Source: a phage. From it: 64,000 nucleotides of DNA. Positions 1 through 64,000 of this stretch are shown here, in pieces. Made by a program: the position numbers and the translations under genes. Positions within the stretch are counted from its first letter, which is position 1, and every line of letters begins with the position of its first letter. The notes below the pieces were generated by a model that saw only the letters and a list, made by a program, of their open reading frames with translations, was not told the origin of the DNA and made no database searches. The stretch is taken from the NCBI GenBank assembly GCA_022897995.1, contig GCA_022897995.1_4763.1. One strand, 5' to 3'.

Positions 1-123
1 GTAGGCCGTTTTCGTGTATTCTCTTACACATCGCCAGATGGTAGTGTCTACAAATTTGGCTTAGATGAGAACGGAGAGAATGAAAATGAAAGTGTGGGAA
101 CTTTCATGAAATTTGAGTTATAA
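1..123 (+). CDS. 3' end of an unidentified upstream early gene (partial)
   Basis: Frame 1 is open from the window edge to TAA at 121-123; lies upstream of primase as in T4 early region. Confidence 0.3.
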   Translation, partial: VGRFRVFSYTSPDGSVYKFGLDENGENENESVGTFMKFEL

Positions 124-138
124 GAGGTTAATAACATC

Positions 139-693
139 ATGAAACGGTATTGTGATGAACATCCAGAAGAATGGAAAGACCTTGTTTATATGGGCGTATC
201 GTATCCAGAATATGAAATTAGTTCTTATGGTAAACTAAGAAATAAAGCCACTGGCAAGGTCAGATCAACTAAAATAACAAAAGGTTATGTCTCTTGTAAT
301 ATCAGAGATTACGCCAACAGAACAAAGTCAGGCAAGCCAAAGACCGTCGGCGTTTATATTCATAGGGCATTAGCAGAAGCATTTATACCAAATCCAAACA
401 ACTACCCTGTAGTAAATCACAAATTTGGTGATAAAAAAGATTTTGATCTGTATGGCCTTGAGTGGACAACACAAAGAGAAAATCTTATACACGCTAAAGA
501 AGAAGGATTGAACAAAAACTATGGAGAAACACACGGAAACGCAAAGTTAACTGACCATCAAGTAGAAGAGATCAGGTCTAAACAGGGTGTTGCGTCTGTA
601 AAAGAACTTGCTGTAATATACGGAGTGCACACGATAACCATAAGAAGAATATGGAAGAGTCAGACCAGAACATCACGATATAAAGAGAGGTGA
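139..693 (+). CDS. HNH homing endonuclease-like protein (Mob/HNH_3-like)
   Basis: 184 aa; motif NHKFGDKKDFDLYGLEWTTQRENLIHA typical of phage HNH homing endonucleases; C-terminal helix-turn-helix-like segment; RBS GAGG upstream. Confidence 0.65.
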   Translation: MKRYCDEHPEEWKDLVYMGVSYPEYEISSYGKLRNKATGKVRSTKITKGYVSCNIRDYANRTKSGKPKTVGVYIHRALAEAFIPNPNNYPVVNHKFGDKKDFDLYGLEWTTQRENLIHAKEEGLNKNYGETHGNAKLTDHQVEEIRSKQGVASVKELAVIYGVHTITIRRIWKSQTRTSRYKER

Positions 694-697
694 TATT

Positions 698-1726
698 ATG
701 ATATACTACGCAGATTGTGAGATTGCAGAGAAGGCGATATATGGTGAGAGAAACTTTAAACGCCTACACACTCAATCATTTACATTGGTATGCTCATGTC
801 CGATCTGCGGAGATTCCAAAAAGAATAGCACAATGGCGCGTTTCAGAATCTACACTTATAAAGACTCGTTACGTGCATCGTGTTTCAACTGTAACTATAA
901 TCAACCGTTAGGTGAATTTCTCAAACAGTATAAGCCGGACCTATTCAGGGAATGGCTTATGGAACGAAGGAAGGAACAAGGCGACCACAAGAACACCACG
1001 TTCAAGCCACTGAAAAAGGTAGAAAAGCCGGAGATTAAGAAAGTGCAAACATTGCCTTTCTGCGAGAGATTAGATACTCTTCCGGCTAATCATCCTATAA
1101 TAAAGTATGTCAGTGATCGCTGTATTCCTCACGATAAATGGGATCTTCTGTATTTCACGAGAGAATGGCAAAAGGTAGCAAATCACATTAAGGCGGATAC
1201 TTTCAAGAATCCACAACCTGAACCGCGTTTAGTGATTCCTATCTTTAACCGCGAGAACAAGATAGAATCCATTCAGGGGCGAGCATTGAGAAAGGATTAC
1301 GGAAAGACCAAATATATGACGATTAAAACTCATGAGTTAGCGAGTAAGGTCTATGGTCTTGAACGCGCCGATCCGAGTAAACCAGTGTATTTCTTAGAAG
1401 GTCCGATCGATTCATTGTTTATTGATAACGGGTGTGCAATTACTGGCGGTACTTTGGGATTAGATGAAATCCCTTTCCCAGACCAGCGAGTGTTTGTACT
1501 TGATGCGGAACCACGGTCTGCCGATACAATGCACCGACTGGAAAAGTTTATCAATGCAGGGGAAAAGATTGTTTTGTGGGACCGTTGCCCGTGGCATTCT
1601 AAAGACGTTAACGCCATGATTCAGGACGAGGGCGCTACACGCGACCAGATCATGGAATATATCAAAGAGAACACCGTACAAGGTCTGATGGCTAAAATGC
1701 GGTTTATGAAATATTGTAAATTTTAA
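698..1726 (+). CDS. 61: DNA primase (T4 gp61 homolog)
   Basis: 342 aa; zinc-ribbon CPICGDSKK...CFNCNYNQP and downstream blocks (PRLVIPIFN, YFLEGPIDSLFI, DVNAMIQDEGAT) match the T4 gp61 pattern as recalled. Confidence 0.9.
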   Translation: MIYYADCEIAEKAIYGERNFKRLHTQSFTLVCSCPICGDSKKNSTMARFRIYTYKDSLRASCFNCNYNQPLGEFLKQYKPDLFREWLMERRKEQGDHKNTTFKPLKKVEKPEIKKVQTLPFCERLDTLPANHPIIKYVSDRCIPHDKWDLLYFTREWQKVANHIKADTFKNPQPEPRLVIPIFNRENKIESIQGRALRKDYGKTKYMTIKTHELASKVYGLERADPSKPVYFLEGPIDSLFIDNGCAITGGTLGLDEIPFPDQRVFVLDAEPRSADTMHRLEKFINAGEKIVLWDRCPWHSKDVNAMIQDEGATRDQIMEYIKENTVQGLMAKMRFMKYCKF

Positions 1727-1734
1727 TTAATGAG

Positions 1735-2259
1735 GTGAATATGTCAGAATTTAATTCTTGTGCTGGTCTGGTTAACGAAAAAGATATTAACGCGGCTATC
1801 GCCGCATATCATCACGCGATTGCAGAAGGTAAAGATCCGTTTCAGGTGATGCTAGAAATGCAAACTGGTTTGCAGGTTGCACTATCCGAAAAATTTGATT
1901 GGGTCCCAAATCCAACTAAGCTAGAGACTTGCGGTGAAATGCTGGATTGGATGCAACGGATGGATGACGCTATCGCAGACGAAACACGAGAGCTTTACAC
2001 ATCGCTGGGTGGAATGTCCAATGGTAAAGATGCAAGTGCAATCTGGAAAATGTGGAAAAAGAACCACGGGGAAGCGCGAGCGCGTAAATTCTCTGAACTG
2101 TCACCAGAAGATCAGCTTGAAGTGAAATTTGAATTTGTGGACGCGATCCACTTCATTCTGTCAAAGATGATCCCGCTGGGTATTAACGCTCAAGAACTCT
2201 TTATTCTGTACTATCTGAAAAATGCTGAAAACTTCGCCCGTCAAGAACGCGGCTACTAA
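1735..2259 (+). CDS. 56: dCTP pyrophosphatase (T4 gp56 homolog, MazG-like)
   Basis: 174 aa; blocks KDPFQVMLEMQ, KLETCGEMLDWM, SPEDQLEVKFEFVD, LYYLKNAENFARQ match T4 dCTPase as recalled; position directly after gene 61. Confidence 0.85.
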   Translation: MNMSEFNSCAGLVNEKDINAAIAAYHHAIAEGKDPFQVMLEMQTGLQVALSEKFDWVPNPTKLETCGEMLDWMQRMDDAIADETRELYTSLGGMSNGKDASAIWKMWKKNHGEARARKFSELSPEDQLEVKFEFVDAIHFILSKMIPLGINAQELFILYYLKNAENFARQERGY

Positions 2260-2266
2260 AAATTAG

Positions 2267-2295
2267 TTGACGCTACTCTATAATGGTTTTATTAT
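2267..2295 (+). promoter_or_regulatory. Putative sigma70-type early promoter (TTGACG, 17 nt spacer, TATTAT)
   Basis: -35 TTGACG at 2267-2272, -10 TATTAT at 2290-2295; immediately followed by hairpin. Confidence 0.35.
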
Positions 2296-2327
2296 GCCTC
2301 CCGTCGAAAGATTGGAGGCTTTTTTAT
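2296..2327 (+). terminator. Rho-independent terminator-like hairpin after gene 56
   Basis: GCCTCC-loop-GGAGGC stem followed by TTTTTTATT; right arm contains GGAGG 10 nt before the ATG at 2329. Confidence 0.5.
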
Positions 2328-2328
2328 T

Positions 2329-2832
2329 ATGCAATTTACACCAGAAGAACTTAACATCATTGATGAAGTGATGAACTCTAAAGAAAATATCGATATGTCG
2401 ATCCTTAATGGATTGATTGAAAAGACTGAGCGGTTAGTGCATCATGAAGCCTTGTATCGCGGTGTGAGCAAAAGAGAAGGCCGTAAGCTGGATACCTTAA
2501 TTGTAGGTGATTCTTTCGTTGTAGAGCGTCCTATGAGCTTTACGCCACTGCAATCAACAGCAGAGGACTTTGCAACCGATGTTTATGCAACAGGAAAGAT
2601 TATTGCAATAAAACCTACCAAGCCTTGCATGAATTATTACGAACATGCTATTGACCGAGTGGTGTCTAAAGAGTATGACAATCCGACTACTCGACTGTCT
2701 TTGTATGCTATGTTGGCAGATGAGCGCGAGTGCATATACAAGACAGGGACGACCATGATCCTTGATGAGATCGAGGAAGTTTACGCGTGTAACGGCGATC
2801 TGATAGAGATTTACAAATTTTCTTTAATTTAA
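2329..2832 (+). CDS. Putative ADP-ribosyltransferase (ModA/ModB-like)
   Basis: 167 aa; candidate R-S-ExE triad (LYRG, SFT/QST, ERE); sits where modA/modB lie in T4 (between 56 and dda). Confidence 0.45.
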   Translation: MQFTPEELNIIDEVMNSKENIDMSILNGLIEKTERLVHHEALYRGVSKREGRKLDTLIVGDSFVVERPMSFTPLQSTAEDFATDVYATGKIIAIKPTKPCMNYYEHAIDRVVSKEYDNPTTRLSLYAMLADERECIYKTGTTMILDEIEEVYACNGDLIEIYKFSLI

Positions 2833-2835
2833 GTG

Positions 2836-2893
2836 TTGACAGCACAAACCAGATAGACAATAATACACACATACCAACTAAGGAGAATCAATT
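2836..2893 (+). promoter_or_regulatory. Early promoter cassette (TTGACA -35, ATAATA -10, conserved leader and RBS)
   Basis: TTGACA at 2836-2841; leader cacacataccaactaaggagaatcaatt shared with other cassettes; no stem-loop in this copy. Confidence 0.5.
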
Positions 2894-3649
2894 ATGAAAC
2901 TGTTTGCTTTTAAATCTAACGAAGAATTGGCGCTGGTTGTTTTCCGGCTGAACTCTATCATGGCTGGTGCTTCACGTCGCAACAAAGACTTCTCTATGAG
3001 CTTAGTCACTGTGCGTAACATTTACCGTCAGACTCATTGCGCCTATTCCGGTGAGGCTTTCGGTGAAGGTGATGATGGACTCTCCTTAGAGCGCATTGAT
3101 TGCAATCTAGGATATGTTGATGGCAATGTAATTCCGGTTAAACTGAAATACAATTCTTTCCGTGGCAATCACACTATCGAATCTCTTAAAGAGATCCAGG
3201 AACTAGGAACTAACGGTAAACTTTCTGATGATGAAATTGCCCTACGTGCGAAGTACATCGAGTGGATCGAACTTAACGAGAATCGCATCAAAAATCAGGA
3301 AATAGCAATCGAAGAAAAGAAGTTAGCAATCGAGCGCCACAAAAAGCACAACGAACCGGAGAAAGCAGAGGCAGCCGAGCGAGCGATTAAAAATACTCTC
3401 TTCCGTATGGAAGAACGTTATCAGAAAATTGCAGATCTCAAGCAAGCCCTTAGCGAAATCAACAAGAAAGAAGAAAAACTTAAGGCTATTGCAAACAATA
3501 CCGAAATCGTGCTAAAATATACCAGCGTTTTGATTGAATCTCTTTCTAAGTATGAGAACTTAACGCCAGCACAAAAAGAACGCGTGAAATACGGGCTTCC
3601 GATTGATGCGTCGTGGATTGAATTGATGAAAGCGAAGGTAGGTTTATAA
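2894..3649 (+). CDS. Hypothetical protein with coiled-coil C-terminal half
   Basis: 251 aa ORF with RBS AAGGAG; N-terminal SLERID...GNVIPV...NSFRGNH weakly His-Me-finger-like; K/E-rich C-terminal half. Confidence 0.4.
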   Translation: MKLFAFKSNEELALVVFRLNSIMAGASRRNKDFSMSLVTVRNIYRQTHCAYSGEAFGEGDDGLSLERIDCNLGYVDGNVIPVKLKYNSFRGNHTIESLKEIQELGTNGKLSDDEIALRAKYIEWIELNENRIKNQEIAIEEKKLAIERHKKHNEPEKAEAAERAIKNTLFRMEERYQKIADLKQALSEINKKEEKLKAIANNTEIVLKYTSVLIESLSKYENLTPAQKERVKYGLPIDASWIELMKAKVGL

Positions 3650-3963
3650 TGCATGTATTTGCTGTATGTTATCGTGATAAAGACGGATTCTTTCAATACT
3701 CAGTGGACGCGAAAGGTCGCGTCCTAACTTGCGAAACACATGATGCTGCGTTAGCGTCAATGTGTGATCAGATAGATTATTGTGAGAGTCTATTGGCGGG
3801 TGAACCGAAATACAAGGTTGTGCCTAAAAGAAAATTTGGTATAATCCGGTCTTCTGAAATTGTTCGGGATGGTATCGAATATAAAATTCCTGAATATGAA
3901 AAAGAACGGGTACGGCGAGAACTCAATACTATCTGTGTTCGCAAGGTGAGGATTTTAGGATAA
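3649..3963 (+). CDS. Hypothetical protein
   Basis: 104 aa ORF; start overlaps the preceding stop (TAATG); same-strand operon context. Confidence 0.35.
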   Translation: MHVFAVCYRDKDGFFQYSVDAKGRVLTCETHDAALASMCDQIDYCESLLAGEPKYKVVPKRKFGIIRSSEIVRDGIEYKIPEYEKERVRRELNTICVRKVRILG

Positions 3964-5354
3964 TGAGCAGAGTATTAACTTTCGATATGTTAACAGACGG
4001 GCAAAAACATGCTTTTGATGTTCTAATGAAACGCATTGAACAAAAGAAGCATACAACTGTCCGTGGTGCGGCGGGTACTGGTAAAACCGCAATGATGAAA
4101 TTCATTGTTCAGGAAATGGTCCGCCGTGGTGTAACTGGTGTGGTTTTGGCAACGCCTACCCACCAGGCTAAAAAAGTTTTGAGTAAAGCGGTAGGTCGTC
4201 AAGCATTTACTTTACATGCACTACTGCGACTAAACCCGACCAACTATGAAGATACTCAAGTATTTGAGCAAAAAGATACTCCTAAGCTAGATGATGTTCA
4301 GATCATCATTGTTGATGAAGCGAGTATGGTCGATAAGAAACTATTTGATATTCTCATGAAGAGTATCAACGGTCGAATTGTTATTATTGCCGTGGGTGAT
4401 CTGTACCAGTTACGACCAGTTGATCCGAGCGGTGCAACGTCGATCTCTCCTTTCTTCACCGATGAAAGGTTTCAGAATGTAGAACTTACAGAGATTAAAC
4501 GATCTAATGCGCCAATAATTGATGTGGCGACCGCTGTCCGTAATGGTAAATGGGTATTCGAAAAGCAGTGCGGTAACGAGGGTGTATTCCATAGCTCAAC
4601 TCTGCCGGAGTTTATGAAGCATTATTTCGAAACCGTTAAAACGCCGGAAGACCTTCTAGAAAACCGTATTCTGGCCTACACTAACAAGAGCGTCGAAAAA
4701 CTCAATGAAATTGTACGTAAGCGCGTTTATAACACCGATGAACCAGTGATTGTAGATGAAATTCTGGTTACTCAGGAACCATTGATCGAATATCTGCGAG
4801 ATGAACGCGGGAAGAAGATCCCCAATGTTATTTTTAACAATGGTGAGATGATCCGAGTTAAAGAGGTCATCCCGCGTGAATTTACATTACGTTGCACGGG
4901 GGTAGATCCGCAACCAGTTTTAGGCTATACTCTGAAAGTGGAAAGCGTCGATGATGACGAAGACAAAGAAATCCTAAATCAGAAAGTCGGTTTAGATGCG
5001 GTCGGAATCACTACAGATAAACCAGATTTAGTAGAAATCAACATTCTGACAGAACAACGTCAGAAGAACATTTTCTCTATCTATCTGAATACGGTCGCCG
5101 GACAATATCGCGAAATGAAGAAAGAGAATCCAAAATTTAAACCAGATTGGGATTCATTCTGGACGATGAAGCGTATGTTCTTGAATGTAAAAGCATTACC
5201 AGCTTGCACCATTCATAAGTCACAAGGGATCAGCGTAGACCGCGTGTTCCTGTATACTCCTTGCATGTGTACAGACAATGTTGACTTTGAATTGGCAATG
5301 CAGTTATTATATGTGGGTGTTACCCGTGCGAGGTATCGAGTAGACTATATTTGA
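3963..5354 (+). CDS. dda: Dda-like SF1 DNA helicase
   Basis: 463 aa; Walker A GAAGTGKT, IIVDEASMV, and C-terminal blocks (KRSNAPIIDVATAVRNGKW, LLYVGVTRARY) match T4 Dda as recalled. Confidence 0.9.
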   Translation: MSRVLTFDMLTDGQKHAFDVLMKRIEQKKHTTVRGAAGTGKTAMMKFIVQEMVRRGVTGVVLATPTHQAKKVLSKAVGRQAFTLHALLRLNPTNYEDTQVFEQKDTPKLDDVQIIIVDEASMVDKKLFDILMKSINGRIVIIAVGDLYQLRPVDPSGATSISPFFTDERFQNVELTEIKRSNAPIIDVATAVRNGKWVFEKQCGNEGVFHSSTLPEFMKHYFETVKTPEDLLENRILAYTNKSVEKLNEIVRKRVYNTDEPVIVDEILVTQEPLIEYLRDERGKKIPNVIFNNGEMIRVKEVIPREFTLRCTGVDPQPVLGYTLKVESVDDDEDKEILNQKVGLDAVGITTDKPDLVEINILTEQRQKNIFSIYLNTVAGQYREMKKENPKFKPDWDSFWTMKRMFLNVKALPACTIHKSQGISVDRVFLYTPCMCTDNVDFELAMQLLYVGVTRARYRVDYI

Positions 5355-5364
5355 GGAAATTATT

Positions 5365-5532
5365 ATGATTATGCGAAGTATCCCAGAATTTAATGATGTG
5401 ACGGTAAGCCGTCACAATGGAACTGTTACCATGTGCTTTAGATGGGGTCTATACGGCTGGAACGTGTCCGGCGATAGTGAAGCTGCATGTATCAATAAAA
5501 TGATCGAGCATTTCACTAAGCGAGGTTTTTGA
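5365..5532 (+). CDS. Small hypothetical protein (55 aa), paralog A
   Basis: ATG after Dda stop; ends ...AACINKMIEHFTKRGF; below ORF-track size cutoff. Confidence 0.3.
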   Translation: MIMRSIPEFNDVTVSRHNGTVTMCFRWGLYGWNVSGDSEAACINKMIEHFTKRGF

Positions 5533-5533
5533 T

Positions 5534-5710
5534 ATGGCTAATGAAGCTAGAAGAACGAAGGGTTTAGATACGCGGTGTAAGCCAAAAATGACAAACGAAC
5601 AGTTACAGGATTTTTTGGCTGTAGCTCTTAATTCGTCAAAAAAATCTCGTGACTACCAAGCTGAATGTATCAATAAAATCCCAGAACATTCCACTAAGCG
5701 AGGGTTTTGA
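5534..5710 (+). CDS. Small hypothetical protein (58 aa), paralog B
   Basis: Starts 2 nt after paralog A stop; ends ...AECINKIPEHSTKRGF; about 55 nt of the 3' end is a near-repeat of paralog A. Confidence 0.3.
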   Translation: MANEARRTKGLDTRCKPKMTNEQLQDFLAVALNSSKKSRDYQAECINKIPEHSTKRGF

Positions 5711-5711
5711 T

Positions 5712-5954
5712 ATGGTTGTTATTAATAATGTGGCTAATGTAATACATCTACAATCAATTGTCGCGTGGAACCGTCAAAAGATTCATTGTGACTATGCACA
5801 ACATGTAATGAATTTTAACAACAAAGTACGCGCATACATGGCAACGGAACGACTGTTAACCGATAATTACGGTAACGGGATTATTGATTGTAGCGGTTTC
5901 ATTCTGGATAAAAACGATCTGGAGTTGTTCCGGCATATCGCGGAGGATATTTAA
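5712..5954 (+). CDS. Hypothetical protein
   Basis: 80 aa from ATG 5712 (TGATATG junction like the two preceding small ORFs); the track ORF starts further upstream in the same frame. Confidence 0.35.
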   Translation: MVVINNVANVIHLQSIVAWNRQKIHCDYAQHVMNFNNKVRAYMATERLLTDNYGNGIIDCSGFILDKNDLELFRHIAEDI

Positions 5955-5955
5955 A

Positions 5956-6624
5956 ATGCTTCCAGTGGATTTAATGATTGACTTTGAAAGTTTAGGTTAT
6001 CCGCCTGATGGGGTGGTGATCAATATGGCGGCAATCGGGTTTAAAGAAGATCCGCACAATCCACCTACATTTAAAGAACTGGTTGACAATTCCTTTCTGG
6101 TAAAATTTGATATTCCTTCCCAGAAAGGTGTAAGGGTGTTTGATCATGGTGTGGTTGAATGGTGGAAGAATACCGCCTCAGAAGGCATGAGAAAGCAATT
6201 AATCACAAATGGTACGGAAGTATCAACTAAAGAAGGTTTAGCGCGTTTTAACGCATTCTGTGAATCTGTAGGAGTAGATCCGGTTAAATCCGTAATGTGG
6301 TCACGCGGTAATGCGTTTGATATTCCGTTACTAGTTGATATGATCCGCCGTGCACACAATACACGAGAGACGTTCAGCCTTGAACCTGTGCGATTCTGGA
6401 ATATCAGAGATGTTCGCACCGCCATTGAGCGTACATTGATGCATCGCGGGATGTGTGAGTGTCCGTTACCAATGGGTACGCTAGATGGTTTTATCGCACA
6501 TGATGCAATTCATGATTGCGCTCGCGATATTCTTATGCTAATCTATGCACAACGTTATGCTATGGGTCTGGAAGACCTACCAGAAAATCCAGATCCAAAT
6601 TCAGTTAAGAAACAAAGGGGATAA
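5956..6624 (+). CDS. dexA: Exonuclease A (DexA, DEDD 3'-5' exonuclease)
   Basis: 222 aa from ATG 5956; blocks IDFESLGY, VEWWKN, LLVDMIRR, LEPVRFWNIRDVRT, GTLDGFIAHDAIHDCA match T4 DexA as recalled. Confidence 0.8.
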   Translation: MLPVDLMIDFESLGYPPDGVVINMAAIGFKEDPHNPPTFKELVDNSFLVKFDIPSQKGVRVFDHGVVEWWKNTASEGMRKQLITNGTEVSTKEGLARFNAFCESVGVDPVKSVMWSRGNAFDIPLLVDMIRRAHNTRETFSLEPVRFWNIRDVRTAIERTLMHRGMCECPLPMGTLDGFIAHDAIHDCARDILMLIYAQRYAMGLEDLPENPDPNSVKKQRG

Positions 6625-6625
6625 T

Positions 6626-6799
6626 ATGCCATTATACGATTATTCTTGTGAAGAACACGGTCAATTTCAGAAAATCCGCAAAATTTCCGAGCGTGAAAAG
6701 GCAGAATGCCCTGAATGTGGTAAAGAATGCAAACAGGGATTAACTGCCCCGCGCGGGATTAATGGCGGGTACTATGATAAAAATGTGCGCGTGTCATGA
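6626..6799 (+). CDS. FmdB-family-like zinc-ribbon protein
   Basis: 57 aa from ATG 6626; MPLYDYSCEEHG...CPECG pattern typical of FmdB-type zinc ribbons. Confidence 0.45.
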   Translation: MPLYDYSCEEHGQFQKIRKISEREKAECPECGKECKQGLTAPRGINGGYYDKNVRVS

Positions 6800-6808
6800 G
6801 TCATATAC

Positions 6809-6836
6809 TTGACAATCACTCAATTTTTAATATGAT
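6809..6836 (+). promoter_or_regulatory. Putative early promoter upstream of gene 39
   Basis: TTGACA at 6809-6814, 16 nt spacer, TATGAT at 6831-6836. Confidence 0.4.
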
Positions 6837-6898
6837 TGTTGCAGCCGTCTTTGTGGCGGTTGCAGTAAGTTATGGTTATGTTATGAAGAGGTTTAATA

Positions 6899-8722
6899 AT
6901 GAGTGAGTTTCGCATTTTATCTGATCGTGAACATGTCCTTAAGCGTGCAGGAATGTATATAGGATCAACAACTTACGAAGAACATCAACGTTTCCTGTTC
7001 GGTAAATGGACAAAAATTTCATACGTTCCTGGACTGGTTAAAATCATTGATGAGATCATCGACAACTCTGTAGACGAGGCGATCCGCACTAACTTTGAAT
7101 TTGCCAATGTGATTAGCGTCGATATCCAAAACAATATTGTTACGGTAACAGACAATGGTCGCGGTATTCCTCAACATATGGTTACTACCCCAGAGGGCAC
7201 GCAGATTCCGCAACCTGTAGCCGCATGGACACGAACAAAAGCAGGGTCTAACTTTGATGATACCAATCGATTAACGCAAGGGATGAACGGTGTTGGGTCG
7301 TCGTTGTCAAATTTCTTTAGCGATTGGTTTACTGGTGTAACCTGTGACGGCGAAACAGAAATGACCGTTCAATGCACAAACGGTGCTGAAAATATCACAT
7401 GGTCATCAAAACCATCAAAATTGAAGGGAACGAAGGTTACATTTTGTCCAGACTTCGACCACTTCGAAGGTTATATGATGGACAACTCTGTTTTAGATAT
7501 TGTTCATGATCGTCTGCAATCATTGAGCGTAATATTTCCTAAGATCACGTTTAAGTTTAATGGTAAACGTATTGTTAGTAAGTTCAAGGATTATGCTAAA
7601 CTATACAATGATGATCCGTTTGTCATTGAAGATAAAAACTTTTCACTTGCCCTAGTTCCTGCGGTCGAGGGAGAAGGTTTTAAATCAGTATCCTTTGCTA
7701 ATGGTCTGTTTACCAAAAACGGGGGAACACACGTAGACTACGTGACAGATGATCTTTGTGAAGAGATTGTAAAACGAATCAAGAAAGAATATAAGGTTGA
7801 TGTTACTAAAGCTGCGGTTAAGTCTGGATTGACCTGTATTCTTATTGTTCGTGAATTGCCTAACCTTCGTTTTGATTCACAGACAAAAGAACGATTGACT
7901 AACCCGACTGGTGATATCAAGCGTCATATTGATCTTGATTTTAAAAAGCTGGCTAAAGTCATTGCGAAGAAAGAAAACATTATCATGCCTATTATTGCTG
8001 TAGTCCTGGCACGCAAAGAGGCAGCCGATAAAGCGGCAGCGACTAAGGCAGCAAAGGCAGCAAAACGGGCTAAGGTGGCAAAACACGTTAAAGCTAACCT
8101 TATTGGAACTGACGCAGAAACTACCCTGTTTTTGACGGAAGGTGATTCCGCGATCAACTATCTGATCTCTGTACGTGATCAAGATTTACATGGCGGTTTC
8201 CCGTTGCGAGGCAAAACTCTTACAACGTGGGAACAACCGGAGGCAAAGATCGTTAAGAACGCCGAAATTTTTAACATCATGGCGATCACTGGCTTGCAAT
8301 TTGGTGTTGATGCATTGGAAGTTATGCAATACAAAAATATTGCGATTATGACAGACGCTGATACTGACGGGATCGGGTCTATTAAACCTAGTCTGATCTC
8401 TTTCTTTGCACGTTGGCCTGAATTGTTCGAAGATGGACGAATCCGGTTTATCAAAACACCTATTATCATTGCTGAACCAAAGAAAGGTGATGATGTTCGA
8501 TGGTATTATGACCTAGAAGATTTCGAGAACGACCGAGATAATATCAAAGGTTACAACATTCGATATATCAAAGGTTTAGCATCGCTCACAGAATCCGACT
8601 ATCATCGCGTGATCAACGATCCTGTCATGGAGATCATCACGTTACCGGAAAACTATAAAGAGCTATTCGATTTGCTCTATAGTGAAGATGCAGATCAGCG
8701 CAAAATTTGGATGTGTAGCTAA
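6899..8722 (+). CDS. 39: DNA topoisomerase II large (GyrB-like ATPase) subunit, single-ORF gp39 with gp60-equivalent region
   Basis: 607 aa; GHKL ATPase N-terminus, Toprim-like IMTDADTDG; contiguous ORF with an Ala/Lys-rich linker; no bypass or split. Confidence 0.9.
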   Translation: MSEFRILSDREHVLKRAGMYIGSTTYEEHQRFLFGKWTKISYVPGLVKIIDEIIDNSVDEAIRTNFEFANVISVDIQNNIVTVTDNGRGIPQHMVTTPEGTQIPQPVAAWTRTKAGSNFDDTNRLTQGMNGVGSSLSNFFSDWFTGVTCDGETEMTVQCTNGAENITWSSKPSKLKGTKVTFCPDFDHFEGYMMDNSVLDIVHDRLQSLSVIFPKITFKFNGKRIVSKFKDYAKLYNDDPFVIEDKNFSLALVPAVEGEGFKSVSFANGLFTKNGGTHVDYVTDDLCEEIVKRIKKEYKVDVTKAAVKSGLTCILIVRELPNLRFDSQTKERLTNPTGDIKRHIDLDFKKLAKVIAKKENIIMPIIAVVLARKEAADKAAATKAAKAAKRAKVAKHVKANLIGTDAETTLFLTEGDSAINYLISVRDQDLHGGFPLRGKTLTTWEQPEAKIVKNAEIFNIMAITGLQFGVDALEVMQYKNIAIMTDADTDGIGSIKPSLISFFARWPELFEDGRIRFIKTPIIIAEPKKGDDVRWYYDLEDFENDRDNIKGYNIRYIKGLASLTESDYHRVINDPVMEIITLPENYKELFDLLYSEDADQRKIWMCS

Positions 8723-8728
8723 AAATAC

Positions 8729-8790
8729 TTGACATAAAAGGGAGATTCTCTATAATGGGAGTCTCCCTTTTCTTTTATGAGGATTAAACA
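8729..8790 (+). promoter_or_regulatory. PeSL-like promoter cassette overlapping the gene 39 terminator
   Basis: TTGACA 8729-8734, TATAAT 8751-8756 inside the loop of GGGAGA/TCTCCC stem, then T-run. Confidence 0.5.
8740..8776 (+). terminator. Rho-independent terminator after gene 39
   Basis: GGGAGA...TCTCCC hairpin followed by TTTTCTTTT. Confidence 0.5.
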
Positions 8791-9090
8791 ATGAGCAAAA
8801 AGAATAATATGATGATGAGTATGGCAAAGTTTATGGAAGCGGACCTGATCAAAAATACAGTACAACATGAACGCCAGCGAGAAGCCGCAGTGATTGCAGA
8901 ACAAGGTTTTCAGGTTATCCGCAATCCACCTAAAGACACGGTTAAATCGAAATACAGAGACGATCTGAAAGACCATGAAGTACGGGAACTGGTTAATGAT
9001 CTGCGTGACATTGCCATCAAATATCATGGTTATCAGTGCTTACGAGAACTGATTGCATCGCGAGTAATGGATGCCCTGAAAAAAGATTAA
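8791..9090 (+). CDS. Hypothetical protein
   Basis: 99 aa ORF downstream of promoter cassette with RBS GAGGA. Confidence 0.35.
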   Translation: MSKKNNMMMSMAKFMEADLIKNTVQHERQREAAVIAEQGFQVIRNPPKDTVKSKYRDDLKDHEVRELVNDLRDIAIKYHGYQCLRELIASRVMDALKKD

Positions 9091-9096
9091 AATCTG

Positions 9097-9155
9097 TTGA
9101 CACCGGATCGGGGATATATCATAATGTCCCCATCGAAAACAAAAGGTTGACTTAT
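9097..9155 (+). promoter_or_regulatory. PeSL-like promoter cassette
   Basis: TTGACA 9097-9102, CATAAT 9120-9125 between GGGGA and TCCCC arms, leader ccatcgaaaac. Confidence 0.5.
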
Positions 9156-9350
9156 ATGAAACCGTTTAAGAATGAAGAAACTCAAAAATTTTGTGAAAAA
9201 ATTGCAGAAATCTACTTGACAGGGAATAAGGAAAAAGCTAATATTATGTTCAAAGAGTCAGTTTCCATGATGAAAGTAGCACGCTGGGAACTGATCGCAA
9301 TGCAAGACCAAATTCGTTATCTAGTAACAAAGGAGAATCAAAATGCGTAA
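9156..9350 (+). CDS. Hypothetical protein
   Basis: 64 aa from ATG 9156 directly downstream of the cassette; track ORF begins upstream in frame. Confidence 0.3.
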   Translation: MKPFKNEETQKFCEKIAEIYLTGNKEKANIMFKESVSMMKVARWELIAMQDQIRYLVTKENQNA

Positions 9351-9537
9351 CCATTACATCGAACTGACAAGCCGTAGAGTTTCCGATCTGAAAGGCGTAA
9401 TTGCTTACTATGAAGAAGTCCTGAAAAACGAAATTGCCGAGTGGGAACGTAAAGAATACAGCAAGTGCTTAGAGAAAAGCCGCGCTGAACTGGTTGACGC
9501 AGAAGCCCATTTGCAATGGGTGATTGAAAATGTATAA
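9343..9537 (+). CDS. Hypothetical protein
   Basis: 64 aa ORF, start overlaps the preceding stop. Confidence 0.3.
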   Translation: MRNHYIELTSRRVSDLKGVIAYYEEVLKNEIAEWERKEYSKCLEKSRAELVDAEAHLQWVIENV

Positions 9538-9547
9538 GGAGTAGAAA

Positions 9548-9805
9548 ATGAATAGAAGTTTTGATTTTATTTTCGCCAAGTGTCATCGAGAAAAGAAATC
9601 GATGGACCTGTTTATGGAGTGTTTGAGGTATGAATATGCGCATCTTCGTAAACACAAAATTGATCCGCAAGTTTCCTACGAAAACATCAAGAAATATGCG
9701 AAAGAAGTGATTGACAACGATTGCACCGTGACATATAATGCGTTTATTGATTTATGGGCGTGGGATGTAATCTACGCAGAGATGGACAAAGAAGATTTTA
9801 ATTAA
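9548..9805 (+). CDS. Hypothetical protein
   Basis: 85 aa ORF with RBS AAGGAG. Confidence 0.3.
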   Translation: MNRSFDFIFAKCHREKKSMDLFMECLRYEYAHLRKHKIDPQVSYENIKKYAKEVIDNDCTVTYNAFIDLWAWDVIYAEMDKEDFN

Positions 9806-9819
9806 GTGAGGATTATATT

Positions 9820-11928
9820 ATGAAAATGCATATTGATAATGAAGAAGTATTTGGCAGTGACTTGAGCGGTGCGGTTGATTTTTCACTGAAAGCAAGTAGC
9901 AAGGCTTTTATGGTGCTTTCTAAGAACACTTATCAATATTGTGAGCGTGCTTGCGTCCGTGAGTATTCGTGCAATGCTACCGACACTCACAAAGAAGCCG
10001 GAACCTTAGATCGTCCGTTTGATATTCATTTACCGACTGCAATCGAACCGTATTTTTCTGTGCGTGATTATGGTACTGGTATTCCGTCTAAGAAAGAATT
10101 AGAACAACTGTTTACGGTTTACTTTGAATCAACCAAAGACCAGACTAATGATTATATCGGATCTTTTGGTTTGGGTGCGAAGTCTGCTTATAGCTATACC
10201 GACACCTTTACAATCGTAAACTACTACAATGGTCGCGCTTATGGCTTTACTGCATTTGTGCAAAACTCTATGCCGAAAATGGTGCAGATTTTCGACGAAC
10301 CGACCTATGAAGACAATGGTCTGAAAATCACTATTCCGGTGAAAGAAAAAGACATTCAGACATGGCATCGAGAAGCACAATTTGTACTGCGTCATTTTGG
10401 GGAACACAAACCTAATATCAATGCCATCGAAATTAATTATTTCCCTAGCTTTGATAATTATTATGTGTGTAATGGACGTGATAACGATTCCTATGTGGTA
10501 TATGCAATCATGGGTAAGATCCAGTATCCGATCCCGTATGAATATGTTCGCGGAACATGGTTAGAAGCTGTAAACCACCAGCACCAGACCATTTACATTA
10601 ATTTTGAGTTGGGTGATCTGGACCTTATGCCATCGCGTGAAGAAGTTCACTTGTCAATTGAGACTAAAGCGAACATCGAAAAACGCATTGCAGAAATCAA
10701 TGAAATGATGTTGGAAAAGGTTAAAGAGAAGATCGCCAACATTAAAACAGAGCGTAAACTTGCTCAATTTATGAGCGAGTATTCATCGACGCAACGCAAT
10801 ATTATTAGCAAGATGGGTAAGATCGGACAATGGGACGATCCGGTAGCAATCTATAATAAGTTTGTGAATGCGGGTAAATATTCGCCTAATGACGTAGAAG
10901 GTCAGGTGTATACTCTGTATCGTACTCGTCACACAATCAGTAAATTGCGACCTGCTTTCGTTAGCAGTCAATACAACATTACGCATTTTGTATGGATGCA
11001 TAAAGAAGATATTACGTGTCTTATTGATGATACCGATAAACCGAAACTGCGTGCACTGACTCTTAACGGCATGGTCCAGGAATATGGAATCAATAAAAAA
11101 GTACTGGTGTTCCGTCAGAACAACGAAAAACATATGGAGACTTTCGAGTACATCAAACAGTATTATGATGATTCTGAAATGACCGTGATTAAGGTATCAG
11201 AGGCCGATGATCTGCGTGCTAAAGCAGTTAAGCCGGAGAAGACCGAGCGTACACAACGTGAAGCTACTCCCAAGCTGCCTAACGTGTATATCATGGAAAA
11301 GATTGGTGACAGTTGGCATAAAACCAGCCATCACATGAAAGCGGCAGAGATTCGCGAGTTATCAGGCTTGCACATGTTCCGCGTAGGTGATGCATTCGAA
11401 AGCCGTAGCCGTCAATCGATCTATAATGAAAATACATTACATACGGCGCTTGACTACTTCGGGGTAACAAAGTATATTATTACTCGAAACGAGACACAAA
11501 AATATCTCGTTGACGAACAATTGGAATGTGCGCTAGAATTTGTTCGCGGTAAGCTGGCTGGTCTGGCTAAGAAGGTTAAGACCAATCATCTGGGGTATGG
11601 CGAATATCTGGGTGTGATCACTATGTTGTTTCATGACGATGAACTAGAACGCTGTGTTCCAGAATTTATTGACAGACTGTACGGTCGTCATTATAATAAA
11701 GAGGTTTCCAAGTTACTCCTTCATACTCGTTGGATTATGGACGAAGAAACTAAAAAGATTTGTGATGAAAAATTCACGGCAGCAAACGAACGAATTAAAG
11801 CAGTTTGTGCGAAGTTTAAAGAGAATAGCCCGTTACTGTATGATATTGTAGATAACTGGTATCGTATTCTGCATAACGACAAACGCGCACAAGACTTTAT
11901 GAAACTGGTTAAGAATGTTAAATTTTAA
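9820..11928 (+). CDS. rIIA: rIIA protein (GHKL ATPase-like, lysis inhibition/membrane integrity)
   Basis: 702 aa; GHKL-like block YGTGIPSKKELEQLFTVYFESTK...GSFGLGAKSAY; size and position before rIIB as in T4. Confidence 0.85.
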   Translation: MKMHIDNEEVFGSDLSGAVDFSLKASSKAFMVLSKNTYQYCERACVREYSCNATDTHKEAGTLDRPFDIHLPTAIEPYFSVRDYGTGIPSKKELEQLFTVYFESTKDQTNDYIGSFGLGAKSAYSYTDTFTIVNYYNGRAYGFTAFVQNSMPKMVQIFDEPTYEDNGLKITIPVKEKDIQTWHREAQFVLRHFGEHKPNINAIEINYFPSFDNYYVCNGRDNDSYVVYAIMGKIQYPIPYEYVRGTWLEAVNHQHQTIYINFELGDLDLMPSREEVHLSIETKANIEKRIAEINEMMLEKVKEKIANIKTERKLAQFMSEYSSTQRNIISKMGKIGQWDDPVAIYNKFVNAGKYSPNDVEGQVYTLYRTRHTISKLRPAFVSSQYNITHFVWMHKEDITCLIDDTDKPKLRALTLNGMVQEYGINKKVLVFRQNNEKHMETFEYIKQYYDDSEMTVIKVSEADDLRAKAVKPEKTERTQREATPKLPNVYIMEKIGDSWHKTSHHMKAAEIRELSGLHMFRVGDAFESRSRQSIYNENTLHTALDYFGVTKYIITRNETQKYLVDEQLECALEFVRGKLAGLAKKVKTNHLGYGEYLGVITMLFHDDELERCVPEFIDRLYGRHYNKEVSKLLLHTRWIMDEETKKICDEKFTAANERIKAVCAKFKENSPLLYDIVDNWYRILHNDKRAQDFMKLVKNVKF

Positions 11929-11939
11929 GAGGTGATATT

Positions 11940-12071
11940 ATGACTAAACTGACCGCTATCCAGAAAGAAACCATCCGTAAACAATACGCTCGCGGCTTGA
12001 CTAAAGGCGAACTGGCACGAATCTATAATGTGTCAGACCGCACAATCCGCAAGGTTGTAGAAGCAAAATAA
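11940..12071 (+). CDS. Small helix-turn-helix protein (43 aa)
   Basis: ATG 11940 after rIIA stop; GLTKGELARIYNVSDRTIRKVV resembles a classic HTH; below track cutoff. Confidence 0.35.
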   Translation: MTKLTAIQKETIRKQYARGLTKGELARIYNVSDRTIRKVVEAK

Positions 12072-12083
12072 TTCTGGTATAAT
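12055..12083 (+). promoter_or_regulatory. Putative promoter for rIIB
   Basis: TTGTAG 12055-12060, 17 nt spacer, TATAAT 12078-12083. Confidence 0.4.
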
Positions 12084-12133
12084 GATGTGAATCGGGCGGC
12101 GATAGTCGCCCAACTAATAGAGGAATGAATACT

Positions 12134-13126
12134 ATGACTAAAGCAAAAATCACCGTCTCTGACCGTAACGTTCAATGCCTGGATTCTGAAAAACAAATCA
12201 AACTGGCTAAACAGTGGGGCGAAGGTAAGTTTACTACCCGCGAAGCACTTGCGGCAGCATTTGGGGTATCTCGTCGTACTGCCTCCCGTGTATTACTGAT
12301 TCAGAAAGACGCAGTAGCGGAAGGTCGCAAGGCACTAGAAAAACGTAAAGCACGCCGTAAAACCAGTAAAGGAAAAGGCGGTGAACGCGCAAAAAAGCCC
12401 GTGACTACTTCCTCAAAAATCGTAGCAATAGCCTCAACTAAGTTTATTACTATTACATGTGGTGACATTGTTTATACTGCTGATCCGTCGCATGTTAACT
12501 TTAATGAAGCACTGGAAGCGATTAAACATAATGATTTCATCAAAGCTATTACGCTGATTGACATTAAGAAAGCGGTTGAAGTATATTATCACGGCGCTTT
12601 CCGTATCGAAAATGGTATTGTGTATTATCATAATATTGTTCTTGATAATAATCTGACTCGTCGAGTTGTGGAGTCGATTAAAGAGAATAAGCCATATACG
12701 CACTATCTGAACTTCTTTGAGAAGTGCAAGAAAAACCCTAGCCGTAAGGCCGTAGATCGTCTATTTGACTTCTTAGAGCACAACGACATTGAGATCGGGG
12801 AAGATGGTTGTTTCTATGCATGGAAACGTGTTGATGTTGATTATAAAGATTTCTTTACGCATACGTTTGATAATAGCCCAGGTCGCACGGTTAAAATGAA
12901 GCGTAAAGACGTGGACCCAGATGATGATCGCACTTGCTCTAATGGCCTCCACGTTGCAGCGAAACACTATATTCCGCACTATGGCGGTGGACGAGGCCGA
13001 ATCATTAAATGTAAAGTTGATCCGCGTCACGTTGTAAGTATCCCGAAAGATTATGCGAATGCCAAAATGCGCTGTCATCGTTACTATGTGGTTGAAGATG
13101 TAACCGAAGGTTTTAGCCATTACTAA
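12134..13126 (+). CDS. rIIB: rIIB protein
   Basis: C-terminal blocks AVDRLFDFLEHNDIEIGEDGCFYAWK, HTFDNSPGRTVKM, CSNGLHVA, YYVVEDVTEGFSHY match T4 rIIB as recalled; start ambiguous (ATG 12125 or 12134). Confidence 0.85.
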   Translation: MTKAKITVSDRNVQCLDSEKQIKLAKQWGEGKFTTREALAAAFGVSRRTASRVLLIQKDAVAEGRKALEKRKARRKTSKGKGGERAKKPVTTSSKIVAIASTKFITITCGDIVYTADPSHVNFNEALEAIKHNDFIKAITLIDIKKAVEVYYHGAFRIENGIVYYHNIVLDNNLTRRVVESIKENKPYTHYLNFFEKCKKNPSRKAVDRLFDFLEHNDIEIGEDGCFYAWKRVDVDYKDFFTHTFDNSPGRTVKMKRKDVDPDDDRTCSNGLHVAAKHYIPHYGGGRGRIIKCKVDPRHVVSIPKDYANAKMRCHRYYVVEDVTEGFSHY

Positions 13127-13140
13127 CAGAGGAATTAATT

Positions 13141-13467
13141 ATGGTTGATATGAAAGTTACTTGCGAAAGTGCACATGTTGAAGTTGAAAGTAGCCAATAT
13201 TCATTGCGTCCGTCCGGTCGCGTTACTGTGACTATGGATGATGTTGATTTGGTTAATAATGTTAGTGTTGAAGATATCGTTAATGAGTATGATCATAGCG
13301 AACTGCTAGACGCAATTCCTGAACATGTTGTGATCCAGCACGTAGTAAGCAATAATGATCCATCGACTTTCATTAAAGAATACGGCGCTGATGAAATGCT
13401 CGATGAAATTGGCGAAAAGATTGTTATTGCATGGCTTGAAAACAACGGTTATACTGTAGAACAATAA
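13141..13467 (+). CDS. Acidic hypothetical protein
   Basis: 108 aa, strongly D/E-rich; RBS GAGGAA. Confidence 0.4.
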   Translation: MVDMKVTCESAHVEVESSQYSLRPSGRVTVTMDDVDLVNNVSVEDIVNEYDHSELLDAIPEHVVIQHVVSNNDPSTFIKEYGADEMLDEIGEKIVIAWLENNGYTVEQ

Positions 13468-13474
13468 TCAACAT

Positions 13475-13498
13475 AGGCCGCTTTGCGCGGCCTTTCTT
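13475..13498 (+). terminator. Rho-independent terminator-like hairpin
   Basis: AGGCCGC-tttgc-GCGGCCT followed by TTCTT. Confidence 0.4.
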
Positions 13499-13512
13499 AG
13501 AGGGAATACATT

Positions 13513-13806
13513 ATGACGGTCACGGTTATTACCAAATACGACGACGAAAATGTGATTTACGGTGACGTGGTTGTTGTTCACGGTCGTAGCATGAAAGTTA
13601 CTGGTAATTGTAAAGATGGTGCTATTATTTGTGGTGAATTTGTGAGAACAGTCAATCCTATCACCGACGAACAAAAGCGAGTCATTATCAGAAAACTTAA
13701 AGACAGTGGATATTGTAACGTCGTGGTGATTCAAGAAAAAATTGAAGTAGGCCACTTATACACAAATCAGAAAACAATTCCGGTATCAATGGTTAAAGGC
13801 GGTTAA
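13513..13806 (+). CDS. Hypothetical protein
   Basis: 97 aa ORF with RBS GAGGGAA. Confidence 0.35.
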   Translation: MTVTVITKYDDENVIYGDVVVVHGRSMKVTGNCKDGAIICGEFVRTVNPITDEQKRVIIRKLKDSGYCNVVVIQEKIEVGHLYTNQKTIPVSMVKGG

Positions 13807-13808
13807 TA

Positions 13809-14171
13809 ATGCTAGGTCATTCTAAAATAGAAGATTGCTCATTCAGAGCAATGAAAGATGATTTTTCGGTCCTGTACGCGTCTATCCGAGAGTTGTTTGT
13901 AGATTTTAAGCAATTCAGAGAATACAAAGGCGTTAAGATGCGGGAGTGGGTATTCTGGCCTTTCTATATCATTACTCTGTTTTCTATGGTATTTTGTTTT
14001 GTCGGGATCTCTATCGCTAGTTTTGTCACTTGCGTTTTCCTGATTATCAGGTGTATCATGTTTGCTTTGATTGCTGCCCCGTTTATTGTGTCAATCCTTC
14101 CGTTAAAATGGCTATTGGATTGGGCTGATAAATCTGATAAAGTAAAGAATGTGATTTGTAAGCGTGTATGA
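13809..14171 (+). CDS. Predicted small membrane protein
   Basis: 120 aa; long hydrophobic stretch WVFWPFYIITLFSMVFCFVGISIASFVTCVFLIIRCIMFALIAAPFIVSILPL. Confidence 0.45.
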   Translation: MLGHSKIEDCSFRAMKDDFSVLYASIRELFVDFKQFREYKGVKMREWVFWPFYIITLFSMVFCFVGISIASFVTCVFLIIRCIMFALIAAPFIVSILPLKWLLDWADKSDKVKNVICKRV

Positions 14172-14178
14172 GGTGAAG

Positions 14179-15543
14179 ATGGATAAAATTAGTCAAATTG
14201 TAAACACATTTACTTACCGCAGCCTTGAAAGCATTGTACATAATGAAGCTAAGGAATATGCGATCTATTCTGCCGAGGAACGCGGGATTCCTCAATTAGT
14301 GGATGGGCTTAAACCAGTTCAACGCTTTGTTATGGAGTGCGCACTTCAAAAGAGTAAAGGCGACCGTAAGAAATTCCGTAAGATGGCAGATATTGGATCT
14401 GGTGTTGCTGAGTTGGGTTATCACCACGGGGAAACTAATGCCGTAGAAGCCGGATCACTCATGGCGAATACATGGAGCAATAATACTCCACTGCTTGACG
14501 GTCAAGGTAACTTCGGATCGCGTTTAGTCCAGAAAGCAGGTGCGGCACGTTATATCTTTGCTCGTGTTCATGAAAACTTCTTTAAAATCTATAAAGATAT
14601 GAATTGCGCACCTAAACACGAAGATCTGGAACACATCCCGCCAGTGTTCTACTTGCCAGTTGTGCCAATGGTATTGGCTAATGGTATTAGTGGTATTGCT
14701 ACAGGGTATAAAACTGACATTTTACCGCATTCACTGGAAAGCCTTATTGAATGCACAGAGCTAGCACTTGCCGGAAAACTGGATAAAGAACCTAGTGTTC
14801 AATTCCCGAAATTCACGGGTAAAGTTATCCCTCGTGATGACCGAGATGGTGTCATTCTTGAGGGTACATATGAACTAAACGGCAAGACTAAGCTGACAAT
14901 ATCAGAAGTTCCTTATAAGTTCGACCGTGAAGAATATGTAGCGGTACTGGATGCACTGGAAGAAAAAGATCTGATTGTCTCATATAATGACCGTTGCTCT
15001 AAGGATGGATTCAGATTTGAAGTAACACTGAAACGCGATTATTTCAAAAGCGAAGATGAATCCGCTCGACATGAGCAAATCATGAAGGATTTTAAACTAA
15101 CGCAGTTAGTAGCCCAGAATATCGTAGTAGTTAACGAACGTGGTTTAGTTGAAGTATTCGAGAAAGCTAGCGACCTGATCCGTCGATTCGTCGAAATCCG
15201 ATTAGGGTATGTCGATAAACGCATTGAATTGATGCAAGCGGAAACGCTGGAAGCATACAATTATGCAATGGCTAAAGCCGAATTTATCGATCGCGTAATT
15301 AAGGGCGAAATCGAGCTACAGGGCAAGAAAAAGGCCGAGGTAATGCAATCCATCAATGGACATGAAAAACTGCGTCCATACGCCGATAAGCTAGTTTCTA
15401 TGCCATTGTATAGCGTTACTCAAGAAGAGTATGATCGACTGGTCAAAGATGCCGATAAACATCATAGTGAATATGAGTATTGGACAAAGACGACCGCAAT
15501 GAAGGAATATAAGAAAGATCTTAAAGAACTTAAGAAGGGTTGA
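14179..15543 (+). CDS. 52: DNA topoisomerase II medium (GyrA-like) subunit gp52
   Basis: GLKPVQRFV, GYHHGE, LLDGQGNFGSR, YIFARV blocks match T4 gp52 as recalled; ATG 14179 with GAGGTGA RBS preferred over the GTG at 14164. Confidence 0.9.
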   Translation: MDKISQIVNTFTYRSLESIVHNEAKEYAIYSAEERGIPQLVDGLKPVQRFVMECALQKSKGDRKKFRKMADIGSGVAELGYHHGETNAVEAGSLMANTWSNNTPLLDGQGNFGSRLVQKAGAARYIFARVHENFFKIYKDMNCAPKHEDLEHIPPVFYLPVVPMVLANGISGIATGYKTDILPHSLESLIECTELALAGKLDKEPSVQFPKFTGKVIPRDDRDGVILEGTYELNGKTKLTISEVPYKFDREEYVAVLDALEEKDLIVSYNDRCSKDGFRFEVTLKRDYFKSEDESARHEQIMKDFKLTQLVAQNIVVVNERGLVEVFEKASDLIRRFVEIRLGYVDKRIELMQAETLEAYNYAMAKAEFIDRVIKGEIELQGKKKAEVMQSINGHEKLRPYADKLVSMPLYSVTQEEYDRLVKDADKHHSEYEYWTKTTAMKEYKKDLKELKKG

Positions 15544-15545
15544 TT

Positions 15546-15743
15546 ATGAAAGAATATCCAGAAGGCGGTTATATTGCATTTCTGTACAACAATAAAAAGA
15601 TTGTGCCAATTGTCGTTGAAACACTGGAAGAATCCAACCGGATCACCAGTGAATCTCTGAGCAAATTAGCAGAGATGACAAACACGCCAGAACACAGAGC
15701 AAAGATCGACAACTTGATGAAAGAATTATCAGAGAGGAAATAA
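15546..15743 (+). CDS. Hypothetical protein
   Basis: 65 aa from ATG 15546, 2 nt after gp52 stop. Confidence 0.35.
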   Translation: MKEYPEGGYIAFLYNNKKIVPIVVETLEESNRITSESLSKLAEMTNTPEHRAKIDNLMKELSERK

Positions 15744-15746
15744 ATT

Positions 15747-16142
15747 ATGACTGAACGACGCATCACTTCAAATGGTTTGGGTACTCATCATGCATGGATG
15801 GTTGACCCAGACAAAAATCCTTATAAACTTTACGACACAACGATTAAACCGTGGAATAATGGCGTATGGAAAACACCGCCCACAACAGCACCTATTATGA
15901 CAGACCCGAAACCGTTTAGCCCGATGGCGGAACCAGTACAGATTAAGCCGTTACCTTACCAGATAACGACGAATAGCATCGCCAACAAACAAGAAAATGA
16001 TATTGATATGATCTACGAGATGATTAAACTTTGGCGTGATGTTTATCTGGGTGTTCTATGCAACACAGATAAAAGTGCACATGCGGCAGCGGTACTTGCA
16101 TCTCATGCGGTAGACGAAGCCAAAAAGAAATTTAGTAAGTAA
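15747..16142 (+). CDS. Hypothetical protein
   Basis: 131 aa ORF with RBS GAGGAA. Confidence 0.4.
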   Translation: MTERRITSNGLGTHHAWMVDPDKNPYKLYDTTIKPWNNGVWKTPPTTAPIMTDPKPFSPMAEPVQIKPLPYQITTNSIANKQENDIDMIYEMIKLWRDVYLGVLCNTDKSAHAAAVLASHAVDEAKKKFSK

Positions 16143-16151
16143 CTGATTATT

Positions 16152-16182
16152 AAGCCGATCCGTGTGGTCGGCTTTTTTATTT
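16152..16182 (+). terminator. Rho-independent terminator
   Basis: AAGCCGATC-cgtgtg-GTCGGCTT hairpin followed by TTTTTATTTT; near-identical hairpin recurs on the minus strand at 26423-26445. Confidence 0.6.
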
Positions 16183-16192
16183 TAAAAAGTTG

Positions 16193-16254
16193 TTGACTTC
16201 CATAATCCATCATTGCATAATACACACCCATACCAAACGAAAGGAGAATCAAAG
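16193..16254 (+). promoter_or_regulatory. Early promoter cassette (TTGACT, CATAAT, conserved leader)
   Basis: TTGACT 16193-16198, 17 nt spacer, CATAAT 16216-16221, leader acacacccataccaaacgaaaggagaatcaa. Confidence 0.5.
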
Positions 16255-16527
16255 ATGAGCAACGAAAACAGCAAAGTGTTAGCAATTGCCGATAAAGTAG
16301 GTTACTGGAAATGTTGGGATGATATGGAGAAATTAGGCGGTCGATATCTCGATAACTTAGAGTTGCATTATTGCCAAGCGCGTAATGCAGAAGTTGCGGG
16401 AGTAGCAATTGAAGATATTCCGTCTAAGGTCTTCGGATTCTCTAAAGATGATACTTTAGAATATGTTTTCAAGGCTGTTATGGATCAAGCATGGGAAGAC
16501 GCAGAGACACGCGCTCTTGATTGGTGA
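16255..16527 (+). CDS. Hypothetical protein
   Basis: 90 aa from ATG 16255 at fixed distance from the cassette. Confidence 0.35.
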   Translation: MSNENSKVLAIADKVGYWKCWDDMEKLGGRYLDNLELHYCQARNAEVAGVAIEDIPSKVFGFSKDDTLEYVFKAVMDQAWEDAETRALDW

Positions 16528-16531
16528 TAAT

Positions 16532-16693
16532 ATGAACTGGTATAAAATTTGGAAAAATCAGGTGGAGGCTTATCTAGGGTATAAGCCCACCGACAAAGAA
16601 TTACTTGATGCAATGTACGAAGACGGCTTAAATCCGAAAGTAGCCGCGCAAGAATACGCGGAATGGGTGAAGGTCGAAAATAATTTAAAATAG
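16532..16693 (+). CDS. Hypothetical protein
   Basis: 53 aa from ATG 16532. Confidence 0.3.
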   Translation: MNWYKIWKNQVEAYLGYKPTDKELLDAMYEDGLNPKVAAQEYAEWVKVENNLK

Positions 16694-16696
16694 TTG

Positions 16697-16758
16697 TTGA
16701 CGTAAAGAAATGGGAGTAGTATTATACTCCCACACCGAAACGAAAGAAGGAGAATCAC
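16697..16758 (+). promoter_or_regulatory. PeSL-like promoter cassette
   Basis: TTGACG 16697-16702; GGGAGTA/TACTCCC 7 bp stem (16712-16731) with TATTAT -10 in the loop; conserved leader. Confidence 0.55.
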
Positions 16759-16971
16759 ATGAAATCTATTGAGCAAGTAGTAACAGAATTTATGAGCTAC
16801 GAAGGAAACCGCATCTTTGGACGTTCTCAAGTTCGCGAGATCGTAGAAGAAGTTGCGGGAGAGTTTGCGGAATCTGGTCACGTTATCACGCAAGAACGTA
16901 AAGAAGAAGCAGTAAGCCAGATCATGGCTATGCAGAAAATGCGTATTAATGCACGAGCGGGTAAAAATTAA
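16759..16971 (+). CDS. Hypothetical protein
   Basis: 70 aa ORF downstream of cassette. Confidence 0.35.
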   Translation: MKSIEQVVTEFMSYEGNRIFGRSQVREIVEEVAGEFAESGHVITQERKEEAVSQIMAMQKMRINARAGKN

Positions 16972-16978
16972 AAAGTAG

Positions 16979-17041
16979 TTGACACCGGATTATGGGAGTA
17001 GTAAGATACTCCCATCAAGACAAAACATTGAGGAATATATT
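16979..17041 (+). promoter_or_regulatory. PeSL-like promoter cassette
   Basis: TTGACA 16979-16984; GGGAGTA/TACTCCC stem 16994-17013 with TAAGAT in loop. Confidence 0.55.
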
Positions 17042-17842
17042 ATGAAAAACATTATCGCTGCTATCGTTCTTTCTGCTACTGCTTTCGGTGCTAATGCTGC
17101 GTCCTTTGATTGCGCTAAAGCTACTACCAAATCAGAGAAGTTTATTTGTGCTAATGAGTCAATCTCCGCACTGGATTCGAAACTTCATGAAGTATATGTT
17201 AAAGCTGTTAAGATTGATCCGTCTCTGAAACAAGAGCAACGCAACTGGAATAAAACTGTTCGTGATACAATGATCAATATCGGGCAGATTCAGCCACTGG
17301 AGGCTGTATATAACGCTCAAATCCAAAACTTGATGAATGTATTACCTAAAGAAGAAACCTCGTCAGAAAGCGATTCAGAGACTTCTGTGAAGGTTGAAGA
17401 AGAACAACCGAAACAGGAAGAAAAAGTGGTGGAAGAACAGAAGAAAGAAGAAAAAATCTCTGGATCTATCACTTACCAGTGCATTGCAAAATTTACATGG
17501 AAAATCATTGATGGTATTGAAACAGACAGCCGCAAAGATCCATTGTATGGAAACTCTACTTATGGCAACAAGGGCGGAAAGCTGAAAATGACCATGACCG
17601 AAGGTGAATTGTCTTCTTTCGTATATGTTGATGAGCGCGAAGTGTTTAAATCAAATCTGACACGCAGCAAACAATATAAAAATATGGTTGTTGGTATGAG
17701 CAAACCGGATGTAGCAGGATACTTCAACGAGTACAAAATGTGGGTAGGGGAAAACGATGAAATCCGCTTTGAAGTCATCGAGAAAGGTCGCATTAGCTAT
17801 GATTATGGTACTCAATATGTTTGCGAATATAAGAAGGGTTAA
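17042..17842 (+). CDS. Secreted protein with LprI/DUF1311-like N-terminal domain
   Basis: 266 aa from ATG 17042; signal peptide MKNIIAAIVLSATAFGANA; CAKATT..EKFICANESISALDSKL...QRNW pattern; acidic linker then C-terminal domain. Confidence 0.5.
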   Translation: MKNIIAAIVLSATAFGANAASFDCAKATTKSEKFICANESISALDSKLHEVYVKAVKIDPSLKQEQRNWNKTVRDTMINIGQIQPLEAVYNAQIQNLMNVLPKEETSSESDSETSVKVEEEQPKQEEKVVEEQKKEEKISGSITYQCIAKFTWKIIDGIETDSRKDPLYGNSTYGNKGGKLKMTMTEGELSSFVYVDEREVFKSNLTRSKQYKNMVVGMSKPDVAGYFNEYKMWVGENDEIRFEVIEKGRISYDYGTQYVCEYKKG

Positions 17843-18124
17843 ATGATGAAATTTAACAACATGAAGTTTAAAAAAGATTGGTGGGATGCTATGAGAGCTA
17901 ACGACCGAATCGGAATTGGAAAGGCAGAAAAGACAGTTGTTATTGTCAAGTATAAAGCGACGCAAGATCTTTTGATTAAGGAACTCATTCGAGCGGGTAA
18001 CTATCAAACACCGGAAGGTCTTATTGACATGATGGTTGATAACATGTATAGTGACGAACCACCAAACATTAAACAATATTACAAGCAGTATTACCGAAAG
18101 TGGCAGAAGTATAACCGAAAATAG
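17843..18124 (+). CDS. Hypothetical protein
   Basis: 93 aa ORF immediately after preceding stop. Confidence 0.35.
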   Translation: MMKFNNMKFKKDWWDAMRANDRIGIGKAEKTVVIVKYKATQDLLIKELIRAGNYQTPEGLIDMMVDNMYSDEPPNIKQYYKQYYRKWQKYNRK

Positions 18125-18147
18125 TTTGTTGACGTGAGGATTATATT

Positions 18148-18339
18148 ATGGTAATTTTTAATCGCGATGGTATCATAGTTCGGCAACACCCATTCCTTGA
18201 ATACTATCAGGTTGAACAATGGGGATACGGGGATTGCTCTCGATCATACGGTCAAAGCTGGGGATACCGTACAGTTTTTGAATCAACTAATATTAACAAA
18301 GTACGACAGAAAGTTTTAGAACTTCTTAACGATAAGTGA
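18148..18339 (+). CDS. Hypothetical protein
   Basis: 63 aa ORF with GAGGAttatattATG initiation context. Confidence 0.35.
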   Translation: MVIFNRDGIIVRQHPFLEYYQVEQWGYGDCSRSYGQSWGYRTVFESTNINKVRQKVLELLNDK

Positions 18340-18351
18340 GGATATTATATC

Positions 18352-18720
18352 ATGGAAATTCAAAACAATTACGAAAAATGTGTTATTATCAATGATTTGC
18401 AACGTCAATTGCATCATTACGAAACCGATTATAAAACAGCAACCAAAACCGGAAAGTTGAAAGTGTGGGAAGTCTGGTATAACCGAAACTATCTGGGAAG
18501 CATCCACAAACTTGATCGCAGTGATGTTTATACAATGCATGTGGGCGCGTGTGGCGAATCGGATGTAGCATCTAATTTCATGGAAGCACTTGCATTCTAT
18601 GTAGAATATCTGGTAGACTATATCGAGTTGGAAGAGGAAGTTGTAGAATTGCTTCCTCCACCGGAAGAAGCACCGGAAGCAACGATCCTGAAAGCATTAA
18701 AGAAAATCTTTGTTAAGTGA
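18352..18720 (+). CDS. Hypothetical protein
   Basis: 122 aa ORF with GAGGA RBS. Confidence 0.35.
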   Translation: MEIQNNYEKCVIINDLQRQLHHYETDYKTATKTGKLKVWEVWYNRNYLGSIHKLDRSDVYTMHVGACGESDVASNFMEALAFYVEYLVDYIELEEEVVELLPPPEEAPEATILKALKKIFVK

Positions 18721-18728
18721 GGTGAACT

Positions 18729-19061
18729 ATGAAAAATGTACTGATTGTGTGGGAACTGATTCCAGAAACTACTGAATTATACATGGTACAGGTTGACAAT
18801 AAAGAATTTGAAATTCTGAAACGCGTCAACTGCAAATATATTAACATTGATGACATGACCCCAGAAATGGACTATGTAAACTATGCTCTCATGCAGCCTA
18901 GTTGGATTATGGATGAAACTAAAGCAGACGCCGAATCGCTGGGTGTACCGGAAGAAGTATTAGCGAAATGGCATCAATTCAAAGTTGAGATAAAAGAGGG
19001 TGAACCTTTTATCCCTAGCGGTATGATCGACGCGGTGATCGTAACAGGTTTTCATCTGTAA
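18729..19061 (+). CDS. Hypothetical protein
   Basis: 110 aa ORF with GAGGTGA RBS. Confidence 0.35.
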   Translation: MKNVLIVWELIPETTELYMVQVDNKEFEILKRVNCKYINIDDMTPEMDYVNYALMQPSWIMDETKADAESLGVPEEVLAKWHQFKVEIKEGEPFIPSGMIDAVIVTGFHL

Positions 19062-19074
19062 GGACATTTATACA

Positions 19075-19407
19075 ATGTTTAATTATGACAAATATGAATC
19101 ATGGAAAGCATCCGAACTGAAAGAGGCAGCGCGGTTAATCACACCGCGTCTTTATCCGGTACTGTTTAGCGCCGATAAAGTAACAAGGGAAGTAAACGAG
19201 GCGCTATCGGTTTTAGGTTATCTAATCGATAAAGTAGAGAAAACATCGGTATTCACAAATAGTATAGAATATACCCGTTATCGAGTGTTTTTAGATTCCT
19301 TGCTCGTTGTTATTAAAGCACTAAATGATCATAACTACACCATGAACATGACGAAAATAATCGACGAAGCAAGAATTATGACAGAGAATATTTTCGGAAG
19401 ATTTTGA
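19075..19407 (+). CDS. Hypothetical protein (paralog of 19522-19836)
   Basis: 110 aa; C-terminal ...IIDEARIMTENIFGRF resembles ...IIDARKLAENVYGKFPE of the downstream ORF. Confidence 0.35.
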   Translation: MFNYDKYESWKASELKEAARLITPRLYPVLFSADKVTREVNEALSVLGYLIDKVEKTSVFTNSIEYTRYRVFLDSLLVVIKALNDHNYTMNMTKIIDEARIMTENIFGRF

Positions 19408-19409
19408 TT

Positions 19410-19529
19410 ATGAAAGATGATGAATCATTGAAAATTGCACTGGTTATGCTATTACAAGGTATAGAATTAGCAAACCACGAAAAAATGTTGATACAACAGC
19501 GTGAAATTATGAGAGGTGATTATGAGTGA
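19410..19529 (+). CDS. Small hypothetical protein (39 aa)
   Basis: ATG overlaps preceding stop (TGATTATG); below track cutoff. Confidence 0.25.
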   Translation: MKDDESLKIALVMLLQGIELANHEKMLIQQREIMRGDYE

Positions 19530-19836
19530 TATTAAAACCGATGAAGAAATGCAGGATATTGCAAAGGAATTAACCACCATCATGATCCGTCGCGGATCGT
19601 ATAATGCAAAAACCATTATCGATGAAGTCAATACAGCGGTTAAGGCAATCGAGAAAGTAAAGTCAGACGTTGCATTTGAAAGATACACATGGGAAGATAT
19701 TCGCAATCGAAGCCGCTATAATTTCTTTGTTGATTGTATTATGTCAATGACTGAACACTACGGGCATAGCATGAACGACATTATCATCGATGCGCGTAAA
19801 TTAGCAGAGAATGTTTACGGGAAGTTTCCAGAATGA
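19522..19836 (+). CDS. Hypothetical protein (paralog of 19075-19407)
   Basis: 104 aa from ATG 19522; shared C-terminal motif with upstream paralog. Confidence 0.35.
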   Translation: MSDIKTDEEMQDIAKELTTIMIRRGSYNAKTIIDEVNTAVKAIEKVKSDVAFERYTWEDIRNRSRYNFFVDCIMSMTEHYGHSMNDIIIDARKLAENVYGKFPE

Positions 19837-20081
19837 GATTAGAGCAAGCGATTGTTTATTTTGAGATGGGTTATGATATTGCTCGTGTAGAATGGGAAGA
19901 TGGTGATTTTGTACGATTGATCGATCTTCCAGAAACAGCTATTGCACTGGTCAAAGTAGAAAACGGCATACAACGCAATTACGCGTTTTCTGACGAAGAC
20001 AAACAAGCCGATGACTGGTACGCTACCTGTTTTCATCATACAGCGTCAAAATGTGATTCAGGGGCTTCTATGCGCCAATAA
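19833..20081 (+). CDS. Hypothetical protein
   Basis: 82 aa ORF, ATGA overlap with previous gene. Confidence 0.35.
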   Translation: MRLEQAIVYFEMGYDIARVEWEDGDFVRLIDLPETAIALVKVENGIQRNYAFSDEDKQADDWYATCFHHTASKCDSGASMRQ

Positions 20082-20085
20082 AAAA

Positions 20086-20116
20086 GAAGGGGAAGCCTTT
20101 CGGCTTCCCCTTTAAG
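20086..20116. terminator. Bidirectional terminator between converging early (+) and late (-) genes
   Basis: A-run, GAAGGGGAAGCC-tttc-GGCTTCCCCTT hairpin, T-run; between the stop at 20081 and the holin stop at 20117. Confidence 0.6.
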
Positions 20117-20773
20117 TTATCTAATCCTTCCGAGGATTCTGGCAGATTGATTGCAAAGAGTATCTAAATTCTCAATGTCAATATCCGGTTTATTCTTCCA
20201 TGCAATGGAGATACTACCAGAATAGACATTATCGAGATTGAATATAGGGCAAGAATACATAAACCCTATATCGATACTCTCTAATTTCTTTTCTCTTGAT
20301 GGAATATACTGGAAATCTTTATCGGTAAAATATGATTTACCTAAAAGATGCCTACGATATTCTTCACTCGTTTTATTGATAGGGAATCCGCCTAAATTTT
20401 TTTCATCGATTGTGTGCGGTAGCTTTCCTTCATACGCCACCAAATCAACAAAATAGTTTAGGTTTTTCGGACGAAAACTAAAAACAGCAGAAAAATCGGC
20501 ATCAGCCGATACATGAACTATCTGTAACTGCTCCTGTGCTGCATTATCAAAATTGCGGTCTTTCTCTACCTGGAGAACGTGAGCATAAGTCTCATAACGA
20601 GTCTCTTTATACAATGCAAATAACTCGTTTTTACTATAAACGACAAATGCTAATATAGACAACACGACGGCAGCAAAAACACGAAGTACGAGCAACTCCG
20701 TGCTTTTAGTTGTGAAAATAGCGCGCAGGACATTTGAGATAGCAAAGTCTTTCCCTTTTTCAGAAACTTGCAT
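20117..20773 (-). CDS. t: Holin (T4 gene t homolog)
   Basis: 218 aa, same length as T4 T; blocks QLQIVHVSADADFSAVFSFRPKNLNYFVDLVAYEGKLP and YSCPIFNLDNVYSGSI match T4 T as recalled. Confidence 0.85.
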   Translation of the reverse strand: MQVSEKGKDFAISNVLRAIFTTKSTELLVLRVFAAVVLSILAFVVYSKNELFALYKETRYETYAHVLQVEKDRNFDNAAQEQLQIVHVSADADFSAVFSFRPKNLNYFVDLVAYEGKLPHTIDEKNLGGFPINKTSEEYRRHLLGKSYFTDKDFQYIPSREKKLESIDIGFMYSCPIFNLDNVYSGSISIAWKNKPDIDIENLDTLCNQSARILGRIR

Positions 20774-20806
20774 ATAATGCCCTAAGATAACTATGACAGT
20801 GTACTC

Positions 20807-21046
20807 TTATTTAGGTAGTTGACTATCACTAGATTTATCTTGCTCGTTACTATCTTCTGACTGATCTTTATTAAACTCCTTATAAAGTTCTTCCACAAAA
20901 CGATCATCAATTGGCGTATTGGTATAAGCCGCAAGACGACGAGCGCAATAGAAGAAAATTTTAGTGAGCATCTTTTCACTAATTAACTTTGATAATAGTT
21001 TCATTCCGAAACTAGACAAAGCACCAATAACGATATTATAGACCAT
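20807..21046 (-). CDS. Small hypothetical protein between gene 38 and t
   Basis: 79 aa; strong RBS AAGGAG 8 nt upstream; N-terminal hydrophobic helix, acidic C-terminus. Confidence 0.4.
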   Translation of the reverse strand: MVYNIVIGALSSFGMKLLSKLISEKMLTKIFFYCARRLAAYTNTPIDDRFVEELYKEFNKDQSEDSNEQDKSSDSQLPK

Positions 21047-21109
21047 AGCCGTTTCTCCTTAGTAGTTCCCTTCCGTGGGAGTTTTCCTTAATTCTTTTTA
21101 TAATTACGT

Positions 21110-21889
21110 CTAAACAGCCGGTCCGTAAATAGCTCCGCGATTTATCCACGTTGGAGCAGACCCTATAACAGCATAACCAGCACCGCCGCCGTTATATTCT
21201 GTGCCGGTACCGTGAGTATTACATCTACCTCCTGCGGAGCCAACTTCGCCGCCATTCCCGCCTGTATATGCACTAAGAGACCCCTCACCGACAGATCCTG
21301 CACCCGGAGCGTAAATGGAGCCAGCGGTTGCACCAGAACTCATATGAGAGGAAGACCCGCCACCACCGAATGGGCGACCACCGCCACCACCAAATACTAG
21401 TCTACCCCTGTTACCGCCGCCACCGCCGCCACCGCCGCCAGCGATAGCACCGCCATTATTAATTCTTAGCCTCCCACCAATATCATTTTGAATACAATGA
21501 CCCCCAGATGAGCCAGGACTATTACTACCGCCATTACCGCCACGACCATACATCGTTACGCCGTGTATATTTAACTGAACATATTCATTTGGTGTATCCC
21601 CGTACATGAAGAATAAAGGAACATCTTTAGAATATGATACTAAATCACCTGTAATATTAAACACTATAGGTGTACTACCTGCCTCAAAGCATCTATCACG
21701 GAACCACTGACCATTGAAGTTATGGTCTGCTCCAAGTGTATGAATAATTTCTCGCGAGCGACCTGCAAATTGACTCATCCAGCAAGGAACACCCAATCTT
21801 AGTTGACCAGCCGCTTGACTCATCCACCGTTGTCCTGTTTCATTTGCGGCTGAACTTCCAATCCAACCGGGAACACCAACTACTGCCAT
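21110..21889 (-). CDS. 38: Long tail fibre adhesin gp38 (T2-type, glycine-rich motifs)
   Basis: 259 aa; several poly-Gly stretches separated by variable segments; directly downstream of gp37. Confidence 0.8.
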
Positions 21890-21925
21890 AATTTATACTC
21901 CAAAGGGGGCAATGCCCCCTTGTTG

Positions 21926-24694
21926 TTAGAATTTAAAATATTTACTAATTTTGCGAGCAATTTTAGTAAAGAAAGGAGTTTTCAATTCTTTAATTTCTTC
22001 ACTCATTTCCTGAATAGCCTTAATTAAAAGAGCATTCACTGCCGAGTTAGAAATTGTCAGAACGTCAGATCCATCAACTTCAACTTTCGATACAGCTTCC
22101 GGCAATTCTTTTTCAAGATCCTGAGCAATAATACCAGCTTCACGTTTAATCACACTACGATCTTTAATAGACTTAACTTTATCGTAAGTATAAACTTTCA
22201 GACGGCATACTTTTTCAAGTGCTCCGTTTTCTAACTCTTCTTTATTAATCTTAAGACGGTCATCAGAACGAATATAAACATCGTTAAAGTTACCATTACC
22301 AGGACAGTAAAAAGTACCATCATGATGGAACTCGAATACAGCTTGAGGATGACCAGCCGCTGGCGATGCCTCCGCAGATCCAACACGAATAATTGCTTGT
22401 CCCCAATTGTTAGGAACACGACGCATACCAAAATCGACGGCAGTTGTATATCCTTGATTGGTGATTAAACTTCTGCCTTTAATAATTGGGTAATAACTGT
22501 CTGGTCCAACATAGCCGTGGTCAACAAATATCGGCGCTTCTAATCCCCATTGGTCGTTCCAACTTCCAGATTGGCTAGCAGTCCAACGTTCACCATGAAC
22601 ATAGAATCGAACGTTATTGACATGAGTCATTTCGATGCCTTTTGGACTTAGTGCGATATCCCCCGCGTTTGTAATGTATATGGCAGCATTAGTAGCATAA
22701 CTATAGAACGCTAATCCATTATCAGCACCACCTTTACCGATATACCAGTTGTTATTATCAGCACAAGTACCCAACAAATATACCGACGAATCTCCCGTTT
22801 CAGCATTAATGGTAATAGCGTCAGAACCACGATTAACTTTCAGTTTCCCAAAGAATGTATTTTGAATGGTGTTATCACCTTTACGCTCAAATTCGGCTAA
22901 AAATCCTTTTGAGTCACGAAGACTTAAAACGTTATTTCGACCTATATTGCTTGCCCCCCAATGGACGATTTCCATATAGTCCATAGATTGACGAGAACCA
23001 GCTTTAAAGAAAAGATTGTCCTCAAGACGAGTGCTGCCATCAATTCCAAGATGCAAACAACGAGCGGTTTCAGTACCACCTAAATATAATCCACCGTCCG
23101 CAAAATTATAGCTGAATGGTCTGCGATTATTCCAACTACCAAAAGAATCTTTTAAATTGGTAGTAAGAATATGGAAATTAGAACCATCATTGCGTAACAT
23201 CAAACCATAGTTACCGCCTTTGACAGCCAAACGAGCATTTTCAGACAATGCAACTTCGCCATTCATTACAATTTTCTGGCCTTTACCACCAGAAATCTGT
23301 AATTCACCGTTTTCGAGCAAGTTTATCGAGTTTTGACCGTTATCGTTCCACCAAATAAAATCTTTGGTCTGACCATCACCGAAACCAAACCAGCCATTAC
23401 GAACATCTTGTCCAGTGCGATAATCCATAAAATTAAAATGGCTTGCTTCGTTTGGTCCTCGACGAATGTCAATACCGGCATTACCAACACCACCATCCAA
23501 CGTTAATCTCTTGACATGTAACCCGGTTACAGCCGAAAGCAATAATTCCTGACTTGTATCTTCGTATCCAGTAGCAAGACGATATGAGTTAGCATCAACT
23601 GTCTCATGCCAGATAGTGGCAGGAGCACAACTACGGAAGCGACGCAACATCTTTTTAGCATTTGTCGGTTGTTCGTTCAAATGCTCAATGTCATATTGGC
23701 CTTGAGAATTAGCACCAAAATTTAATGTCCCGTGGTTGCGATGAGTACTAAATGAAGTGATTGTATAAGCATCGAACTTTGTTTCAGCTTCCGGTAATTG
23801 ACCTCCTATAAATTGTGGTTTATCATATAAAGTCAGGTTAACATCAGGGCTAGTCTGGTATTCAGCCAACACAAATCCAGTATGACCGGAATAGCTACCG
23901 TATATATCATAAGAGTCACCACCAGTAGGAATAGCACAAAACTTCTGGTCTATATACCAGATGGTCATATAAGCGTTAAACACAACACCAACCGGATTTC
24001 CATTCCCGCTACGCAGAACCAATTCAATAATATTAGCTTGCCCGGTCTGTCCTACATTATAACCATTACCACCAACCAATCTAATTTTAGCACTACGCCC
24101 ATATTGTTGTGGTAGATATACTGTCGCGATTTTAAACCAACCGAACTCAATTCCAAAATCAAGTGTCTTTTGGAACATCCGATCTACTTCTTGTTTGCTG
24201 TACACATTCAATTCCGACGGACTAGGCTTATCACCTTCGTGATACATGCGATATGAATATGCCAATACACCATCAGCGTTATAACCATAGGTTTTTACAG
24301 TAGGAACAACGTTAGAACCATAAGTAAAATCCAACCCACGAGCATGATTTATACCGCTAGGATGGGGAATATGCAAAGCCAATGCTAGATGACCATCCAT
24401 ATCATTAGTACGAAATGCCCCAAATTTATCAAGATTTCGTGAGGTCGGGTCATCGAAATAGTTTGCGGTATTACTCCACACAAGGTCATCCACAACCACG
24501 CGGCCTCTTACATCAAAGCCTTTGTCATAAACAGGAGGGCAGCTTAAATTAACAATTTGCCCATCATCATTTTTTGTAAGCAGATATTGGTCTGCTAAGT
24601 TAATTGCCAACTCTCCCGGATTCATCGTACCAGCATCCGGTTTACGTCCGGCTGCGCTAGTGCGTTTAAACTGGATTCTGTTTAAATCTGCCAT
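21926..24694 (-). CDS. 37: Long tail fibre distal subunit gp37
   Basis: 922 aa; N-terminus MADLNRIQFKRTSAAG...GELAINL matches T4 gp37 N-terminus as recalled. Confidence 0.85.
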   Translation of the reverse strand: MADLNRIQFKRTSAAGRKPDAGTMNPGELAINLADQYLLTKNDDGQIVNLSCPPVYDKGFDVRGRVVVDDLVWSNTANYFDDPTSRNLDKFGAFRTNDMDGHLALALHIPHPSGINHARGLDFTYGSNVVPTVKTYGYNADGVLAYSYRMYHEGDKPSPSELNVYSKQEVDRMFQKTLDFGIEFGWFKIATVYLPQQYGRSAKIRLVGGNGYNVGQTGQANIIELVLRSGNGNPVGVVFNAYMTIWYIDQKFCAIPTGGDSYDIYGSYSGHTGFVLAEYQTSPDVNLTLYDKPQFIGGQLPEAETKFDAYTITSFSTHRNHGTLNFGANSQGQYDIEHLNEQPTNAKKMLRRFRSCAPATIWHETVDANSYRLATGYEDTSQELLLSAVTGLHVKRLTLDGGVGNAGIDIRRGPNEASHFNFMDYRTGQDVRNGWFGFGDGQTKDFIWWNDNGQNSINLLENGELQISGGKGQKIVMNGEVALSENARLAVKGGNYGLMLRNDGSNFHILTTNLKDSFGSWNNRRPFSYNFADGGLYLGGTETARCLHLGIDGSTRLEDNLFFKAGSRQSMDYMEIVHWGASNIGRNNVLSLRDSKGFLAEFERKGDNTIQNTFFGKLKVNRGSDAITINAETGDSSVYLLGTCADNNNWYIGKGGADNGLAFYSYATNAAIYITNAGDIALSPKGIEMTHVNNVRFYVHGERWTASQSGSWNDQWGLEAPIFVDHGYVGPDSYYPIIKGRSLITNQGYTTAVDFGMRRVPNNWGQAIIRVGSAEASPAAGHPQAVFEFHHDGTFYCPGNGNFNDVYIRSDDRLKINKEELENGALEKVCRLKVYTYDKVKSIKDRSVIKREAGIIAQDLEKELPEAVSKVEVDGSDVLTISNSAVNALLIKAIQEMSEEIKELKTPFFTKIARKISKYFKF

Positions 24695-24731
24695 TTTATA
24701 AAATCCTTAAACGGTTATTAGAATAATATTA

Positions 24732-24757
24732 TTTAGAAAAGCGGGGAGAATCCCCGC
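24732..24757 (-). terminator. Terminator-like hairpin between genes 36 and 37
   Basis: On minus strand GCGGGGA-ttc-TCCCCGC followed by TTTTC; same stem as the promoter cassette hairpin at 40712-40729. Confidence 0.4.
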
Positions 24758-24762
24758 TAAAA

Positions 24763-26253
24763 TTAGAAAGTACCAAAATCAATCACCGCATTAAGTGGAA
24801 CCGCGCCAACTTCGGCAGGGGTGGGTTTATGCCCTTCGTGGTAAAGTTCAAAGGTATCGGTGTCCTGAGTATTGTCACGGGATTTAACGAAAATAATTTT
24901 AGAATCATGTGTGATTCCTAGTTTCTCGTGCGCTTTAATATCACTAACACGATGAATCATTGCTGTACCATTTAAGCTATTAAGTCCAGCGTAGCAATTA
25001 TCACCATTATAGTTAGATTCTGTGGTATGAACGCCGTTCGCAGCAGGAACCGTCAAAGCGCCAGTCATGGTATCGCCAGTCACATTAACATAGCGAATAT
25101 CAGCCAATTTACGGTGATCTACATAGTTCCATGCAGTCCATGATTCATTAGAACACGAACGCCAGCACATCGGATGGTCAATAGATTCAGGATAATACAC
25201 CTGAACAATTCGACGAGTACCGACCGCATCTTCTGGGCGATATACCATCAAAACGCCGTTATAATAGCTATCAGACGGTTTATTAGTACCTGACCCAGCA
25301 TTTTCCACACGATAGATACCGCGATTAATAAGAGTGTTCCAATCAACGTTTCCAATGATGGTTGGATTTGCTACCATTGATTTTTTCTCAAAGTAGCTCA
25401 AACGAACCAATTCATTAGGACCAGCCGGATCGTTTGTCGCCAACATTCTAGGCGCTTGCAAGTTACCTTCCATAATATCACCAGCACGTTTAACCTGTGC
25501 ATCATTGGTGACATTGCCTAGTCCAACATCGGCTTTAGTTGGTTTATTGTTGGTGTGATAAAAACGACCTTCTCTGCCATTAACAAAAATGGTAGGCTCA
25601 TCTTTACTTCGGAAGACCAACGTATCAAGAACGTTGCCATAATAGATCTTAGTCGCATCAAAATTAATTAAATCACGCTCCCTTGCAATTAATTTCGAAT
25701 CAACCGATAGTTTAACAGTGACAGTGTTTAAATTATATGTTCCTGTGAGGGTATCACCGCGACGAGACACCAAATCTAAATCATTATTCGTTGGTTTATT
25801 AACAGGGCTATAGACGCGTTGACCTGTGTCTTTAATGGTTGTCCCTTCGATAGTCCCTTTAGTTTTAAAATCACCTGTGGTAGTGTCAATATAAGCCATG
25901 ATAACATCATCACGAGCATTAACAAAACCAATAGATTTCCACGAATGCAAACCCCAACTTACACCATCAAAGTTAGCCGCATCACTATTTCCTTTAAAGA
26001 TCCCGTTCTTTTTGGTTTCTCCACCGGATGCGCTACCTACGCTTAAACCTTCCTCAAAATGGACCAGTTTCTGAAATGTACCTCCTTCGGATGCACTAAC
26101 AGCATCAAAATCGGCAGCCGAAGGTTTATCAAAAGCGGTATAGATTTTATGACCTTTGTAGAAAAGCTGATCCCCCGCTGGCTGGATCGTCAAGTTTCCT
26201 TGCGTCCAAATGGGAGATCCGCCTACAGTAGATCCATGTTTCAAATCTGCCAT
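24763..26253 (-). CDS. 36: Long tail fibre protein gp36 (enlarged, 496 aa)
   Basis: N-terminus MADLKHGSTVGGSPIWTQGN...PAGD matches T4 gp36 N-terminus as recalled; much longer than the 221 aa T4 protein. Confidence 0.75.
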   Translation of the reverse strand: MADLKHGSTVGGSPIWTQGNLTIQPAGDQLFYKGHKIYTAFDKPSAADFDAVSASEGGTFQKLVHFEEGLSVGSASGGETKKNGIFKGNSDAANFDGVSWGLHSWKSIGFVNARDDVIMAYIDTTTGDFKTKGTIEGTTIKDTGQRVYSPVNKPTNNDLDLVSRRGDTLTGTYNLNTVTVKLSVDSKLIARERDLINFDATKIYYGNVLDTLVFRSKDEPTIFVNGREGRFYHTNNKPTKADVGLGNVTNDAQVKRAGDIMEGNLQAPRMLATNDPAGPNELVRLSYFEKKSMVANPTIIGNVDWNTLINRGIYRVENAGSGTNKPSDSYYNGVLMVYRPEDAVGTRRIVQVYYPESIDHPMCWRSCSNESWTAWNYVDHRKLADIRYVNVTGDTMTGALTVPAANGVHTTESNYNGDNCYAGLNSLNGTAMIHRVSDIKAHEKLGITHDSKIIFVKSRDNTQDTDTFELYHEGHKPTPAEVGAVPLNAVIDFGTF

Positions 26254-26286
26254 AAAGTAACCTCAAAAATTAGTTATAGTTCCGAG

Positions 26287-26294
26287 TATTTATA
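26287..26294 (-). promoter_or_regulatory. T4-type late promoter TATAAATA upstream of gene 36
   Basis: Reverse complement of tatttata at 26287-26294, about 33 nt upstream of the gene 36 ATG. Confidence 0.55.
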
Positions 26295-26409
26295 GAATGT
26301 TAACAAAATATCGCTTCGCGACGTGCCGTAGGCACTGACTATTTTTTAGCCGAAACAAATTTTCTATTATTCTAAAGATCTTTCTTCGTTTTGGTTATGT
26401 TTTAACCAA

Positions 26410-26445
26410 CTGTATAAAAATAAAGCCGACCACATGGATCGGCTT
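26410..26445 (-). terminator. Rho-independent terminator after gene 35
   Basis: On minus strand AAGCCGATCC-atgtg-GTCGGCTT followed by TATTTTTAT; near-identical to the plus-strand terminator at 16152-16182. Confidence 0.55.
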
Positions 26446-26455
26446 GTTAAAAATG

Positions 26456-27595
26456 TTAATCAACATCGAACTCTTTAAAGTTGTTGGATGTGATGTGTTT
26501 ATTATCTCTAGGCAGTTTAAGAAGACTCATTACAGGGTTAGTAAAATCACCGTTATCCTGAATATGAGTTGTTCTAACACCATTAACACCAAATGAAGTA
26601 GGACCAGTAGTTTTGACGACTCCACTGATCGGCGTTATTAGTATGTTTCTAACCTTAACAACACCTTCATTGGAGTTGGTTGGATATCTGATACAACCAG
26701 TTACTACACTATCAACTCCTTCCGGTACGGTATAGACGGCTTCAAACTTTTCCCATTGATCTTTCTGGCTGGCATTATAACGAACGCCAGTTTGATATTG
26801 TCCATCAGTGAAGTAGTTGTGATAGAAACGCGCTGTTACGTTGGCTGCGGCTGCGGCACTATCACGGAACAATTCAAAGGATATTGATAGTTTGTCACCT
26901 GCCTTTATGTTAAAATATTCAAGTGGTGCGCTGATCTCATCATGAGGCCATTGTATTAGCTCGAAATGTTCGGCATCTTCGCTAACATACTCGACCGGAT
27001 AATCTAAAAATCGTTGTGGTGTTCCTGTGACCGCAAGATCATCTATAGTATCATAGACTTTCTCAATCTGTATAGACGAATCTTGCCCTTCTCCGTGAGT
27101 TGCTTGCATACCTTCACAAACAATTTTACCCATTTTAGTAGAATAAATTGCTGCATACGATACACGAGGCATTTGCTGTAATAGAATATAATTAGGGAAA
27201 GACACAGATCCTAACTTAGCAAATATGCCATCACTTACAACATCTGCAAATAGTTCTCCATGTGATGCCATTGCGATAATATAATCACCTTTCAGTAAAG
27301 AAAGATAATCACGCATTGCCAATACAGCACCACGACCATAGAATACCTTTTCTTCGTGCAATTGTCCAGTTGGAGTAAGAACTTTAAAGTTTAGGCCAGT
27401 CTCATAGCCAGTCCCGACGATCTCCACTCCATTAAATCTAATCCTTGCTGGTTTGGAAGAATCCGCATTAGATCCGCGCACTTCCAGCTTATACATCACA
27501 GAGTTGTTTTCTGAAATGCTTGTAAATGTCGCGGAGTCTTCGTCGAAATGCGCAAACTTAATTCCAGTATTGCGTAATTCTATCTCTTGTGTCAT
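26456..27595 (-). CDS. 35: Long tail fibre hinge protein gp35
   Basis: 379 aa; size and position between 34 and 36 as in T4. Confidence 0.75.
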   Translation of the reverse strand: MTQEIELRNTGIKFAHFDEDSATFTSISENNSVMYKLEVRGSNADSSKPARIRFNGVEIVGTGYETGLNFKVLTPTGQLHEEKVFYGRGAVLAMRDYLSLLKGDYIIAMASHGELFADVVSDGIFAKLGSVSFPNYILLQQMPRVSYAAIYSTKMGKIVCEGMQATHGEGQDSSIQIEKVYDTIDDLAVTGTPQRFLDYPVEYVSEDAEHFELIQWPHDEISAPLEYFNIKAGDKLSISFELFRDSAAAAANVTARFYHNYFTDGQYQTGVRYNASQKDQWEKFEAVYTVPEGVDSVVTGCIRYPTNSNEGVVKVRNILITPISGVVKTTGPTSFGVNGVRTTHIQDNGDFTNPVMSLLKLPRDNKHITSNNFKEFDVD

Positions 27596-27630
27596 AATAA
27601 CCCCATAGGGGGCTTTCGCCCCCCTTTTAA

Positions 27631-30600
27631 TTAGTCTTCCCAGATAAAATCTACGGTACGAGTCAGATTATTGGCAATGATTTTAACATTACCAACCTTG
27701 ATCCAGTCACGAACCGTCATAGAGTTCATTAAACCACCTTCGGCAACAACTGCCCCGATTTCCTGAGCGGTAGGCTTGTTCTGTTTGGTGTAAATTTCGC
27801 CCCATGCGGTCCATTGACCATCTGTACCGGAACGGATATAATGCTTATGAGTACCATCAGGCGACCAGATTTGGGTAAGGCCGTTTTCATCAGTACCCCA
27901 TTGCATCAATGTACCATTTTTCTTTTCTGGGTAGGTTTCTTTGATGTTTTGGGTCGTTACTCGCATGTTCCAGAAGCCAATGTTACCAATTGCTGGTGCA
28001 GTAGTAGCGATCGCTTCATGCTTAACTGATACAATAGACGCGTTATCCATAATCAATTTACCAGTCATTGTATCGCCAGCATTCTTAACAAACTGACGGT
28101 TGAGAACTTCGTCTGCGTTTCCTGCGTGGACGATCTGATATTTCTGTCCTGCGATCTCTGTAGTCAGATTCTGATAACCTGCTTTGATGTTAACACTTCC
28201 ACCGTGACCGATATTCAACATACCATCAGGGGAACGAGTCATTGCCGGATTAGACTGATCAACAATGTATAAACCGCCTTGTTTCGCATACAGGTTACGA
28301 CCTGCAATAAAGTCTCGATATGCTGCCGCGTCGCCATTATGTTCCATAGCAAAGGCGTAATGCTCAACAGATCCAGAATCGTCAATCTTACAGAAAGCGA
28401 TAGCATCACTATTAACTGCTTGCGCCGTTCCAGTACCACCAACGATAAGAGACCATGAGTTTTCCATACCTTCTGACAAGGTTGTGCCATGCAGAGTAAT
28501 TCCGGTGTGACCATCAACTCCACGCTCGCCCAATACCAGATGACCATTACTCGGATCATCAGTTGAGTTCTTAGTCACAAAGAGAGTTTCAAAGGAACCG
28601 GATTTTAAGCACTCTAAATCGCCCTCTACGTTGACGTTTTTCTTAAAGGTGTAATTACTCTCGATGGTCTGGTCAATGTCTCTACGCGCCCATTTAGCGG
28701 CCTCTACGTTGCCCAACTTCAAACTATTCTGAGCGGTTGCCATCTTAGGTAAGAAATTAGCAAGTGTGTAGTTTAATCCTTTCGGAGTTACCGCAATCCC
28801 GTCATGCTGATATTCATCAAGCTCTTGAGTAGAACCTTGCAGATCGTCACCAACAAAACAGTTTTCTTGTGTTGCTACTTTCAGGAATCCGCGACGGGCT
28901 TCCGTTGCTTGCCATGTTTCTTCTGTCTGCGCAACATACTTGAAGTTTTTAGGCGAAATTGCTACGTTGTCCATAGTACCAGCGACGGTTTCGGCTTGAG
29001 TACCGACTCGGATAATACCTTCTTTACCCTCGGTGGCCTTTTTGCCTTGCAGCTTTTTAGGAGTAATGATCGTAGCGTCATCTTCTCCTGCGTCCGTAAG
29101 CTGACTAGTTGCAACTTTCGCGACGCCTTTTGTATCTTCGGTTGCATCAAGACCACTGATCATGATACCCTGCCACAAGTCACCAGTAAGGTTAAGTCCT
29201 TGAGTCGGATCTACTTTCAAACGCTGTGCGTTCTCAAAGAAGGTTTTAATCTTCAATGGGGTAGAAATGCGAGCGTCGTCACGACCTGCGTCGAACTCTT
29301 CTTGAGTTGCAATTTCTGCTAAACCATGTAAAGTTTCCGTAGCACGGCGAGTATGCAGTTTTTTAGGTGTGATAATATGTTTATCACTTTGGCCTAAGTT
29401 AGTTTCTTCCTGCGTAGCAATTTCAGCGATACCAGTACGGGATTCGGTAGCAGTACGCTTGGTTAACGTGCGAGTGGTGATCAGCAATGCATCTTGCGGG
29501 GTTGATTCAGTAGCCCCTTGCACTTCCGCGTCAGTTGCCAGATACCCAACACCACGAGAAGTTTCAGTAGCTTTAACTTCGTTGATGTTTTGCGGAGTAA
29601 CGATTTTAGCGTGGTCGTTGATGTTATAGATCCCCGTGCCAGCTTCACCCCTTCGAGCGGCAGCATTACCGCCTACCTGAACAATTTCAGCGATACCAGC
29701 AAGATCCTCGGACGCGCGACGTTCTTCTAACTTCTTAGGAGTGATTGCGCGAGTATCGTCTAAACCTTCGTTGGTTTCATGTTGAGTTGCAATTTCCATC
29801 ACACCACGACGGTCTTCGGTAGCAACACAGTCATTTAACTTTTTAGGTGTAACGATAACATCATCCAGGAAGTTGGAACCAGTATCTTGATGCGTTTCCG
29901 CTTGAGTTGCAATGCGAGCAATACCGCGTCGAGTTTCGTTGGCTGTTTTATTGGCCAGAACCTTTGGAGTCACCGCAACTTCGTCGCTAGGATCATCTTC
30001 ATGGTTTTTGTTTGTTTCATCCTGGTTAGCCAGTGCAATTACACCAACTCGATCTTTACGGGTAGGATCTACTCGTTCTACAATCGGGTGAGCATGTGCT
30101 ACCAACCAGTGTTTCTTACCGTCATCACCTTCTGAATAAGAGAACTCCAGATAAGGTACATAATCATTTGCAGCGTTGAAAGACAATTCAGACACTTCCG
30201 TCCATGTATCGGTCCCATTGAATGGGTACTCGCTACGCTTAGGAAACTGAACCATGTTTTTCTGCATAAGAATTTTTGTATCTTCTGCGGCGGTAATGAT
30301 TCGGCAGGTCTGGTTTCCGTGCATATACTGCATAGAAACTTGGATACGATCGCCAGGCTCGACGTTAGTCGGTAAGGTCAGAGTAACATCATGATCACCA
30401 AATACAGCAACATAGCTATTAGGAGATAGGCGAGTATCATCAATGATTGGATTCAAGCGAACCGACTGATCACCATCCCACACACGCCATAAGTTTTCCG
30501 GCTTGTCAAAGATGAATACACCATGACCGCTACGCTTACCAACAATTTCTTTTAACCCGAAAGTACCGATTGATTGTTCTTGCGCACCTTCATGCACTTT

Positions 30601-31371
30601 TACCGTAACATGGTTGGTTGCCGTCAATCCGTCAAGATCGGTAGTCTGGATCATATCACCGTTATTAGCAAACTTAGGAAGCATCAAAACGATGTTACCT
30701 AAAGAACTACGACGGAATACCTGATCACCGTTTTGCATCTGAATCGGATCAATAGATGGTTGTGCATATACCCCGCGCGGCTCTGTTCCCGTCTGGTAAA
30801 CGTGCCAGCGATTGCGAACAAAAATGAAGTAGTTCATTGCATAAGGGGTAGTACAATACCATTTGCGGTTGTTTACCACACCGTTATGATAGAACTCATG
30901 ACCAGCCGCAAGGAACGATAACTCATTAACACCGCACTTGCCACCGATATCTTTTACTGTTATAGTGTCGCCCTCTGCCGGATTAGTAGGCATTGAGAAT
31001 GTCAAGTTTGCAAACTGACAGTCCGCTGCGATATAATCACCGGACTTTAAAGGAGTATCGCCGGAAGTTGCTGCAACATAATCCCAACGTGGGTCCGTGC
31101 GCAGTGCTTGCCATTTAGTCGGGTCAAAGTCACCTGCTGGTTTTGCGATATCTTCTTTTGCATAATACGGGCGGTTTTGATATATTGTAGTTCCGTATTG
31201 ATCATAACCGCGAGTTGTGTCATACTGAGTAATACCATTATGGTAATTGAAAAATTCAACGTTGACCGCATCCGTTGATGTGTTTTTATCTGCGTATGCT
31301 ACATTGACGACCTTTTCATTACCAGCGTCAAAGCCAAATGTGGCCTTGAAATGTTGAGAAAAATCTGCCAT
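27631..31371 (-). CDS. 34: Long tail fibre proximal subunit gp34
   Basis: 1246 aa; KPAGDFDPTKWQALRTD and repeated TPKKL/ATE motifs as in T4 gp34. Confidence 0.85.
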   Translation of the reverse strand: MADFSQHFKATFGFDAGNEKVVNVAYADKNTSTDAVNVEFFNYHNGITQYDTTRGYDQYGTTIYQNRPYYAKEDIAKPAGDFDPTKWQALRTDPRWDYVAATSGDTPLKSGDYIAADCQFANLTFSMPTNPAEGDTITVKDIGGKCGVNELSFLAAGHEFYHNGVVNNRKWYCTTPYAMNYFIFVRNRWHVYQTGTEPRGVYAQPSIDPIQMQNGDQVFRRSSLGNIVLMLPKFANNGDMIQTTDLDGLTATNHVTVKVHEGAQEQSIGTFGLKEIVGKRSGHGVFIFDKPENLWRVWDGDQSVRLNPIIDDTRLSPNSYVAVFGDHDVTLTLPTNVEPGDRIQVSMQYMHGNQTCRIITAAEDTKILMQKNMVQFPKRSEYPFNGTDTWTEVSELSFNAANDYVPYLEFSYSEGDDGKKHWLVAHAHPIVERVDPTRKDRVGVIALANQDETNKNHEDDPSDEVAVTPKVLANKTANETRRGIARIATQAETHQDTGSNFLDDVIVTPKKLNDCVATEDRRGVMEIATQHETNEGLDDTRAITPKKLEERRASEDLAGIAEIVQVGGNAAARRGEAGTGIYNINDHAKIVTPQNINEVKATETSRGVGYLATDAEVQGATESTPQDALLITTRTLTKRTATESRTGIAEIATQEETNLGQSDKHIITPKKLHTRRATETLHGLAEIATQEEFDAGRDDARISTPLKIKTFFENAQRLKVDPTQGLNLTGDLWQGIMISGLDATEDTKGVAKVATSQLTDAGEDDATIITPKKLQGKKATEGKEGIIRVGTQAETVAGTMDNVAISPKNFKYVAQTEETWQATEARRGFLKVATQENCFVGDDLQGSTQELDEYQHDGIAVTPKGLNYTLANFLPKMATAQNSLKLGNVEAAKWARRDIDQTIESNYTFKKNVNVEGDLECLKSGSFETLFVTKNSTDDPSNGHLVLGERGVDGHTGITLHGTTLSEGMENSWSLIVGGTGTAQAVNSDAIAFCKIDDSGSVEHYAFAMEHNGDAAAYRDFIAGRNLYAKQGGLYIVDQSNPAMTRSPDGMLNIGHGGSVNIKAGYQNLTTEIAGQKYQIVHAGNADEVLNRQFVKNAGDTMTGKLIMDNASIVSVKHEAIATTAPAIGNIGFWNMRVTTQNIKETYPEKKNGTLMQWGTDENGLTQIWSPDGTHKHYIRSGTDGQWTAWGEIYTKQNKPTAQEIGAVVAEGGLMNSMTVRDWIKVGNVKIIANNLTRTVDFIWED

Positions 31372-31399
31372 TATTGGGTCTCCTTTTATAGTATGTTCA

Positions 31400-31407
31400 T
31401 ATTTATA
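31400..31407 (-). promoter_or_regulatory. T4-type late promoter TATAAATA upstream of gene 34
   Basis: Reverse complement of tatttata at 31400-31407, about 29 nt upstream of the gene 34 ATG (31371). Confidence 0.6.
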
Positions 31408-31443
31408 AAATAAGGCTTGATAGAAACAAAAGAGGATGATATT

Positions 31444-31629
31444 ATGGTTAAAGTTAATTTGTCAGACGGTGCAAAATGGGTAGTTGACAGAATCCCAGAT
31501 AAGGATTATAATCATTTCCGTGCCGAATTAAACAATGCTATTCTGCGAGTTATGGAGAAATACGGGTATGATCGTGAAGTATCTAGCTCGTTTGATGAGT
31601 CTGTTGTTGTGAGAGTGGAGAGAACTTAA
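31444..31629 (+). CDS. Hypothetical protein
   Basis: 61 aa from ATG 31444 with RBS AAGAGGA; track ORF starts at an upstream TTG. Confidence 0.35.
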   Translation: MVKVNLSDGAKWVVDRIPDKDYNHFRAELNNAILRVMEKYGYDREVSSSFDESVVVRVERT

Positions 31630-31631
31630 TT

Positions 31632-32579
31632 ATGACGTATAACCCGTTTACAAAAACTACCGCTACACTTAATGATTTTTTTGATGACCCAGAAGATAAA
31701 CTGCCGGAAGGTGTGCATTTGATTGATATGTCGCAGCTTATGATTGCTACTATCTCTCATACATTTAAGCCGGAAGATCCGATTAATGAAGGTATGATCC
31801 GTCATCTTATCCTTGACACCATGCGTTATAATATGACAAAATTCAAAGAGCAATACCCGATTACGGTACTTGCCTTTGACTCTAGCAAAGGTTACTGGCG
31901 ACGTGATATCGCACCTTATTACAAGCGTAACCGTAAGGAAAAGCGAGACGCAGATCCGCGTGATTGGGATATGATCTTTGCGGCGATCAATAAGATCACC
32001 GAAGAGTTTAAAGAGAACATGCCTTATCACGTTATTAAGGTTGACAAAGTTGAAGCGGATGATATAATCGCTGTGTTAACTAAAAAGTTTTCTGTAGAAG
32101 GTCGCCAGGTGCTAATCAACTCCGGCGATGGTGACTACACACAGTTACACAAATACAAAAATGTGAAACAGTGGGCGCCAGTACAGAAAGCATGGAAGAA
32201 GTGCAAATATGGTAGCCCATACAAAGACCTTATGGTAAAATGTGTTAAGGGTGACGCAAAAGACGGTGTAGCCTCTGTCAAATGTCGTAGTGATTTTATT
32301 ATCTCTCGACTGGAAGGGGAACGGGCTAAACCAGTTGCAACCAAATGGTTAGAGCAAATTTTCGATGCCGAAGATCCAAAGTCTTTGATGACAGAGGAAG
32401 AAGCACGACGCTTTGACGAAAACCGCGAACTTATTGATTTTGAATTTATTCCTGATAACATTGAGTATGAAATTTTGTTAGCATGGGAAAAATCTAAACC
32501 AGCACCACGCGGTAAAATTTATAACTATTTTGTAACAAATGCGTTAGTTAAAATGTTGCAGAAAATTGGTGAGTTCTAA
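31632..32579 (+). CDS. rnh: RNase H / 5'-3' flap exonuclease (T4 rnh homolog)
   Basis: 315 aa; FEN-family acidic blocks (LIDMSQL, VLAFDS, EADDIIAVL, INSGDGD); position before dsbA as in T4. Confidence 0.85.
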   Translation: MTYNPFTKTTATLNDFFDDPEDKLPEGVHLIDMSQLMIATISHTFKPEDPINEGMIRHLILDTMRYNMTKFKEQYPITVLAFDSSKGYWRRDIAPYYKRNRKEKRDADPRDWDMIFAAINKITEEFKENMPYHVIKVDKVEADDIIAVLTKKFSVEGRQVLINSGDGDYTQLHKYKNVKQWAPVQKAWKKCKYGSPYKDLMVKCVKGDAKDGVASVKCRSDFIISRLEGERAKPVATKWLEQIFDAEDPKSLMTEEEARRFDENRELIDFEFIPDNIEYEILLAWEKSKPAPRGKIYNYFVTNALVKMLQKIGEF

Positions 32580-32589
32580 GGGTTGACAC

Positions 32590-33186
32590 ATGAAAGAACT
32601 TGAATTAAAATACTATGCACACTCACAGGAAGGTGTAGAAACAATCCATGATGTGTGGGTAGCAATGTATGACGGGTACAATCTCGTAGACCGTGATAAC
32701 ATACTAAAACACGAATTTTATTATGATACAGAAGACCATGCATTACGCAAAAAAGGAATTTATGCACGACTTGACGTTTACAGGTCATTGGTCATGGTAA
32801 AAATTGGCGATAGTGAATCGGGACTCTTCAACCGAGAAGAAATTACTTTTTCAACAATGGATGATTTCTATCATTATGTTGATAGTCTGGGCGTTAACTC
32901 CGACCTTATTGTGCCTTTACTGCAAATAATGACACATCGCAAGTCATTGACTCTAGATATGGGTTGTGGTATAGTGGAAATGTGCAAAGACACTTTCTAT
33001 TATCGCAAAGTAGGCGAAAGAATGGGCGACGCTCACTATGAAATTGAGTTCGAGTTAAAATCGGGTGATGAAAAAGCACTTGACATTATCCGAGAAATGA
33101 TGCTAGAATATGTAGGTGATGACTTACGTCCTAGCGAAATATCAAAAGCTGAACGTGGTTTTCAATTAATGACTAAAGAGGGTTAA
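32590..33186 (+). CDS. CYTH-like domain protein (triphosphate tunnel metalloenzyme / CyaB-like fold)
   Basis: 198 aa; N-terminal ELELK (ExExK) motif, later HYEIEFELK, alternating charged beta-strand pattern; inserted between rnh and dsbA. Confidence 0.5.
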   Translation: MKELELKYYAHSQEGVETIHDVWVAMYDGYNLVDRDNILKHEFYYDTEDHALRKKGIYARLDVYRSLVMVKIGDSESGLFNREEITFSTMDDFYHYVDSLGVNSDLIVPLLQIMTHRKSLTLDMGCGIVEMCKDTFYYRKVGERMGDAHYEIEFELKSGDEKALDIIREMMLEYVGDDLRPSEISKAERGFQLMTKEG

Positions 33187-33190
33187 TATT

Positions 33191-33466
33191 ATGGCTGAAC
33201 AGAAAAAAGAAAAAGTAGTATTTGATGAAGCAGTACACGGAAATACCCTGGCACAACTGATTAAAGAAGCCAGCGATCAGAAAACCATTCAAGAAGCATA
33301 TGGCGATAAGATCAAAGAGATCAAACAGCGTGCTAAAGAAGAATTAGGCGTAGATGGTAAAATGTGGGGCATTCTGTTTAAACTGTATCACCAGCAACAG
33401 CGCGAAACCTTCGAAGCAGAACGCGACGAAGCGGTAGAACTCTATGATCGGGTGTTCAATGCTTAA
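33191..33466 (+). CDS. dsbA: Late-transcription dsDNA-binding protein DsbA-like
   Basis: 91 aa; position and size as T4 dsbA; blocks VVFDEAVHG, LIKEASD, AKEELGVDGKM, AVELYD match as recalled. Confidence 0.55.
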   Translation: MAEQKKEKVVFDEAVHGNTLAQLIKEASDQKTIQEAYGDKIKEIKQRAKEELGVDGKMWGILFKLYHQQQRETFEAERDEAVELYDRVFNA

Positions 33467-33713
33467 TGAACATGCGGTAAAAGCCGCGAATAAAACAGCA
33501 AACGGTCTTGCAATCGAAAAACTGGTTGTTGAAGAGGGATTGACTTATCTTGAAGCGACAACGCAGTTTGTAGAGGAAAACTCTATAGAATATGGTCACT
33601 ATCAGAAATATATTCCTGTGTCCATTATTGACAAGATCACACAAGAATGTATAGTAAATAGAACGCTCAGGAAGGGAGTGATCGACGAACCGACCAACAC
33701 TCTCGATATTTAA
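33459..33713 (+). CDS. 33: Putative late transcription coactivator gp33-like
   Basis: 84 aa from ATG 33459 overlapping dsbA end; assigned by position between dsbA and 59 only. Confidence 0.4.
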   Translation: MLNEHAVKAANKTANGLAIEKLVVEEGLTYLEATTQFVEENSIEYGHYQKYIPVSIIDKITQECIVNRTLRKGVIDEPTNTLDI

Positions 33714-33722
33714 GGGGTATGT

Positions 33723-34403
33723 ATGATCAGAAACCGTCTTCCTCCAGATCCAGATATGCGAATTAATGCTAAATCTGTGTATATGTTATATTGCATGATG
33801 AAAGCTCATATGAACGGGCGTTATGATTGCGTAAAATATAATTGGAGGATGCGGTTATCTGATGCCGCATTCAATAAACGCAGAGATAAGTATTATTTCG
33901 CAAAATTAGCGGAAAAGTACAATCTAAGAGAATTATACTTCCTATTCCTAAGCAATCTGGTAGCTAATACCGATGCATGGGTAGGTGAAATCACTGATGT
34001 TGACGCATACGGCTTTTATATGGAATACATAGGAAAGATAACCGATGCAGCAACAAGATTTGACGATGACGTTAAAAGTCTGGTATACTTCTCAGAGAAA
34101 CGCGGGGTTACTCTTAAAGAGCTAATTACATACAATCCCGCAACCGAAACTAGCGGTATATTTAAACTACTGCAAAATCGGATTATATCGTTTGAGTCGT
34201 TTATGTTGTTAGATAGCTTTCTAAATATAATCGACGAACACGACAAGGTAGCCAAAGACTTGATTTGGCAAACTTATAGTGTTAAAATGAAGGCGTACAA
34301 GAAACTACTTGTTATTGACGCCGCAAAAGCAAGAGCATTATTTGTTAAAGTAGTTAAAGAGTGTAAAGAAATATCTCAATTAAAAGCCGAAACAAATAGT
34401 TGA
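33723..34403 (+). CDS. 59: Helicase loader gp59
   Basis: 226 aa; blocks KSVYMLYCMMKAHMNGRYD, KYNWRMRLSDAAFNKRRDKYYF, LSNLVANTDAWVGEI, LLDSFLNIIDEHD match T4 gp59 as recalled. Confidence 0.85.
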   Translation: MIRNRLPPDPDMRINAKSVYMLYCMMKAHMNGRYDCVKYNWRMRLSDAAFNKRRDKYYFAKLAEKYNLRELYFLFLSNLVANTDAWVGEITDVDAYGFYMEYIGKITDAATRFDDDVKSLVYFSEKRGVTLKELITYNPATETSGIFKLLQNRIISFESFMLLDSFLNIIDEHDKVAKDLIWQTYSVKMKAYKKLLVIDAAKARALFVKVVKECKEISQLKAETNS

Positions 34404-34427
34404 CAAGTAAACTTAAATCTGTATAAT
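34400..34427 (+). promoter_or_regulatory. Strong promoter for gene 32 (TTGACA, 16 nt spacer, extended -10 TGTATAAT)
   Basis: TTGACA 34400-34405, TG at 34420-34421, TATAAT 34422-34427; overlaps the end of gene 59. Confidence 0.55.
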
Positions 34428-34463
34428 AGTCTAGTAAATTAATCAAAAGAAGGAATAGTGAAT

Positions 34464-35405
34464 ATGTTTAAACGCCAAGATTCTTCCAAACTGCAAGCTC
34501 AACTGGCCGCACTGAAAGGTGGCAACGGTTTCTCCAAAGAAGATCCGAAAGAGTGGAAGATTAAGACTGATGCAGCAGGTAACGGTGAAGCCCTGATTCG
34601 CTTCCTGCCGTCTAAGACAGAAGACGGTCTGCCGATTGTGAAACTGGTAAACCATTCCTTCAAAGTTAATGGAAAATGGTATTGGGAAAACTGCTCCAGC
34701 ACCCACGGTGATTTTGATTCTTGCCCTGTGTGCAAATATATTAACGAAAAAGACCTGTACAATACCGATAAAACAGAATGGCAACTGATTAAGCGTAAAG
34801 CGTCTTACTACGCAAACATTCTGGTACTGAAAGATCCTCAAGCACCAGAAAATGAAGGTAAGGTATTCAAATTCCGCTTCGGTCAGAAAATTTATGATAA
34901 GATCGTTGCGATGGTGAACGTGAATACCGACATGGGCGAAGTTCCGGTAGATGTAACTTGTGTGTTCTCTGGCGCTAACTTCCTCCTGAAAGCTAAGAAG
35001 GTTGATAAACACCAGAACTATGATGATTCTCGTTTCATGCAGCAATCACAGCTTCCGAAAATTGAAGACGAAGCATATCAGAAATATCTGATGGAAAACA
35101 TGGTTGATCTGGGTGAAATTGTAGCACCGAGCCAGTTTAAACCGTTTGATGAACTGGAAACCAAATTTAAGAAAACTATGGGCGTGTCTATGGTAGCGGG
35201 TGCTGCGGCTTCCAGTGCTGCGGCAGCGATTAACAGCCAGCTTGACGATTTTGATGCTCAGATGAATGCATTCGATGCTGGTATTACCGCAGCTAGCACG
35301 GCGGCAGATTCTTCCGCTGATGACCTGATGGCATCGCTGGATCTGGGTGGCGGTACTTCCTCCGCTTCTGATCTGGATGACCTGGATTCTCTGTTAGCGA
35401 TGTAA
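34464..35405 (+). CDS. 32: Single-stranded DNA-binding protein gp32
   Basis: 313 aa from ATG 34464; MFKRQ..., LIRFLPSK, zinc ligands in [13 protein letters not shown], acidic Ser/Asp-rich C-terminus; matches T4 gp32. Confidence 0.9.
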
Positions 35406-35416
35406 TGAATTTTACA

Positions 35417-35443
35417 GCCTCCCTTCGGGGAGGCTTTTTTATT
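35417..35443 (+). terminator. Rho-independent terminator after gene 32
   Basis: GCCTCCC-ttcg-GGGAGGC followed by TTTTTTATT. Confidence 0.65.
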
Positions 35444-35467
35444 GCCTAAAAATTTATGAAAAAGGTG

Positions 35468-35495
35468 TTGACATGTTGGCGAGGTAATGTATAAT
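35468..35495 (+). promoter_or_regulatory. Promoter (TTGACA, extended -10 TGTATAAT)
   Basis: TTGACA 35468-35473, 16 nt spacer, TATAAT 35490-35495. Confidence 0.5.
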
Positions 35496-35524
35496 GAACT
35501 AATCGAAACAACGGAGGATTAACA

Positions 35525-35854
35525 ATGTTTTTGAATGCTACCCTTTCCCAGAAAAGTGATAAAATCGAACTTCTGTATGTCATTGCTGATGTAGACGTAC
35601 AACGAAGAAATATAGATTTAAAAATTCACAAATATTATACTATGAGCGAATATCACGAAATCGAGATCCCACATAGTGTGTATCCCGCATTATTGTTAGG
35701 AAAAGGAAATCTAAGTGAATATTCTTTGAAAGTCATCAAAGATTCTAAATCAATGCTTGCTCATATGGAAAAAGATTTTCTTGATGAAGTTTCCGCGCTA
35801 GTTATTAAACTGAAAGAAGAAACAGCACCGCTTTTCATGGAACAAAAAGGTTGA
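35525..35854 (+). CDS. Hypothetical protein
   Basis: 109 aa ORF with RBS GGAGGA. Confidence 0.35.
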   Translation: MFLNATLSQKSDKIELLYVIADVDVQRRNIDLKIHKYYTMSEYHEIEIPHSVYPALLLGKGNLSEYSLKVIKDSKSMLAHMEKDFLDEVSALVIKLKEETAPLFMEQKG

Positions 35855-35878
35855 CTCCGAACACAGATGATGTATAAT
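35851..35878 (+). promoter_or_regulatory. Promoter (TTGACT, extended -10 TGTATAAT)
   Basis: TTGACT 35851-35856, 16 nt spacer, TATAAT 35873-35878. Confidence 0.5.
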
Positions 35879-35909
35879 ACAAACATCAAAACAAAGAGAG
35901 GATTATATT

Positions 35910-36239
35910 ATGTGGACAGTAGAACAAATCGTAGATGAAACAGTAAGTATTATCGCATGTGGCACTATTGAAGAATGCCTTAAAGCCGCTAACCGTGAAT
36001 GTATTACGGTTTATGAAGCCCGTCGCGGTGATGGTACTGTGTTAACAAGCGACTATCGATATGAACCAAAAATGATTACCTTTCGTTTTTGGGAAAATGG
36101 TGTTAATGTTGGGGTATCTCACTTAAAACGTTTTCGTGATTATTCTGACCGTTATTTCATCACACCGGATAACGGTCAAGAATTTAAGACAGCAATCACC
36201 GAAGAAAATGTAAACGAAAACTTCTTTAAACTGATTTGA
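35910..36239 (+). CDS. Hypothetical protein
   Basis: 109 aa ORF with GAGAGGAttatattATG context. Confidence 0.35.
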   Translation: MWTVEQIVDETVSIIACGTIEECLKAANRECITVYEARRGDGTVLTSDYRYEPKMITFRFWENGVNVGVSHLKRFRDYSDRYFITPDNGQEFKTAITEENVNENFFKLI

Positions 36240-36253
36240 CAGGAGATTATATT

Positions 36254-36823
36254 ATGATTCAATGTGTATTTGCGATTGGTGACACTAAAATGTCAGATGA
36301 AAATTGGGCGTTTGGTTTTAAAGGCGGTTTACCGTGGGGTCGTCCAATCAAAAAGGATATGGAAAACTTTAAAATCCGCACTATTGGCGAGGTTGATTTT
36401 GCTGCGGTAGTAATGGGACGTAATACCTTTGAAAGTCTGCCTAAAGCACTTTGGGGACGTTTGAATGTGGTTGTTAGCACCGATACCAGCAAGCCAGAAC
36501 CGAAAGCTAAAAACGGCGACCAACCTGATGTGTATACTGGAATTGAATTGAAGGATCTGTTAAAAGCCCTAGAGAAAACGCAAGGTTTGGTAAGTGTTAT
36601 CGGTGGACCTTCCCTGATTGAAAACGCAGTTGACTTTGCGGACCGTATTGTGTTAACGTATGTTCAACGTTCAGGGATCAACGATCCATTTGAATATGAT
36701 GTTGGTATCTCTAAGGAAATGATTCATGAATTATATTTTGACTTTGCAACAAAAGAAGAACATAATTACTTCCTTGATAATTACCTGATCAGCGAACAAA
36801 TTTTAGAACGTAAGAAGGTGTAA
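36254..36823 (+). CDS. frd: Dihydrofolate reductase (frd)
   Basis: 189 aa from ATG 36254; DHFR-like pattern (FAIGD, GLPWG, VVMGRNTFESLP, VIGGPSL); position before td as in T4. Confidence 0.8.
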   Translation: MIQCVFAIGDTKMSDENWAFGFKGGLPWGRPIKKDMENFKIRTIGEVDFAAVVMGRNTFESLPKALWGRLNVVVSTDTSKPEPKAKNGDQPDVYTGIELKDLLKALEKTQGLVSVIGGPSLIENAVDFADRIVLTYVQRSGINDPFEYDVGISKEMIHELYFDFATKEEHNYFLDNYLISEQILERKKV

Positions 36824-36824
36824 C

Positions 36825-36917
36825 ATGAAAATTCTGACAGATTATGAGTGCAAACATTGTGGTGGATCTTTGATGTTTGCTGGTAGTCGGTGTTTACACT
36901 GCGGACGGGAACAATAA
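36825..36917 (+). CDS. Tiny zinc-ribbon peptide (30 aa)
   Basis: CKHCGG...RCLHCG; ATG 2 nt after frd stop and TAATG overlap with next ORF. Confidence 0.25.
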   Translation: MKILTDYECKHCGGSLMFAGSRCLHCGREQ

Positions 36918-37180
36918 TGAAAATCAGTATTATTCGATTATGGTCGGCAACCAATGAAAACTACGCAGTAGCAGAAGATTTTTACGGGTTGCAATATCTC
37001 TATGATGAATCGAAAGCGTCATGGTTTCCTGTACAAGAAAATAGCGATATATCAAGACCTGTTACTGTATTCGGTCCAGACGATATTTTTATTAACATTA
37101 GCGAGACAGTAGCAAAACTGCGTAAGAAAGCAAAGAAAAAGGGGAAGTGGGATGAAAGAATATTTGAAACTGTTGCGTGA
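36917..37180 (+). CDS. Hypothetical protein
   Basis: 87 aa from ATG 36917; overlaps td start. Confidence 0.35.
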   Translation: MKISIIRLWSATNENYAVAEDFYGLQYLYDESKASWFPVQENSDISRPVTVFGPDDIFINISETVAKLRKKAKKKGKWDERIFETVA

Positions 37181-38384
37181 TGTTCTTGATAATGGCTGGC
37201 CTCGTGAAGACCGCACGGGGGTAGGTACGCTCTCTAAATTCGGCGCAGAGATGCGAATTGATTTAAGCAAGGGTTTCCCATTACTGACCACTAAAAAGAT
37301 GGCTACAGCCTCTGTAATTGGCGAATTGCTATGGTTTATGGAGGGATCACTTGACCGCCGTCGCTTACAGGAAATTACACGCGGTCAGTTTGACGAAGAA
37401 GCCTTCGACATTTGGCGTGGCAACTGTCTTGATATGAAAGAAAAGAATCCTTTGCGATTCAATGGTTATAATGTCGGCAATATGTATGGTATGGCGTGGC
37501 GACGCAAACCGATTCATCCACACGGTGAAATCAAAATTAAGCGCGTTAAGAGCAAATATACACATACATTTAAGCACCCGTGGGTAGAAGACTTTACGCC
37601 AACCAATGAAACAGAAGACCGTTTATGTGCTATCTGGCGTGGTATGCGTTATGAAGAGTTTGATTCTGAATATAATCTATTCTTAATAGCAGACCACTGG
37701 AAGACTCAATCTAATTTTGTTAATGATGCATATTGCTTGTGGGGATTCCAGGAATGGGTAGATGATGGTTATTTCGGTTATCTGCTTGATAGTGATTATC
37801 TGGGAGGGGATATTTTAGCGCCAGATACCACGATCTTTGCTAGTATGGACGTAGACACATCGAGCACTAAAGACGATGAAGAATATGTCTATCGCCCGAA
37901 GATTTGGGAAGACCAGTTACAAAACGTGATTGAACAAATTAAAAACAATCCAACGGATCGACGTATCATCATTGACTCATGGAACGTACAAGGAACACAT
38001 AATGCTGTATTGGGTGTATGTCATCCGTTCGTACAATTCTATGTCAATGAAGGTAAACTGTCTTGTATGTGGTTTCAGCGAAGCGTAGACAGCTTTTTGG
38101 GCTTGCCCTTTAACGTCGCCAGCTATGCGCTGTTAACTCACATCATAGCGAAAATGTGTGATCTTGAGGTAGGGGAACTGATTTTCTCTGGTGGAGATAC
38201 TCACATTTACAAAAACCATTTTGATCAAGTTATGGAACAGTTAAGCCGTGTTCCTTTTGATAAACCAACAATTGAGTTGCCGGAATTTAAATCTTTAGAT
38301 GAGGTATTGACAAAGACTCCGAAAGACTTTAAAATTCACAACTATCAAAGCCATCCAGCAATCACCGCTCAAATGGCAGTATAA
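37152..38384 (+). CDS. td: Thymidylate synthase (td) with large in-frame insertion
   Basis: 410 aa; N-terminal (DRTGVGT, FPLLTTKK) and C-terminal (DRRIIIDSWN, CHPFVQFYV, QRSVDSFLGLPFNVASYALLTHI, SGGDTHIY) ThyA blocks; about 130 aa between WRRK and IWEDQL has no ThyA counterpart. Confidence 0.85.
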   Translation: MKEYLKLLRDVLDNGWPREDRTGVGTLSKFGAEMRIDLSKGFPLLTTKKMATASVIGELLWFMEGSLDRRRLQEITRGQFDEEAFDIWRGNCLDMKEKNPLRFNGYNVGNMYGMAWRRKPIHPHGEIKIKRVKSKYTHTFKHPWVEDFTPTNETEDRLCAIWRGMRYEEFDSEYNLFLIADHWKTQSNFVNDAYCLWGFQEWVDDGYFGYLLDSDYLGGDILAPDTTIFASMDVDTSSTKDDEEYVYRPKIWEDQLQNVIEQIKNNPTDRRIIIDSWNVQGTHNAVLGVCHPFVQFYVNEGKLSCMWFQRSVDSFLGLPFNVASYALLTHIIAKMCDLEVGELIFSGGDTHIYKNHFDQVMEQLSRVPFDKPTIELPEFKSLDEVLTKTPKDFKIHNYQSHPAITAQMAV

Positions 38385-38452
38385 ACAAAGGGGGCGAAAG
38401 CCCCCAATATGGAGGATAAACTTGTTCCTGCTAAAATATGAAGTGAGGTAAT

Positions 38453-40696
38453 ATGATTAAAAATGTTGTTAAGTCTTCCGGTCTGACTGTTCCGTTTGAA
38501 AAAGAAAAAGTAATGAAAATTCTGGAAGCGGCAGCCGAAGGTCATAACGTTGATCCATATGAATTGTTTGATATGGTTGAACCACTTCTGACAGAAGGTA
38601 TGTCTACCAATGATATCCAGAAAGTATTGATTAAGGTCGCCGCAGATAACATTACTGTAGAAACACCTGATTATCAATATGTAGCAAGTAACCTTGCAAT
38701 GTTCGCGCTTCGTAAATCAGTATACGGTCAATTCCAACCTATTGATTTTTATAGCCATATTGAGCGTAATATTGCAACCGGAAAATATGATCGCGAAATT
38801 CTGCAAAAGTATTCCCGCGAAGAAGTGGAATATCTGGAGAAATTCATCGACCATAAACTTGATTTTAAAATGACCTATGCTGGTGCGATGCAGTTAAAAG
38901 AGAAATATCTTGTTCAGGATCGCAGCACTAAGAAAATCATTGAAACACCGCAATTTGCGTATATGCTGATCGGTATGTGCTTGCATCAAGAAGAGACAGA
39001 AAATCGACTTGAACATGTGATTGATTTTTATAATGCTGTTGCGAATAAGCAAATCTCTCTTCCTACTCCGATTATGGCGGGTGTGCGTACTCCAACACGA
39101 CAATTTAGTTCGTGTGTGGTGATTGAAAGTGATGACTCATTGCAGGGTATTAATGAAACCGCAAATGCAATCATCAAGTATATTAGCAAGCGTGCTGGTA
39201 TCGGTATCAACGCTGGCATGATTCGCGCGGAAGGATCTAAGATCGGGCATGGTGAAGTTCGTCATACTGGTGTTATCCCATTCTGGAAGCATTTTCAGAC
39301 TGCCGTTAAGTCATGCTCACAAGGCGGTATTCGTGGCGGGGCAGCGACTCTCTATTACCCAATGTGGCATTTAGAATTTGAAAGTCTTATTGTGTTGAAG
39401 AATAACAAAGGGGTAGAAGACAACCGCATTCGCCATCTTGATTACGGCGTACAGATTAATAACCTGATGGTAGAGCGATTCCTTAAACGGGATTACATTA
39501 CTCTGTTTAGTCCAGATGTTGCGGGTGGCTTGTTGTGGGATCTGTACTTCCGAGATGAGGAAGGTTTCCGCCAGCTTTACGAAAAACTGGAAAAAGATCC
39601 GAGTGTTCGTAAAACTCGTGTTAAAGCCGAAGACCTATTTTTAGCGGTGGCAATTGAACGTTTTAACACTGGTCGAATCTATCCGGCGTTCACAGACAAC
39701 ATGAACAATCACGGGGCGTTTATTCGCAATGTAGCACCGATTAAACAATCTAACCTGTGTTGTGAAATTGCACTTCCTACTAAACCGATGGGTCGTGATG
39801 ATTCAGAGATCAGCCTATGTACTTTGGCAGCATATGTTTTAGGTAATTTCGATATCGAAAATATGGAAGAAGTAGAACGCATTGCTATGGTTATGGTGCG
39901 TGCACTTGACAACCTGTTAGATTATCAGGATTATCCTGTAGAACAAGCTCTGACAGCCAAAAAACGTCGCTCTCTGGGTGTTGGTGTGACTAACTTTGCA
40001 TCATATCTGGCGGATAATTTCTTCACATATGAAGACGCTAACGAGTTTACGCATAAAACGTTTGAACGCTTGCAATATGCTCTGATTAAGGCTAGTGTGC
40101 AACTGGCTAAAGAGAAGGGTGCTTGCGAACTGATGCACGAAACACGTTATGGACGCGGTGAACTGCCTATCGACTGGTACAAAAAGACAGTAGATGAACT
40201 GGTTGATCCGGTGTATGAGATGGATTGGGAAGAACTGCGCGAAGACCTGAAAAAATATGGCATTCGTAACAGTACGCTTTCGGCGCTGATGCCTTGTGAG
40301 TCGTCTTCTCAGGTGTCTAACAGCACAAACGGTATTGAACCGCCTCGCGGGATTGTATCGGTTAAAGGATCGAAAGAAGGGCAATTTAATCAGGTTATTC
40401 CGAACGTAGAGAATAATGCTGATGTTATTGACTTGCTTTGGACACTGATCAAGAAAGGTAACAAGCCTTATCTGACACTGGCAGCGATCATGCAGAAGTT
40501 TGTCGATCAGGCGATTAGTTCCAATACATCCTACGATCCAAGCACTTATAAGACTGGTAAAGTCGATATTGCTGATGTATTAGATGATATGTTGTTTGCT
40601 CAATATTACGGCCTCAAGACACTGTATTACGCTAACGTGCGTGATGGTGCTGATGGTACGGAAGACGCTAGCGAATGTTCATCTTGCAAACTGTAA
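38453..40696 (+). CDS. nrdA: Ribonucleotide reductase large subunit NrdA
   Basis: 747 aa; ATP-cone N-terminus, class I RNR blocks (PDYQYVASNLAMFALRK, SNLCCEI, C-terminal CxxC); no intron. Confidence 0.9.
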   Translation: MIKNVVKSSGLTVPFEKEKVMKILEAAAEGHNVDPYELFDMVEPLLTEGMSTNDIQKVLIKVAADNITVETPDYQYVASNLAMFALRKSVYGQFQPIDFYSHIERNIATGKYDREILQKYSREEVEYLEKFIDHKLDFKMTYAGAMQLKEKYLVQDRSTKKIIETPQFAYMLIGMCLHQEETENRLEHVIDFYNAVANKQISLPTPIMAGVRTPTRQFSSCVVIESDDSLQGINETANAIIKYISKRAGIGINAGMIRAEGSKIGHGEVRHTGVIPFWKHFQTAVKSCSQGGIRGGAATLYYPMWHLEFESLIVLKNNKGVEDNRIRHLDYGVQINNLMVERFLKRDYITLFSPDVAGGLLWDLYFRDEEGFRQLYEKLEKDPSVRKTRVKAEDLFLAVAIERFNTGRIYPAFTDNMNNHGAFIRNVAPIKQSNLCCEIALPTKPMGRDDSEISLCTLAAYVLGNFDIENMEEVERIAMVMVRALDNLLDYQDYPVEQALTAKKRRSLGVGVTNFASYLADNFFTYEDANEFTHKTFERLQYALIKASVQLAKEKGACELMHETRYGRGELPIDWYKKTVDELVDPVYEMDWEELREDLKKYGIRNSTLSALMPCESSSQVSNSTNGIEPPRGIVSVKGSKEGQFNQVIPNVENNADVIDLLWTLIKKGNKPYLTLAAIMQKFVDQAISSNTSYDPSTYKTGKVDIADVLDDMLFAQYYGLKTLYYANVRDGADGTEDASECSSCKL

Positions 40697-40706
40697 AAAA
40701 TAAGTG

Positions 40707-40766
40707 TTGACGCGGGGAGAAATCCCCGCTATAATTCAACCATCAAAAACAAGTGAGGATTTTATT
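40707..40766 (+). promoter_or_regulatory. PeSL-like promoter cassette
   Basis: TTGACG 40707-40712; GCGGGGA-gaaa-TCCCCGC stem 40712-40729; TATAAT 40730-40735. Confidence 0.55.
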
Positions 40767-40934
40767 ATGACCAAATTAAAATGTGTTGCTGTAGATTTTG
40801 AGCTAGCTGATAGCTTTGTTGTCGGTGATGAATATGATGCTCGACATGATGGGGCTTGCTACTACGTTGAGGATGAATACGGCGTAGAATGGGCTATTCT
40901 TCCTGATGATAAATGCTTTGAGGTTGTCGAATAA
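40767..40934 (+). CDS. Small acidic hypothetical protein (55 aa)
   Basis: ATG 40767 with GTGAGGAttttattATG context downstream of cassette. Confidence 0.3.
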   Translation: MTKLKCVAVDFELADSFVVGDEYDARHDGACYYVEDEYGVEWAILPDDKCFEVVE

Positions 40935-41107
40935 TGGCTACTGTATGGTTATTGATTGCAATCAGCAATTCAATGTATAATTACGGAAATATGTCAAGCA
41001 TTGAATTTGCAACAAAGCAGGATTGCGTTAAAGCTCGCGAGATTATCCGCGAAGACAATAAACGCTTTATGAATCTGTACTGTGTTGAAAAGCAGAAGGT
41101 GAACTAA
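40934..41107 (+). CDS. Small protein, tandem paralog 1 (57 aa)
   Basis: MATVWLLIAISNS... hydrophobic N-terminus, two Cys; TAATG overlaps on both sides; below track cutoff. Confidence 0.35.
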   Translation: MATVWLLIAISNSMYNYGNMSSIEFATKQDCVKAREIIREDNKRFMNLYCVEKQKVN

Positions 41108-41274
41108 TGGCTACAATATGGTTATTGCTTTCCGTTAGCGTAGGCTCATATAATAAAGGAACTGTTACCAGCGTGGAGTTTTCATCACATCAAAGTTGTT
41201 TTGAAGCCGTGCAGGAATTGCAACAGGATAACGAAATAAAAAGAAATACTAAGTTCTTTTGTGTTAAAAAGTGA
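41107..41274 (+). CDS. Small protein, tandem paralog 2 (55 aa)
   Basis: MATIWLLLSVSVGS... same architecture as paralog 1. Confidence 0.35.
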   Translation: MATIWLLLSVSVGSYNKGTVTSVEFSSHQSCFEAVQELQQDNEIKRNTKFFCVKK

Positions 41275-41289
41275 TAGTGAGGTGAATTA

Positions 41290-42450
41290 ATGAGCGTATT
41301 TAACCGCGAACATGTTGATATTATGAACGAACCGATGTTTCTGGGTAGTGGGTTGGGTATCGCTCGCTATGATATTCAGCGTCATCAAGTATTTGAAGAA
41401 CTGATCGAAAAGCAATTGTCATTTTTCTGGCGTCCAGAAGAGATTTCACTTGCAACCGACCGCATACAATATCTTAATATGGGTGACGTTGAAAAGCGTT
41501 TCTTTACCGAAAACTTGAAGTATCAGACATTACTTGATTCTATTCAAGGTCGCGCACCGTCCGCAGCATTTGGTCCAATTGTATCTGATCCAACTCTCGA
41601 TACATGGTTGCAAACATGGACATTCAGCGAAACGATTCATAGCCGAAGCTATACACACATTATGCGTAACTGTTTCATTGACCCGGCTAGTGAGTTTGAC
41701 CAGATCATCGATAACCCCGCTATCATGAAGCGAGCGGAATCTATCGGGCAATATTATGATGATGTTCTTTATTGGATTCGTAAGTATGAGAATGCAAAAG
41801 AAGATCTCCGCTATTGGGAAGAACGAGACGACCAGACAGCATTAAATGATGCAAGAATATTTTTTGAAGATACAAAACGAGATCTGATGGCTTCGATTTA
41901 TCTGTGTGCACACTGCGTCAATGCACTGGAAGCAATCCGCTTTTATGTGTCCTTTGCATGTACTTTCAGCTTTGCCGAACGTGGTTTACTGGAAGGTAAC
42001 GCGAAGATCATGAAATTTATTGCGCGTGATGAACAACTTCATTTAAAAGGCACACAATACATTATTCGTCAATGGCAAACAGGGGCTGATGGTGATGAGT
42101 GGAAACAGATTGCGGAAGAACTTGAAGACGAAGCAACGAAAATCTTTCTGGATGTTGTCGAGCAAGAGAAAGAATGGGTAGATCACTTATTCGCAATGGG
42201 GGCAATTCCTAATCTGTCACCGGAAATTCTGAAAACCTATGTAGAATACCTGGCCGATTCCCGTATGCGTGCTGCCGGACTGAAAAGCCCGTTTAGTGTT
42301 CGTCGTCATCCGTTACCGTGGATGCGTAAATGGTTGAACTCTGACGAAGTACAGAATGCAGCGCAGGAAGTAGAGATTATGTATCTGGTATCTCAGGTTA
42401 ATACCGATTTAACAGACGATGACTACAACCGATTCGGGAAATATCTATGA
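41290..42450 (+). CDS. nrdB: Ribonucleotide reductase small subunit NrdB
   Basis: 386 aa; di-iron/tyrosyl radical fold blocks; uninterrupted (no intron). Confidence 0.9.
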   Translation: MSVFNREHVDIMNEPMFLGSGLGIARYDIQRHQVFEELIEKQLSFFWRPEEISLATDRIQYLNMGDVEKRFFTENLKYQTLLDSIQGRAPSAAFGPIVSDPTLDTWLQTWTFSETIHSRSYTHIMRNCFIDPASEFDQIIDNPAIMKRAESIGQYYDDVLYWIRKYENAKEDLRYWEERDDQTALNDARIFFEDTKRDLMASIYLCAHCVNALEAIRFYVSFACTFSFAERGLLEGNAKIMKFIARDEQLHLKGTQYIIRQWQTGADGDEWKQIAEELEDEATKIFLDVVEQEKEWVDHLFAMGAIPNLSPEILKTYVEYLADSRMRAAGLKSPFSVRRHPLPWMRKWLNSDEVQNAAQEVEIMYLVSQVNTDLTDDDYNRFGKYL

Positions 42451-42923
42451 TATATTTTGTCGATTTAGATTTTACGATCACAGATCCAACACATCGACTA
42501 GCAAAGATGCCAACCGAAAATCTTGATAAAGTCGAGTCATGGATCGAATATAACAAGGCATGTGGGGGAGATTCCCCCATTTACGATGTAATTCGTGTTA
42601 TTAATGCCCTTTCCGACAACGGGCATTTGATTTACATCCTCACCGGACGAAGTTCACATGCTTACATGGAAACGGTGGAATGGTTGATCGCTAATGATGT
42701 GTGTTTCGATAAAATCTTTATGAGAGGTCGCAATGATTCCCGTAAAGACTATCACATCAAATTAGAGGTAATTAAATCCTTTGATAAAGATGAAGTGGTG
42801 GGAGTATTCGAAGATAACCCAGAAGTGATTAAAGTTCTCCGAGAAAACGGCTATCGTGTCTTTGACGTAGGAAATCACAAAGATAAGACGCGAGCGGATA
42901 TTGCAAATCACGGTCATGATTAA
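42447..42923 (+). CDS. HAD-superfamily phosphatase-like protein
   Basis: 158 aa; N-terminal VDLDFTITD (DxDxT), later ILTGR and C-terminal Asp; resembles the phosphatase domain of polynucleotide kinase. Confidence 0.5.
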   Translation: MIYFVDLDFTITDPTHRLAKMPTENLDKVESWIEYNKACGGDSPIYDVIRVINALSDNGHLIYILTGRSSHAYMETVEWLIANDVCFDKIFMRGRNDSRKDYHIKLEVIKSFDKDEVVGVFEDNPEVIKVLRENGYRVFDVGNHKDKTRADIANHGHD

Positions 42924-42934
42924 TGTTTGTTCAA

Positions 42935-42960
42935 AGTCGCCCATAGTGGCGACTTTTTTG
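42935..42960 (+). terminator. Rho-independent terminator
   Basis: AGTCGCC-catagt-GGCGACT followed by TTTTTTG. Confidence 0.6.
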
Positions 42961-42970
42961 TTATTGGGTG

Positions 42971-43023
42971 TTGACAATCGGATCTTGCCATAGCATAATA
43001 CCCCCATCGAAACGGAGGAACAT
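42971..43023 (+). promoter_or_regulatory. Early promoter cassette (degenerate stem)
   Basis: TTGACA 42971-42976, 17 nt spacer, CATAAT 42994-42999, leader acccccatcgaaacggagga. Confidence 0.5.
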
Positions 43024-43242
43024 ATGGAAACAGAAGAACAAGTCATTGCATATTTTCATCGTAAAAAGATGAAACTTAGAATCGAAAAACAGTACATCAA
43101 TCACTATATTGACCGAGTCCACTTAACAAGTACACCTTACCTATTCCGGTTGATAAACCCTCGAAAACGGTGGGATAAGTTGGATAGAAACACAAAAATA
43201 ATTGATAAGCTCACCCAATGGTGGAATGAATACAACAAGTAA
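43024..43242 (+). CDS. Hypothetical protein
   Basis: 72 aa ORF downstream of cassette. Confidence 0.35.
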   Translation: METEEQVIAYFHRKKMKLRIEKQYINHYIDRVHLTSTPYLFRLINPRKRWDKLDRNTKIIDKLTQWWNEYNK

Positions 43243-43249
43243 AAAGTAG

Positions 43250-43311
43250 TTGACACTGAATAACGGGGGTAGTAATATACCCCCATCGAAAAGAAACAAA
43301 GGAGAATCAAA
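43250..43311 (+). promoter_or_regulatory. PeSL-like promoter cassette
   Basis: TTGACA 43250-43255; GGGGGTA/TACCCCC stem 43265-43284 with TAATAT in loop. Confidence 0.55.
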
Positions 43312-43530
43312 ATGAAATTTACTTGCACCGACTCTATCAGCAAACACTTTGTAGTAGGCGAAGTATACGAATCTACTACCATTCGCCAGCGTGACCTGAT
43401 GGGTCGCCTTTACAATCAGCCAATATTCATTATTGGCGAAGAATTGTTCTACATTGAAAACCGTCCGTGGGTTGCTTTCAATAAACGAGGGCGCAAGGTA
43501 GCAAAATTCGAACTTGTCATTAAAAAGTAG
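43312..43530 (+). CDS. Hypothetical protein
   Basis: 72 aa ORF downstream of cassette. Confidence 0.35.
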   Translation: MKFTCTDSISKHFVVGEVYESTTIRQRDLMGRLYNQPIFIIGEELFYIENRPWVAFNKRGRKVAKFELVIKK

Positions 43531-43600
43531 TTGACAGCATGAAACGGGGGTAGTAATATACCCCCATCGAAACGAAACTAACTTACTAAGGAGTATCAAG
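43531..43600 (+). promoter_or_regulatory. PeSL-like promoter cassette (near-duplicate of 43250-43311)
   Basis: TTGACA 43531-43536; GGGGGTA/TACCCCC stem 43546-43565. Confidence 0.55.
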
Positions 43601-43999
43601 ATGATTAAATTTCAAACTCGCAAAGACGTTCTGGACTTCGTTAAAGTTTTCGGTTACGCTGCATTGCAACATGCAATGGACAAAATGACCATCTCCCCAG
43701 ATCAGACTATGCTGATCCGTATGGTTAAAGCAACCGCCTACAAAAACGACATTACCCTCTCAGAAATCAACGACGGCAATACTGTCCGCGAGGTAATTGT
43801 TTCTTTCGAATCACCGAAAATTGGCGGTTTTCATACCACGATGTTAGGTGAAATCACTGTCACTGTATACGGGCAAGGTGGCGGAGTGTTTACCGTCAAA
43901 GAAGCAATGGAAAACGGAACACTGAACAAAGAAAAACTGGAATTTGTCCTGAAAATCATCAAGGAGCGTAACGAAGCTCGCGATATTCTGGAAAGTTAA
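43601..43999 (+). CDS. Hypothetical protein
   Basis: 132 aa ORF with RBS AAGGAG. Confidence 0.4.
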   Translation: MIKFQTRKDVLDFVKVFGYAALQHAMDKMTISPDQTMLIRMVKATAYKNDITLSEINDGNTVREVIVSFESPKIGGFHTTMLGEITVTVYGQGGGVFTVKEAMENGTLNKEKLEFVLKIIKERNEARDILES

Positions 44000-44006
44000 T
44001 AAGGTG

Positions 44007-44031
44007 GGCGGGAGAAATCCCGCCTTTGTTG
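44007..44031 (+). terminator. Rho-independent terminator-like hairpin
   Basis: GGCGGGA-gaaa-TCCCGCC followed by TTTGTTG. Confidence 0.45.
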
Positions 44032-44049
44032 TGACGTGAGGAAAGGATA

Positions 44050-44513
44050 ATGATTAATGAGCTAATAGAAAACTATGGATTCGTTAAATATTCATGTTTA
44101 GAGTGTAAAGATGGTGATGTGATTCTACCGCCTCAGAAGAACCGTTTAAATGTTCTTTACGCTATTGTGGTTGATGATGAACTGGTATATATATTGGTCA
44201 GACTGTTAATCTCAGAAAGCGGATCAATTATTACCGGACTAGCATTAACAGACAGACACCAACGGCGGATACTCGCAAGAGTAAGAATATTCATAAGGCG
44301 CTAGAGGAAGGGAAGACAGTAACATTCTATTACCGCCAGTGCTTTGAGTTATATATTGAGAATCCAACGGGTAAAGATATTATAAGCACTGCCGATATCG
44401 AAGAACCTGTTTTGATCACCAAATTTAAACCAGAATGGAACACAAATTATGTCAACAAAAGAAAACAACAAAAAAGTTTTAGCATTGTTCAAAAATCTGA
44501 TGGCACTATGTGA
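44050..44513 (+). pseudogene. denA: Endonuclease II (DenA)-like GIY-YIG nuclease gene interrupted by a frameshift in a (TA)4 tract
   Basis: Frame from ATG 44050 gives ...NVLYAIVVDDELVYI then stops at 44304; the +2 frame from 44190 continues YIGQTVNLRKRINYYR...FELYIENP to TGA 44511-44513; joint is tatatata at 44186-44193. Confidence 0.5.
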
Positions 44514-45618
44514 CGGATCTGATACGTTCTATTACAAAGATGAAATTACGGCGATGCAAACCCGTATGCGCATTTTTAGCTATCTGTACTTGAGCAAACC
44601 GGAAATGTGGAATAAACCAGATGCGTTAGAGTGTCGCGGGATCATGTTTGAAATCGATGATAAAGACCGACCAGTCCGCATTGCATCTCGTCCTATGGAG
44701 AAGTTTTTTAATTTAGGCGAGAATGACCGCGCTCGCTTTAAGCCGGAAGAGGTGGAAATGGTCATGGACAAAATGGACGGTAGTCTAGTAAGCACATACA
44801 TTGATAACGGCTATGTTCAGTTGAAGTCTAAAGCGGCATTGTACTCAAGCCAGGCAGAGAGAGCAAACGGTCTTCTGTATTCAGAGAAGTATGCGGAACT
44901 ACGTGCTAAGATCGCCGATATTGGATCTGATTATACTTTCAACTTTGAATATACAGCACCAAGCAACCGAATTGTTGTAGAATACAACGAACCGTCGCTG
45001 ACACTTCTGAATGTACGCCATAACGTCACAGGAGAGTATGTACCGCATCAAATTATATTCTCCGATGCAATCCTGCGTCCTCATTTGGTAAATGCGTTAC
45101 AGGTTGATTCAGCGCGTTTTAGCAATATTCTTGATGAAGTTCGGGTAGCGGAAGGTATCGAGGGAATTGTTGCACGAACCAAAGACGGTCAGATGTTCAA
45201 GGTGAAAAGTGAATGGTATATTGGTGTGCATAACATTAAAAACACATCGATGTTTCCTAATAACCTGATCTACTATGTAGTAGAAAGCGAAACCGATGAT
45301 TTGCGTGCTGCATATGAAGGTGAACCGGAAGCACTGGAACGAATCGAGCTATTCGAGGAAGCATTCAGGTCTATTCTTCGCAATGCCTTCACGACAGCAA
45401 CAGAATTTTATAACACACACGCGGGAGAAGACAGAAAGACATATGCATCCAATGCGACTATCGAATCACGTAAACATGGTGATGCACAAGCATATATTTT
45501 CATGTGTCTGATGATTGCATTTGATGGTCTTGATTATGACCGTATTCTGGCTTCAATGAAAACTTACTATATACGGAATTATAAGAAACTGATTCCGGCT
45601 GATAAGATTGATTGGTAA
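44449..45618 (+). CDS. rnlA: RNA ligase 1 (T4 gp63/RnlA homolog)
   Basis: 389 aa; ALECRGIMFE, RIASRPMEKFFNLGEN, KxDG ligase motif (DKMDGSLVS), RKTYAS; matches T4 Rnl1. Confidence 0.85.
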   Translation: MSTKENNKKVLALFKNLMALCDGSDTFYYKDEITAMQTRMRIFSYLYLSKPEMWNKPDALECRGIMFEIDDKDRPVRIASRPMEKFFNLGENDRARFKPEEVEMVMDKMDGSLVSTYIDNGYVQLKSKAALYSSQAERANGLLYSEKYAELRAKIADIGSDYTFNFEYTAPSNRIVVEYNEPSLTLLNVRHNVTGEYVPHQIIFSDAILRPHLVNALQVDSARFSNILDEVRVAEGIEGIVARTKDGQMFKVKSEWYIGVHNIKNTSMFPNNLIYYVVESETDDLRAAYEGEPEALERIELFEEAFRSILRNAFTTATEFYNTHAGEDRKTYASNATIESRKHGDAQAYIFMCLMIAFDGLDYDRILASMKTYYIRNYKKLIPADKIDW

Positions 45619-45624
45619 TAATAA

Positions 45625-45650
45625 GCGGGGCTTGCCCCGCCTTTTGTCGT
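45625..45650 (+). terminator. Terminator-like hairpin after RNA ligase
   Basis: GCGGGG-cttg-CCCCGC followed by CTTTTGT. Confidence 0.45.
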
Positions 45651-45660
45651 TGGGGGTAAT

Positions 45661-45984
45661 ATGTCAAAGCTGATATACATTGTTATCATATCTGTGTTGT
45701 TGGGGGTAGGTGGCAATATGTGGTGGGAAAATAAAAAGGAGGTGGACCGATTAAATCAGGAATTTACAGAGTATAAGAAAAAGACAGATGAGAAGATGAA
45801 GATTGTAGACTCTCTACAAAAGGAGATGTACGGGATAAGAACTAAGTTTGCGGAAGAACAAAACAAAGCAATGAAAGACGCTACACGAGGATATGTAGTA
45901 GCACAAAAACCTAAGTTGGTAGAGAAACAGCTTAATGATTCATTTAAGGAGTTTACCGAAGAATTAAAGGAGGCTACTAAATGA
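45661..45984 (+). CDS. Putative i-spanin (inner-membrane spanin subunit)
   Basis: 107 aa; N-terminal TM LIYIVIISVLLGVGG then coiled-coil; position matches T4 pseT.3. Confidence 0.5.
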   Translation: MSKLIYIVIISVLLGVGGNMWWENKKEVDRLNQEFTEYKKKTDEKMKIVDSLQKEMYGIRTKFAEEQNKAMKDATRGYVVAQKPKLVEKQLNDSFKEFTEELKEATK

Positions 45985-46433
45985 GCATAGAAATATTGCC
46001 TACGCAAGAGCAGATAAGCAATTTTAATCTGGTTGATTATCTGGGGATAGGTGCAAGCATTATTATCCTGATGGTGTTTTCAATTTTCGTGATACACTGG
46101 ATGTTTAAGAAAGCACATAAGAATTTTCAGACCGCCATAATCCATGTCTTCGCTGTACCTATTGTATTTGCTCTTTCTTCGTGTACAATGGACCATTATT
46201 CACAGGAACCGAAATTACATCCTCCACTACCAGCACCAATAGAAAAAGTTGACATTGACCTGAAAGTGGATACAATAGACGGTAAACCTAGAGTTTCTAT
46301 GTCGTGGGAGGACTCCCAAAAATTCAGAGTCTGGCTTGCGGATATCAAGAGATATACACTTGAAAGTAAGTTGATCATGTGTTATTATCGCAAAGAACTT
46401 AATGAGGAACGGTGCAAACCGAAGGAGAAATAA
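45981..46433 (+). CDS. Putative o-spanin (outer-membrane lipoprotein) with N-terminal extension
   Basis: 150 aa; internal lipoprotein signal MFKKAHKNFQTAIIHVFAVPIVFALSSC (lipobox LSSC, possible internal start near 46101) preceded by a hydrophobic segment; ATGA overlap with i-spanin. Confidence 0.45.
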   Translation: MSIEILPTQEQISNFNLVDYLGIGASIIILMVFSIFVIHWMFKKAHKNFQTAIIHVFAVPIVFALSSCTMDHYSQEPKLHPPLPAPIEKVDIDLKVDTIDGKPRVSMSWEDSQKFRVWLADIKRYTLESKLIMCYYRKELNEERCKPKEK

Positions 46434-47311
46434 TGCCGAAATGTGAAGTGATTTTAACCGTTGGTTGTTCTGGGTCCGGTAAAACTACATGGGCTATGGA
46501 AACATGTAAACGGTTTAGTAATTATCGTAATGTGAATCGTGATGACCTTCGTCTTATGTTGTTTGGTGTTGACTCGCATTTGAAATACAAGTATACTAAG
46601 GAAAAAGAAAAGCTGGTAGAGTCTATTCAGAGAATGATTGCTCGCGAGACTCTATCACGCGGATTGAGTATCATTATCTCTGATACCAACCTGAAAGAAA
46701 AACATCGTGTATTCTACAAAGAACTTGCAAAAGAATTTAACGCGGTGTATACTGAACAAGTGTTCAATGAATCATTTGAGACACTAAAGAAACGTAATTT
46801 CTATCGTGGAGAGAAAGCAATTCCACTTTCTCATTTGCGTAACCAATTTTATCTGATGCAGGAATATATGGGTCAAGAAGTATACAAACCGAATACCATG
46901 CTGCCAAAGGCAGTGATCTTTGATATTGATGGGACATTAGCGGATAAAGGCGGTCGTCATCCGTTTGACTGGACAAAGGTCAAAGAAGATAAACCGCGTC
47001 CGCAAGTGATCGAAATGCTTAAACTGTATCGTGACAATGGCTATCGTATCATTACGTGCTCAGGTCGTGAGGATGTTTGCGAGGAAGATACGCTGCAATG
47101 GTTGCGTGAACAAGGTATCGAACCTAGCGATCACTTCCAGCGTGAAACTAATGATCGACGTCCAGACCATGAGGTGAAGAAAGAGATCTTTTTCTCGGAA
47201 ATTGCACCGCGTTATCATGTTGTTTTGGCGGTAGATGACCGTGATCAAGTGGTTGACATGTACCGCACAATCGGTGTAGAATGTTTTCAGGTTAACTACG
47301 GAGACTTTTAA
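46433..47311 (+). CDS. pseT: Polynucleotide kinase / 3'-phosphatase (PseT)
   Basis: P-loop GCSGSGKTTW, HAD motif DIDGTL, C-terminal VDDRDQVVDMYRTIGVECFQV match T4 PseT; start ATG 46433 (TAATG overlap). Confidence 0.9.
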   Translation: MPKCEVILTVGCSGSGKTTWAMETCKRFSNYRNVNRDDLRLMLFGVDSHLKYKYTKEKEKLVESIQRMIARETLSRGLSIIISDTNLKEKHRVFYKELAKEFNAVYTEQVFNESFETLKKRNFYRGEKAIPLSHLRNQFYLMQEYMGQEVYKPNTMLPKAVIFDIDGTLADKGGRHPFDWTKVKEDKPRPQVIEMLKLYRDNGYRIITCSGREDVCEEDTLQWLREQGIEPSDHFQRETNDRRPDHEVKKEIFFSEIAPRYHVVLAVDDRDQVVDMYRTIGVECFQVNYGDF

Positions 47312-47514
47312 TGTTTAACGATAAACTCAAGCAATTAGGCGAAGCACTTGCTAAACGTGGTTTTAATGTTGACATTGAACCAGCACCAATTAACCCGTTT
47401 AGCAATGAGCGTCGTAGTGTATATGTCATTATGCGAAATGATCATGGTGTGAATACATTCAGTGTAAAACAGTATAGCGACGGATCGGTAGAATACTTTC
47501 GCGTATACGGTTAA
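47311..47514 (+). CDS. Hypothetical protein
   Basis: 67 aa ORF, TAATG overlap with pseT. Confidence 0.35.
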   Translation: MFNDKLKQLGEALAKRGFNVDIEPAPINPFSNERRSVYVIMRNDHGVNTFSVKQYSDGSVEYFRVYG

Positions 47515-47535
47515 TTATCTGGTGAGGATTATATT

Positions 47536-48042
47536 ATGTTGTCACAGACTTACATGCAGATCGCCTATCTGATCGCAAAGAACTCTAAATGTGTTTCGTG
47601 GAAGGTAGGCGCACTAATTGAAAAAGACGGGCGAATCATTTCTACTGGATTTAATGGCACTCCAGCAGGGCAAGTAAATTGTAGCTGTCATGCACATAAA
47701 AGCGGTTGGCTGGATGATGAAGGCAAAATGATCCCTGAAAAGCGACCGGAGCATAGCGCATGGTCACAGAAAAACGAGATCCACGCTGAATTAAATGCTA
47801 TTTTGTTTGCTGCCCGTAGCGGTGTATCGATTGAAGGCGCTAGTATGTGGTGTACTGCTTCACCGTGTCCAGATTGCGCTAAAGCAATTGCAAACAGTGG
47901 AATTAAACATCTATACTATTGCGATACATACGACCGAAATGGTGGGCGTGATTGGGCTGATATTTTGGATAAAGCCGACATTACGGTTACGCGTATTCCA
48001 AAAGCCTTATTGACTGATTTGAAGGGTATTGATAATGACTGA
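47536..48042 (+). CDS. cd: dCMP deaminase (cd)
   Basis: 168 aa; zinc-binding HAE...PCPDC cytidine/dCMP deaminase motifs. Confidence 0.85.
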   Translation: MLSQTYMQIAYLIAKNSKCVSWKVGALIEKDGRIISTGFNGTPAGQVNCSCHAHKSGWLDDEGKMIPEKRPEHSAWSQKNEIHAELNAILFAARSGVSIEGASMWCTASPCPDCAKAIANSGIKHLYYCDTYDRNGGRDWADILDKADITVTRIPKALLTDLKGIDND

Positions 48043-48349
48043 ACAAATTGATAATATCGCACTTCGTGAAGCACTCAAGAAAATGTTTTCGGTCGGTACT
48101 CACTCTTTGCAGTTTACTAAGAAAGATGGTACTGTCCGCGAGATGATCGCCACGCGAGATCCGGCACTGATGCCGTTTGAAACATACGAAAAGTGGTTAG
48201 TTCCGAATGTTGAAAAACCGCGTAAAGAATCAGAAACATCTTTGCCAGTATATGAAATTGCGGTTGAAGGTTTTCGTAGCTTCGGGCTTGATAGTCTGAT
48301 TCATGTAGACGGGCGGACTCCAGCGCAGATCATCGAAATTTATAAATAA
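48035..48349 (+). CDS. Hypothetical protein
   Basis: 104 aa from ATG 48035 overlapping cd stop. Confidence 0.35.
   Translation: MTEQIDNIALREALKKMFSVGTHSLQFTKKDGTVREMIATRDPALMPFETYEKWLVPNVEKPRKESETSLPVYEIAVEGFRSFGLDSLIHVDGRTPAQIIEIYK
48341..48348 (+). promoter_or_regulatory. T4-type late promoter TATAAATA upstream of gene 31
   Basis: Exact TATAAATA at 48341-48348, about 42 nt upstream of the ATG at 48391. Confidence 0.5.
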
Positions 48350-48390
48350 TTCATCATTAAACTGTATTGATTTGAAGAGGTAATAAAATT

Positions 48391-48714
48391 ATGACCGTTA
48401 AAACTCCTAAAGCACTTGGTGACTATGTGATCATTGAAGCTAAAGCAGAAAGCGCAGGGACCGAAGTTAAAAGCTCTATGGGTATCATTATTGAGCAAAA
48501 GCGCACTATGGGCGAGATTCCGCTGGTAGGTAAGATTATTGATATTGGTGAAACTGTAGATAAAGAATTGCTGGGTAAAATTGTTCTACTGCCACATGGC
48601 AAGATGAATAAAGTTCCTCATCCAGACGTTATTAACGGCGTTAAGAAGGAAGAAGAGATCGACCTGAAATGGACTGTAACGCACAAACAGAATATTGTGG
48701 TAGTTTACGGTTAA
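48391..48714 (+). CDS. 31: Putative co-chaperonin gp31 (GroES-like)
   Basis: 107 aa; size and position between cd and ligase as in T4; GroES-like beta-rich pattern; assigned mainly by synteny. Confidence 0.5.
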   Translation: MTVKTPKALGDYVIIEAKAESAGTEVKSSMGIIIEQKRTMGEIPLVGKIIDIGETVDKELLGKIVLLPHGKMNKVPHPDVINGVKKEEEIDLKWTVTHKQNIVVVYG

Positions 48715-48725
48715 TGATTTTAAAC

Positions 48726-48752
48726 GGCGGGAAATAATCCCGCCTATATTTT
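48726..48752 (+). terminator. Terminator-like hairpin
   Basis: GGCGGGA-aataa-TCCCGCC followed by TATATTTTGG. Confidence 0.4.
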
Positions 48753-48796
48753 GGCTATATGATTTTGTAAGTTATTGATTATTAAGGAATTTTATT

Positions 48797-48961
48797 ATGA
48801 AAACTATGAATGTAAACATCCACGAAATCCATACCGAAGTATTCACCGAAGAAGACCAGTTTGGTGTATGGGTAAATCCTCATTCGATTACTATCGATAT
48901 TCCTCATGACGATTATGATCCGTTCTCTCTGATTAGCGAGATTAGTTTCAATGACTTCTGA
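48797..48961 (+). CDS. Small acidic hypothetical protein (54 aa)
   Basis: ATG 48797; below track cutoff; overlaps start of next gene. Confidence 0.3.
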   Translation: MKTMNVNIHEIHTEVFTEEDQFGVWVNPHSITIDIPHDDYDPFSLISEISFNDF

Positions 48962-49430
48962 AATTGATATCTATGCGGGTGGACCTTATCCATCGGGTGA
49001 ATTGAGCAACTTCAATAAAAGACCATTCCGTCTATTTGGTTGCGATATTAACAGCACAGAAGGATTTTTACAGGGATTAAGATTCAAGAATCCAGAAAAG
49101 CAAAGAGAAATCTTTTTGATGCACGGTGGCAAAGCAAAAAGAACCGGAAGAACTGAAAAGATTGAGAATCACATGCTATATTTTCAGGGTCGCCCGATTC
49201 ATCGAATGAGTGAGCATTATTACAGACTGGTACATCTGGCATTTGTTACGATGGCACGGAATAACCCAGAATTTTGTAAAGCATTACTCGCTACCGGAAA
49301 TAAGAAATTACGTCATAGCATAGGTGGAACTGATCCGTTAAAGACTATATTGACCGAATCAGAATTTTGTAGTATCCTCAATGATATTCGTGAACGTTTA
49401 ACAAAACGAGGTGAAAATGTCAATTCTTAA
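48951..49430 (+). CDS. NADAR/YbiA-like domain protein (DUF1768-like)
   Basis: 159 aa; LSNF...PF, STEGFLQGLRF, GRTEK, ALLATGNKKL resemble NADAR family blocks. Confidence 0.5.
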   Translation: MTSEIDIYAGGPYPSGELSNFNKRPFRLFGCDINSTEGFLQGLRFKNPEKQREIFLMHGGKAKRTGRTEKIENHMLYFQGRPIHRMSEHYYRLVHLAFVTMARNNPEFCKALLATGNKKLRHSIGGTDPLKTILTESEFCSILNDIRERLTKRGENVNS

Positions 49431-50913
49431 TATCATTAACCAGCTTGCAGCAACAGACAAAACATCGCTGAAAGAAAAGATTCTGAAAGAATCTGCAAGC
49501 AATGAAACGCTGAAAGAATGCTTTTATCTGGCATATTGCAAACAGGTTACGTTTGGCGTAAAGAAATACGATAAACCATCGCGCTATTCGTCTGTATTGT
49601 CTTTATCCGGTGCATTACAAGTCTTTAAAAATAAACTTGCCACGCGTCAAGTAACTGGTAATGCTGCATTACAGCTAGTTACCGATACTCTGACTTGCTT
49701 GTCAGAAGACGATGCTAAAGTTGCAATGATGGTATTGAATCGAGACCTAGAATGCGGTTGTTCCGCTACCACCGCAAACAAGGTATGGAAGAAACTGATC
49801 CCCCAGCAACCATGCCACCTTGCATCGTCATATTCTGATAAGGCTATTGCTAATATCAAATATCCGGCGTATGCACAGCTTAAAAGCGATGGCGCTCGTG
49901 GTATGGCTGATATTGACGGGGAAACATTAGCAATCTATACCCGTTCAGGTAATATCTATCAGGGACTTGATGATTTGTTTTCTGTTTTAGAGCGTCTACG
50001 AGGCCGTGGAATTGTTCTAGATGGCGAATTGGTATATATGCCTACCCTTTCGCAAACACCAGCGCAGAACTTCGTTGAGAGCGTTTATGATGGTACTCTG
50101 TCATGGATATTTGAAGAAGAGGAAATGCCATTAACGCCAGTAGCGGAAGCAGTGAAAGAATCCGTTGTTGCAGATCGTCAGACCGGAAATGGTATCCTCA
50201 ACAAATCACTGAAAGGAACTATTCCAAAAGAAGAAGCCCAATGTATTGTTTACACTGTCTGGGATGTTATCGACCGTGATGTGTATTACGGAAACGAGAA
50301 AGCAACGAAGCAATATAAAGATCGATTCGAAGAACTAAAACAGATTGTTGAAGAACTTAACGATCCTCGTGTGCAGATAATCGAAAATACTGTAGTTAAC
50401 AATATCGATGAAGCTCGCGAAGTATATCATCGCTATGTAAACATGGGCTTAGAAGGTATTATCCTTAAAAATTTACATGGTGTATTTGAAGATCGTCGCA
50501 GTAAAGATCAGGTTAAATTTAAAGAAGTGATTGACTTCGACGCGGAAATTGTTGATGTATATCCGCATAGTAAAGATCCTAATAAGGTAGGCGGTTTTAC
50601 TGTCCGTAGTGCGTGCGGACGAATGATGACTAACACCGGGTCGGGATTGACAGACACCACAACCGAAAAAGGTGATGATGGTATCGAACGTGTGATTCCG
50701 TTAGATCGTCGAAATGAACTCGACCGAGAAATGTTATGGGCTGACCGTCATAACCTGATTGGAAAAGTCATTGAGATGACATGCAACGGGTATATCCGCA
50801 GCAAATCACGTAAAGAAGATGAACCGGAGTTCTCTTTATTTCTCCCGATCATCAAACGTATTCGCTACGACAAGACCACTGCAAATACAGTAAAAGAGGT
50901 ATTCGATGTGTGA
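49417..50913 (+). CDS. 30: ATP-dependent DNA ligase gp30
   Basis: Adenylation motif KSDGAR, LDGELVY, EGIILK, and C-terminal blocks match T4 DNA ligase as recalled; ATG 49417 preferred over GTG 49411. Confidence 0.9.
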   Translation: MSILNIINQLAATDKTSLKEKILKESASNETLKECFYLAYCKQVTFGVKKYDKPSRYSSVLSLSGALQVFKNKLATRQVTGNAALQLVTDTLTCLSEDDAKVAMMVLNRDLECGCSATTANKVWKKLIPQQPCHLASSYSDKAIANIKYPAYAQLKSDGARGMADIDGETLAIYTRSGNIYQGLDDLFSVLERLRGRGIVLDGELVYMPTLSQTPAQNFVESVYDGTLSWIFEEEEMPLTPVAEAVKESVVADRQTGNGILNKSLKGTIPKEEAQCIVYTVWDVIDRDVYYGNEKATKQYKDRFEELKQIVEELNDPRVQIIENTVVNNIDEAREVYHRYVNMGLEGIILKNLHGVFEDRRSKDQVKFKEVIDFDAEIVDVYPHSKDPNKVGGFTVRSACGRMMTNTGSGLTDTTTEKGDDGIERVIPLDRRNELDREMLWADRHNLIGKVIEMTCNGYIRSKSRKEDEPEFSLFLPIIKRIRYDKTTANTVKEVFDV

Positions 50914-51382
50914 TAATGAAGGGGCGAAAGCCCCTAAACCTAAAAAATTGTCAAAGAAAGAGCAACGCCAGATCCTGAAAATGAAATACGGTGGACGTTG
51001 TGCCTATTGTGGCGAGGAACTAGGGGATCGCTGGCACGCAGACCACATCAAACCAGTATTGCGACGCTCAAAAGTAGTCTATGATGAAAATGGACGAATT
51101 GCCCGTAATGATGATGGATCGTGGAAGTATAAGGTTGTAGGAATGCATAAACCGGAGCACGATATACTTGATAACATGAATCCGGCTTGTGTGCAATGCA
51201 ATCTTTACAAAAGCTGTATGGGCTTAGAATACTGGCGTAAGTGTATACGCGAGAACTTCCAGAAGTACATTCAACGTAACATGGGATTACGTGCGGCTAA
51301 ACGCTTTGGCTTGCTTTCAATCCACGATCAACCAGTAGAATTTTATTTCGAAAAGTACGAGCGCGAGCATCAAGAAAAATAA
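50906..51382 (+). CDS. HNH endonuclease
   Basis: 158 aa; CAYCGEELGDRWHADHIKP...NMNPACVQCN gives the CxxC...HxDH...N...CxxCN HNH pattern; overlaps ligase stop by 8 nt. Confidence 0.65.
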   Translation: MCDNEGAKAPKPKKLSKKEQRQILKMKYGGRCAYCGEELGDRWHADHIKPVLRRSKVVYDENGRIARNDDGSWKYKVVGMHKPEHDILDNMNPACVQCNLYKSCMGLEYWRKCIRENFQKYIQRNMGLRAAKRFGLLSIHDQPVEFYFEKYEREHQEK

Positions 51383-51396
51383 TTCAAAAAAAGTTG

Positions 51397-51459
51397 TTGA
51401 CAGGGGATCACCGATCCCCTATACTACACACATACCGAAACGAACTAGGAGAATCAATT
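51397..51459 (+). promoter_or_regulatory. PeSL-like promoter cassette
   Basis: TTGACA 51397-51402; perfect GGGGATC-acc-GATCCCC hairpin fills the spacer; TATACT 51420-51425; conserved leader. Confidence 0.6.
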
Positions 51460-51639
51460 ATGAACTTCAACGAAATCATCGCTAAAATCCGCTACAACGA
51501 AGAAACCATTGAACTGATGCAAAACAATATCACCAATGGTTATATGATTGCAGCGTCACAAGAAATCATTGATTTGACAGTAGCAGAAAATGCTCAGTTG
51601 AAACATCAACTTTCAACGGCTGGCGTGATTGTTATGTAA
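51460..51639 (+). CDS. Small hypothetical protein (59 aa)
   Basis: ATG 51460 at fixed distance from cassette. Confidence 0.3.
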   Translation: MNFNEIIAKIRYNEETIELMQNNITNGYMIAASQEIIDLTVAENAQLKHQLSTAGVIVM

Positions 51640-51656
51640 TAAAGAGAGGTGACTAA

Positions 51657-51989
51657 ATGGCAAAAGTTCAGGTAGGCGAGGTCTTCAAAATGGAAGACCA
51701 TACCGTAGAAGAGATGAAAGGCGCAGTATTGAAAGTAATTAATTCAATGTGGCGTAGTGTTCTTTACATCAACTTTATCGACGGTGATGTGTGGTGGGCT
51801 AGTGATAACGTTAAATGGGGCGTTAAATGGGACGAAGAAGGCAATATGGTCATCAAGTTCTACAAAGGTCATACTCACTGGTTAGGAACAGAGGATGTTG
51901 TAGAAGTTCTGGCGGTTGATGTTATGCCAGGAGAGATCGAAAGTCTTAGCGGAACCGCAAAAGAAGCATTGACACGCCATTTCGTGTGA
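51657..51989 (+). CDS. Hypothetical protein
   Basis: 110 aa ORF with RBS GAGAGGTGA. Confidence 0.35.
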   Translation: MAKVQVGEVFKMEDHTVEEMKGAVLKVINSMWRSVLYINFIDGDVWWASDNVKWGVKWDEEGNMVIKFYKGHTHWLGTEDVVEVLAVDVMPGEIESLSGTAKEALTRHFV

Positions 51990-52046
51990 TGTAATATAAC
52001 AATCATCGGGAGGGGCAATACTCTCCCACAAATTGAGGATAATATT

Positions 52047-52355
52047 ATGGAACGTACCAATTTGTTTGTAACCGAACCTTTCGTTGAAGGCAACAAGAAC
52101 CTTGCTAATACGGTTATTCTTTACGAAGATTGGATCTTTTACATTGACGAGAATTTAGACGTATATTGTCGTCCAACTCCAAATGACTCATTCTATATCG
52201 AAGAAAACGATACACATAATCATTGGTATAACGGAAACGACGAAACAGACCTTGCTATTGTTCTCGAATCAGGTGTAGAATCGGAACATGCAGATGAAGT
52301 AGCGGATAAATTTGTACAATACGCATATAAAGATAAAGATGAGGATGAAGAATAA
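52047..52355 (+). CDS. Acidic hypothetical protein
   Basis: 102 aa, highly D/E-rich with poly-acidic C-terminus. Confidence 0.35.
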   Translation: MERTNLFVTEPFVEGNKNLANTVILYEDWIFYIDENLDVYCRPTPNDSFYIEENDTHNHWYNGNDETDLAIVLESGVESEHADEVADKFVQYAYKDKDEDEE

Positions 52356-52362
52356 AAAGTTG

Positions 52363-52425
52363 TTGACAGGGGATCGGTGATCCCCTATACTACACACATA
52401 CCAACGAGATATAGGAGAATCAAAA
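52363..52425 (+). promoter_or_regulatory. PeSL-like promoter cassette
   Basis: TTGACA 52363-52368; GGGGATC-ggt-GATCCCC hairpin; TATACT 52386-52391. Confidence 0.6.
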
Positions 52426-52593
52426 ATGTTCCAGACTAAAGCAGAATGCGAAGCATACATTGTAGCAAACCACGGTGAAGACTACCTGAAATTCGATATC
52501 GTAGTAGCACAGAAGATCACCGGAATGGTTGCAAAATATCTGGGTGTTAAAGAAGGTTACTATCCAAGCAACGCACCAGAAATTAACAAATAA
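52426..52593 (+). CDS. Small hypothetical protein (55 aa)
   Basis: ATG 52426 downstream of cassette; below track cutoff. Confidence 0.3.
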   Translation: MFQTKAECEAYIVANHGEDYLKFDIVVAQKITGMVAKYLGVKEGYYPSNAPEINK

Positions 52594-52607
52594 TTTTATA
52601 AAAAGTG

Positions 52608-52676
52608 TTGACAGGGGAGACACCCTCCCCTATAATATACACATCGAAACGAGATACCAATTAGGAGAATCAAACA
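52608..52676 (+). promoter_or_regulatory. PeSL-like promoter cassette
   Basis: TTGACA 52608-52613; GGGGAG-acacc-CTCCCC hairpin; TATAAT 52631-52636. Confidence 0.6.
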
Positions 52677-52928
52677 ATGGCTAACATCGAAACCGCAAAG
52701 AAAATCGCTAAAGACCTGAACGTTAAAGGCTTCCGTAAACTGAAATTACAGCGTGTACGCTACACCATCGGCAAACAGTGCTCTTTCATGAGCGAAGAAG
52801 TTGCTAACAGCCTCATCGATAACCTGATCGCGGCTGGCTGGGAAGTTACGGATCTGAAAACTTGCAGCGAACTGGCTAACAAAGGTCTTTTAGATTCTGT
52901 TACTATCAAACCAATGGGGGCAGCGTGA
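52677..52928 (+). CDS. Hypothetical protein
   Basis: 83 aa ORF downstream of cassette. Confidence 0.35.
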   Translation: MANIETAKKIAKDLNVKGFRKLKLQRVRYTIGKQCSFMSEEVANSLIDNLIAAGWEVTDLKTCSELANKGLLDSVTIKPMGAA

Positions 52929-53641
52929 AACAAAAATTAATATTCTGCAACTTTGACGGATCGGGGATAATGGGGCTAGAATGGGCTAAAGCAGGTCATA
53001 AGGTGATCTGCTTTAATGCTGACGATGGCGACCACGGTACATACAAAAAGTATAATACCAGATTTGAACATCCAAACATTACCTATGTAAACACATGGAT
53101 TGATTTGAACTGGCTGGAAAGAGCAATGGACCTTGAATGGGGGAAACCGGATATTATCTTTGCATTCCCACCGTGCACAAATTTAGCTGTTAGTGGCGCT
53201 GCACACTTTGAACGAAAGAAACGAGAGCAAGGACCATTGATTCAAGTTCATGATGTGAGGGCAGCTAAAATAACCGCTTATTTGGGTGAATGGCTAGGAG
53301 TTCCCTACATGATAGAGAATCCTGTAAGCGTTATCTCTAGCATGTGGCGTAAGCCTGATTACATGTTCCATCCGTGGGAATATGGTGGTTATTTGCCGGA
53401 AGATGATAAACATCCTACGTTTCCTGAGTATATCGCCGCCCGTGATATGTACCCGAAAAAGACTTGCTTATGGACCGGACAAGGCTTTATAATGCCAGAA
53501 AAGAAACCGTTGCCGATTAATAAAGGGTACAGTAAACAGCATTCTAAGCTAGGCGGGAAAGGAACCAGAACAAAGACTATCAGGTCACTTACCCCGCGAG
53601 GATTTGCAAAGGCAGTATTTGAAGCCAATAAGGATCTATAA
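52925..53641 (+). CDS. Truncated DNA C5-cytosine methyltransferase-like protein
   Basis: 238 aa (GTG start overlapping previous stop); motif I-like FDGSGIMG, motif IV-like FAFPPCTNLAVSG (catalytic Cys), motif VI-like MIENPV; no target-recognition domain. Confidence 0.45.
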   Translation: MKQKLIFCNFDGSGIMGLEWAKAGHKVICFNADDGDHGTYKKYNTRFEHPNITYVNTWIDLNWLERAMDLEWGKPDIIFAFPPCTNLAVSGAAHFERKKREQGPLIQVHDVRAAKITAYLGEWLGVPYMIENPVSVISSMWRKPDYMFHPWEYGGYLPEDDKHPTFPEYIAARDMYPKKTCLWTGQGFIMPEKKPLPINKGYSKQHSKLGGKGTRTKTIRSLTPRGFAKAVFEANKDL

Positions 53642-53970
53642 TGAGATTGTTTAAGTATTCTCTAACGTCAAATTACGATAAACAAGGTCATTGCATCCGT
53701 TGCCCTAATTGCCATAGCCATAACATTGAAAGCAAGATCACCGATCATATTGATGGACTTTGGTCGCCAGCAAGCGAGATAGAATACTATTGCGCTGATT
53801 GTGGAATTGTAGTAGCATATTGGGCATACGGATCATATGATCCTTACTTCCAGATGGGAGAGCGTTCAATCCCTGCTCTTATCTGGAGAATTAAGAACAA
53901 TATCCGGCATTCATGGGATGAGTTCTTAAAAGATATTGATTTACGTGATGATCCATTCAGGAGACTATAA
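53641..53970 (+). CDS. Zinc-ribbon protein
   Basis: 109 aa; CIRCPNC...CADCG four-Cys pattern; ATGA overlap with preceding gene. Confidence 0.35.
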   Translation: MRLFKYSLTSNYDKQGHCIRCPNCHSHNIESKITDHIDGLWSPASEIEYYCADCGIVVAYWAYGSYDPYFQMGERSIPALIWRIKNNIRHSWDEFLKDIDLRDDPFRRL

Positions 53971-53971
53971 C

Positions 53972-54487
53972 ATGAACAGATTAACGCCTAAACGCCGTTA
54001 CTATACCAATACTAAAAACTTTGTCATCTCTGTTTATGAGGCGTGGTTAGAAGATGGATATATCAACATGAACCCAGATTATCAGCGTCCTTTAGTATGG
54101 GACACCGAAAACAAACGTATGTTTATCGAAAACCTGATTAATGATTTTCCGGTTGGTGCTATCGCAATGGCTAAGATTGATGATGGCTCTCGCTATGAGA
54201 TCGAAATCGTGGACGGTAAACAGCGTTTAAACGCAATATTCTCTTTCATGAAGGATGAGTTTAGCATTGCTGGTAATGATGATTCTATGCTGTATTACAG
54301 CGATTTTACGCCAGCAGAAAAGCGACGTTTCCGAAATCTCGGACTACCAGCGATCATGATGGAAGAGAGCACACGAGAAGACCGATTAGAGTATTTCTAC
54401 AAAACAAACTTTTTCGGTGTGCCTCAATCGGAAGAACATCGCCAGCACGTAATTGCCCTATTGCAAGATGAGCAATTAAAAAAATAA
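53972..54487 (+). CDS. DUF262/ParB-like nuclease domain protein
   Basis: 171 aa from ATG 53972; NPDYQRPLVW...FPVGAIAM...IVDGKQRLNAIFSF resembles the DUF262 N-terminal domain of GmrSD-type enzymes. Confidence 0.45.
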   Translation: MNRLTPKRRYYTNTKNFVISVYEAWLEDGYINMNPDYQRPLVWDTENKRMFIENLINDFPVGAIAMAKIDDGSRYEIEIVDGKQRLNAIFSFMKDEFSIAGNDDSMLYYSDFTPAEKRRFRNLGLPAIMMEESTREDRLEYFYKTNFFGVPQSEEHRQHVIALLQDEQLKK

Positions 54488-54498
54488 CTAAAAAGTTG

Positions 54499-54563
54499 TT
54501 GACATAACAGAGGGTGTATATCATAATACACCCATACCGAAACGAACTACTAAGGAGTATCAA
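54499..54563 (+). promoter_or_regulatory. PeSL-like promoter cassette
   Basis: TTGACA 54499-54504; GGGTGTAT/ATACACCC 8 bp stem 54512-54533 with CATAAT in loop. Confidence 0.55.
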
Positions 54564-54776
54564 ATGGCTAACATCGAAATCATCATTACCGACGTAACTT
54601 ATGACCGCATCAACGAAATCGGTACTGCATTACTGGAAGATGGAACAACTCGTACCATCAACTACGCAGAATACGTTGAAATGCGCGGTTGGATTAAACG
54701 AGTAGGAAAATATATCCTGATTGAAAAAGACTATTCAGGATACACCTTAGAGCAATTGCTTGATGGTGCATTATAA
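54564..54776 (+). CDS. Hypothetical protein
   Basis: 70 aa ORF downstream of cassette. Confidence 0.35.
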   Translation: MANIEIIITDVTYDRINEIGTALLEDGTTRTINYAEYVEMRGWIKRVGKYILIEKDYSGYTLEQLLDGAL

Positions 54777-54781
54777 TAAAA

Positions 54782-54804
54782 AGGGGGCGTTAAGCCCCTT
54801 TTTC
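54782..54804. terminator. Terminator-like hairpin
   Basis: A-run, GGGGC-gttaa-GCCCC, T-run. Confidence 0.45.
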
Positions 54805-54844
54805 ATAAATATAGGTTTATAGGTTATCAACTAGAGGATATAAA

Positions 54845-56896
54845 ATGTTTAACTTAGAAATCGACGATCTAATGATTGAATCTTTCGAGAAATGGCTGTT
54901 GACGGAAGAGGAAGAAAACTTTGGCAGTATTGCTCCGGTACAGTGCTTAAAGCCTAAGCAGAATCCTAAACAGCTTTTTGCAGTACAGACACGCGATAAA
55001 GATGTGATTGTCCGTCTTTGCAACTTCACCAACAAAACACCTAAAATTGTTCGTATGGGTGACAAGACCGCACATGTTGTACTGTGCGAAATGAACAAAA
55101 GCGGTCGTATTGTACAGCTTAAAAATGGTCTAGGCGATAACCCGATTGCAGTTATGGCAAGTGCTTTTGATGTGGTTATGGAAACAGCCCGTAAAGCGCA
55201 ATTAGACGCTGTTATGTTCCGTTTTAACGTATCCCGCATGAAAGGTAAGACCGAACTGGTTAAGCGCGTTATAGAGCGTTTGGTGCGTCGTACACCGAAG
55301 TTCGAAGTATTCCAGCAGGAAGTAATGACCAGCAAAAAGATCGCTTTGGTTGTTGTCAAGCGTCGCGGGATGGCGATTGATAAGATTAAAGGGATTAAAC
55401 TTGATGATTCCCTGTTCACTAAAGTAGAAAGTGATTTAGGTGATCGCTGGGTATCTAAGGCTACTGGCGAATCTCTGACTAAAGATGAAGCGTATGCGGC
55501 TAGCCTTGCATCAGAAGAAGAACGAAACGCGGAAGCGGAACAACGTGTAGCGGCTAAATCTCGTTTGACTAAAGAAGAAATGCTGAAAACTCAAGCGACC
55601 TATAACAGCGACTATGTGAATCATCCAGAAAAAATTAATCTTAAACCGGAAGAAGATATCACCGAAGCCGAACCTAAGAAACAGTTTAATACTCTGATTG
55701 ATCGTCAAGCCTTAGAACGTTCAACCGCTCGTTCTCTGAATGACTGGACAAGTGATATTATCACTCGCTATGGTTTCATGCGTACTATTTTTGAAAGCGA
55801 AGCCGATGCAAAATACGCAGTAAGCGAACTGGTAAAAGTTCAGGACCAATATGATCCGTTGTCTGCGGAAGTTATCGCAGCATCAATCAAACGCTTAAAA
55901 GAAATCATGAATGAAGAAGTGTTTGAAAACAAGATCACCGCCCTAGCAATGGATCGAGTAGACCAGTCTATGCCAGCAGATGTAAAGGCTGAAATGTTGC
56001 GTAGTCACATCACGCAGATTAAAACCGATGCCCTACGTAATGTTGCTTCCGGTATGTTTGAAGCAATTGCTAGCAACATGGGTGAAATGATGGCAGATAT
56101 TGATCTTGATCTGCCGGGCGCGGAAGGTTTTGTGTTGAGCGAGTATGCCGATGCAGCATACATCAATATGAACAACTTCCTAACCGACCGTAAGCTGGAA
56201 GAGTTTGACGGCATCGCAGATCCAGAAGAATTGGTCAAGATGTGCGATGCACTGGATAATGCCTTCTCTAACTATGGCGTTAAACTTGATCCGGGTACTA
56301 TTCTGTATCGTGGTATGGACTTCCGGTCTCAAATGTGGGAAACTGCACGTAAGCAAAAAGCGTTTTACTTTAAAAACTATGTGAGCACTTCCCTTGCACC
56401 TAACATTTTTGGCGGCTGGAATGCAAACGTGGCTAGTGCCGTTGCTGGTGTTGATTCTATGGCTGGATCTCGCGGTGAAGGTGGCGCTAATGTTGCTTTC
56501 TCCATTGCTGGCGCGGAAAACATCCCTGTATTGCCAGTAGGTAACAAGGCATTTGCTTACAAAGAATGCGAGATTTTACTTCCTCGCGGCGTTGTGTTAT
56601 CCTTTGATACGGTAACTCGTGCCACGGCATCGACGGATTCACAAGAAACTTATTACATTGAGGCACATATTATGAACAAAAATGAACTGGCAGCATTACA
56701 AGAATCTGGCGAGATGATCGCGGACGGTGATGCATTCATCCGTGAAGGTGTTGTTAAACCTGCTTCTGACCTGTCTTTCTCCAGCTTTATTACCGAAGCT
56801 AAAACCGAACGTAAGAAAGCAGATAAGGCAACTCTACGTCAGCTTATCGCTGATCTGGTATCTGTAGACGCAATGCCAGATAAATTTAAAATGTAA
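54845..56896 (+). CDS. alt: ADP-ribosyltransferase Alt
   Basis: 683 aa (T4 Alt is 682); ART triad LYRG...FYFKNYVSTSLAPNIFGGW...ECEILLPRG; position between 30 and the baseplate block. Confidence 0.85.
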   Translation: MFNLEIDDLMIESFEKWLLTEEEENFGSIAPVQCLKPKQNPKQLFAVQTRDKDVIVRLCNFTNKTPKIVRMGDKTAHVVLCEMNKSGRIVQLKNGLGDNPIAVMASAFDVVMETARKAQLDAVMFRFNVSRMKGKTELVKRVIERLVRRTPKFEVFQQEVMTSKKIALVVVKRRGMAIDKIKGIKLDDSLFTKVESDLGDRWVSKATGESLTKDEAYAASLASEEERNAEAEQRVAAKSRLTKEEMLKTQATYNSDYVNHPEKINLKPEEDITEAEPKKQFNTLIDRQALERSTARSLNDWTSDIITRYGFMRTIFESEADAKYAVSELVKVQDQYDPLSAEVIAASIKRLKEIMNEEVFENKITALAMDRVDQSMPADVKAEMLRSHITQIKTDALRNVASGMFEAIASNMGEMMADIDLDLPGAEGFVLSEYADAAYINMNNFLTDRKLEEFDGIADPEELVKMCDALDNAFSNYGVKLDPGTILYRGMDFRSQMWETARKQKAFYFKNYVSTSLAPNIFGGWNANVASAVAGVDSMAGSRGEGGANVAFSIAGAENIPVLPVGNKAFAYKECEILLPRGVVLSFDTVTRATASTDSQETYYIEAHIMNKNELAALQESGEMIADGDAFIREGVVKPASDLSFSSFITEAKTERKKADKATLRQLIADLVSVDAMPDKFKM

Positions 56897-56913
56897 TTTT
56901 TAAGAAATAATGG

Positions 56914-56974
56914 TTGACTCAAACGGGGACTAGTTTTATACTAGCCCCGTTTTCTGTTATATGGGAGGTTTAAA
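56914..56974 (+). promoter_or_regulatory. PeSL-like promoter cassette
   Basis: TTGACT 56914-56919; ACGGGGACTAG/CTAGCCCCGT stem; TATACT 56937-56942. Confidence 0.5.
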
Positions 56975-57799
56975 ATGTTCAAACAATTACAGGATTTTCG
57001 TCTTTCAGAAGAATCACGCGAATCAATGATGGAACGTATGGATAATTACATAGAAACATATGGCATTGAGGGGATTAATGGTTACATGATCACTGAGATG
57101 ATCAGCGATCAGATTAATTTTGATGATTATGTGAAGATTATCCGCTTCCTTGAGCGTGAGACACAAGATTATGGATTTGTCAAGAAAATCATTAATGTGA
57201 TGTATGAAGTACACTCCGAAGATTTTGGAGATAATGTATTCAAACATTACAAACATAACAACATAACCCCAGCAGAATATAATGCAATCTGTGATTATGT
57301 GTCTGAACAATACGAATGGGTAAATGGTGCTCTCTTAGGGGAAGAAGACATGACCGACGAGATATCAGAAATTGTTGATTTGATGGATTGTGTCATGGAT
57401 AAAACCGAAAAGTTAAACGGTACTCTTTATCGCGGTCAACATCTTGACATTCAGACAATAGAGCGTATTATTGAAGATAAGGAATTTACCTTTAAAAACT
57501 TTGTGTCAACCAGCATGACACCAATCATCTTTGGAGGCTGGCTTTCAAATAGCACTAGCCTTTATTGTGAGAATCGATATGAATCCATGACCGGAAAGAT
57601 GCAACATTCTTGTAATGTATCATGGGTAATTGACGTAAAAGATCATAAAGGTTTTGTTGTTGGATCAATTGCATGGAATCCTTGCGAATGTGAAGTAATT
57701 TTACCGCGCGGGACTTGCATAAAGGTAAACGACGTAGTAGAATCCTTCGGCGATGAGAATCGTAGACAATTTACAATTTTCGGTGAGGTGACTAAATGA
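56975..57799 (+). CDS. Short Alt-like ADP-ribosyltransferase paralog
   Basis: 274 aa; LYRGQHLD...FTFKNFVSTSMTPIIFGGW...CECEVILPRG parallel the catalytic motifs of Alt but without its long N-terminal region. Confidence 0.6.
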   Translation: MFKQLQDFRLSEESRESMMERMDNYIETYGIEGINGYMITEMISDQINFDDYVKIIRFLERETQDYGFVKKIINVMYEVHSEDFGDNVFKHYKHNNITPAEYNAICDYVSEQYEWVNGALLGEEDMTDEISEIVDLMDCVMDKTEKLNGTLYRGQHLDIQTIERIIEDKEFTFKNFVSTSMTPIIFGGWLSNSTSLYCENRYESMTGKMQHSCNVSWVIDVKDHKGFVVGSIAWNPCECEVILPRGTCIKVNDVVESFGDENRRQFTIFGEVTK

Positions 57800-58281
57800 A
57801 AATGATTAAACTGATTGGTCTTGCGGCTGCATTCATGCTTACTGGTTGTGCTAACATGGAAGCTATGATGAATGCTAAATCAGATCCGGTTTTCTTGCTT
57901 CGTGAATGTAAAGCAGCATATGCAAGCGATGACCAGATCGAATCGTGCTTTATTTCTAAAATGGAACGTCGAGACGTGGATCGCGTTAAAGTTGGTTTAG
58001 CACCACAAACGCAGATGTTCAAAGATGCGATCAAAGAAGCGCGGGAAGAGAAAGCACGAGAAGAAAAGAAGCGTCAAGAAGAATTGCGCAAACAGAAAGA
58101 AGAGTCTATACAACTTGAGAAGATGAAAGCAAGGGATCGTTGTATTATCATGTCTGACATGCAGATAGAGCAAGAAGCAAGAAAAGCAGCATTAAACGGT
58201 GATTATGACCGTTATGAAGAACTTAACAGCGCAGAATTTCAAGCTAAGGCACTAAAATATTGCAATGATTTAGCAAAATAA
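57796..58281 (+). CDS. Predicted lipoprotein with coiled-coil region
   Basis: 161 aa; signal peptide with lipobox LTGC; K/E-rich coiled-coil central segment. Confidence 0.5.
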   Translation: MKMIKLIGLAAAFMLTGCANMEAMMNAKSDPVFLLRECKAAYASDDQIESCFISKMERRDVDRVKVGLAPQTQMFKDAIKEAREEKAREEKKRQEELRKQKEESIQLEKMKARDRCIIMSDMQIEQEARKAALNGDYDRYEELNSAEFQAKALKYCNDLAK

Positions 58282-58309
58282 AAAGGCGGGGATAATCCCC
58301 GCCTTTCGC
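58280..58309. terminator. Bidirectional terminator between lipoprotein gene (+) and baseplate gene 54 (-)
   Basis: AAAAA, GGCGGGG-ataat-CCCCGCC hairpin, TTTCGC; flanked by converging stops. Confidence 0.6.
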
Positions 58310-58312
58310 TTA

Positions 58313-59245
58313 TCAGAACCAGTTAGTGACAGTATTCACCACACGCCCACCAACGCCATTTAGACGCGATAAAGCATTACCAGCAGCAGATAACCCACTA
58401 TCAAGTAAATTGTTGCCGAAAGTGTTTGTTATTGCGTTTATTGCCTTATCCTCAATCCATTCTCGCGCAGCTTGCTCTCCTACAGCACCAGTTTGCATAG
58501 AACGATATGCAAAAGTAACATCGAATGTTGTGATTTCATTATTGTTTTCATAGGTTAATTCCGGTGCACTCACACCAACAGGAACACAACCATTAAACAT
58601 CATGATCGTGTGAGGTACTCCCATTCGGTTATGTAAGTTGACCTGAATATCTGCTTCAACGTCAACAGGAAGCGCACGAAGCCCTGTAACGGGGTCTTCT
58701 ACTGAGTTAACCCAATCCTGCATTGCTCTATAGTTTGATGCGCTAGAGTCCATTCTAAAGCTCAATACAAGCGGATCAAAATCACGTCCGGTAATTCGAA
58801 TGTTTGGCGCATTGTGGTTACGGTCCATTTCATAACTCAATCTGTTTTCTGGAACCTTAACAGCATACACCAGAAGACCGCTTGTCTTATATGCCATATT
58901 GAACCAGTCAAGCGCATATGTACCAACATCAAATTGCCCCAGAAGAGATTGAACTACGCGGGATGACATTGCACCTAAAAGATACTTTTTGACACCGGAT
59001 GAATCAACAGCACGCCTAACACCCTGTACAGCAAGATTTGTTAATGCGTCCGTATAATCACCGCGAGTAATCCCGAAATAGTCATTTAATGCATTTGGTA
59101 TAATATCATATACCGCACCACCCATACTTTCTAGGATCGCTTGTGTCTTATTACTTGGAGTGGTGGCAAATGCCACGCTGAATAAGTTAGATCGCTGAAA
59201 GTCAAGGTTAGCGGCTTGTTCGTTAAAATCATTTAAATCAAACAT
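58313..59245 (-). CDS. 54: Baseplate tail-tube initiator gp54
   Basis: 310 aa; size and order (54-48-29-28-27-51) as in T4. Confidence 0.7.
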   Translation of the reverse strand: MFDLNDFNEQAANLDFQRSNLFSVAFATTPSNKTQAILESMGGAVYDIIPNALNDYFGITRGDYTDALTNLAVQGVRRAVDSSGVKKYLLGAMSSRVVQSLLGQFDVGTYALDWFNMAYKTSGLLVYAVKVPENRLSYEMDRNHNAPNIRITGRDFDPLVLSFRMDSSASNYRAMQDWVNSVEDPVTGLRALPVDVEADIQVNLHNRMGVPHTIMMFNGCVPVGVSAPELTYENNNEITTFDVTFAYRSMQTGAVGEQAAREWIEDKAINAITNTFGNNLLDSGLSAAGNALSRLNGVGGRVVNTVTNWF

Positions 59246-60303
59246 TATACCGCACTCCCAAATATAGTACCACGGGAAAGTGTCAAGATCTCTCTAAATG
59301 ATACTTCCAGAACAAATGTACTAGGCAAGTTAGGAGAAATAGCAAGACCATTAAACTTACCATCAGGCGACTTGTCCAGACGTACACTTGAGATCTGAGC
59401 GGGACCAAATGCATCGCTACGCCCTTCAAATGATGTACGCTTACCGAAGTTAGAGATCATCCATATTGTCGGGTTAGATACAGTAATTACGTTTGATAGA
59501 AAATCGGTGATCCCTTCAAACAGAGTATCATTTCTCTTCGCTTCCTCTGGAGTGGATTTTCTCAATAGTGTATTTTTATACCACGCATCAACTTCCGCTT
59601 TTAATTCTTTTGCGGTGCTGGAAATACCACTAGAACCATAAGACAATTCTAAAAACGTTTCGTATATGATCAGAATATTGCGAAGGTCTTCAATACTACG
59701 TGGGGTTAGATGCCATACGTAGTTTTTAGTTCGTGCGTCAGCACCCGCATACATGCTTCGCGCAGTATTATAAATCTGTTCACCGTGATCGGCAAGGTAT
59801 CCACCAGTAATACTTTCGATACCACCAAAAACGGCAGTAGATGCCATATTAGAAAGAGCACCGCCTAAAGTACCACCGCCACGAGAAATAACAGATTCAC
59901 CAACATCATTAAACTTATGGCTAGCAGCGTCAACGTCAGATTGACTACGAGGAAGAAGAATATTAGCAATTGCCTCGCGGTCAAATGCAGCATTTCTCCC
60001 TCCCAAATTTAAATCAAAACCAGCGATATTAACACTACCACCAAAACCGCTAGCAACATTTTTCTTTTTCCTGAAATCACGCAGCGATCCAGTAGTACGA
60101 GATGTGTAATCGTATGCAGTGAATAACAGACCATTATTATATAAGTCGTTGATATAATAACCGCTAGCATCATTGCCGCTAGCACGTTCAGCGGGGAATT
60201 GAGCGGTTAATGTTTTCCCTTTATTTTTTGAGGTAAAACCAGCGGAGGTTTTAACCCCCGCTTTAAAGCTATCAACGGCATCATTGATAACACTAATTTT
60301 CAT
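59245..60303 (-). CDS. 48: Baseplate tail-tube cap gp48
   Basis: 352 aa; synteny and size as in T4. Confidence 0.7.
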   Translation of the reverse strand: MKISVINDAVDSFKAGVKTSAGFTSKNKGKTLTAQFPAERASGNDASGYYINDLYNNGLLFTAYDYTSRTTGSLRDFRKKKNVASGFGGSVNIAGFDLNLGGRNAAFDREAIANILLPRSQSDVDAASHKFNDVGESVISRGGGTLGGALSNMASTAVFGGIESITGGYLADHGEQIYNTARSMYAGADARTKNYVWHLTPRSIEDLRNILIIYETFLELSYGSSGISSTAKELKAEVDAWYKNTLLRKSTPEEAKRNDTLFEGITDFLSNVITVSNPTIWMISNFGKRTSFEGRSDAFGPAQISSVRLDKSPDGKFNGLAISPNLPSTFVLEVSFREILTLSRGTIFGSAV

Positions 60304-62036
60304 TAAAAGTTCCCCATATTAATTGTACCGGGGGCATCAATTCTAGTTGTTGGTGCACCCTGTTTAATAGTTCTATTGTTTGTTACAATTTGTGTATTAT
60401 TTACGTTTGAGGTCTGATTTGTCGTTTGTTGCTTGATTGCAGCTTGTTTCTGCATTTGTTCAGTACGTTCCGCTTGTTTTGCTGTTTCCGTTTCAGTTGC
60501 CGGAACTGGCTGTGTTTGCACAACACCCTTAGTTTTATCAGCATACATCTCATCAAATTTTTCAATAAGACGCTCTAACTGAGAACGATCACTTTCAACT
60601 AATGTAGGATCTTGAACTTGCTCACGGTAAACATCAATATCCTTTTTCAACTCTCCAATTTTTTCTTTGTCATAGTCACCGCTCAAGTTCTCCATAACTT
60701 CATTAATATTATTGATCGCGCCCTCGCTTTTAATTCTAAGTTTACGACTAGCAGATCGTTGTTCAGCAGAAACAGACTCATATTCCCCGCGTTTTAATTC
60801 TTCTTGTCTTTTCTCTGCGTCAACATCCTTTTGATCTCGCCAACCCAGACTAACAAGACCTTCGTTAACTTTATCCTTAATAGAATCACCGATAGCTTCG
60901 CCAATATCACGGGCTTTTCCGGTCCACCCTGTGCGCTCTCCATACTTGTCTTCTTCGTGTTCAGACTCGACCTTATCCATTAATTCGAGTTCTCTTTCAT
61001 TTGGCGTATAGCCTTGAGCGACAGCAGATTTTAAAGCACCATATTCTAACTTATCGGCATAATCACCCATACCAGGGATCATGCGAAGAATTTTAGCAAT
61101 ACCAGTAGTGATAATTCGATCAAGTTGGATAAAGGTTTTATAGAATGCATCACCAATACCCATAACAAGAGATTTAATTAATTCTCCATATTCGCCTTTA
61201 GACCAATAATCTCGAACTTGACGAATAGTTGTTAGAATATCACTAATTGGTCCAGCCCATTCTCCGGCCTTATCCATAAATTCATCAAATTTTGTTTCGA
61301 ATAAATCACTCCAATATCTGAAATGAATCATAAGGGTATCAATGGCAAAAACAATACCCATCAAAATAGCGCCCCATTTTGCGGCTTCTGCCATAGCGGT
61401 CAAGGTGATCTTAAATAACATCCCTAAGACCTTATTAGAGATACCTATGGTTTCTTTAAATCCTCCACGAACAACTTTAAGAAGATTTTCCATAGAATCC
61501 GCATTGCGCTTATCTGCGGCGTTCTTTTTCTTCCGTTCCTCAACATCTGGTTTTTTCTTTGGAAGACCTTGATAGTTGTCATTATTAGGATGTTCCGGTA
61601 CAGTAGGCAAAACTGGCTGAGGTGATGGCATTGTTTGCGGTTGTTCCGGTTTTTTCAGTGCTTCTTCAATCGCACCAATACCGCTAGCCATTTTACTGAC
61701 AACACCAAATCTACGTTCCATCATAACACCAAAACCACGTAATTTCTCATTCATCTGAGAAGAGAAATTATTGAGTTTTTGCAATTCTTCATATGTTTTT
61801 TGGGTATTGCCAGCGGTAGATTGTGTATTCTCTGCCGTCAATTCATTGGCTGCGGTGTTATCCTCTACAGCACCAACAACTTCATTAGATTTTTGTTCTA
61901 CTGTCTCCGCCACCAATTCGGTAGCGGCTTGCAAATTATCAATAGAATCAAGTTTATCTAATTTGTTAAGTTTATCAATCGGGTTTTCTTCCGCTTCCTT
62001 GCGCATCCCGCGAAATGATGTTAATGCGTCATTCAT
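60303..62036 (-). CDS. 29: Baseplate hub / tail length determinator gp29
   Basis: 577 aa (T4 590); synteny. Confidence 0.7.
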   Translation of the reverse strand: MNDALTSFRGMRKEAEENPIDKLNKLDKLDSIDNLQAATELVAETVEQKSNEVVGAVEDNTAANELTAENTQSTAGNTQKTYEELQKLNNFSSQMNEKLRGFGVMMERRFGVVSKMASGIGAIEEALKKPEQPQTMPSPQPVLPTVPEHPNNDNYQGLPKKKPDVEERKKKNAADKRNADSMENLLKVVRGGFKETIGISNKVLGMLFKITLTAMAEAAKWGAILMGIVFAIDTLMIHFRYWSDLFETKFDEFMDKAGEWAGPISDILTTIRQVRDYWSKGEYGELIKSLVMGIGDAFYKTFIQLDRIITTGIAKILRMIPGMGDYADKLEYGALKSAVAQGYTPNERELELMDKVESEHEEDKYGERTGWTGKARDIGEAIGDSIKDKVNEGLVSLGWRDQKDVDAEKRQEELKRGEYESVSAEQRSASRKLRIKSEGAINNINEVMENLSGDYDKEKIGELKKDIDVYREQVQDPTLVESDRSQLERLIEKFDEMYADKTKGVVQTQPVPATETETAKQAERTEQMQKQAAIKQQTTNQTSNVNNTQIVTNNRTIKQGAPTTRIDAPGTINMGNF

Positions 62037-62551
62037 GATAGGCGATCCAATATGTTAATTCCACCATAGATAGTACCTTCCGGTGTATCCAGTGCAATAG
62101 TTTTTCTTAATCCTGTAGCCCAATCCATAATAAAAGCTGGGAAATCATGGAAGTCTACGCTAGGATCGTGATAATGATGACTCAAGAAATCAGCGTCATC
62201 GATAATAGGGTCAGAAGTATACATTGGATTTTTAAATTTAAAGACTTTACCATTTAAAGTAAATTCAGTCTCTGTACAAATATACACATCAGACAGCTTA
62301 AGACCATCTTTTTCTTCCAGACACTTACCATTAAACGCACAAAGGTTAAGCATAACCAATTCAGACTCGGCAGCGTTTAACCCAGGACAGATTGAATCAA
62401 GAAGAATCTTTAATGTTTCATCACAGCTACGAACATCTTTTAATAATCGATGTTGCTTAATCCCCATTTTTGGGATCTTGATATGTTTCCCGTTTATCTC
62501 TAATTTTTTTACAGGAACAACAAATTTTAACATAGGTTTAGTTTCTGTCAT
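62033..62551 (-). CDS. 28: Baseplate distal hub subunit gp28
   Basis: 172 aa (T4 177); synteny. Confidence 0.65.
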   Translation of the reverse strand: MTETKPMLKFVVPVKKLEINGKHIKIPKMGIKQHRLLKDVRSCDETLKILLDSICPGLNAAESELVMLNLCAFNGKCLEEKDGLKLSDVYICTETEFTLNGKVFKFKNPMYTSDPIIDDADFLSHHYHDPSVDFHDFPAFIMDWATGLRKTIALDTPEGTIYGGINILDRLS

Positions 62552-63660
62552 TATATCTTACCTTCAAATTTGACTTCCTGTAATTCTTCGCTGTTACCGA
62601 TCATATACAGGTGAGTTAATGATTGCTCTCGGCTAATTTCATGCACAACTTCGTCAACAATAAAATCATTGCGTGCTTGTTGTTTCTCATCAAAGAATCG
62701 AATAACCATACCGGGGCGCAACGAAAAATTACCGTGACACACGGCGGTAGCATACGAATCATATTGTTCTATTGTGGCAAGTTTAGAACCTTCCAAAAAC
62801 GCATTCTTATAAGTTAAATCGCCGTAAGCGCCACCATGAGCAAAGTGTGCAATATTATCCCCATTACCAACAACAATTTTATTATACTGCTTAGTAACAA
62901 AATCAATAGTTGTGTATGTCACATTGCTAAATGAATTTTTAACTTTAGCATTGCTCTTAGTCTGCCACTCGAAATTAAAAACCATCAGATTAGGCGACAT
63001 ATCAATAAATTGCCCCATGAGTCTAGGCTCACAGATTATAGCTGGTATTGGCTCATTTTTTAATATTGTATCGTGTCCAGCGATCGTTATACCATCAAAA
63101 TCTTCCCAGCAATACACGAAAGACTCGGTTTCTACGCTTTGCCCGTATGCCCTCACAAAATCCATATAGTCATTTATGGTACTAACCCACGGACAGCGAG
63201 GAATAACAACGTTATCACCCTTTATAGTAGGTTTCCATAAAGGAACTTCCTTATAGATGGCATCAATCATGCTAGTTACGTTATTAACAGCGTTATTTGT
63301 CAATGAGCGAGAAAATTTAAGGTTTAGTGTTTCGTGATAGCTCTTTAACTGGAATGTTAAAATGTTGTCAGATTTTTGGTCAATTGTTACATTACTATGA
63401 GAGATCCCATAGATTCGGTTGAAAACTTCATCTGTATTAGCAGTGGATAGCGAAATCTGAATGATCTCTCTCCCGTTTAATTTTGTATGCATCGCCTTAT
63501 TATCATAGAATTGCAACAATCCTTCGTTCACCCCACGAATCGAATCACGCAGAGTCATTGTAACAAAGGTAGCACCCAATTCTATAAAGCGATGATTTAG
63601 AAACGCCTCATAATCCTGATAAAGTTTTATTGAGACATTAGGAAACCCCGTTCTTTGCAT
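62551..63660 (-). CDS. 27: Baseplate hub subunit gp27
   Basis: 369 aa; N-terminus MQRTGFPNVSIKLYQDY...NEGLLQFYD resembles T4 gp27 N-terminus as recalled. Confidence 0.75.
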   Translation of the reverse strand: MQRTGFPNVSIKLYQDYEAFLNHRFIELGATFVTMTLRDSIRGVNEGLLQFYDNKAMHTKLNGREIIQISLSTANTDEVFNRIYGISHSNVTIDQKSDNILTFQLKSYHETLNLKFSRSLTNNAVNNVTSMIDAIYKEVPLWKPTIKGDNVVIPRCPWVSTINDYMDFVRAYGQSVETESFVYCWEDFDGITIAGHDTILKNEPIPAIICEPRLMGQFIDMSPNLMVFNFEWQTKSNAKVKNSFSNVTYTTIDFVTKQYNKIVVGNGDNIAHFAHGGAYGDLTYKNAFLEGSKLATIEQYDSYATAVCHGNFSLRPGMVIRFFDEKQQARNDFIVDEVVHEISREQSLTHLYMIGNSEELQEVKFEGKI

Positions 63661-64000
63661 TGTTTGCCTCTTTTACGTCTTTCTCGACCAGTGTCAGTGC
63701 AATGTTTCTCTCGACTGGTAACATATCCATAAGATCACTGATAGAATAATTTGATTTTGCCAATAGATGGTTTATTCGATAAAAGATGAATAACTCATCT
63801 GGATTCAACAACAATTTGAATAATGGAAGAAGACCTATGTATTTCAGGTCATGACTTTCACAACAAGATATCTTTTGTTCGATCTTGATTGTGTGCATCT
63901 GCTTAACAACTTCTTCAAATTCAGCAAATGAGATTGAATCGATAACCTGTTCTCTAACTTCTTCCGGTAATTCAGTCCATAGATAATCATTAATACCATC
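63638..64000 (-). CDS. 51: Baseplate hub assembly catalyst gp51 (partial, 5' end beyond window)
   Basis: Reading frame is open from the window edge (no stop between 64000 and 63899) to the stop at 63638; position upstream of gene 27 as in T4. Confidence 0.45.
   Translation of the reverse strand, partial: DGINDYLWTELPEEVREQVIDSISFAEFEEVVKQMHTIKIEQKISCCESHDLKYIGLLPLFKLLLNPDELFIFYRINHLLAKSNYSISDLMDMLPVERNIALTLVEKDVKEANNAKNGVS

What the first reader, a model, noticed from the sequence alone, without database searches (positions are those of the whole stretch)
37506..37901. Thymidylate synthase carries an in-frame insertion of about 130 aa
Td (37152-38384, 410 aa) aligns with ThyA/T4 Td at both ends, but residues about 119-250 (PIHPHGEIKIKRVKSKYTHTF...DDEEYVYRPK) lie between the WR and DRR blocks with no counterpart in the T4 or E. 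coli enzymes as recalled. It is not a group I intron (continuous ORF) and lacks intein boundary motifs. The site corresponds to the variable small-domain position of ThyA but the insert is far larger than the roughly 50 aa insert known in Lactobacillus casei TS; it may be an extra domain.
Basis: partly seen in the sequence, partly recalled or inferred. Interest (0 to 1): 0.6.

Follow-up and report, generated by a model that had tools for sequence, protein, structure and literature searches.

The report
Dead endonuclease domain nested inside thymidylate synthase
The phage's thymidylate synthase really does carry an extra folded domain of about 130 amino acids, and it is the decayed, unspliced remnant of a homing-endonuclease-like element that inserted in frame into a surface hairpin of the enzyme; intact and apparently still mobile versions sit at the same spot in many other phage thymidylate synthases.

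Summary
The td ORF (37152-38384, 410 aa) is an intact ThyA-type thymidylate synthase (TS). Residues about 121-251 replace a five-residue hairpin loop of the E. coli enzyme. The window is an RB49-like Krischvirus, and all 59 relatives found carry the insert.

It is not an intron: there is no Rfam hit, the frame is conserved and an indel is codon-sized. It is not an intein: there is no Hint domain and the junction residues do not fit. It is also not at the L. casei insert site, which lies upstream of the GDLGxVYGxQWR block, whereas this insert lies downstream.

AlphaFold2 predicts a confident extra lobe on a two-strand stalk (pLDDT 92.8, pTM 0.91). The insert is homologous to a very large phage protein family with no Pfam model and no solved structure. 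PHROGs label the family "HNH endonuclease", and its best fold match is PacI, though weakly.

Dozens of other phage TS clusters carry 190-280 aa versions at the same site, with extra DNA-binding-like modules. These larger versions show presence/absence polymorphism and cassette exchange, which suggests mobility.

The window's copy has lost those modules and most conserved polar residues of the family, and it is acidic. Its dN/dS is about 0.15-0.3. I read it as an immobilised, catalytically dead relic kept as a folded passenger domain. A newly acquired function is not excluded.

The parts
37152..38384 (+). td gene, a ThyA-type thymidylate synthase of 410 aa plus stop codon
37152..37511 (+). N-terminal part of the TS fold (residues 1-120), including R21, E58, W88, Y112 and W116-R117
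   Evidence: Aligns to E. coli ThyA 1-102. These residues are invariant columns.
37512..37904 (+). The in-frame insert (residues 121-251), a degenerate core of a PacI-like endonuclease family domain
   Evidence: No counterpart in E. coli, L. casei or T4 TS. A profile built only from 38 free-standing family members hits it at 32 bits, E=3.6e-12. tblastn E=1e-17 to the insert in Vibrio phage D69 TS.
37503..37541 (+). Stalk strand 1 (residues 118-130), which extends the TS hairpin strand
   Evidence: Strand E118-130 in the AlphaFold2 model.
37608..37661 (+). Long helix (residues 153-170) carrying the family-conserved W162 and M165. The conserved R-C-Y of the family is replaced here by E168-E169-F170.
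   Evidence: for secondary structure; for the table of conserved positions.
37665..37676 (+). Four-codon indel-polymorphic loop (S172-E173-Y174-N175), the lowest-confidence part of the insert
   Evidence: Absent in JSE, JK32, Phi1 and G2494. pLDDT is 74 for residues 171-180. It corresponds to the shortened 'RCYnPrxNHxsY' loop of full-length inserts.
37692..37763 (+). Helical core (residues 181-204) with W183, F189 and D192 and the motif LWGFQEWVD. This is the best-conserved part of the insert.
   Evidence: Helices H181-193 and H199-204. W, F and D are invariant across TS inserts and free-standing proteins.
37779..37844 (+). Degenerate beta-hairpin (residues 210-231) at the position of the family's beta-beta-alpha motif. 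D-K-D has become D213-S214-D215, the conserved Y-S has become L222-A223, and T-C has become T226-T227. The following helix with the conserved Asn is missing (D235 sits at that alignment position).
   Evidence: Strands E210-213 and E228-231 with no helix after them. The P0012 insert has E161-163, E178-180 and H182-189. Residue table.
37884..37913 (+). Stalk strand 2 (residues 245-254, EYVYRPKIWED), which returns the chain to the TS fold
   Evidence: Strand E245-254. The motif YRPKI(W/Y) is conserved in insert-bearing TS.
37905..38381 (+). C-terminal part of the TS fold (residues 252-410), with R270-R271, catalytic C290-H291 (C290 at 38019-38021), R310-S311, D313, N321, H351 and Y353
   Evidence: Aligns to E. 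coli 108-264. These residues are invariant columns.

Best explanation
The insert is the reduced, immobilised and catalytically dead remnant of a homing-endonuclease-like element that entered td in frame. It sits in the surface beta-hairpin that follows the WR motif (E. coli P102-H108). It is neither spliced out of the RNA nor out of the protein. Td is made as one 410-aa chain in which two long antiparallel strands form a stalk carrying a compact helical lobe, while the ThyA catalytic core stays intact and presumably active. The ancestral element had three parts: a small beta-barrel module, a PacI-like beta-beta-alpha core and a NUMOD-like C-terminal module. The window's copy keeps only the hydrophobic skeleton of the core. 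It has lost both flanking modules and most conserved polar residues of the family, including the Tyr that would play the PacI-type catalytic role, and it has become acidic. It most likely no longer binds or cuts DNA. I infer that it persists because it is a stably folded domain welded into an important enzyme: precise removal is improbable and partial deletions would misfold Td, so selection keeps it foldable. Shown here: the homology, the site, the loss of motifs, the confidently predicted fold, purifying selection and the absence of intron or intein signatures. Inferred: the endonuclease activity of the intact relatives, the homing origin, and the absence of a new function in the window's copy.
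For: Homology. The window's insert is homologous to inserts of 190-280 aa at the same TS site. A profile of TS inserts finds 13,319 cluster representatives at E<=1e-3, and 4,621 at E<=1e-10. Many are free-standing proteins of 170-300 aa, and some carry I-HmuI NUMOD-like or AP2 modules. A profile built from free-standing members alone hits the window's insert at E=3.6e-12. The full-length insert of P0012 and the free-standing members match PHROG 2081/953/374 'HNH endonuclease'.

Decay in the window. K becomes S214, Y becomes L222, S becomes A223, C becomes T227 and N becomes D235. The R-C-Y triplet becomes E-E-F, the GVGYxG segment is absent, and the helix after the hairpin is missing. The net charge is -11 and pI 4.7, against pI 8.3-9.6 for most full-length inserts.

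Translated and folded. The frame is continuous in all 59 Krischvirus relatives. A 12-nt indel preserves the frame, and dN/dS is about 0.15-0.3 in the insert against 0.01-0.04 in the TS core. The AlphaFold2 model has pLDDT 92.8 and pTM 0.91.

Not spliced. There is no Rfam hit, no Hint domain, and no alternative-frame ORF lying within the insert.

Old and vertically inherited. The reduced form also occurs in a syntenic 169-kb T4-like contig (gp32...frd-td-nrdA-nrdB) whose TS core is 62% identical. In this clade the insert diverges faster than the core, for example 0.39-0.49 against 0.62-0.67 identity.

Confidence: 0.65

Rival explanations
1. Exapted domain. The endonuclease-derived lobe has lost DNA cleavage but gained a new role for the phage. 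Candidates are a docking surface for partner enzymes of deoxynucleotide synthesis (DHFR, ribonucleotide reductase, gp32) or a modulator of cofactor access or Td stability.
For: dN/dS is about 0.15-0.3, not neutral. The insert is retained in all 59 Krischvirus relatives and in a related T4-like lineage with 62% TS-core identity. The Asteriusvirus-like lineage P0009/P0013 was independently reduced to a similar minimal core. The TS-insert-specific motif LWGFQEWVD is strongly conserved. The pTM of 0.91 implies a defined orientation on the TS body. The change to an acidic surface could reflect a new binding partner.
Against: The insert evolves about ten times less constrained than the TS core and faster than the core at depth. 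It tolerates indels and substitutions in the Krischvirus set. No new conserved polar motif specific to the reduced forms was seen. The need to keep an embedded domain foldable explains the same data.
Confidence: 0.25
2. Still-active selfish element. The insert is a working minimal endonuclease that cuts insert-less td alleles of co-infecting phages and so drives its own inheritance, or excludes competitors.
For: Full-length relatives show the hallmarks of mobility. There is presence/absence at 90% flank identity. There is cassette exchange within Asteriusvirus. The insert is as conserved as, or more conserved than, the host TS across diverged genes.
Against: The window's copy lacks both putative DNA-binding modules, the conserved Tyr-Ser, Lys, Cys and Asn, and the helix of the beta-beta-alpha unit. 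It is acidic. No insert-less Krischvirus td was found to serve as a target. In this clade the insert diverges faster than the core, as expected for vertical descent.
Confidence: 0.03
3. Self-splicing element. The segment is a group I intron read through in frame, or an intein, and is removed before the mature enzyme forms.
For: T4 td is famous for a group I intron, and nucleotide-metabolism genes of phages often carry inteins. The size, about 130 aa, is that of a mini-intein.
Against: There is no Rfam family at E<=1 on either strand in 36800-38700. There is protein-level purifying selection and a codon-sized indel. There is no Hint or intein Pfam hit in this or the larger inserts. The junctions read WRRKP|IHPH and YRPKI|WEDQ, with no Cys/Ser start and no His-Asn plus Cys/Ser/Thr end. 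The predicted structure continues the TS hairpin as a stalk.
Confidence: 0.02
4. Ordinary ThyA variability. The segment is just an expanded version of the known variable small-domain insert, as in L. casei, with no separate origin.
For: ThyA tolerates insertions in this general surface region. Short inserts of 20-40 aa occur at the same hairpin in other TS (P0027, P0036, P0097).
Against: The loop differs from the L. casei insert site. The segment is homologous to thousands of free-standing non-TS proteins. It forms an autonomous fold.
Confidence: 0.01

Closest known systems
ShiLan domain of actinobacteriophage DNA methylases (Arsenault, Gosselin and Gogarten 2025, PMC11855218)
   Same: It is a homing-type insertion inside a conserved phage enzyme gene. 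It can be read through in frame without stop codons, has no intron or intein features, and is predicted to stand away from the host fold.
   Different: In ShiLan the HNH endonuclease is encoded in a different reading frame, and the in-frame translation is a poorly structured loop. Here the endonuclease-like domain is itself the in-frame translation and is confidently folded. The host gene is td, and the endonuclease family is different.
PacI and His-Me finger group 20 (Shen et al. 2010; Jablonska et al. 2017, PMC5714182)
   Different: The match is weak and there is no detectable sequence similarity. The zinc sites of PacI were not established here. The window's copy lacks the Tyr, the Asn and the helix.
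PHROG 2081/953/374, phage proteins labelled 'HNH endonuclease'
   Same: The full-length TS insert (P0012 residues 139-315) and the free-standing relatives match these families at E=1e-19 to 1e-54. Modules typical of homing endonucleases (I-HmuI NUMOD-like, AP2) accompany the domain.
   Different: The window's insert alone does not reach these PHROG models at E<=1; only custom profiles link it. The family name is an annotation, not a tested activity, and there is no Pfam model or solved structure.
T4 td group I intron with I-TevI
   Same: The same gene in a related phage family is the home of a homing endonuclease element.
   Different: The T4 element is an RNA-spliced intron with a GIY-YIG enzyme at another site (established knowledge). 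Here there is no intron and the element is part of the protein.
Inteins with nested HNH or LAGLIDADG endonucleases
   Same: They are in-frame insertions in conserved nucleotide-metabolism enzymes that carry an endonuclease domain.
   Different: There is no Hint splicing domain and no splice-junction residues, so the insert stays in the mature protein.
L. casei ThyA 50-residue small-domain insert and the eukaryotic TS loop insert
   Same: They are surface insertions tolerated by the ThyA fold.
   Different: The L. casei insert lies upstream of the GDLGxVYGxQWR block, whereas this one lies downstream. This one is 2.6 times larger and has free-standing homologues.

Membership tests
ThyA-type thymidylate synthase (PF00303 / TIGR03284) | Profile match above the curated cutoff | tested here: met
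   PF00303 scores 284 bits against a cutoff of 24.3. TIGR03284 scores 283 bits against a cutoff of 108.
ThyA-type thymidylate synthase (PF00303 / TIGR03284) | Catalytic Cys-His, the dUMP phosphate-binding arginines, Asn177 (dUMP rather than dCMP specificity), and the Tyr and His of the active site | tested here: met
   C290-H291, R21, R270-R271, R310-S311, D313, N321, H351 and Y353 are invariant alignment columns.
ThyA-type thymidylate synthase (PF00303 / TIGR03284) | TS fold | tested here: met
ThyA-type thymidylate synthase (PF00303 / TIGR03284) | dUMP to dTMP activity with the insert present | not testable with these tools
   This needs an enzyme assay.
Group I intron | Conserved ribozyme secondary structure | tested here: not met
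   No Rfam family at E<=1 in 36800-38700, either strand.
Intein | Hint splicing domain and junction residues (Cys/Ser at the N end, His-Asn followed by Cys/Ser/Thr at the C end) | tested here: not met
   There is no intein or Hint Pfam hit. The junctions are KP|IHPH and RPKI|WEDQ.
PHROG 2081-type phage endonuclease-like family (no Pfam model) | Significant profile similarity to free-standing members | tested here: met
   A profile of 38 free-standing proteins hits the window's insert at 32.2 bits, E=3.6e-12 for a single-sequence search. The PHROG models themselves do not reach it, although they hit the larger TS inserts.
PHROG 2081-type phage endonuclease-like family (no Pfam model) | Family-conserved positions: GVGYxG, W, M, R-C-Y, W, F, D, D-K-D, Y-S, T-C, F and N | tested here: not met
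   The window keeps W162, M165, W183, F189, D192, D213, D215, T226 and F229. It has E168-E169-F170 in place of R-C-Y, S214 for K, L222-A223 for Y-S, T227 for C and D235 for N, and it lacks GVGYxG. It is a degenerate derivative, not a typical member.
His-Me finger (HNH, beta-beta-alpha-metal) endonucleases | Beta-beta-alpha fold | tested here: inconclusive
His-Me finger (HNH, beta-beta-alpha-metal) endonucleases | General base (a His, or a loop Tyr as in PacI) plus a metal-binding Asn/His in the helix | tested here: not met
   This applies to the window's insert: L222 sits at the Tyr position and D235 at the Asn position, with no helix. Full-length inserts and free-standing members keep Tyr and Asn but have no His.
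Homing endonuclease element (mobile) | Sporadic presence/absence at one site among closely related host genes, and co-conversion of flanks | tested here: met
   This applies to the full-length relatives only. P0024 (552 aa) is 90% identical outside the insert to the insert-less P0100. The td genes of Asteriusvirus UE-S1 and ph0011 are 87-97% identical at both ends but 17-47% identical across the insert and about 60 flanking TS residues on each side. For the window's clade no insert-less relative was found.
Homing endonuclease element (mobile) | Site-specific cleavage of the empty allele | not testable with these tools
   This needs biochemistry or co-infection crosses.

The most novel reading that the evidence does not exclude
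The td hairpin hosts a previously undescribed class of selfish element: a PacI-like (Tyr-type His-Me finger) homing endonuclease that lives as an in-frame, never-spliced protein domain inside an active thymidylate synthase. It spreads between phage td genes by cutting empty alleles and dragging flanking td sequence with it. The Krischvirus insert would be the end state of its life cycle. Because there is no splicing and no clean excision, the element cannot be lost, and it is instead whittled down to an entrenched, possibly co-opted structural domain. Two lineages reached this outcome independently.
Probability: 0.45. Interest if true: 0.8.

Novelty: new variant of a known kind. Interest (0 to 1): 0.6.

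Why it matters
Homing endonuclease genes are thought to survive inside essential genes only when an intron or intein removes them, or when they sit between genes. Here an endonuclease-type domain is simply tolerated as part of the enzyme. That is a third route for selfish DNA into conserved genes, and a natural example of how a parasite sequence becomes a permanent protein domain.

The finding also flags a very large phage protein family (13,319 clusters at 50% identity matched at E<=1e-3) that has no Pfam model and no solved structure. It offers natural TS-nuclease chimeras whose target site can be guessed, namely the td hairpin codons, which makes the idea directly testable.

For annotation, it explains why RB49-like Td is 410 aa. 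It also explains why some TS genes are labelled 'HNH endonuclease' or 'hypothetical protein'.

Tried and rejected
- **Insert alone in the word-indexed protein search.** It returned no candidates.
- **Insert alone against Pfam, PHROGs and NCBIfam.** Nothing was found.
- **Rfam scan for introns.** Nothing was found.
- **Profile of the family against PDB sequences.** There was no real hit.
- **Foldseek against AFDB.** The library was unavailable.
- **A free-standing family member elsewhere in the 64-kb window.** Only the td insert matched.
- **Compositional anomaly of the insert in the window.** None was seen; GC is about 0.40-0.41, like the flanks.
- **Target-site duplication at the P0024 insertion.** None was seen.
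- **The same domain nested in other host enzymes.** Matches annotated 'Clp protease' and 'GTP pyrophosphokinase' look like mislabelled free-standing proteins, and the long non-TS hits show only NUMOD-like or AP2 modules.
- **A hidden out-of-frame endonuclease ORF, as in ShiLan.** No ORF of 40 aa or more lies within the insert in another frame.
- **Literature searches.** Searches for an RB49 or phage TS insertion, or for a TS-endonuclease chimera, found no description. The library is incomplete, and the 2002 RB49 genome paper is not held.

Full report
**1.

The window is an RB49-like Krischvirus. The td region is 97-98% identical in nucleotides to RB49 and its closest relatives, and 59 phage records match at 90-99%. 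ORF 37152-38384 encodes 410 aa. It lies in the usual T4-like order: gp59, gp32, small ORFs, frd, td, nrdA.

**2. The site is not the L. casei site**

I checked my copy of the L. casei sequence against PDB entry 1lca, and it matched residue for residue. I then aligned it with the window's Td. The 50-residue L. casei insert lies upstream of the conserved GDLGxVYGxQWRxW block, whereas the window's insert lies downstream of it. Some other TS carry short inserts of 20-40 residues at the same hairpin (P0027, P0036, P0097).

**3. It is neither an intron nor an intein, and it hides no other ORF**

- No Rfam family matches at E<=1 on either strand of 36800-38700.
- The reading frame is continuous in all relatives.
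- A 12-nt indel (codons 172-175) among Krischvirus phages preserves the frame.
- No intein or Hint domain is detected here or in the larger relatives.
- The junction residues are wrong for protein splicing.
- No ORF of 40 aa or more lies within the insert in another frame.
- GC content matches the flanks.

**4. It is translated, folded and under selection**

AlphaFold2, run with 36 aligned sequences, gives mean pLDDT 92.8 and pTM 0.91. No segment falls below pLDDT 50. The insert forms a two-strand stalk (118-130 and 245-254). The stalk carries helices 153-170, 181-193 and 199-204 and a small hairpin at 210-213/228-231.

Nei-Gojobori estimates among eight Krischvirus td genes give dN/dS of mostly 0.15-0.3 for the insert. 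The TS core gives 0.01-0.04. The insert is therefore constrained, but roughly ten times less than the enzyme.

A reduced insert of the same type occurs in metagenomic relatives whose whole proteins are down to 51% identical to the window's Td. One of these sits in a 169-kb T4-like contig with the same gene order. In this clade the insert diverges faster than the core: 0.39-0.49 identity against 0.62-0.67.

**5. What the insert is related to**

A tblastn search with the insert found TS genes carrying larger inserts in three groups:
- Asteriusvirus jumbo phages (517 aa);
- Klebsiella phage phiKp_21;
- Vibrio phages, where a 477-aa TS is annotated 'HNH endonuclease'.

The protein database added about 25 TS of 401-613 aa. 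Aligned, the inserts are modular:
- a beta-rich N module;
- a GVGYxG turn;
- a core with the motifs Y..W..M..R(C/V)Y, W..F.NF..D, L.GF.EW, LDKD, YS..TC.F and N;
- a C module resembling NUMOD-type helix-turn-helix units.

The window's insert has only the core, and the loop after the first helix is shortened.

A profile of the inserts was searched against 1.84 billion cluster representatives. It gave 13,319 hits at E<=1e-3 and 4,621 at E<=1e-10. Of the top 146 hits, 59 are TS, always with the insert at E. coli positions about 100-108. The rest are mostly free-standing proteins of 170-300 aa made of the N module plus the core. Some are tandem duplications, and some carry an I-HmuI NUMOD-like or AP2 domain. 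None has any other catalytic domain.

These proteins and the full-length TS insert match PHROG 2081/953/374 'HNH endonuclease'. One free-standing member has tblastn matches in 1,459 phage genome records. There is no Pfam model and no PDB relative by sequence. A profile built only from 38 free-standing members detects the window's insert at 32 bits, E=3.6e-12.

**6. The fold, and what the window's copy has lost**

The P0012 insert, modelled with 58 aligned sequences, gives pLDDT 95.1. The model contains:
- a small beta barrel;
- a helical bundle;
- a strand-loop-strand-helix unit (161-163, 178-180, 182-189);
- a C module.

PacI belongs to the His-Me finger group that lacks the catalytic His and uses a Tyr in the loop between the two strands (PMC5714182). 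The family here also lacks a conserved His. It has a Tyr-Ser that is 100% and 95% conserved in that loop, D-K-D at the end of strand 1, and an Asn in the helix. This makes a PacI-like nuclease plausible for the intact members. It is not proven.

In the window, the family positions have changed as follows.

| Family position | Window residue |
|---|---|
| Lys of D-K-D | S214 |
| Tyr-Ser in the loop | L222-A223 |
| Cys of T-C | T227 |
| Asn in the helix | D235 |
| R-C-Y | E168-E169-F170 |

The GVGYxG turn and both flanking modules are absent, and no helix follows the hairpin. Mainly the buried aromatic and aliphatic residues and some acidic positions survive: W162, M165, W183, F189, D192, W202, D213, D215, T226 and F229. 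The insert is acidic (net charge -11, pI 4.7), whereas most full-length inserts have pI 8.3-9.6.

**7. The intact relatives look mobile**

- **Presence/absence.** P0024 (552 aa) is 90% identical outside its 276-aa insert to an insert-less TS of 276 aa. The genes are 84% identical in nucleotides, and no target-site duplication is seen.
- **Cassette exchange.** Two Asteriusvirus phages, UE-S1 and ph0011, have td genes that are 87-97% identical over the first 55 or so and the last 120 or so residues. They are only 17-47% identical across the insert and about 60 TS residues on each side. This is the pattern expected from cassette exchange with co-conversion.
- **Insert as conserved as its host.** Between diverged TS, full-length inserts are as conserved as the TS core or more so. 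For example, the core is 0.47 identical and the insert 0.64 for P0016 against P0017.
- **Independent reduction.** P0009 and P0013 have TS cores 68-72% identical to the full-length carriers P0010, P0012 and P0014, but only 52% identical to the window's. They were independently trimmed to a similar minimal core.

**8. Interpretation**

The most economical reading is a homing-cycle end state. An endonuclease gene of this family entered td in frame at a tolerant hairpin and spread. In the ancestor of Krischvirus and its relatives it became fixed, lost its activity and was trimmed. There is no splicing and no clean excision route, and the remaining core is one cooperative fold attached to an important enzyme. 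Selection therefore now acts mainly to keep it foldable.

The main rival is that the lobe has acquired a role, such as partner docking or modulation of Td. The purifying selection, the long retention and the convergent minimal core fit that reading too. I could not inspect model coordinates or PAE, so the interface with the TS body is unknown.

**9. Comparison with known systems and novelty**

The closest published case I found is the ShiLan insertion in actinophage methylases. It is read through in frame and is unspliced, but its HNH is encoded out of frame and its in-frame product is poorly structured (PMC11855218). T4's own td carries a homing element of a different kind, a group I intron with I-TevI. 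Searches of the paper library found no description of the RB49 Td insert or of TS-endonuclease chimeras. The library is incomplete, so prior description cannot be excluded. I rate the finding a new variant of a known kind. The window's copy itself is a relic, but it points to a large, unannotated and testable phenomenon.

Noticed in passing
window 35406-36235, compared with L001 1247-2704 (RB49): Between gene 32 (34458-35405) and the ORFs before frd, RB49 carries a 485-aa gene annotated 'endonuclease' (RB49p240). The window instead has only a 109-aa ORF (35525-35854) with no PHROG match. This is a presence/absence difference for a free-standing endonuclease gene about 2 kb upstream of td.
   Followed up: partly
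L004 355-1578 (phage JSE td) against window 37152-38384: JSE td is mosaic. Its insert is Krischvirus-like, but the TS segment just downstream (about residues 257-350) is strongly diverged, with core dS about 0.47 and dN about 0.07 against 0.1-0.3 and 0.003 for the other phages. It resembles the P0003-P0005 type, which suggests recombination that starts at the 3' edge of the insert.
   Followed up: partly
window 37152-37180: The td start codon lies 29 nt inside the upstream 96-aa ORF (36890-37180, PHROG 16012, unknown function). The same overlap is annotated in RB49. This suggests translational coupling.
   Followed up: no
window 38390-38405: A perfect GC-rich hairpin, GGGGGC-GAAA-GCCCCC, lies 6 nt after the td stop codon. 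The scan scores it as a terminator only on the minus strand, where the T-run lies, although all neighbouring genes are on the plus strand. Some related records annotate a terminator here.
   Followed up: no
window 38307-38335: A near-consensus sigma-70-like site (TTGACA, 17 nt, TAAAAT; 11 of 12 matches) lies inside the 3' end of td, upstream of nrdA. The total number of sites in the region is no higher than in shuffled sequence.
   Followed up: no
L003 2755-4308 and L015 2246-3886 (Asteriusvirus UE-S1 and ph0011 td): Two jumbo phages of one genus carry different insert variants at the same td site, together with different adjacent TS sequence, inside otherwise near-identical genes. In ph0011 the gene is annotated 'hypothetical protein'.
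   Followed up: yes
L002 2737-4170 (Vibrio phage D69): A 477-aa TS with the insert is annotated 'HNH endonuclease'. Its TS part is unusually divergent, 32-42% identical to the others. Conserved motifs are substituted: DRTG becomes TRSG, RR becomes RY, and GDTHIY becomes KDAHTY. Its TS activity may therefore be altered.
   Followed up: no
proteins P0137, P0138, P0177, P0179, P0209, P0218, P0232, P0261 and P0262: Several insert-bearing TS have a second insertion of 20-60 residues near E. coli position 155-157. In P0138 it reads like an acidic helical segment.
   Followed up: no
proteins P0125, P0131, P0132 and P0145: Free-standing members of the family occur as tandem duplications of the whole unit. 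One has six repeats of the roughly 55-aa N module before a single core. This suggests that the N module is a repeatable recognition unit.
   Followed up: no

Follow-up and report, generated by a model that had tools for sequence, protein, structure and literature searches.

Among the closest described parallels to the locus analyzed here are the PeSL cassettes of phages RB49 and phi1. A PeSL, or promoter-early stem-loop, comprises an intergenic -35/-10 pair of sigma-70 type, a GC-rich stem-loop (GGGG...CCCC) lying inside the promoter or beside it and, downstream, a Shine-Dalgarno sequence with its start codon (PMC2839356). Strong promoter activity, as well as terminator activity, has been measured by lacZ fusions for RB49/phi1 PeSLs other than the one discussed below, and cassette shuffling by recombination has been proposed (Arbiol et al. 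2010, PMC2839356). Cassettes of this class have been linked to adaptive ORFans (PMC2839356). The present locus resembles them in its spacer-hairpin promoter, its Shine-Dalgarno sequence and its small genes of unknown function, but it has three genes, and these lie between two ribonucleotide reductase genes and not in a hyperplastic region. The ORF numbers of the nrdA-nrdB interval do not occur in the main text of PMC2839356.

The gap between nrdA and nrdB takes up extra genes in T4 as it does here. T4 mobE starts at a UAAUG-type overlap with the upstream stop codon, and the same arrangement has been discussed for nrdA/mobE (PMC2988022). The two genes that concern us are, unlike mobE, not endonucleases, and their products have no similarity to MobE.

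T4 Dmd blocks the RnlA and LsoA toxins. It is a small early phage protein of 60 aa (PDB 5hy3_B), similar in size to the proteins encoded here, and has a cysteine-containing end (...KVCEVDCRG). We found no sequence or profile similarity between Dmd and ORF1 or ORF2.

We have studied a window of 64,000 nucleotides, comprising the whole stretch of phage DNA presented. The original prediction proposed that the interval between nrdA and nrdB contains a recent tandem duplication of a small membrane-associated protein. Here we analyze the coding status, history, family and predicted structure of these genes, and consider what they might do.

Results

The nrdA-nrdB interval

Over positions 40600-41400 the window is 99.1% identical in DNA sequence to Escherichia phage UPWr_E1, and 95.4% identical to RB49. 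This interval is matched by 59 phage records, and every one for which the taxonomy was checked is a Krischvirus (Straboviridae). On these identities the source of the window is a Krischvirus, i.e., an RB49-like T4-type coliphage.

The local gene order is td, nrdA, three small ORFs, nrdB and a PNK/phosphatase-like gene. The upstream flank is nrdA, encoding the class Ia ribonucleotide reductase large subunit (38453..40696, + strand; a 747-aa ORF, named nrdA in RB49 and relatives). The downstream flank is nrdB, encoding the small subunit (41290..42450, + strand; a 386-aa ORF, named nrdB in relatives). The first gene of the cassette is ORF0 (40767..40934, + strand), encoding an acidic protein of 55 aa that is the homologue of RB49p233 and matches phrog_16302 with E 2.6e-41. 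It is followed by ORF1 (40934..41107, + strand; 57 aa, MATVWLLIAISNS...), the homologue of RB49p232, and ORF2 (41107..41274, + strand; 55 aa, MATIWLLLSVSVGS...), the homologue of RB49p231, both belonging to PHROG 5579. These last two are the back-to-back ORFs of the original prediction, and they lie exactly where it placed them.

The three small genes are tightly packed. At ORF0/ORF1 the stop codon (40932-40934) and the following ATG overlap by one base, as do the stop codon (41105-41107) and the ATG at ORF1/ORF2, so that each junction reads TAATG. Such links had been proposed to both neighbors of the pair. They are present at ORF0/ORF1 and ORF1/ORF2, but not toward nrdB, where a 15-nt spacer lies between the TGA of ORF2 (last base 41274) and the nrdB ATG (first base 41290). 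Shine-Dalgarno sequences are found for ORF1 (GAGG, 40920-40923), for ORF2 (AAGGTG, 41096-41101) and, within the ORF2-nrdB spacer, for nrdB (GAGGTG, 41279-41284). The opposite strand of the ORF1-ORF2 interval contains no ORF of 30 aa or more, and an Rfam search of the same interval gave no family match.

Both ORFs fall below the 60-aa cutoff of the ORF list on which the original prediction was based, and were in that sense missed. Public annotations nevertheless already call both genes. In RB49 (NC_005066) the homologues of ORF0, ORF1 and ORF2 are RB49p233, p232 and p231, all named 'hypothetical protein' and with the same overlapping coordinates, and every other Krischvirus record that we opened likewise annotates the three small genes. 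The record of phage kaaroe places both ORF1 and ORF2 in pVOG VOG8694. ORF1 matches the phrog_5579 profile with E 6.8e-24 (residues 2-53 on profile positions 1-52 of 52), and ORF2 matches it end to end with E 9.4e-25. RB49p232 and RB49p231, the other Krischvirus orthologues, PHROG 5579 and VOG8694 thus describe the same genes in the same slot with the same overlapping starts, with no material difference. Public databases already list ORF1, ORF2 and the family to which they belong, without a known function.

A PeSL upstream of the small genes

Between nrdA and ORF0 there is a promoter sequence comprising TTGACG and TATAAT set 17 nt apart, which agrees with the sigma-70 consensus in 11/12 positions. 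The 17-nt spacer contains the hairpin GCGGGGA-GAAA-TCCCCGC, which is also predicted by RNA folding with z -2.9. With the GAGG and the ATG at 40767 that follow, the arrangement has all the elements of a PeSL, occupying 40707..40735 on the + strand (-35 element 40707-40712, hairpin 40712-40729, -10 element 40730-40735). The same element is labelled 'terminator' in the record of Makalu_003. Exact TTGAC-N16-18-TATAAT sites number 11 in the window, all on the + strand, compared with 0.26 expected by chance. An internal promoter-like site at 40952-40981 (10/12 match) was also considered and rejected, as such sites occur in this region at the frequency expected from shuffled sequence.

In phage Delraymugoa a DNA methyltransferase gene has been inserted after nrdA, with copies of the same PeSL on both sides, as the cassette-shuffling model predicts. 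Because a PeSL lies directly upstream of the small genes, we infer by analogy with the published elements that ORF0, ORF1 and ORF2 are transcribed early. A literature search on the locus tags, the family identifiers and Krischvirus transcriptomes returned nothing relevant.

ORF1 and ORF2 are conserved and under purifying selection

Selection was measured as dN/dS by Nei-Gojobori calculation on 14-16 Krischvirus sequences. This gave dN/dS = 0.05 for ORF1, 0.27 for ORF2 and 0.20 for ORF0, together with 0.07 for the first 100 codons of nrdB. Third codon positions account for 10/14 of the variable sites in ORF1 and 16/28 of those in ORF2. Comparison with related phages, where a lack of conservation had been named in advance as grounds for abandoning the original prediction, found both genes conserved. 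The ORF1 protein is 98-100% identical across 53 Krischvirus records, and 100% identical to that of RB49; for ORF2 the corresponding values are 82-98% across Krischvirus and 89% against RB49. On the pattern of substitution, ORF1 and ORF2 are real protein-coding genes under purifying selection.

Values of dN/dS greater than 1 were absent from every region with enough sites. Positive selection acting on the helix of ORF2 was considered and rejected, since dN/dS is 0.26 there; over codons 1-47 of ORF2 it is 0.21-0.26. The value of 18 calculated for the last eight codons of ORF2 is meaningless, there being almost no synonymous differences.

An old tandem duplication and its partial loss

The pairwise alignment shows ORF1 and ORF2 to be paralogues, as had been proposed, with 23/55 identities (42%), 71% positives and E 2e-17 by BLASTP. 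Their DNA is 59% identical over 53 aligned codons, falling to 49% at third positions. Both copies are found in about 53 Krischvirus records. The duplication was originally described as recent. Because identity is low at both amino acid and nucleotide levels, and because hardly any genome of the genus lacks either copy, that description does not hold, and on these comparisons the tandem duplication is old.

Phages G37-3 and FL20 have a single gene of the family. It is chimeric, with ORF1-type first codons (ATGGCTACTGTATGGTTATTG) after the 3′ end of ORF0 and the remainder of ORF2 type. The two paralogues have in common the 11 nt TATGGTTATTG near their 5′ ends. The chimera is the product that would be expected of homologous recombination across TATGGTTATTG, deleting exactly one repeat unit. 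The single copy is therefore best read as a secondary deletion and not as the state before duplication. The precise deletion in these two isolates shows, as judged from their genomes, that ORF1 is naturally dispensable. A further natural variant, JEP8, carries the change C31F.

What occupies this position outside the genus? A more distant metagenomic relative (L026), with NrdA 85% and NrdB 82% identical, has one family member and no ORF0. The member directly follows an identical PeSL core between nrdA and nrdB, and is 47% identical to ORF1 and 53% identical to ORF2. In a second metagenomic relative (L031) NrdB is 92% identical, while the gene in the position of ORF2 is only 49% identical to ORF2. 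From these comparisons the nrdA-nrdB slot is stable, with an occupant that diverges or is swapped much faster than its neighbors. At a further locus (L015) there are two adjacent genes, both members of the family. The L015 pair is independent, so that tandem pairs arose in the family at least twice.

Other genes of the interval are also variable. ORF0 is frameshifted or truncated in kaaroe, JEP8 and FL20, and in some Krischviruses an HNH endonuclease gene adjoins ORF2. The possibility that ORF0 is a third, diverged paralogue was rejected, with an hhalign probability of 0.25% against the family profile and no match to the family HMM.

A widespread phage family with two invariant cysteines

An exhaustive HMMER profile search of 1.84 billion representative sequences gave 54 matches at E<=1e-3. 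Two of the matched proteins, one of 775 aa with 8 matched stretches (P0022) and one of 351 aa with 5 (P0032), are degenerate tandem-repeat translations that lack the conserved residues, and were discarded as spurious. The genuine relatives, about 50 in number, are 42-113 aa in length, with nearly all in the range 50-70 aa, and 44 of 51 match the phrog_5579 profile. No further member of the PHROG 5579 type was found elsewhere in the 64-kb window.

The family has the consensus M..(T)VWLLIA.S.G.YN.G.V..(V)E.F.(S/T)...C...(about 18 residues)...CV. The conserved cysteines of the original prediction are borne out by the wider alignment, since C31 and C50 (C52 in ORF2) are invariant in 51 of 51 aligned members despite a mean column identity of 19%. 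W5, L7, G18 and F25 are nearly invariant, and all six key residues are present in both ORF1 and ORF2.

The databases provided no informative names or Pfam domains among the members. NCBIfam gave no match for ORF0, ORF1 or ORF2, and a sequence search of the PDB found no significant match, leaving the family without a solved relative. DUF1482 (PF07358), small enterobacterial prophage proteins that we presumed to resemble the family, was matched by just 1 of 51 members, at E 0.11, and not by ORF1 or ORF2, and was rejected. Word-indexed protein searches returned near-identical sequences only, and a search of IMG/VR returned two loci only. Using tblastn, members were found in Drexlerviridae (JeanPiccard, Henu7), in an Autographiviridae phage and in Vibrio, Salmonella and Klebsiella phages.

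Members with examined context lie in phages and phage-like contigs, often near genes of replication or nucleotide metabolism. One overlaps the end of a DnaB-like helicase gene, upstream of PolA; another overlaps the end of a ligase-like gene (a faint Pfam match only), upstream of a primase-helicase; another overlaps the end of a PNK gene; and another follows an RNA ligase gene. Other contexts are uninformative runs of small ORFs.

The ORF0 protein also has cysteines at positions 31 and 50. We judge this to be a coincidence.

Predicted fold of the ORF1 and ORF2 proteins

Structures were predicted using AlphaFold2. The ORF1 model, calculated from an alignment of 18 sequences, has a mean pLDDT of 81.6, with strands at residues 5-11, 20-25 and 46-52 and a helix at 28-42. 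The ORF2 model, based on 32 diverse sequences, has a mean pLDDT of 94.1 and the same topology, with a short second helix. ORF1 and ORF2 are thus probably soluble mini-domains with a strand-strand-helix-strand fold. Many uncharacterized phage proteins in BFVD, 50-70 aa in length, share this predicted fold, with TM-scores of 0.7-0.85.

Is the hydrophobic N-terminus likely to enter a membrane? Because AlphaFold2 places residues 5-11 as a strand, we read this segment as part of a sheet and not as a membrane helix. In 51 family members the median uncharged run is 13 residues, and the hydrophobic run covers about 10. On the Kyte-Doolittle scale the best 19-residue mean is 0.99 on average, with 1 of the 51 reaching the threshold of 1.6; in 43 of 51 there is no lysine or arginine before the hydrophobic run. 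Neither the 18-20-residue span of a transmembrane anchor nor the positive n-region of a Sec signal peptide is thus a feature of the ORF1/ORF2 family, and the near-invariance of W5 and L7 is unlike a signal peptide. The description of these proteins as membrane-associated is probably wrong, the hydrophobic run being of about 10 residues and modelled as a strand, and this is a caution against judging small ORFs by eye.

In the models C31 lies in the first helical turn, on a hydrophobic stripe with i/i+3/i+4/i+7 spacing (C31, A34, V35 and L38 in ORF2). C50/C52 is predicted to lie in strand 3, on the same face as a conserved hydrophobic residue two positions earlier. By the geometry of the strand-helix-strand crossover, the two invariant cysteines probably lie near each other.

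Discussion

The explanation that we favor, to which as a whole, with the expression, dimer and role proposed in the next paragraph, we would attach a probability of about 0.55, is that ORF1 and ORF2 are real and probably early genes, old tandem paralogues belonging to a widespread phage family of proteins of about 55 aa, and carried in a cassette with the unrelated ORF0.

By analogy with the published PeSLs, host sigma-70 RNA polymerase would start at the 40707-40735 PeSL early in infection, and the PeSL hairpin would damp (attenuate) read-through from nrdA. One message would span ORF0, ORF1, ORF2 and probably nrdB, and the UAAUG overlaps could couple the translation of ORF0, ORF1 and ORF2, favoring matched amounts of the products. 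Strand 1 is hydrophobic at every position, and would leave one face of the sheet exposed in a monomer; this suggests a dimer, whether of one protein with itself or of ORF1 with ORF2, and a heterodimer of the latter kind would be well served by translationally coupled paralogues. The cysteine pair may form a disulfide or other structural element, a metal site or a redox site. The weakest step concerns the role, where our best guess is a dispensable accessory protein of the cytoplasm, which early in infection would bind a host or phage protein and modulate it.

How do other explanations compare? The interval between nrdA and nrdB might contain chance ORFs, or be a non-coding spacer or regulatory RNA. 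Both ORFs are indeed shorter than 60 aa, and the literature searches turned up no experimental expression data. Yet chance ORFs would hardly be paralogous at E 2e-17, with dN/dS well below 1, a bias of variable sites to the third position, homologues in unrelated phage families and high-confidence predicted folds, and a regulatory RNA finds no match in Rfam. We consider the probability of this explanation to be negligible, and regard it as already effectively refuted. Alternatively the proteins might be membrane-anchored or exported, the N-terminus serving as an anchor or a short signal peptide, with some 40 residues folding outside the cytoplasm, held by a C31-C50 disulfide, possibly with an envelope protein as their target, as EnvZ is for MzrA. 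The hydrophobic segment discussed above, with its short run and lack of preceding positive charge, makes this quite unlikely. Moreover, ORF1 and ORF2 are not related to MzrA in sequence (periplasmic domain PDB 4pwu), nor do they have its N-terminal transmembrane helix and periplasmic domain.

The remaining alternatives concern function. The proteins might be minimal redox or metal-binding helpers of enzymes of nucleotide metabolism or replication, with a redox-active cysteine pair, or with two subunits sharing a Cys4 Zn or Fe-S site. Acting on ribonucleotide reductase, such a protein might reduce the C-terminal CxxC of NrdA, or maintain the NrdB cofactor in the manner of E. coli YfaE; in other phages it might serve a neighboring enzyme. 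The invariant cysteine pair is consistent with this, with C31 following a conserved Ser/Thr and lying in the first helical turn, as is the occupation of the nrdA-nrdB slot by a member both in Krischvirus and in the two metagenomic relatives described above. The 4-nt overlaps of members with the end of a helicase, ligase-like or PNK gene similarly suggest translational coupling to an enzyme. Against it, the family differs from thioredoxins and glutaredoxins in lacking a CxxC (the cysteines being 19-21 residues apart), in having no Pfam or NCBIfam match, including to any redoxin or ferredoxin family, and in comprising three strands and one main helix. In addition, for many members, from Drexlerviridae and other contigs, the stretches examined contain no ribonucleotide reductase gene; two natural isolates do without ORF1, and C31F is tolerated in JEP8. 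We consider such a role to be quite unlikely. A narrower form of our favored explanation would make the proteins inhibitors in anti-defense or host takeover, with two diverged copies, each directed at its own variant of a single host target. In favor of this, the genes are small and dispensable, are probably expressed early and lie in a PeSL cassette of the class linked to adaptive ORFans (PMC2839356). In the relative with the 92% identical NrdB, an ORF2-position copy of only 49% identity points to replacement of the allele or to fast evolution. Tandem pairs have had at least two origins, and small anti-CRISPR proteins are among the weak structural neighbors. Within the genus, however, there is no sign of positive selection (dN/dS 0.21-0.26 for ORF2 codons 1-47, and 0.05 for ORF1), and an ORF1 that is 98-100% identical in 53 genomes would be unusual for a gene engaged in an arms race. 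On balance we regard this form as unlikely.

A more ambitious proposal can be made, that PHROG 5579 consists of catalytic or metal-binding Cys-pair dimers of about 55-aa subunits (heterodimers where the gene is duplicated) acting on an enzyme of nucleotide metabolism or replication, this being ribonucleotide reductase in Krischvirus. We offer it as improbable speculation. If true, these would be among the smallest redox or metal cofactor proteins known, and would provide a new accessory subunit of phage ribonucleotide reductase.

Taken overall this is an ordinary result: two conserved small phage genes whose function is unassigned, and which were already annotated. One interval of 600 bp nonetheless displays an old tandem duplication, a precise loss between the paralogues, the insertion of a PeSL-flanked cassette and the insertion of a homing endonuclease. 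Beyond the genus, a broad, sharply defined and uncharacterized family with a cysteine pair and a confidently predicted mini-fold offers a tractable target among small proteins.

The Post-nrdA PeSL and an Inserted Gene in Delraymugoa

The PeSL (promoter-early stem-loop, a sigma-70 promoter with a hairpin between its -35 and -10 elements) lies downstream of nrdA in the window, at 40707-40735. Its counterpart in phage Delraymugoa is present twice (L003 605-635 and 1500-1530), once on each side of an inserted DNA methyltransferase gene. PeSL-mediated insertion of cassettes is a model put forward by Arbiol et al. 2010 (PMC2839356), and the Delraymugoa insertion provides a clean natural case of it.

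The exact sequence TTGAC-N16-18-TATAAT occurs 11 times in the window against a chance expectation of 0.26, at 8729, 9711, 11669, 27814, 31484, 32041, 34400, 35468, 35851, 40707 and 52608, and all 11 sites are on the + strand. The spacer of the last of these (52608-52636) also holds a GGGG...CCCC hairpin, and this site is probably a further PeSL.

Possible Endonuclease Genes Within nrdA and Beside nrdB

A gene of 179 aa separates ORF2 from nrdB in phages G2494 (L020 1379-1918), where it is annotated as 'putative HNH endonuclease', and G37-3 (L009 1679-2218), where it is annotated as 'hypothetical protein'. It occupies the same nrdA-nrdB intergenic slot as mobE of T4 (PMC2988022). G2494 and G37-3 also have an unusually divergent 5′ end of nrdB: over its first 100 codons the DNA identity is ~86%, compared with 93-99% in the other intact sequences. 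Homing accompanied by co-conversion of adjacent sequence would be consistent with this divergence.

In a metagenomic, Krischvirus-like phage (L026 753-3940), nrdA is itself divided into two ORFs by an intervening gene, resembling the nrdA of Aeromonas phage Aeh1, which is split by mobE (PMC2988022). The intervening gene gives a faint I-HmuI/NUMOD-like Pfam match, and is possibly an endonuclease.

Variation Among the Small Genes

ORF0 (40767-40934), which is missing in L026, is a third small gene of the cassette. It encodes a strongly acidic protein of 55 aa (phrog_16302) without relationship to ORF1 or ORF2. A dN/dS of 0.20 indicates purifying selection, despite which the reading frame is broken by frameshift or truncation in kaaroe, JEP8 and FL20. 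In JEP8 the truncated ORF0 is combined with an ORF1 (L022 533-706) in which the otherwise invariant Cys31 is replaced by Phe; the substitution is either an error of sequencing or an allele whose loss of function is tolerated.

The small-protein family has a second, independent tandem pair in an unrelated contig, L015, which also encodes an integrase. The two genes (2046-2243 and 2240-2437) both have GTG starts and overlap by 4 nt; an unrelated basic ORF of 64 aa comes next. In a relative, L031, the gene immediately 5′ of nrdB (37-204) has just 49% identity to ORF2, although the NrdB proteins are 92% identical. The ORF that precedes it terminates ...IFFHDEVEEVK, and the junction is again a TAATG overlap.

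Downstream of nrdB

The end of nrdB in the window is overlapped by a PNK/3′-phosphatase-like gene of 158 aa (42447-42923). Farther downstream lies an ORF of 389 aa (44449-45618), which may resemble T4 RNA ligase 1. In Henu7 and L015, too, genes of the small-protein family lie beside a PNK or an RNA ligase gene.

Follow-up and report, generated by a model that had tools for sequence, protein, structure and literature searches.

Probable inactivation of the endonuclease II gene denA in a Krischvirus genome by a recent expansion of a short TA tract

Endonuclease II (EndoII, DenA) of phage T4 is a tetrameric GIY-YIG nuclease, which starts the breakdown of cytosine-containing host DNA. The residues G49 and R57 are strictly conserved in GIY-YIG enzymes, and E118 has been described as the Mg-binding catalytic residue of the T4 protein (PMC2764454). 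It has recently been reported that T4 evades PANGU, an abortive-infection system that senses phage-induced genome degradation, repeatedly through denA, by missense, RBS and frameshift mutations, and that T4 without a functional denA can grow but loses to the wild-type in competition in the absence of the defence (bioRxiv 10.64898/2026.04.06.716658). Phages of the genus Krischvirus have DNA with canonical bases; the hmC pathway, denB, ndd and alc are absent, and denA and the dCTPase/dUTPase have been kept (PMC12115623 Table 4; PMC8056088). These phages perform generalized transduction (PMC12115623; PMC8056088), and the question has been raised of how the cytosine DNA of the phage itself escapes Krischvirus DenA (PMC8056088). 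Because denB, ndd and alc are absent, DenA appears to be the sole T4-type host-DNA nuclease that Krischviruses retain.

In this study, we analysed a 64-kb stretch of phage DNA, referred to here as the window, in which a preliminary description had placed a denA-like GIY-YIG gene split by a frameshift inside a TA repeat. The window was assigned to Krischvirus, the RB49-like, T4-type coliphages: a 2.1-kb stretch around denA matches 59 records at 95–99 %, the closest GenBank record being Shigella phage SSG23 (98.4 %; RB49, 96.7 %), and a 20-kb stretch of the window finds the same Krischvirus relatives. The denA frames, the TA tract, the hairpin and the Shine–Dalgarno-like sequence before denA, and rnlA all lie on the plus strand. 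The open reading frame that begins with the ATG at 44050 reads MINELI...LYAIVVDDELVYI (ending in DDELVYI) and then continues with LVRLLISESG...; this shortened denA frame (44050..44304) comprises 84 codons, 48 of which specify native DenA residues (M1–I48) and 36 of which are read out of frame, before a stop codon is reached. The rest of denA (44193..44513) is found out of frame, in a second frame that reads ...TGIYIGQTVNLRKRINYYR...FELYIENP... up to the stop codon at 44511–44513 or, in a fuller read-out, ...TGIYIGQTVNLRKRINYYRTSINRQ...FELYIENP...SDGTM. This frame is open from 44181, and the part that belongs to denA runs from codon I48 to M153, is undecayed and holds the GIY-YIG catalytic core. 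The frameshift site is the (TA)4 tract TATATATA (44186..44193), at which relatives have (TA)3 or TATACAT. In relatives with (TA)3 the tract is part of the codons GTA TAT ATT (V46 Y47 I48); in the window it falls in codons 47–49 (Y-I-G, part of the GIY motif), and the frameshift point lies exactly between I48 and G49. When one TA is deleted, a single 462-nt open reading frame of 153 aa is obtained. The start at 44050, the tract and stop positions and the overlap with the RNA ligase gene were all as first described, and the single repaired frame was recovered as well, although with 153 rather than the about 154 aa originally given.

A terminator-like GC hairpin (44006..44025; an 8-pair stem with 6 GC pairs and a T-rich tail) follows the upstream gene and marks where the denA–rnlA unit begins, and a second hairpin lies after rnlA (45625–45640). 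A Shine–Dalgarno-like sequence, GAGGAAAGG (44038..44046), was read from the sequence 3 nt 5' of the denA ATG; GGAAAGGATA (44040–44049) is identical across the RB49, SSG23, kvi and ELT3 alignments, with the GA at 44038–44039 lying outside the aligned stretch. The gene rnlA (RNA ligase 1/gp63; 44449..45618) is intact, as judged from its open reading frame and the annotation of relatives; its first 65 nt are overlapped by the 3' end of the denA frame, the stop codon of which lies inside the rnlA frame. The start of rnlA differs among annotations: RB49, SSG23 and ELT3 have it at an ATG that corresponds to 44449 in the window and sits within the denA frame, and in kvi (2399–3517) it has been placed 51 nt further downstream. 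In T4 the gene order is nrdB, denA, rnlA, followed by alc, pseT.3, pseT.2, pseT.1 and pseT; in the window and its relatives it is nrdB, a HAD/PNKP-like gene, several small ORFs, denA, rnlA, pseT.3, pseT.2 and pseT, and the segment from rnlA to pseT is ordered in the same way in the window, RB49 and SSG23. The absence of alc had been pointed out in the preliminary description, with the suggestion that it may indicate an altered host-DNA degradation or DNA modification biology. The gene is indeed absent, but as its absence is a published trait of all Krischviruses, it does not support a special DNA-modification biology in this phage, and a loss of alc peculiar to the window phage is ruled out (PMC12115623 Table 4; PMC8056088; same order in RB49 and SSG23). 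The HAD/PNKP-like gene directly after nrdB (42447–42923) encodes a 158-aa phosphatase, is labelled 'polynucleotide kinase' or '3'-phosphatase' in relatives, and is present in addition to a full-length pseT at 46412–47311.

Elsewhere in the window, some larger differences from RB49 were seen. The distal long-tail-fibre region (21100–24500) is 74–91 % identical to RB49 and has many paired indels, as compared with 96–98 % in the rest of the window; such divergence is expected of host-range determinants. RB49 has a 1458-nt 'endonuclease' gene, RB49p240, between the frd side and gene 32; this gene, which is presumably mobile, is absent from the window, where the site (35522–35844) comprises just about 320 nt. 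Finally, about 4 kb of small RB49 ORFs (RB49p192–p204, NC_005066 ~117.4–121.5 kb) are without a blastn counterpart at ~52350–52600 of the window, where the early region differs from RB49 by block replacement or deletion.

It had been proposed that the conceptually repaired protein be aligned to T4 DenA. Residues 3–134 of this protein align with residues 9–141 of the T4 EndoII chain in PDB 2WSH (E=2.6e-38), and it matches phrog_1111 'endonuclease' (E=2.1e-52). Against Pfam GIY-YIG (PF01541), the score of the repaired protein is 22.5 bits, the gathering cut-off being 22.6, and a precomputed PF01541 match is present on several homologues in a large protein database; a Pfam search with the actual 84-aa product gave no match. 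The repaired translation has VYIG49, NLRKR57 and, in DIEE-P, a glutamate aligned with position 118 of the T4 E118A structure, and G49, R57, K76 and E118 (T4 numbering, PMC2764454) are all missing from the 84-aa product. These matches and the nrdB–rnlA context bear out the original assignment, and the alignments indicate that the gene is a homologue of denA/T4 endonuclease II (GIY-YIG) at the T4 denA position, from the nrdB side to rnlA. Without an uninterrupted frame, the copy in the window appears to be a null allele or pseudogene of the EndoII/DenA family and not a functional member, and in annotation the 84-aa ORF should read 'frameshifted denA' and not 'endonuclease II'.

The locus was compared with 59 Krischvirus GenBank records, which were found by tblastn with the repaired protein. 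Two fewer bases are present at the TA site in 58 of these records, and the 153-aa gene is intact in 57. As regards the length of the repeat in related phages, which had been suggested as a check, the site reads GG-TATATAT-TGG or GG-TATACAT-TGG in 58 of the 59 relatives, the second form being that of kvi and PTE-Eco09, and T4 has just (TA)2 at this position. In a BLAST search with 81 nt across the site, the Krischvirus records span 79 nt and ELT3 alone spans 81. In the alignment with RB49, SSG23 and kvi, the extra TA is the sole length difference within the gene, which confirms that the frame is split by +2 within the TA repeat. RB49 DenA and 27 other records match the repaired protein at 100.0 % identity, and the sole split tblastn match was to ELT3. 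In JSE (EU863408/NC_012740) the tblastn match to DenA ends at residue 143 of 153, and the tail over rnlA differs. At the nucleotide level, denA in the window differs from that of RB49 at 10 positions, and all 10 differences are synonymous in the repaired frame. From this we infer that denA was under purifying selection until very recently, and that the frameshift is either very recent or not real. An exact-pattern scan for the (TA)4 form in viral, metagenome and genome contig collections gave 0 matches; the viral and metagenome collections were likewise without a match to the wild-type (TA)3 pattern, and as they evidently contain no Krischvirus denA of exactly this form, the scan is uninformative. 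An exact protein look-up with the 84-aa product of the window returned no record.

The tract TATATATA is the only run of at least four TA units in the 64-kb window and the longest of its 25 alternating T/A tracts of at least 6 nt. By chance, (TA)4 is expected at a mean of 2.1 per 64 kb, with at least one occurrence in 90 of 100 dinucleotide-preserving shuffles. The run alone is not beyond chance, and its significance lies in its place inside a gene that is conserved in frame in relatives.

Interrupted denA genes were also found in other data sets. ELT3 (PQ368571) has the same additional TA, giving (TA)4, and its gene has been annotated as an 84-aa 'endonuclease II'. Apart from this, the window and ELT3 differ at 11 positions over 481 nt, and the SNPs closest to the tract lie 17 nt upstream and 15 nt downstream of it; it is unlikely that the allele is shared via recombination, as the tract would need to be exchanged on less than 38 bp between the flanking SNPs. 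A collection of 5.8 billion proteins returned two shortened DenA relatives, P0029 (84 aa) and P0028 (86 aa). P0029 is encoded on a Logan contig from SRR30645917 with (TA)4; between this contig and ELT3 there are 18 differences in 2347 nt. P0028 is encoded on the 17-kb Logan contig ERR3588729_6845 (3001–3470), where (TA)7, that is +8 nt, leads into the same wrong frame in a denA gene otherwise identical to that of RB49; this allele shows that the tract can go on expanding. The high index numbers of the two Logan contigs hint, if weakly, at an origin from complex samples. PTE-Eco09 (PQ306574.1, vB_EcoM_PTE-Eco09; 501–962) has a different denA knock-out, TAC>TAA at codon 61, and GenBank lists a 60-aa 'endonuclease' together with an overlapping hypothetical ORF. 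Every TA-expanded allele repairs to the RB49 protein without further damage. Shortened forms are rare, with 2 contigs versus more than 250 contigs for the 15 members of the intact cluster that were listed, and 2 of the 59 GenBank records. The allele of ELT3 and SRR30645917 may be shared by descent, which would make three independent TA events rather than four. For the 6–9-nt TA tract as a whole, independent expansions are counted in at least three genomes of Krischvirus. A literature search on ELT3, PQ368571, PQ306574, ERR3588729 and SRR30645917 found no publications.

We consider it likely that the window carries a genuine and recent loss-of-function allele of denA, made by slippage in a dispensable gene, at a site that is a minor hotspot for mutation. 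Streisinger-type replication slippage would add one TA to the (TA)3 of the codons GTA-TAT-ATT (V46-Y47-I48), and the +2 (or +8) frameshift would cut DenA off after residue 48, with 36 nonsense residues added in the window. Because the product misses G49, R57, K76 and E118, it would have no active GIY-YIG nuclease domain and the phage is expected to be EndoII-null. As denA is non-essential, frameshifts in the TA tract would be tolerated and the allele would survive in culture, and it is for this reason that the tract may act as a small recurrent hotspot. Where hosts have defences that sense damage, a null allele may gain an advantage; elsewhere it would be slowly purged or reverted. According to this explanation, the extra TA belongs to the phage DNA itself and not just to the assembly, no nuclease is made, and the loss would be neutral in culture, or favoured where defences sense the chromosome breakdown that EndoII starts. 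Counting against it, a tract as short as (TA)3 would not be expected to slip at high rates, and shortened denA alleles are rare. The preliminary description had listed a pseudogene, slippage-based phase variation and a sequencing error as possible explanations; the list is still right, with a recent null allele made by slippage now favoured, and strict phase variation was not borne out.

A sequencing, assembly or consensus artefact, in which the phage truly has (TA)3 and an intact denA and the extra TA stems from base-calling or polishing of a dinucleotide repeat, is in our view unlikely. A simple repeat is the site of the change, and beyond this point the gene is wholly undecayed, which is exactly how an error would look, and 58 of the 59 relatives do not have the extra TA. 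However, a 9-nt tract is far below read or k-mer length, and expansions of this tract are present in three further data sets of independent origin, in one case to (TA)7, where a gain of 8 nt is beyond base-calling error; it is because of these data sets that we favour a real slippage event. In addition, about 50 kb of the window was aligned to RB49 and every indel was listed. Indels with a length other than a multiple of three fall between genes or at gene ends, or form compensating pairs in the divergent tail-fibre and small-ORF regions, and the +2 in denA is the lone isolated, uncompensated internal frameshift in a conserved coding sequence, homopolymers included. This survey rules out an error-ridden assembly, and an artefact would have to be an error at this single site. 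Taken together, the sequence comparisons make a real mutation appear the better reading. As an alternative to a fixed (TA)4, it is possible, although unlikely, that the lysate was a mixture of (TA)3 and (TA)4 phages.

Somewhat less probable still is a reversible contingency locus, at which a change from (TA)3 to (TA)4 turns DenA OFF and the reverse change turns it back ON, the OFF state being favoured under defences that sense EndoII damage. This would be in line with the presence of (TA)3, (TA)4 and (TA)7 at one site in different genomes, with the location of three null alleles, out of four or five known, in the tract, with the lack of secondary decay in the null alleles, and with the length of the wild-type tract, which at 7 nt ranks in the top four of the alternating T/A tracts in the 64 kb. 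T4 denA-nulls escape PANGU at a fitness cost, which is a regime where switching pays, and if there is such a TA switch, OFF variants would evade abortive-infection systems (e.g. PANGU) and gain generalized-transduction potential. On the other hand, the wild-type tract has just three units and merely encodes V-Y-I of the GIY motif, (TA)4 is not enriched over chance, OFF alleles are rare and the repeat is not conserved. As T4 has only (TA)2 and the TATACAT alleles of the kvi type, also found in PTE-Eco09, break the tract, the hotspot seems to be an accident of codon choice and not a designed switch. Of the features by which phase variation is recognized, a length polymorphism that switches the frame was found here, and a long repeat conserved in the group was not. 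It is very improbable that full-length DenA is produced from the (TA)4 allele by recoding, either through a +2 ribosomal slip or through slippage of RNA polymerase. The +2 re-pairing would be perfect, with tRNA-Tyr moving from TAT at 44188–44190 to TAT at 44190–44192 and the exact wild-type sequence being restored, a support that is of a geometric kind only, and the shifted frame is open from 44181. Against this, relatives use a single frame, so that there is no conserved recoding signal, a canonical slippery heptamer is absent, and the downstream RNA structure is not significant (z=-1.57; 14 of 200 shuffles fold at least as well). A programmed ribosomal frameshift was rejected based on the single frame in relatives and the lack of a significant downstream fold. 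To our knowledge, neither +2 shifts of high efficiency nor slippage by dinucleotides in the course of transcription elongation have been established in this system.

If the slippage-made null allele is genuine, it is in itself nothing out of the ordinary, being a recent null allele of a dispensable gene that is well known, to which the recurrent TA expansion is a modest extra. The recurrent TA expansions and the one nonsense allele, all of them otherwise undecayed, suggest that denA is repeatedly lost and purged in Krischvirus. By analogy with T4, selection of the PANGU type would be a plausible explanation for denA-null alleles that recur in Krischvirus and yet are rare and young. Krischviruses are phage-therapy candidates and known generalized transducers; a DenA-null isolate may leave the host DNA more intact and transduce more, which would be relevant to the choice of therapeutic phages.

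Among described systems, T4 EndoII (2WSH) shares with the repaired Krischvirus protein the VYIG...NLRKRINYYR core, including G49 and R57, and the equivalent of E118, and its gene has the same genomic position, with nrdB and rnlA on either side. T4 EndoII has 136 aa, whereas Krischvirus DenA has 153 aa and ends in a C-terminal tail, the coding sequence of which overlaps rnlA; this tail, which lies beyond the end of T4 EndoII, may be dispensable. Moreover, the T4 gene is whole, whereas that of the window is frameshifted at codons 48/49 and its product is without the catalytic core. The two phages also differ in their wider biology, as Krischvirus, in contrast to T4, has canonical cytosine DNA and is without denB, ndd and alc. 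A second close system is the DenA of RB49, Phi1 and JSE (NP_891795): the repaired translation of the window is 100 % identical to RB49 DenA and the DNA about 98 % identical, but the RB49 gene has (TA)3 and that of the window (TA)4, resulting in a null allele.

The T4 denA mutants, that is the classical nd28 and the PANGU-escape mutants EM1–EM6, are viable with an inactive denA, as we propose for the window phage, and among the escape mutants there are frameshift deletions of 1 bp and 28 bp as well as an insertion of 1 bp (bioRxiv 10.64898/2026.04.06.716658). However, the T4 mutations were selected in the laboratory and are scattered over different sites, whereas the Krischvirus alleles are found in sequenced genomes and recur at one TA tract. 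A comparison can also be drawn with phase variation at simple sequence repeats. An example of this is provided by the hypermutable polyG tracts in Campylobacter phages. The denA tract is similar in that a repeat inside an ORF varies in length between genomes and thereby switches the frame; it differs from such loci in being very short, in not being conserved as a repeat, and in seldom being OFF.

Follow-up and report, generated by a model that had tools for sequence, protein, structure and literature searches.

A probable AdfN-family NADAR protein, predicted to counter DarTG1 defence, encoded between genes 31 and 30 of a Krischvirus genome

NADAR enzymes and their phage representatives

NADAR enzymes hydrolyse the guanine-N2-ADP-ribose made by the toxin DarT1, with a catalytic set of a glutamate, a lysine and an aspartate (Schuller et al. 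2023). DarG1, the NADAR antitoxin of DarTG1 (E. coli C7; Geobacter lovleyi, PDB 8BAT; BC4488 NADAR family), has about 230 residues, including an N-terminal extension that forms a DNA channel. It is encoded beside darT1 and works in uninfected cells. When the lysine of the E. coli C7 DarG1 NADAR was replaced by arginine (K95R), hydrolysis was kept in vitro but DarT1 toxicity was not rescued in cells (Schuller et al. 2023). Bioinformatic work assigned the gp30.3 proteins to the NADAR superfamily, where they form the "phage NADAR" branch, defined by a histidine in the last strand; at this position the YbiA family has a glutamate and the DarT-associated NADARs, i.e., DarG1, have an aspartate.

Purified T4 gp30.3 was reported to remove guanosine-ADPr, not thymidine-ADPr, and it did not rescue DarT1 toxicity in uninfected cells (Suskiewicz-group 2024). 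The DarTG1 resistance of T-even phages was mapped to gene 30.3, which was renamed adfN ("anti-DarT factor NADAR"; Johannesman et al., Nat Commun 2025, PMC11825919). In that study, T4-GT7 delta-adfN was sensitive to DarTG1, as was, by the paper's statement, the wild-type T4 counterpart. Phage RB69, which is sensitive to DarTG1 and carries a frameshifted allele without the last 15 residues, was rescued by ectopic adfN, and a truncated T4 AdfN was less active. The authors further reported that purified T4 AdfN strips ADP-ribose from DarT1-modified DNA, that the E36A variant is inactive in vitro and gives partial rescue in vivo, and that K43A causes a partial loss. T4 AdfN works fully only during T-even (Tevenvirinae) infection, possibly needing a phage partner (PMC11825919). 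In an independent transposon sequencing study (HIDEN-SEQ preprint, 2025), insertions in T4 adfN were depleted specifically on DarTG1 hosts, and the gene was dispensable on hosts without DarTG1.

Phage-encoded orphan NADARs acting on DarTG1, not DarTG2, are likewise known from a T5-like phage (AdfN-Bas32) and from Vequintavirinae (AdfN-Bas60). Both were independently acquired from other NADAR branches, are not of the PF08010 type, and directly neutralise DarT1 without any phage context; all three of the phage NADARs tested counter DarTG1 defence and none affects DarTG2 (PMC11825919). No paper combining Krischvirus and DarTG was found in a literature search.

Identity, fold and conserved residues of the window protein

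The window analysed here is a stretch of 64,000 nucleotides of phage DNA (GenBank assembly GCA_022897995.1, contig GCA_022897995.1_4763.1). The 1.7 kb around the reading frame of interest is 96.5–97.3% identical to Krischvirus genomes (25 listed of 60 matches), and the source of the window is a Krischvirus, i.e., a T4-like coliphage of the RB49/JSE/GEC-3S type. The 159-residue product (Table 1) is 100% identical to a protein of phage ECD7, and its exact sequence is already in public databases, in a cluster of 167 member sequences. The original prediction had described this protein as NADAR/YbiA-like on the basis of short sequence blocks, all of which are found in it, i.e., SNF at residues 19–21, PF at 25–26, STEGFLQGL at 35–43 and LLATG at 112–116.

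The protein matches the Pfam family PF08010 (Phage_30_3, "Bacteriophage protein GP30.3") with 135.4 bits and E = 1.5e-39, against a cutoff of 36 bits, covering profile positions 2–138 of 138. The generic NADAR model PF08719 (DUF1768), which had been named as the profile to search with, gave 16.3 bits (E = 0.012; cutoff 35.1) and thus remained below threshold; the correct profile is PF08010. The relationship to PF08719 is one at the superfamily level, via structure and profile–profile comparison. In PHROGs the protein belongs to phrog_652, annotated as "unknown function". BLASTP aligned its residues 3–150 with residues 2–152 of T4 gp30.3 (NP_049816, from NC_000866) at 39% identity and E = 5e-31, reaching the last T4 residue, and the C-terminal tail of the window copy is 7 residues longer.

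When a library clustered at 50% was searched exhaustively with HMMER, 987 representative proteins matched the family at E <= 1e-3, and tblastn found homologues of adfN in 1510 phage records (Escherichia, Klebsiella, Aeromonas, Acinetobacter, Vibrio and others). The JSE orthologue already carries the label gene 30.3; most Krischvirus records still label the gene "hypothetical protein", to which a likely function can now be assigned. Compared with JSE, 11 codons of the window gene differ synonymously and two neighbouring residues are changed (E49Q, K50R), a small sample that appears consistent with purifying selection. Given the PF08010 match, the spread over phage records and the mostly synonymous changes relative to JSE, the reading frame is not a chance one. 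Its product is almost certainly an AdfN-family NADAR.

The AlphaFold2 model, for which a 12-sequence alignment served as input, has a mean pLDDT of 94.2 and a pTM of 0.89. In this model the protein is a bare YbiA/NADAR core fold, with a helical core and small flanking sheets, and it has no N-terminal extension. A Foldseek search with the model returned only 2B3W (YbiA) and 8BAU (Phytophthora NADAR) below E = 1e-3, and a profile–profile comparison (hhalign) of the family alignment with YbiA gave 90.7% probability. The structure prediction proposed as a check thus recovered the NADAR/YbiA fold in a confident model with which Foldseek agrees, and the identity suggested originally can be stated more narrowly as the gp30.3 subfamily of this fold, from profile, Foldseek and profile–profile evidence. 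The similarity to E. coli YbiA (PDB 2B3W) and Phytophthora NADAR (PDB 8BAU; PF08719) is marginal, with 18–26% identity; these proteins have a glutamate, not a histidine, in the last strand, and their assigned roles differ (riboflavin-intermediate N-glycosidase, swarming).

The top single-sequence phmmer match among PDB sequences was DltA, a D-alanine carrier-protein ligase (7vhv, E 4e-4; NCBIfam PRK04813, E 0.059). It was judged to be a chance match, because it covers a fragment of a 485-residue adenylation enzyme, the structure searches showed no such fold and the family profile matched only YbiA. A PADLOC search with the protein gave no match, and the NCBIfam model DS32_2 ("NADAR family anti-phage protein") stayed sub-threshold at 14 bits against 240; these two results ruled out a component of a defence system.

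Residue conservation was counted over 162 family sequences aligned to the HMM of the family. The N-terminal conserved block aligns to "FSNFAAWP" of YbiA. The catalytic glutamate, E37, corresponds to T4 E36, E. coli C7 NADAR E88 and Phytophthora NADAR E43. The signature histidine, H122, follows a short strand at 119–121 in the model and lies opposite the glutamate of the YbiA motif "LVEH" in the hhalign comparison; its T4 counterpart is the conserved histidine in "LKHSI". Near-invariant as well are R85 (159 sequences), T135 and E138 (160 each), the latter two belonging to the invariant LTExEF motif at the start of the C-terminal helix. This helix, which the inactive RB69 allele lacks, is intact and well modelled. 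The catalytic acidic residues that the original prediction called for were found in part, i.e., E37 is present and the second acid is a histidine, as in phage NADARs generally. Since only one catalytic acid is expected in this branch, the missing second acid does not speak against membership.

The lysine that completes the catalytic set is replaced by arginine at position 44, the sole departure from the conserved functional features and a conservative basic substitution. At this position the 162 sequences have lysine in 148 cases, arginine in 9 (about 6%), another residue in 4 and a gap in 1. The arginine is shared with JSE and with a 69%-identical metagenomic relative, and it is kept across the Krischvirus clade. 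Because the K95R variant of the E. coli C7 enzyme hydrolyses its substrate in vitro but does not protect cells, arginine at position 44 is compatible with catalysis, whereas its efficiency in vivo is uncertain.

Table 1. Positions of the gene, of its functional residues and of neighbouring features in the window
Feature	Position	Strand	Evidence or remark
Gene 31, GroES-like co-chaperonin	48391..48714	+	phmmer E 1.5e-15 to T4 gp31; upstream of adfN
Terminator-like hairpin and T-run after gene 31	48726..48754 (hairpin 48726-48744 plus tail)	+	7-bp stem, 6 GC pairs, then TATATTTTGG
54-aa ORF (orf54)	48797..48961	+	phrog_15277, E 6e-42; JSE EpJSE_00222
adfN / gene 30.3 orthologue	48951..49430	+	ATG start, 159 aa; phage-type NADAR, predicted DNA guanine-ADP-ribose glycohydrolase
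N-terminal conserved block LSNF..PF, residues 18-26	49005..49028	+	S19 153/162, N20 155/162, F26 155/162
Codon GAA, E37, catalytic glutamate	49059..49061	+	alignment to T4; Glu in 157/161
Codon AGA, R44, phosphate-binding lysine position (T4 K43, E. coli C7 NADAR K95)	49080..49082	+	alignments
Codon CAT, H122, phage-NADAR signature histidine, last-strand position	49314..49316	+	His in 158/162
C-terminal helix, residues 136-157	49356..49421	+	DSSP on model; begins right after T135 of LTExEF, includes E138
Gene 30, ATP-dependent DNA ligase	49417..50913	+	phmmer E 1e-110 to T4 gp30; downstream of adfN
HNH endonuclease ORF, 158 aa	50906..51382	+	overlaps ligase end by 8 nt; present in JSE
238-aa ORF	52925..53641	+	PHROG "DNA methyltransferase" phrog_757, E 1e-90
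183-aa ORF	53936..54487	+	GmrSD_N (DUF262-type) domain, Pfam E 5e-20
ART block (tandem ARTs and 161-aa ORF)	54845..58281	+	
Alt, 683 aa	54845..56896	+	Pfam ADPrib_exo_Tox
Alt paralogue, 274 aa	56975..57799	+	Pfam ADPrib_exo_Tox; phmmer E ~1e-15 to Alt

Gene neighbourhood

The placement of adfN between genes 31 and 30 holds, as both flanking products were matched to T4 proteins by phmmer, and the gene occupies the same gene 31 to gene 30 interval as the T4 gp30.3 gene. The last 14 nt of adfN overlap the ligase gene from its ATG onwards, as they do in the JSE annotation. In a mechanical ORF list the ligase begins at GTG 49411, whereas ATG 49417 (MSILNIINQ...) is favoured by both the sequence and the JSE annotation. 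On the other side, the end of the 54-aa ORF overlaps the start of adfN by 11 nt, at the site where T4 has 30.4. This ORF has no T4 counterpart, no Pfam match and no PADLOC match, and it was rejected as a 30.4 homologue, no similarity to 30.4 having been found. Because of the 11-nt and 14-nt overlaps, orf54, adfN and the ligase gene look like one tightly packed unit, and orf54 is probably co-transcribed with adfN. The terminator-like hairpin after gene 31 is suggestive of the upstream edge of this block; shuffled sequence also yields one such site. A promoter scan around adfN found sigma-70-like sites no more frequently than in shuffled sequence.

The interval from cd to the ligase gene in T4 holds ten further genes besides 30.3, i.e., 30.1, 30.2, 30.4–30.9, rIII and 31.2, and for none of these was a homologue detected in any part of the window. 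Thus, gene 30.3 is the only member of this variable block kept by the lineage. Compared with T4, adfN of the window directly abuts the ligase gene (30.1 and 30.2 being absent), and the ORF upstream of it is the Krischvirus-specific 54-aa one rather than 30.4. The window protein also differs from DarG1, since it is an orphan between orf54 and the ligase, with no darT1 beside it, is a bare core with no N-terminal extension, and has histidine, not aspartate, in the last strand; furthermore, its T4 counterpart fully works only during infection.

Within gene 30.3 of T4 (NC_000866), an internal out-of-frame product, 30.3′, is annotated at 7403..7630. No same-strand internal ORF of at least 40 residues like 30.3′ is found inside the Krischvirus gene, and two antisense ORFs inside adfN (48986..49132 and 49084..49242) have no support. 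The HNH endonuclease ORF that follows gene 30 probably represents the insertion of a homing-type or free-standing HNH at this place.

Predicted function and competing readings

By analogy with T4 AdfN, the window protein is likely to act during infection as a DNA glycohydrolase for guanine-ADP-ribose and so to counter DarTG1-type defence. It would act as a single-domain N-glycosidase of the NADAR/YbiA fold. Once guanine N2 of replicating phage DNA has been ADP-ribosylated by the host's DarT1 toxin, AdfN would bind the ADP-ribose, R44 contacting the pyrophosphate and E37 and H122 flanking the distal ribose, and hydrolyse the ribose–guanine bond. Unmodified DNA would thereby be restored, and replication could continue on DarTG1-carrying E. 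coli. Family membership, fold, residue conservation, the intact C-terminus and synteny are observed for the window protein itself; its enzymatic activity and anti-DarTG1 phenotype would be those published for the T4 orthologue. We infer that this function carries over across 39% identity and the Lys-to-Arg change, during infection by its own phage.

The anti-DarT role that the original prediction proposed matches the experiments on T4 AdfN (PMC11825919, HIDEN-SEQ preprint). What it presented as an open candidate is an already characterised family: its fold, catalytic residues, enzymology and anti-DarTG1 role, as well as the family itself, were published between 2012 and 2025, and the interpretation is correct. 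The checks it proposed by profile, structure and catalytic residues gave positive outcomes, subject to two corrections, namely PF08010 as the profile and a histidine in place of the second acid. Since family, fold, catalytic residues and anti-defence role are published, no new question is opened here. The assignment serves as an annotation aid, i.e., an orphan antitoxin-like enzyme predicted to erase DarT1 ADP-ribose marks from phage DNA, and helps to predict the growth of therapeutic or environmental T4-like phages on E. coli that carry DarTG1.

Several observations count against this best explanation. Position 44 has arginine instead of lysine, where T4 K43A shows a partial loss and K95R of the E. 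coli C7 enzyme fails to protect cells. In addition, T4 AdfN reaches full activity only in Tevenvirinae infection, and the JSE record lists Krischvirus in Straboviridae without the Tevenvirinae subfamily; the T4 neighbours 30.1 and 30.2 are also missing. Finally, the generic NADAR Pfam model stays below threshold. The window adfN is a plausible working anti-DarTG1 factor, as judged by analogy with T4.

One alternative is that the protein is an active NADAR whose main substrate in vivo is something other than DarT1-modified phage DNA, which is unlikely. The candidate substrates would be guanine-ADP-ribosylated RNA, damage by other DNA- or RNA-targeting ART toxins (YarT- or pierisin-like), and soluble ADP-ribose derivatives made by host immune systems. 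RNA G-ADPr is removed by all NADAR families tested, the Lys-to-Arg change at the phosphate-binding site could shift the preference, and T4 AdfN is no antitoxin in uninfected cells. However, genetics and an unbiased transposon screen have both yielded a single phenotype for the T4 orthologue, namely DarTG1 counter-defence. The Bas32 and Bas60 NADARs neutralise DarT1 directly, the three phage NADARs agree in countering DarTG1 and not DarTG2, and the T4 enzyme falls outside the group reported to remove cytidine-ADPr. There is a similarly slim chance that the Lys-to-Arg change, together with the loss of 30.1 and 30.2, marks an AdfN variant with an altered substrate range or partner dependence, which might, for example, address another DarT1 lineage, RNA G-ADPr or another ART toxin, or act without a T-even cofactor. 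If this were true, comparison with T4 AdfN could reveal what confers the "T-even context" specificity. R44 is the only fresh angle at this locus, as a natural, ready-made allele for structure–function comparison.

The same arginine, together with the loss of the T4-type partner genes, would also fit a weakened or inactive relic that still folds but no longer protects. The failure of K95R to rescue DarT1 toxicity and the persistence of natural inactive alleles, as seen in RB69, point in this direction. Nevertheless, K95R is catalytically active in vitro, and arginine recurs in divergent representatives of the family (the 9 of 162 above) besides being kept within the Krischvirus clade. The full-length gene keeps all other conserved residues, its differences from JSE are mostly synonymous, and it was retained although all its T4 neighbours are gone; this reading is therefore quite improbable.

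Least probable is a housekeeping eraser that reverses or tunes the marks of the phage's own ARTs (Alt and its 274-residue paralogue) and has no anti-defence role. In its favour, the two ART genes belong to the early-gene region that also contains adfN, about 5.4 kb downstream of it, and T4-like phages express NADARs along with ARTs. However, Alt is annotated in the JSE and T4 records as a mono-ADP-ribosyltransferase acting on RNA polymerase, a protein, whereas those NADARs that have been characterised are N-glycosidases that cleave ADP-ribose from guanine (in some cases from cytidine) in nucleic acids. On hosts without DarTG1, T4 can do without adfN, and the ARTs neither adjoin adfN nor share an operon with it. 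Because Alt targets a protein and NADARs act on nucleic-acid bases, a functional link of Alt or its paralogue with adfN is unlikely.

Three ADP-ribosyltransferase-like proteins had been counted in the window. Two of them, Alt and its paralogue, match Pfam ADPrib_exo_Tox, but a third was found neither by a Pfam scan of 19 further ORFs nor by phmmer searches of both ARTs against all window ORFs. The tandem ARTs are followed by an overlapping 161-aa ORF (phrog_16112, no Pfam match). Upstream of them, the 238-aa ORF has no Pfam match at E <= 0.01, and its JSE homologue is annotated as a DNA methyltransferase. The 183-aa ORF with a GmrSD_N domain matches PADLOC NsnA (E 1.3e-20) and PD-T4-2_A, covering only the N-terminal part of these 360–385-residue profiles; the ORF may represent half of a phage-borne type IV restriction-like or defence protein, either truncated or stand-alone.
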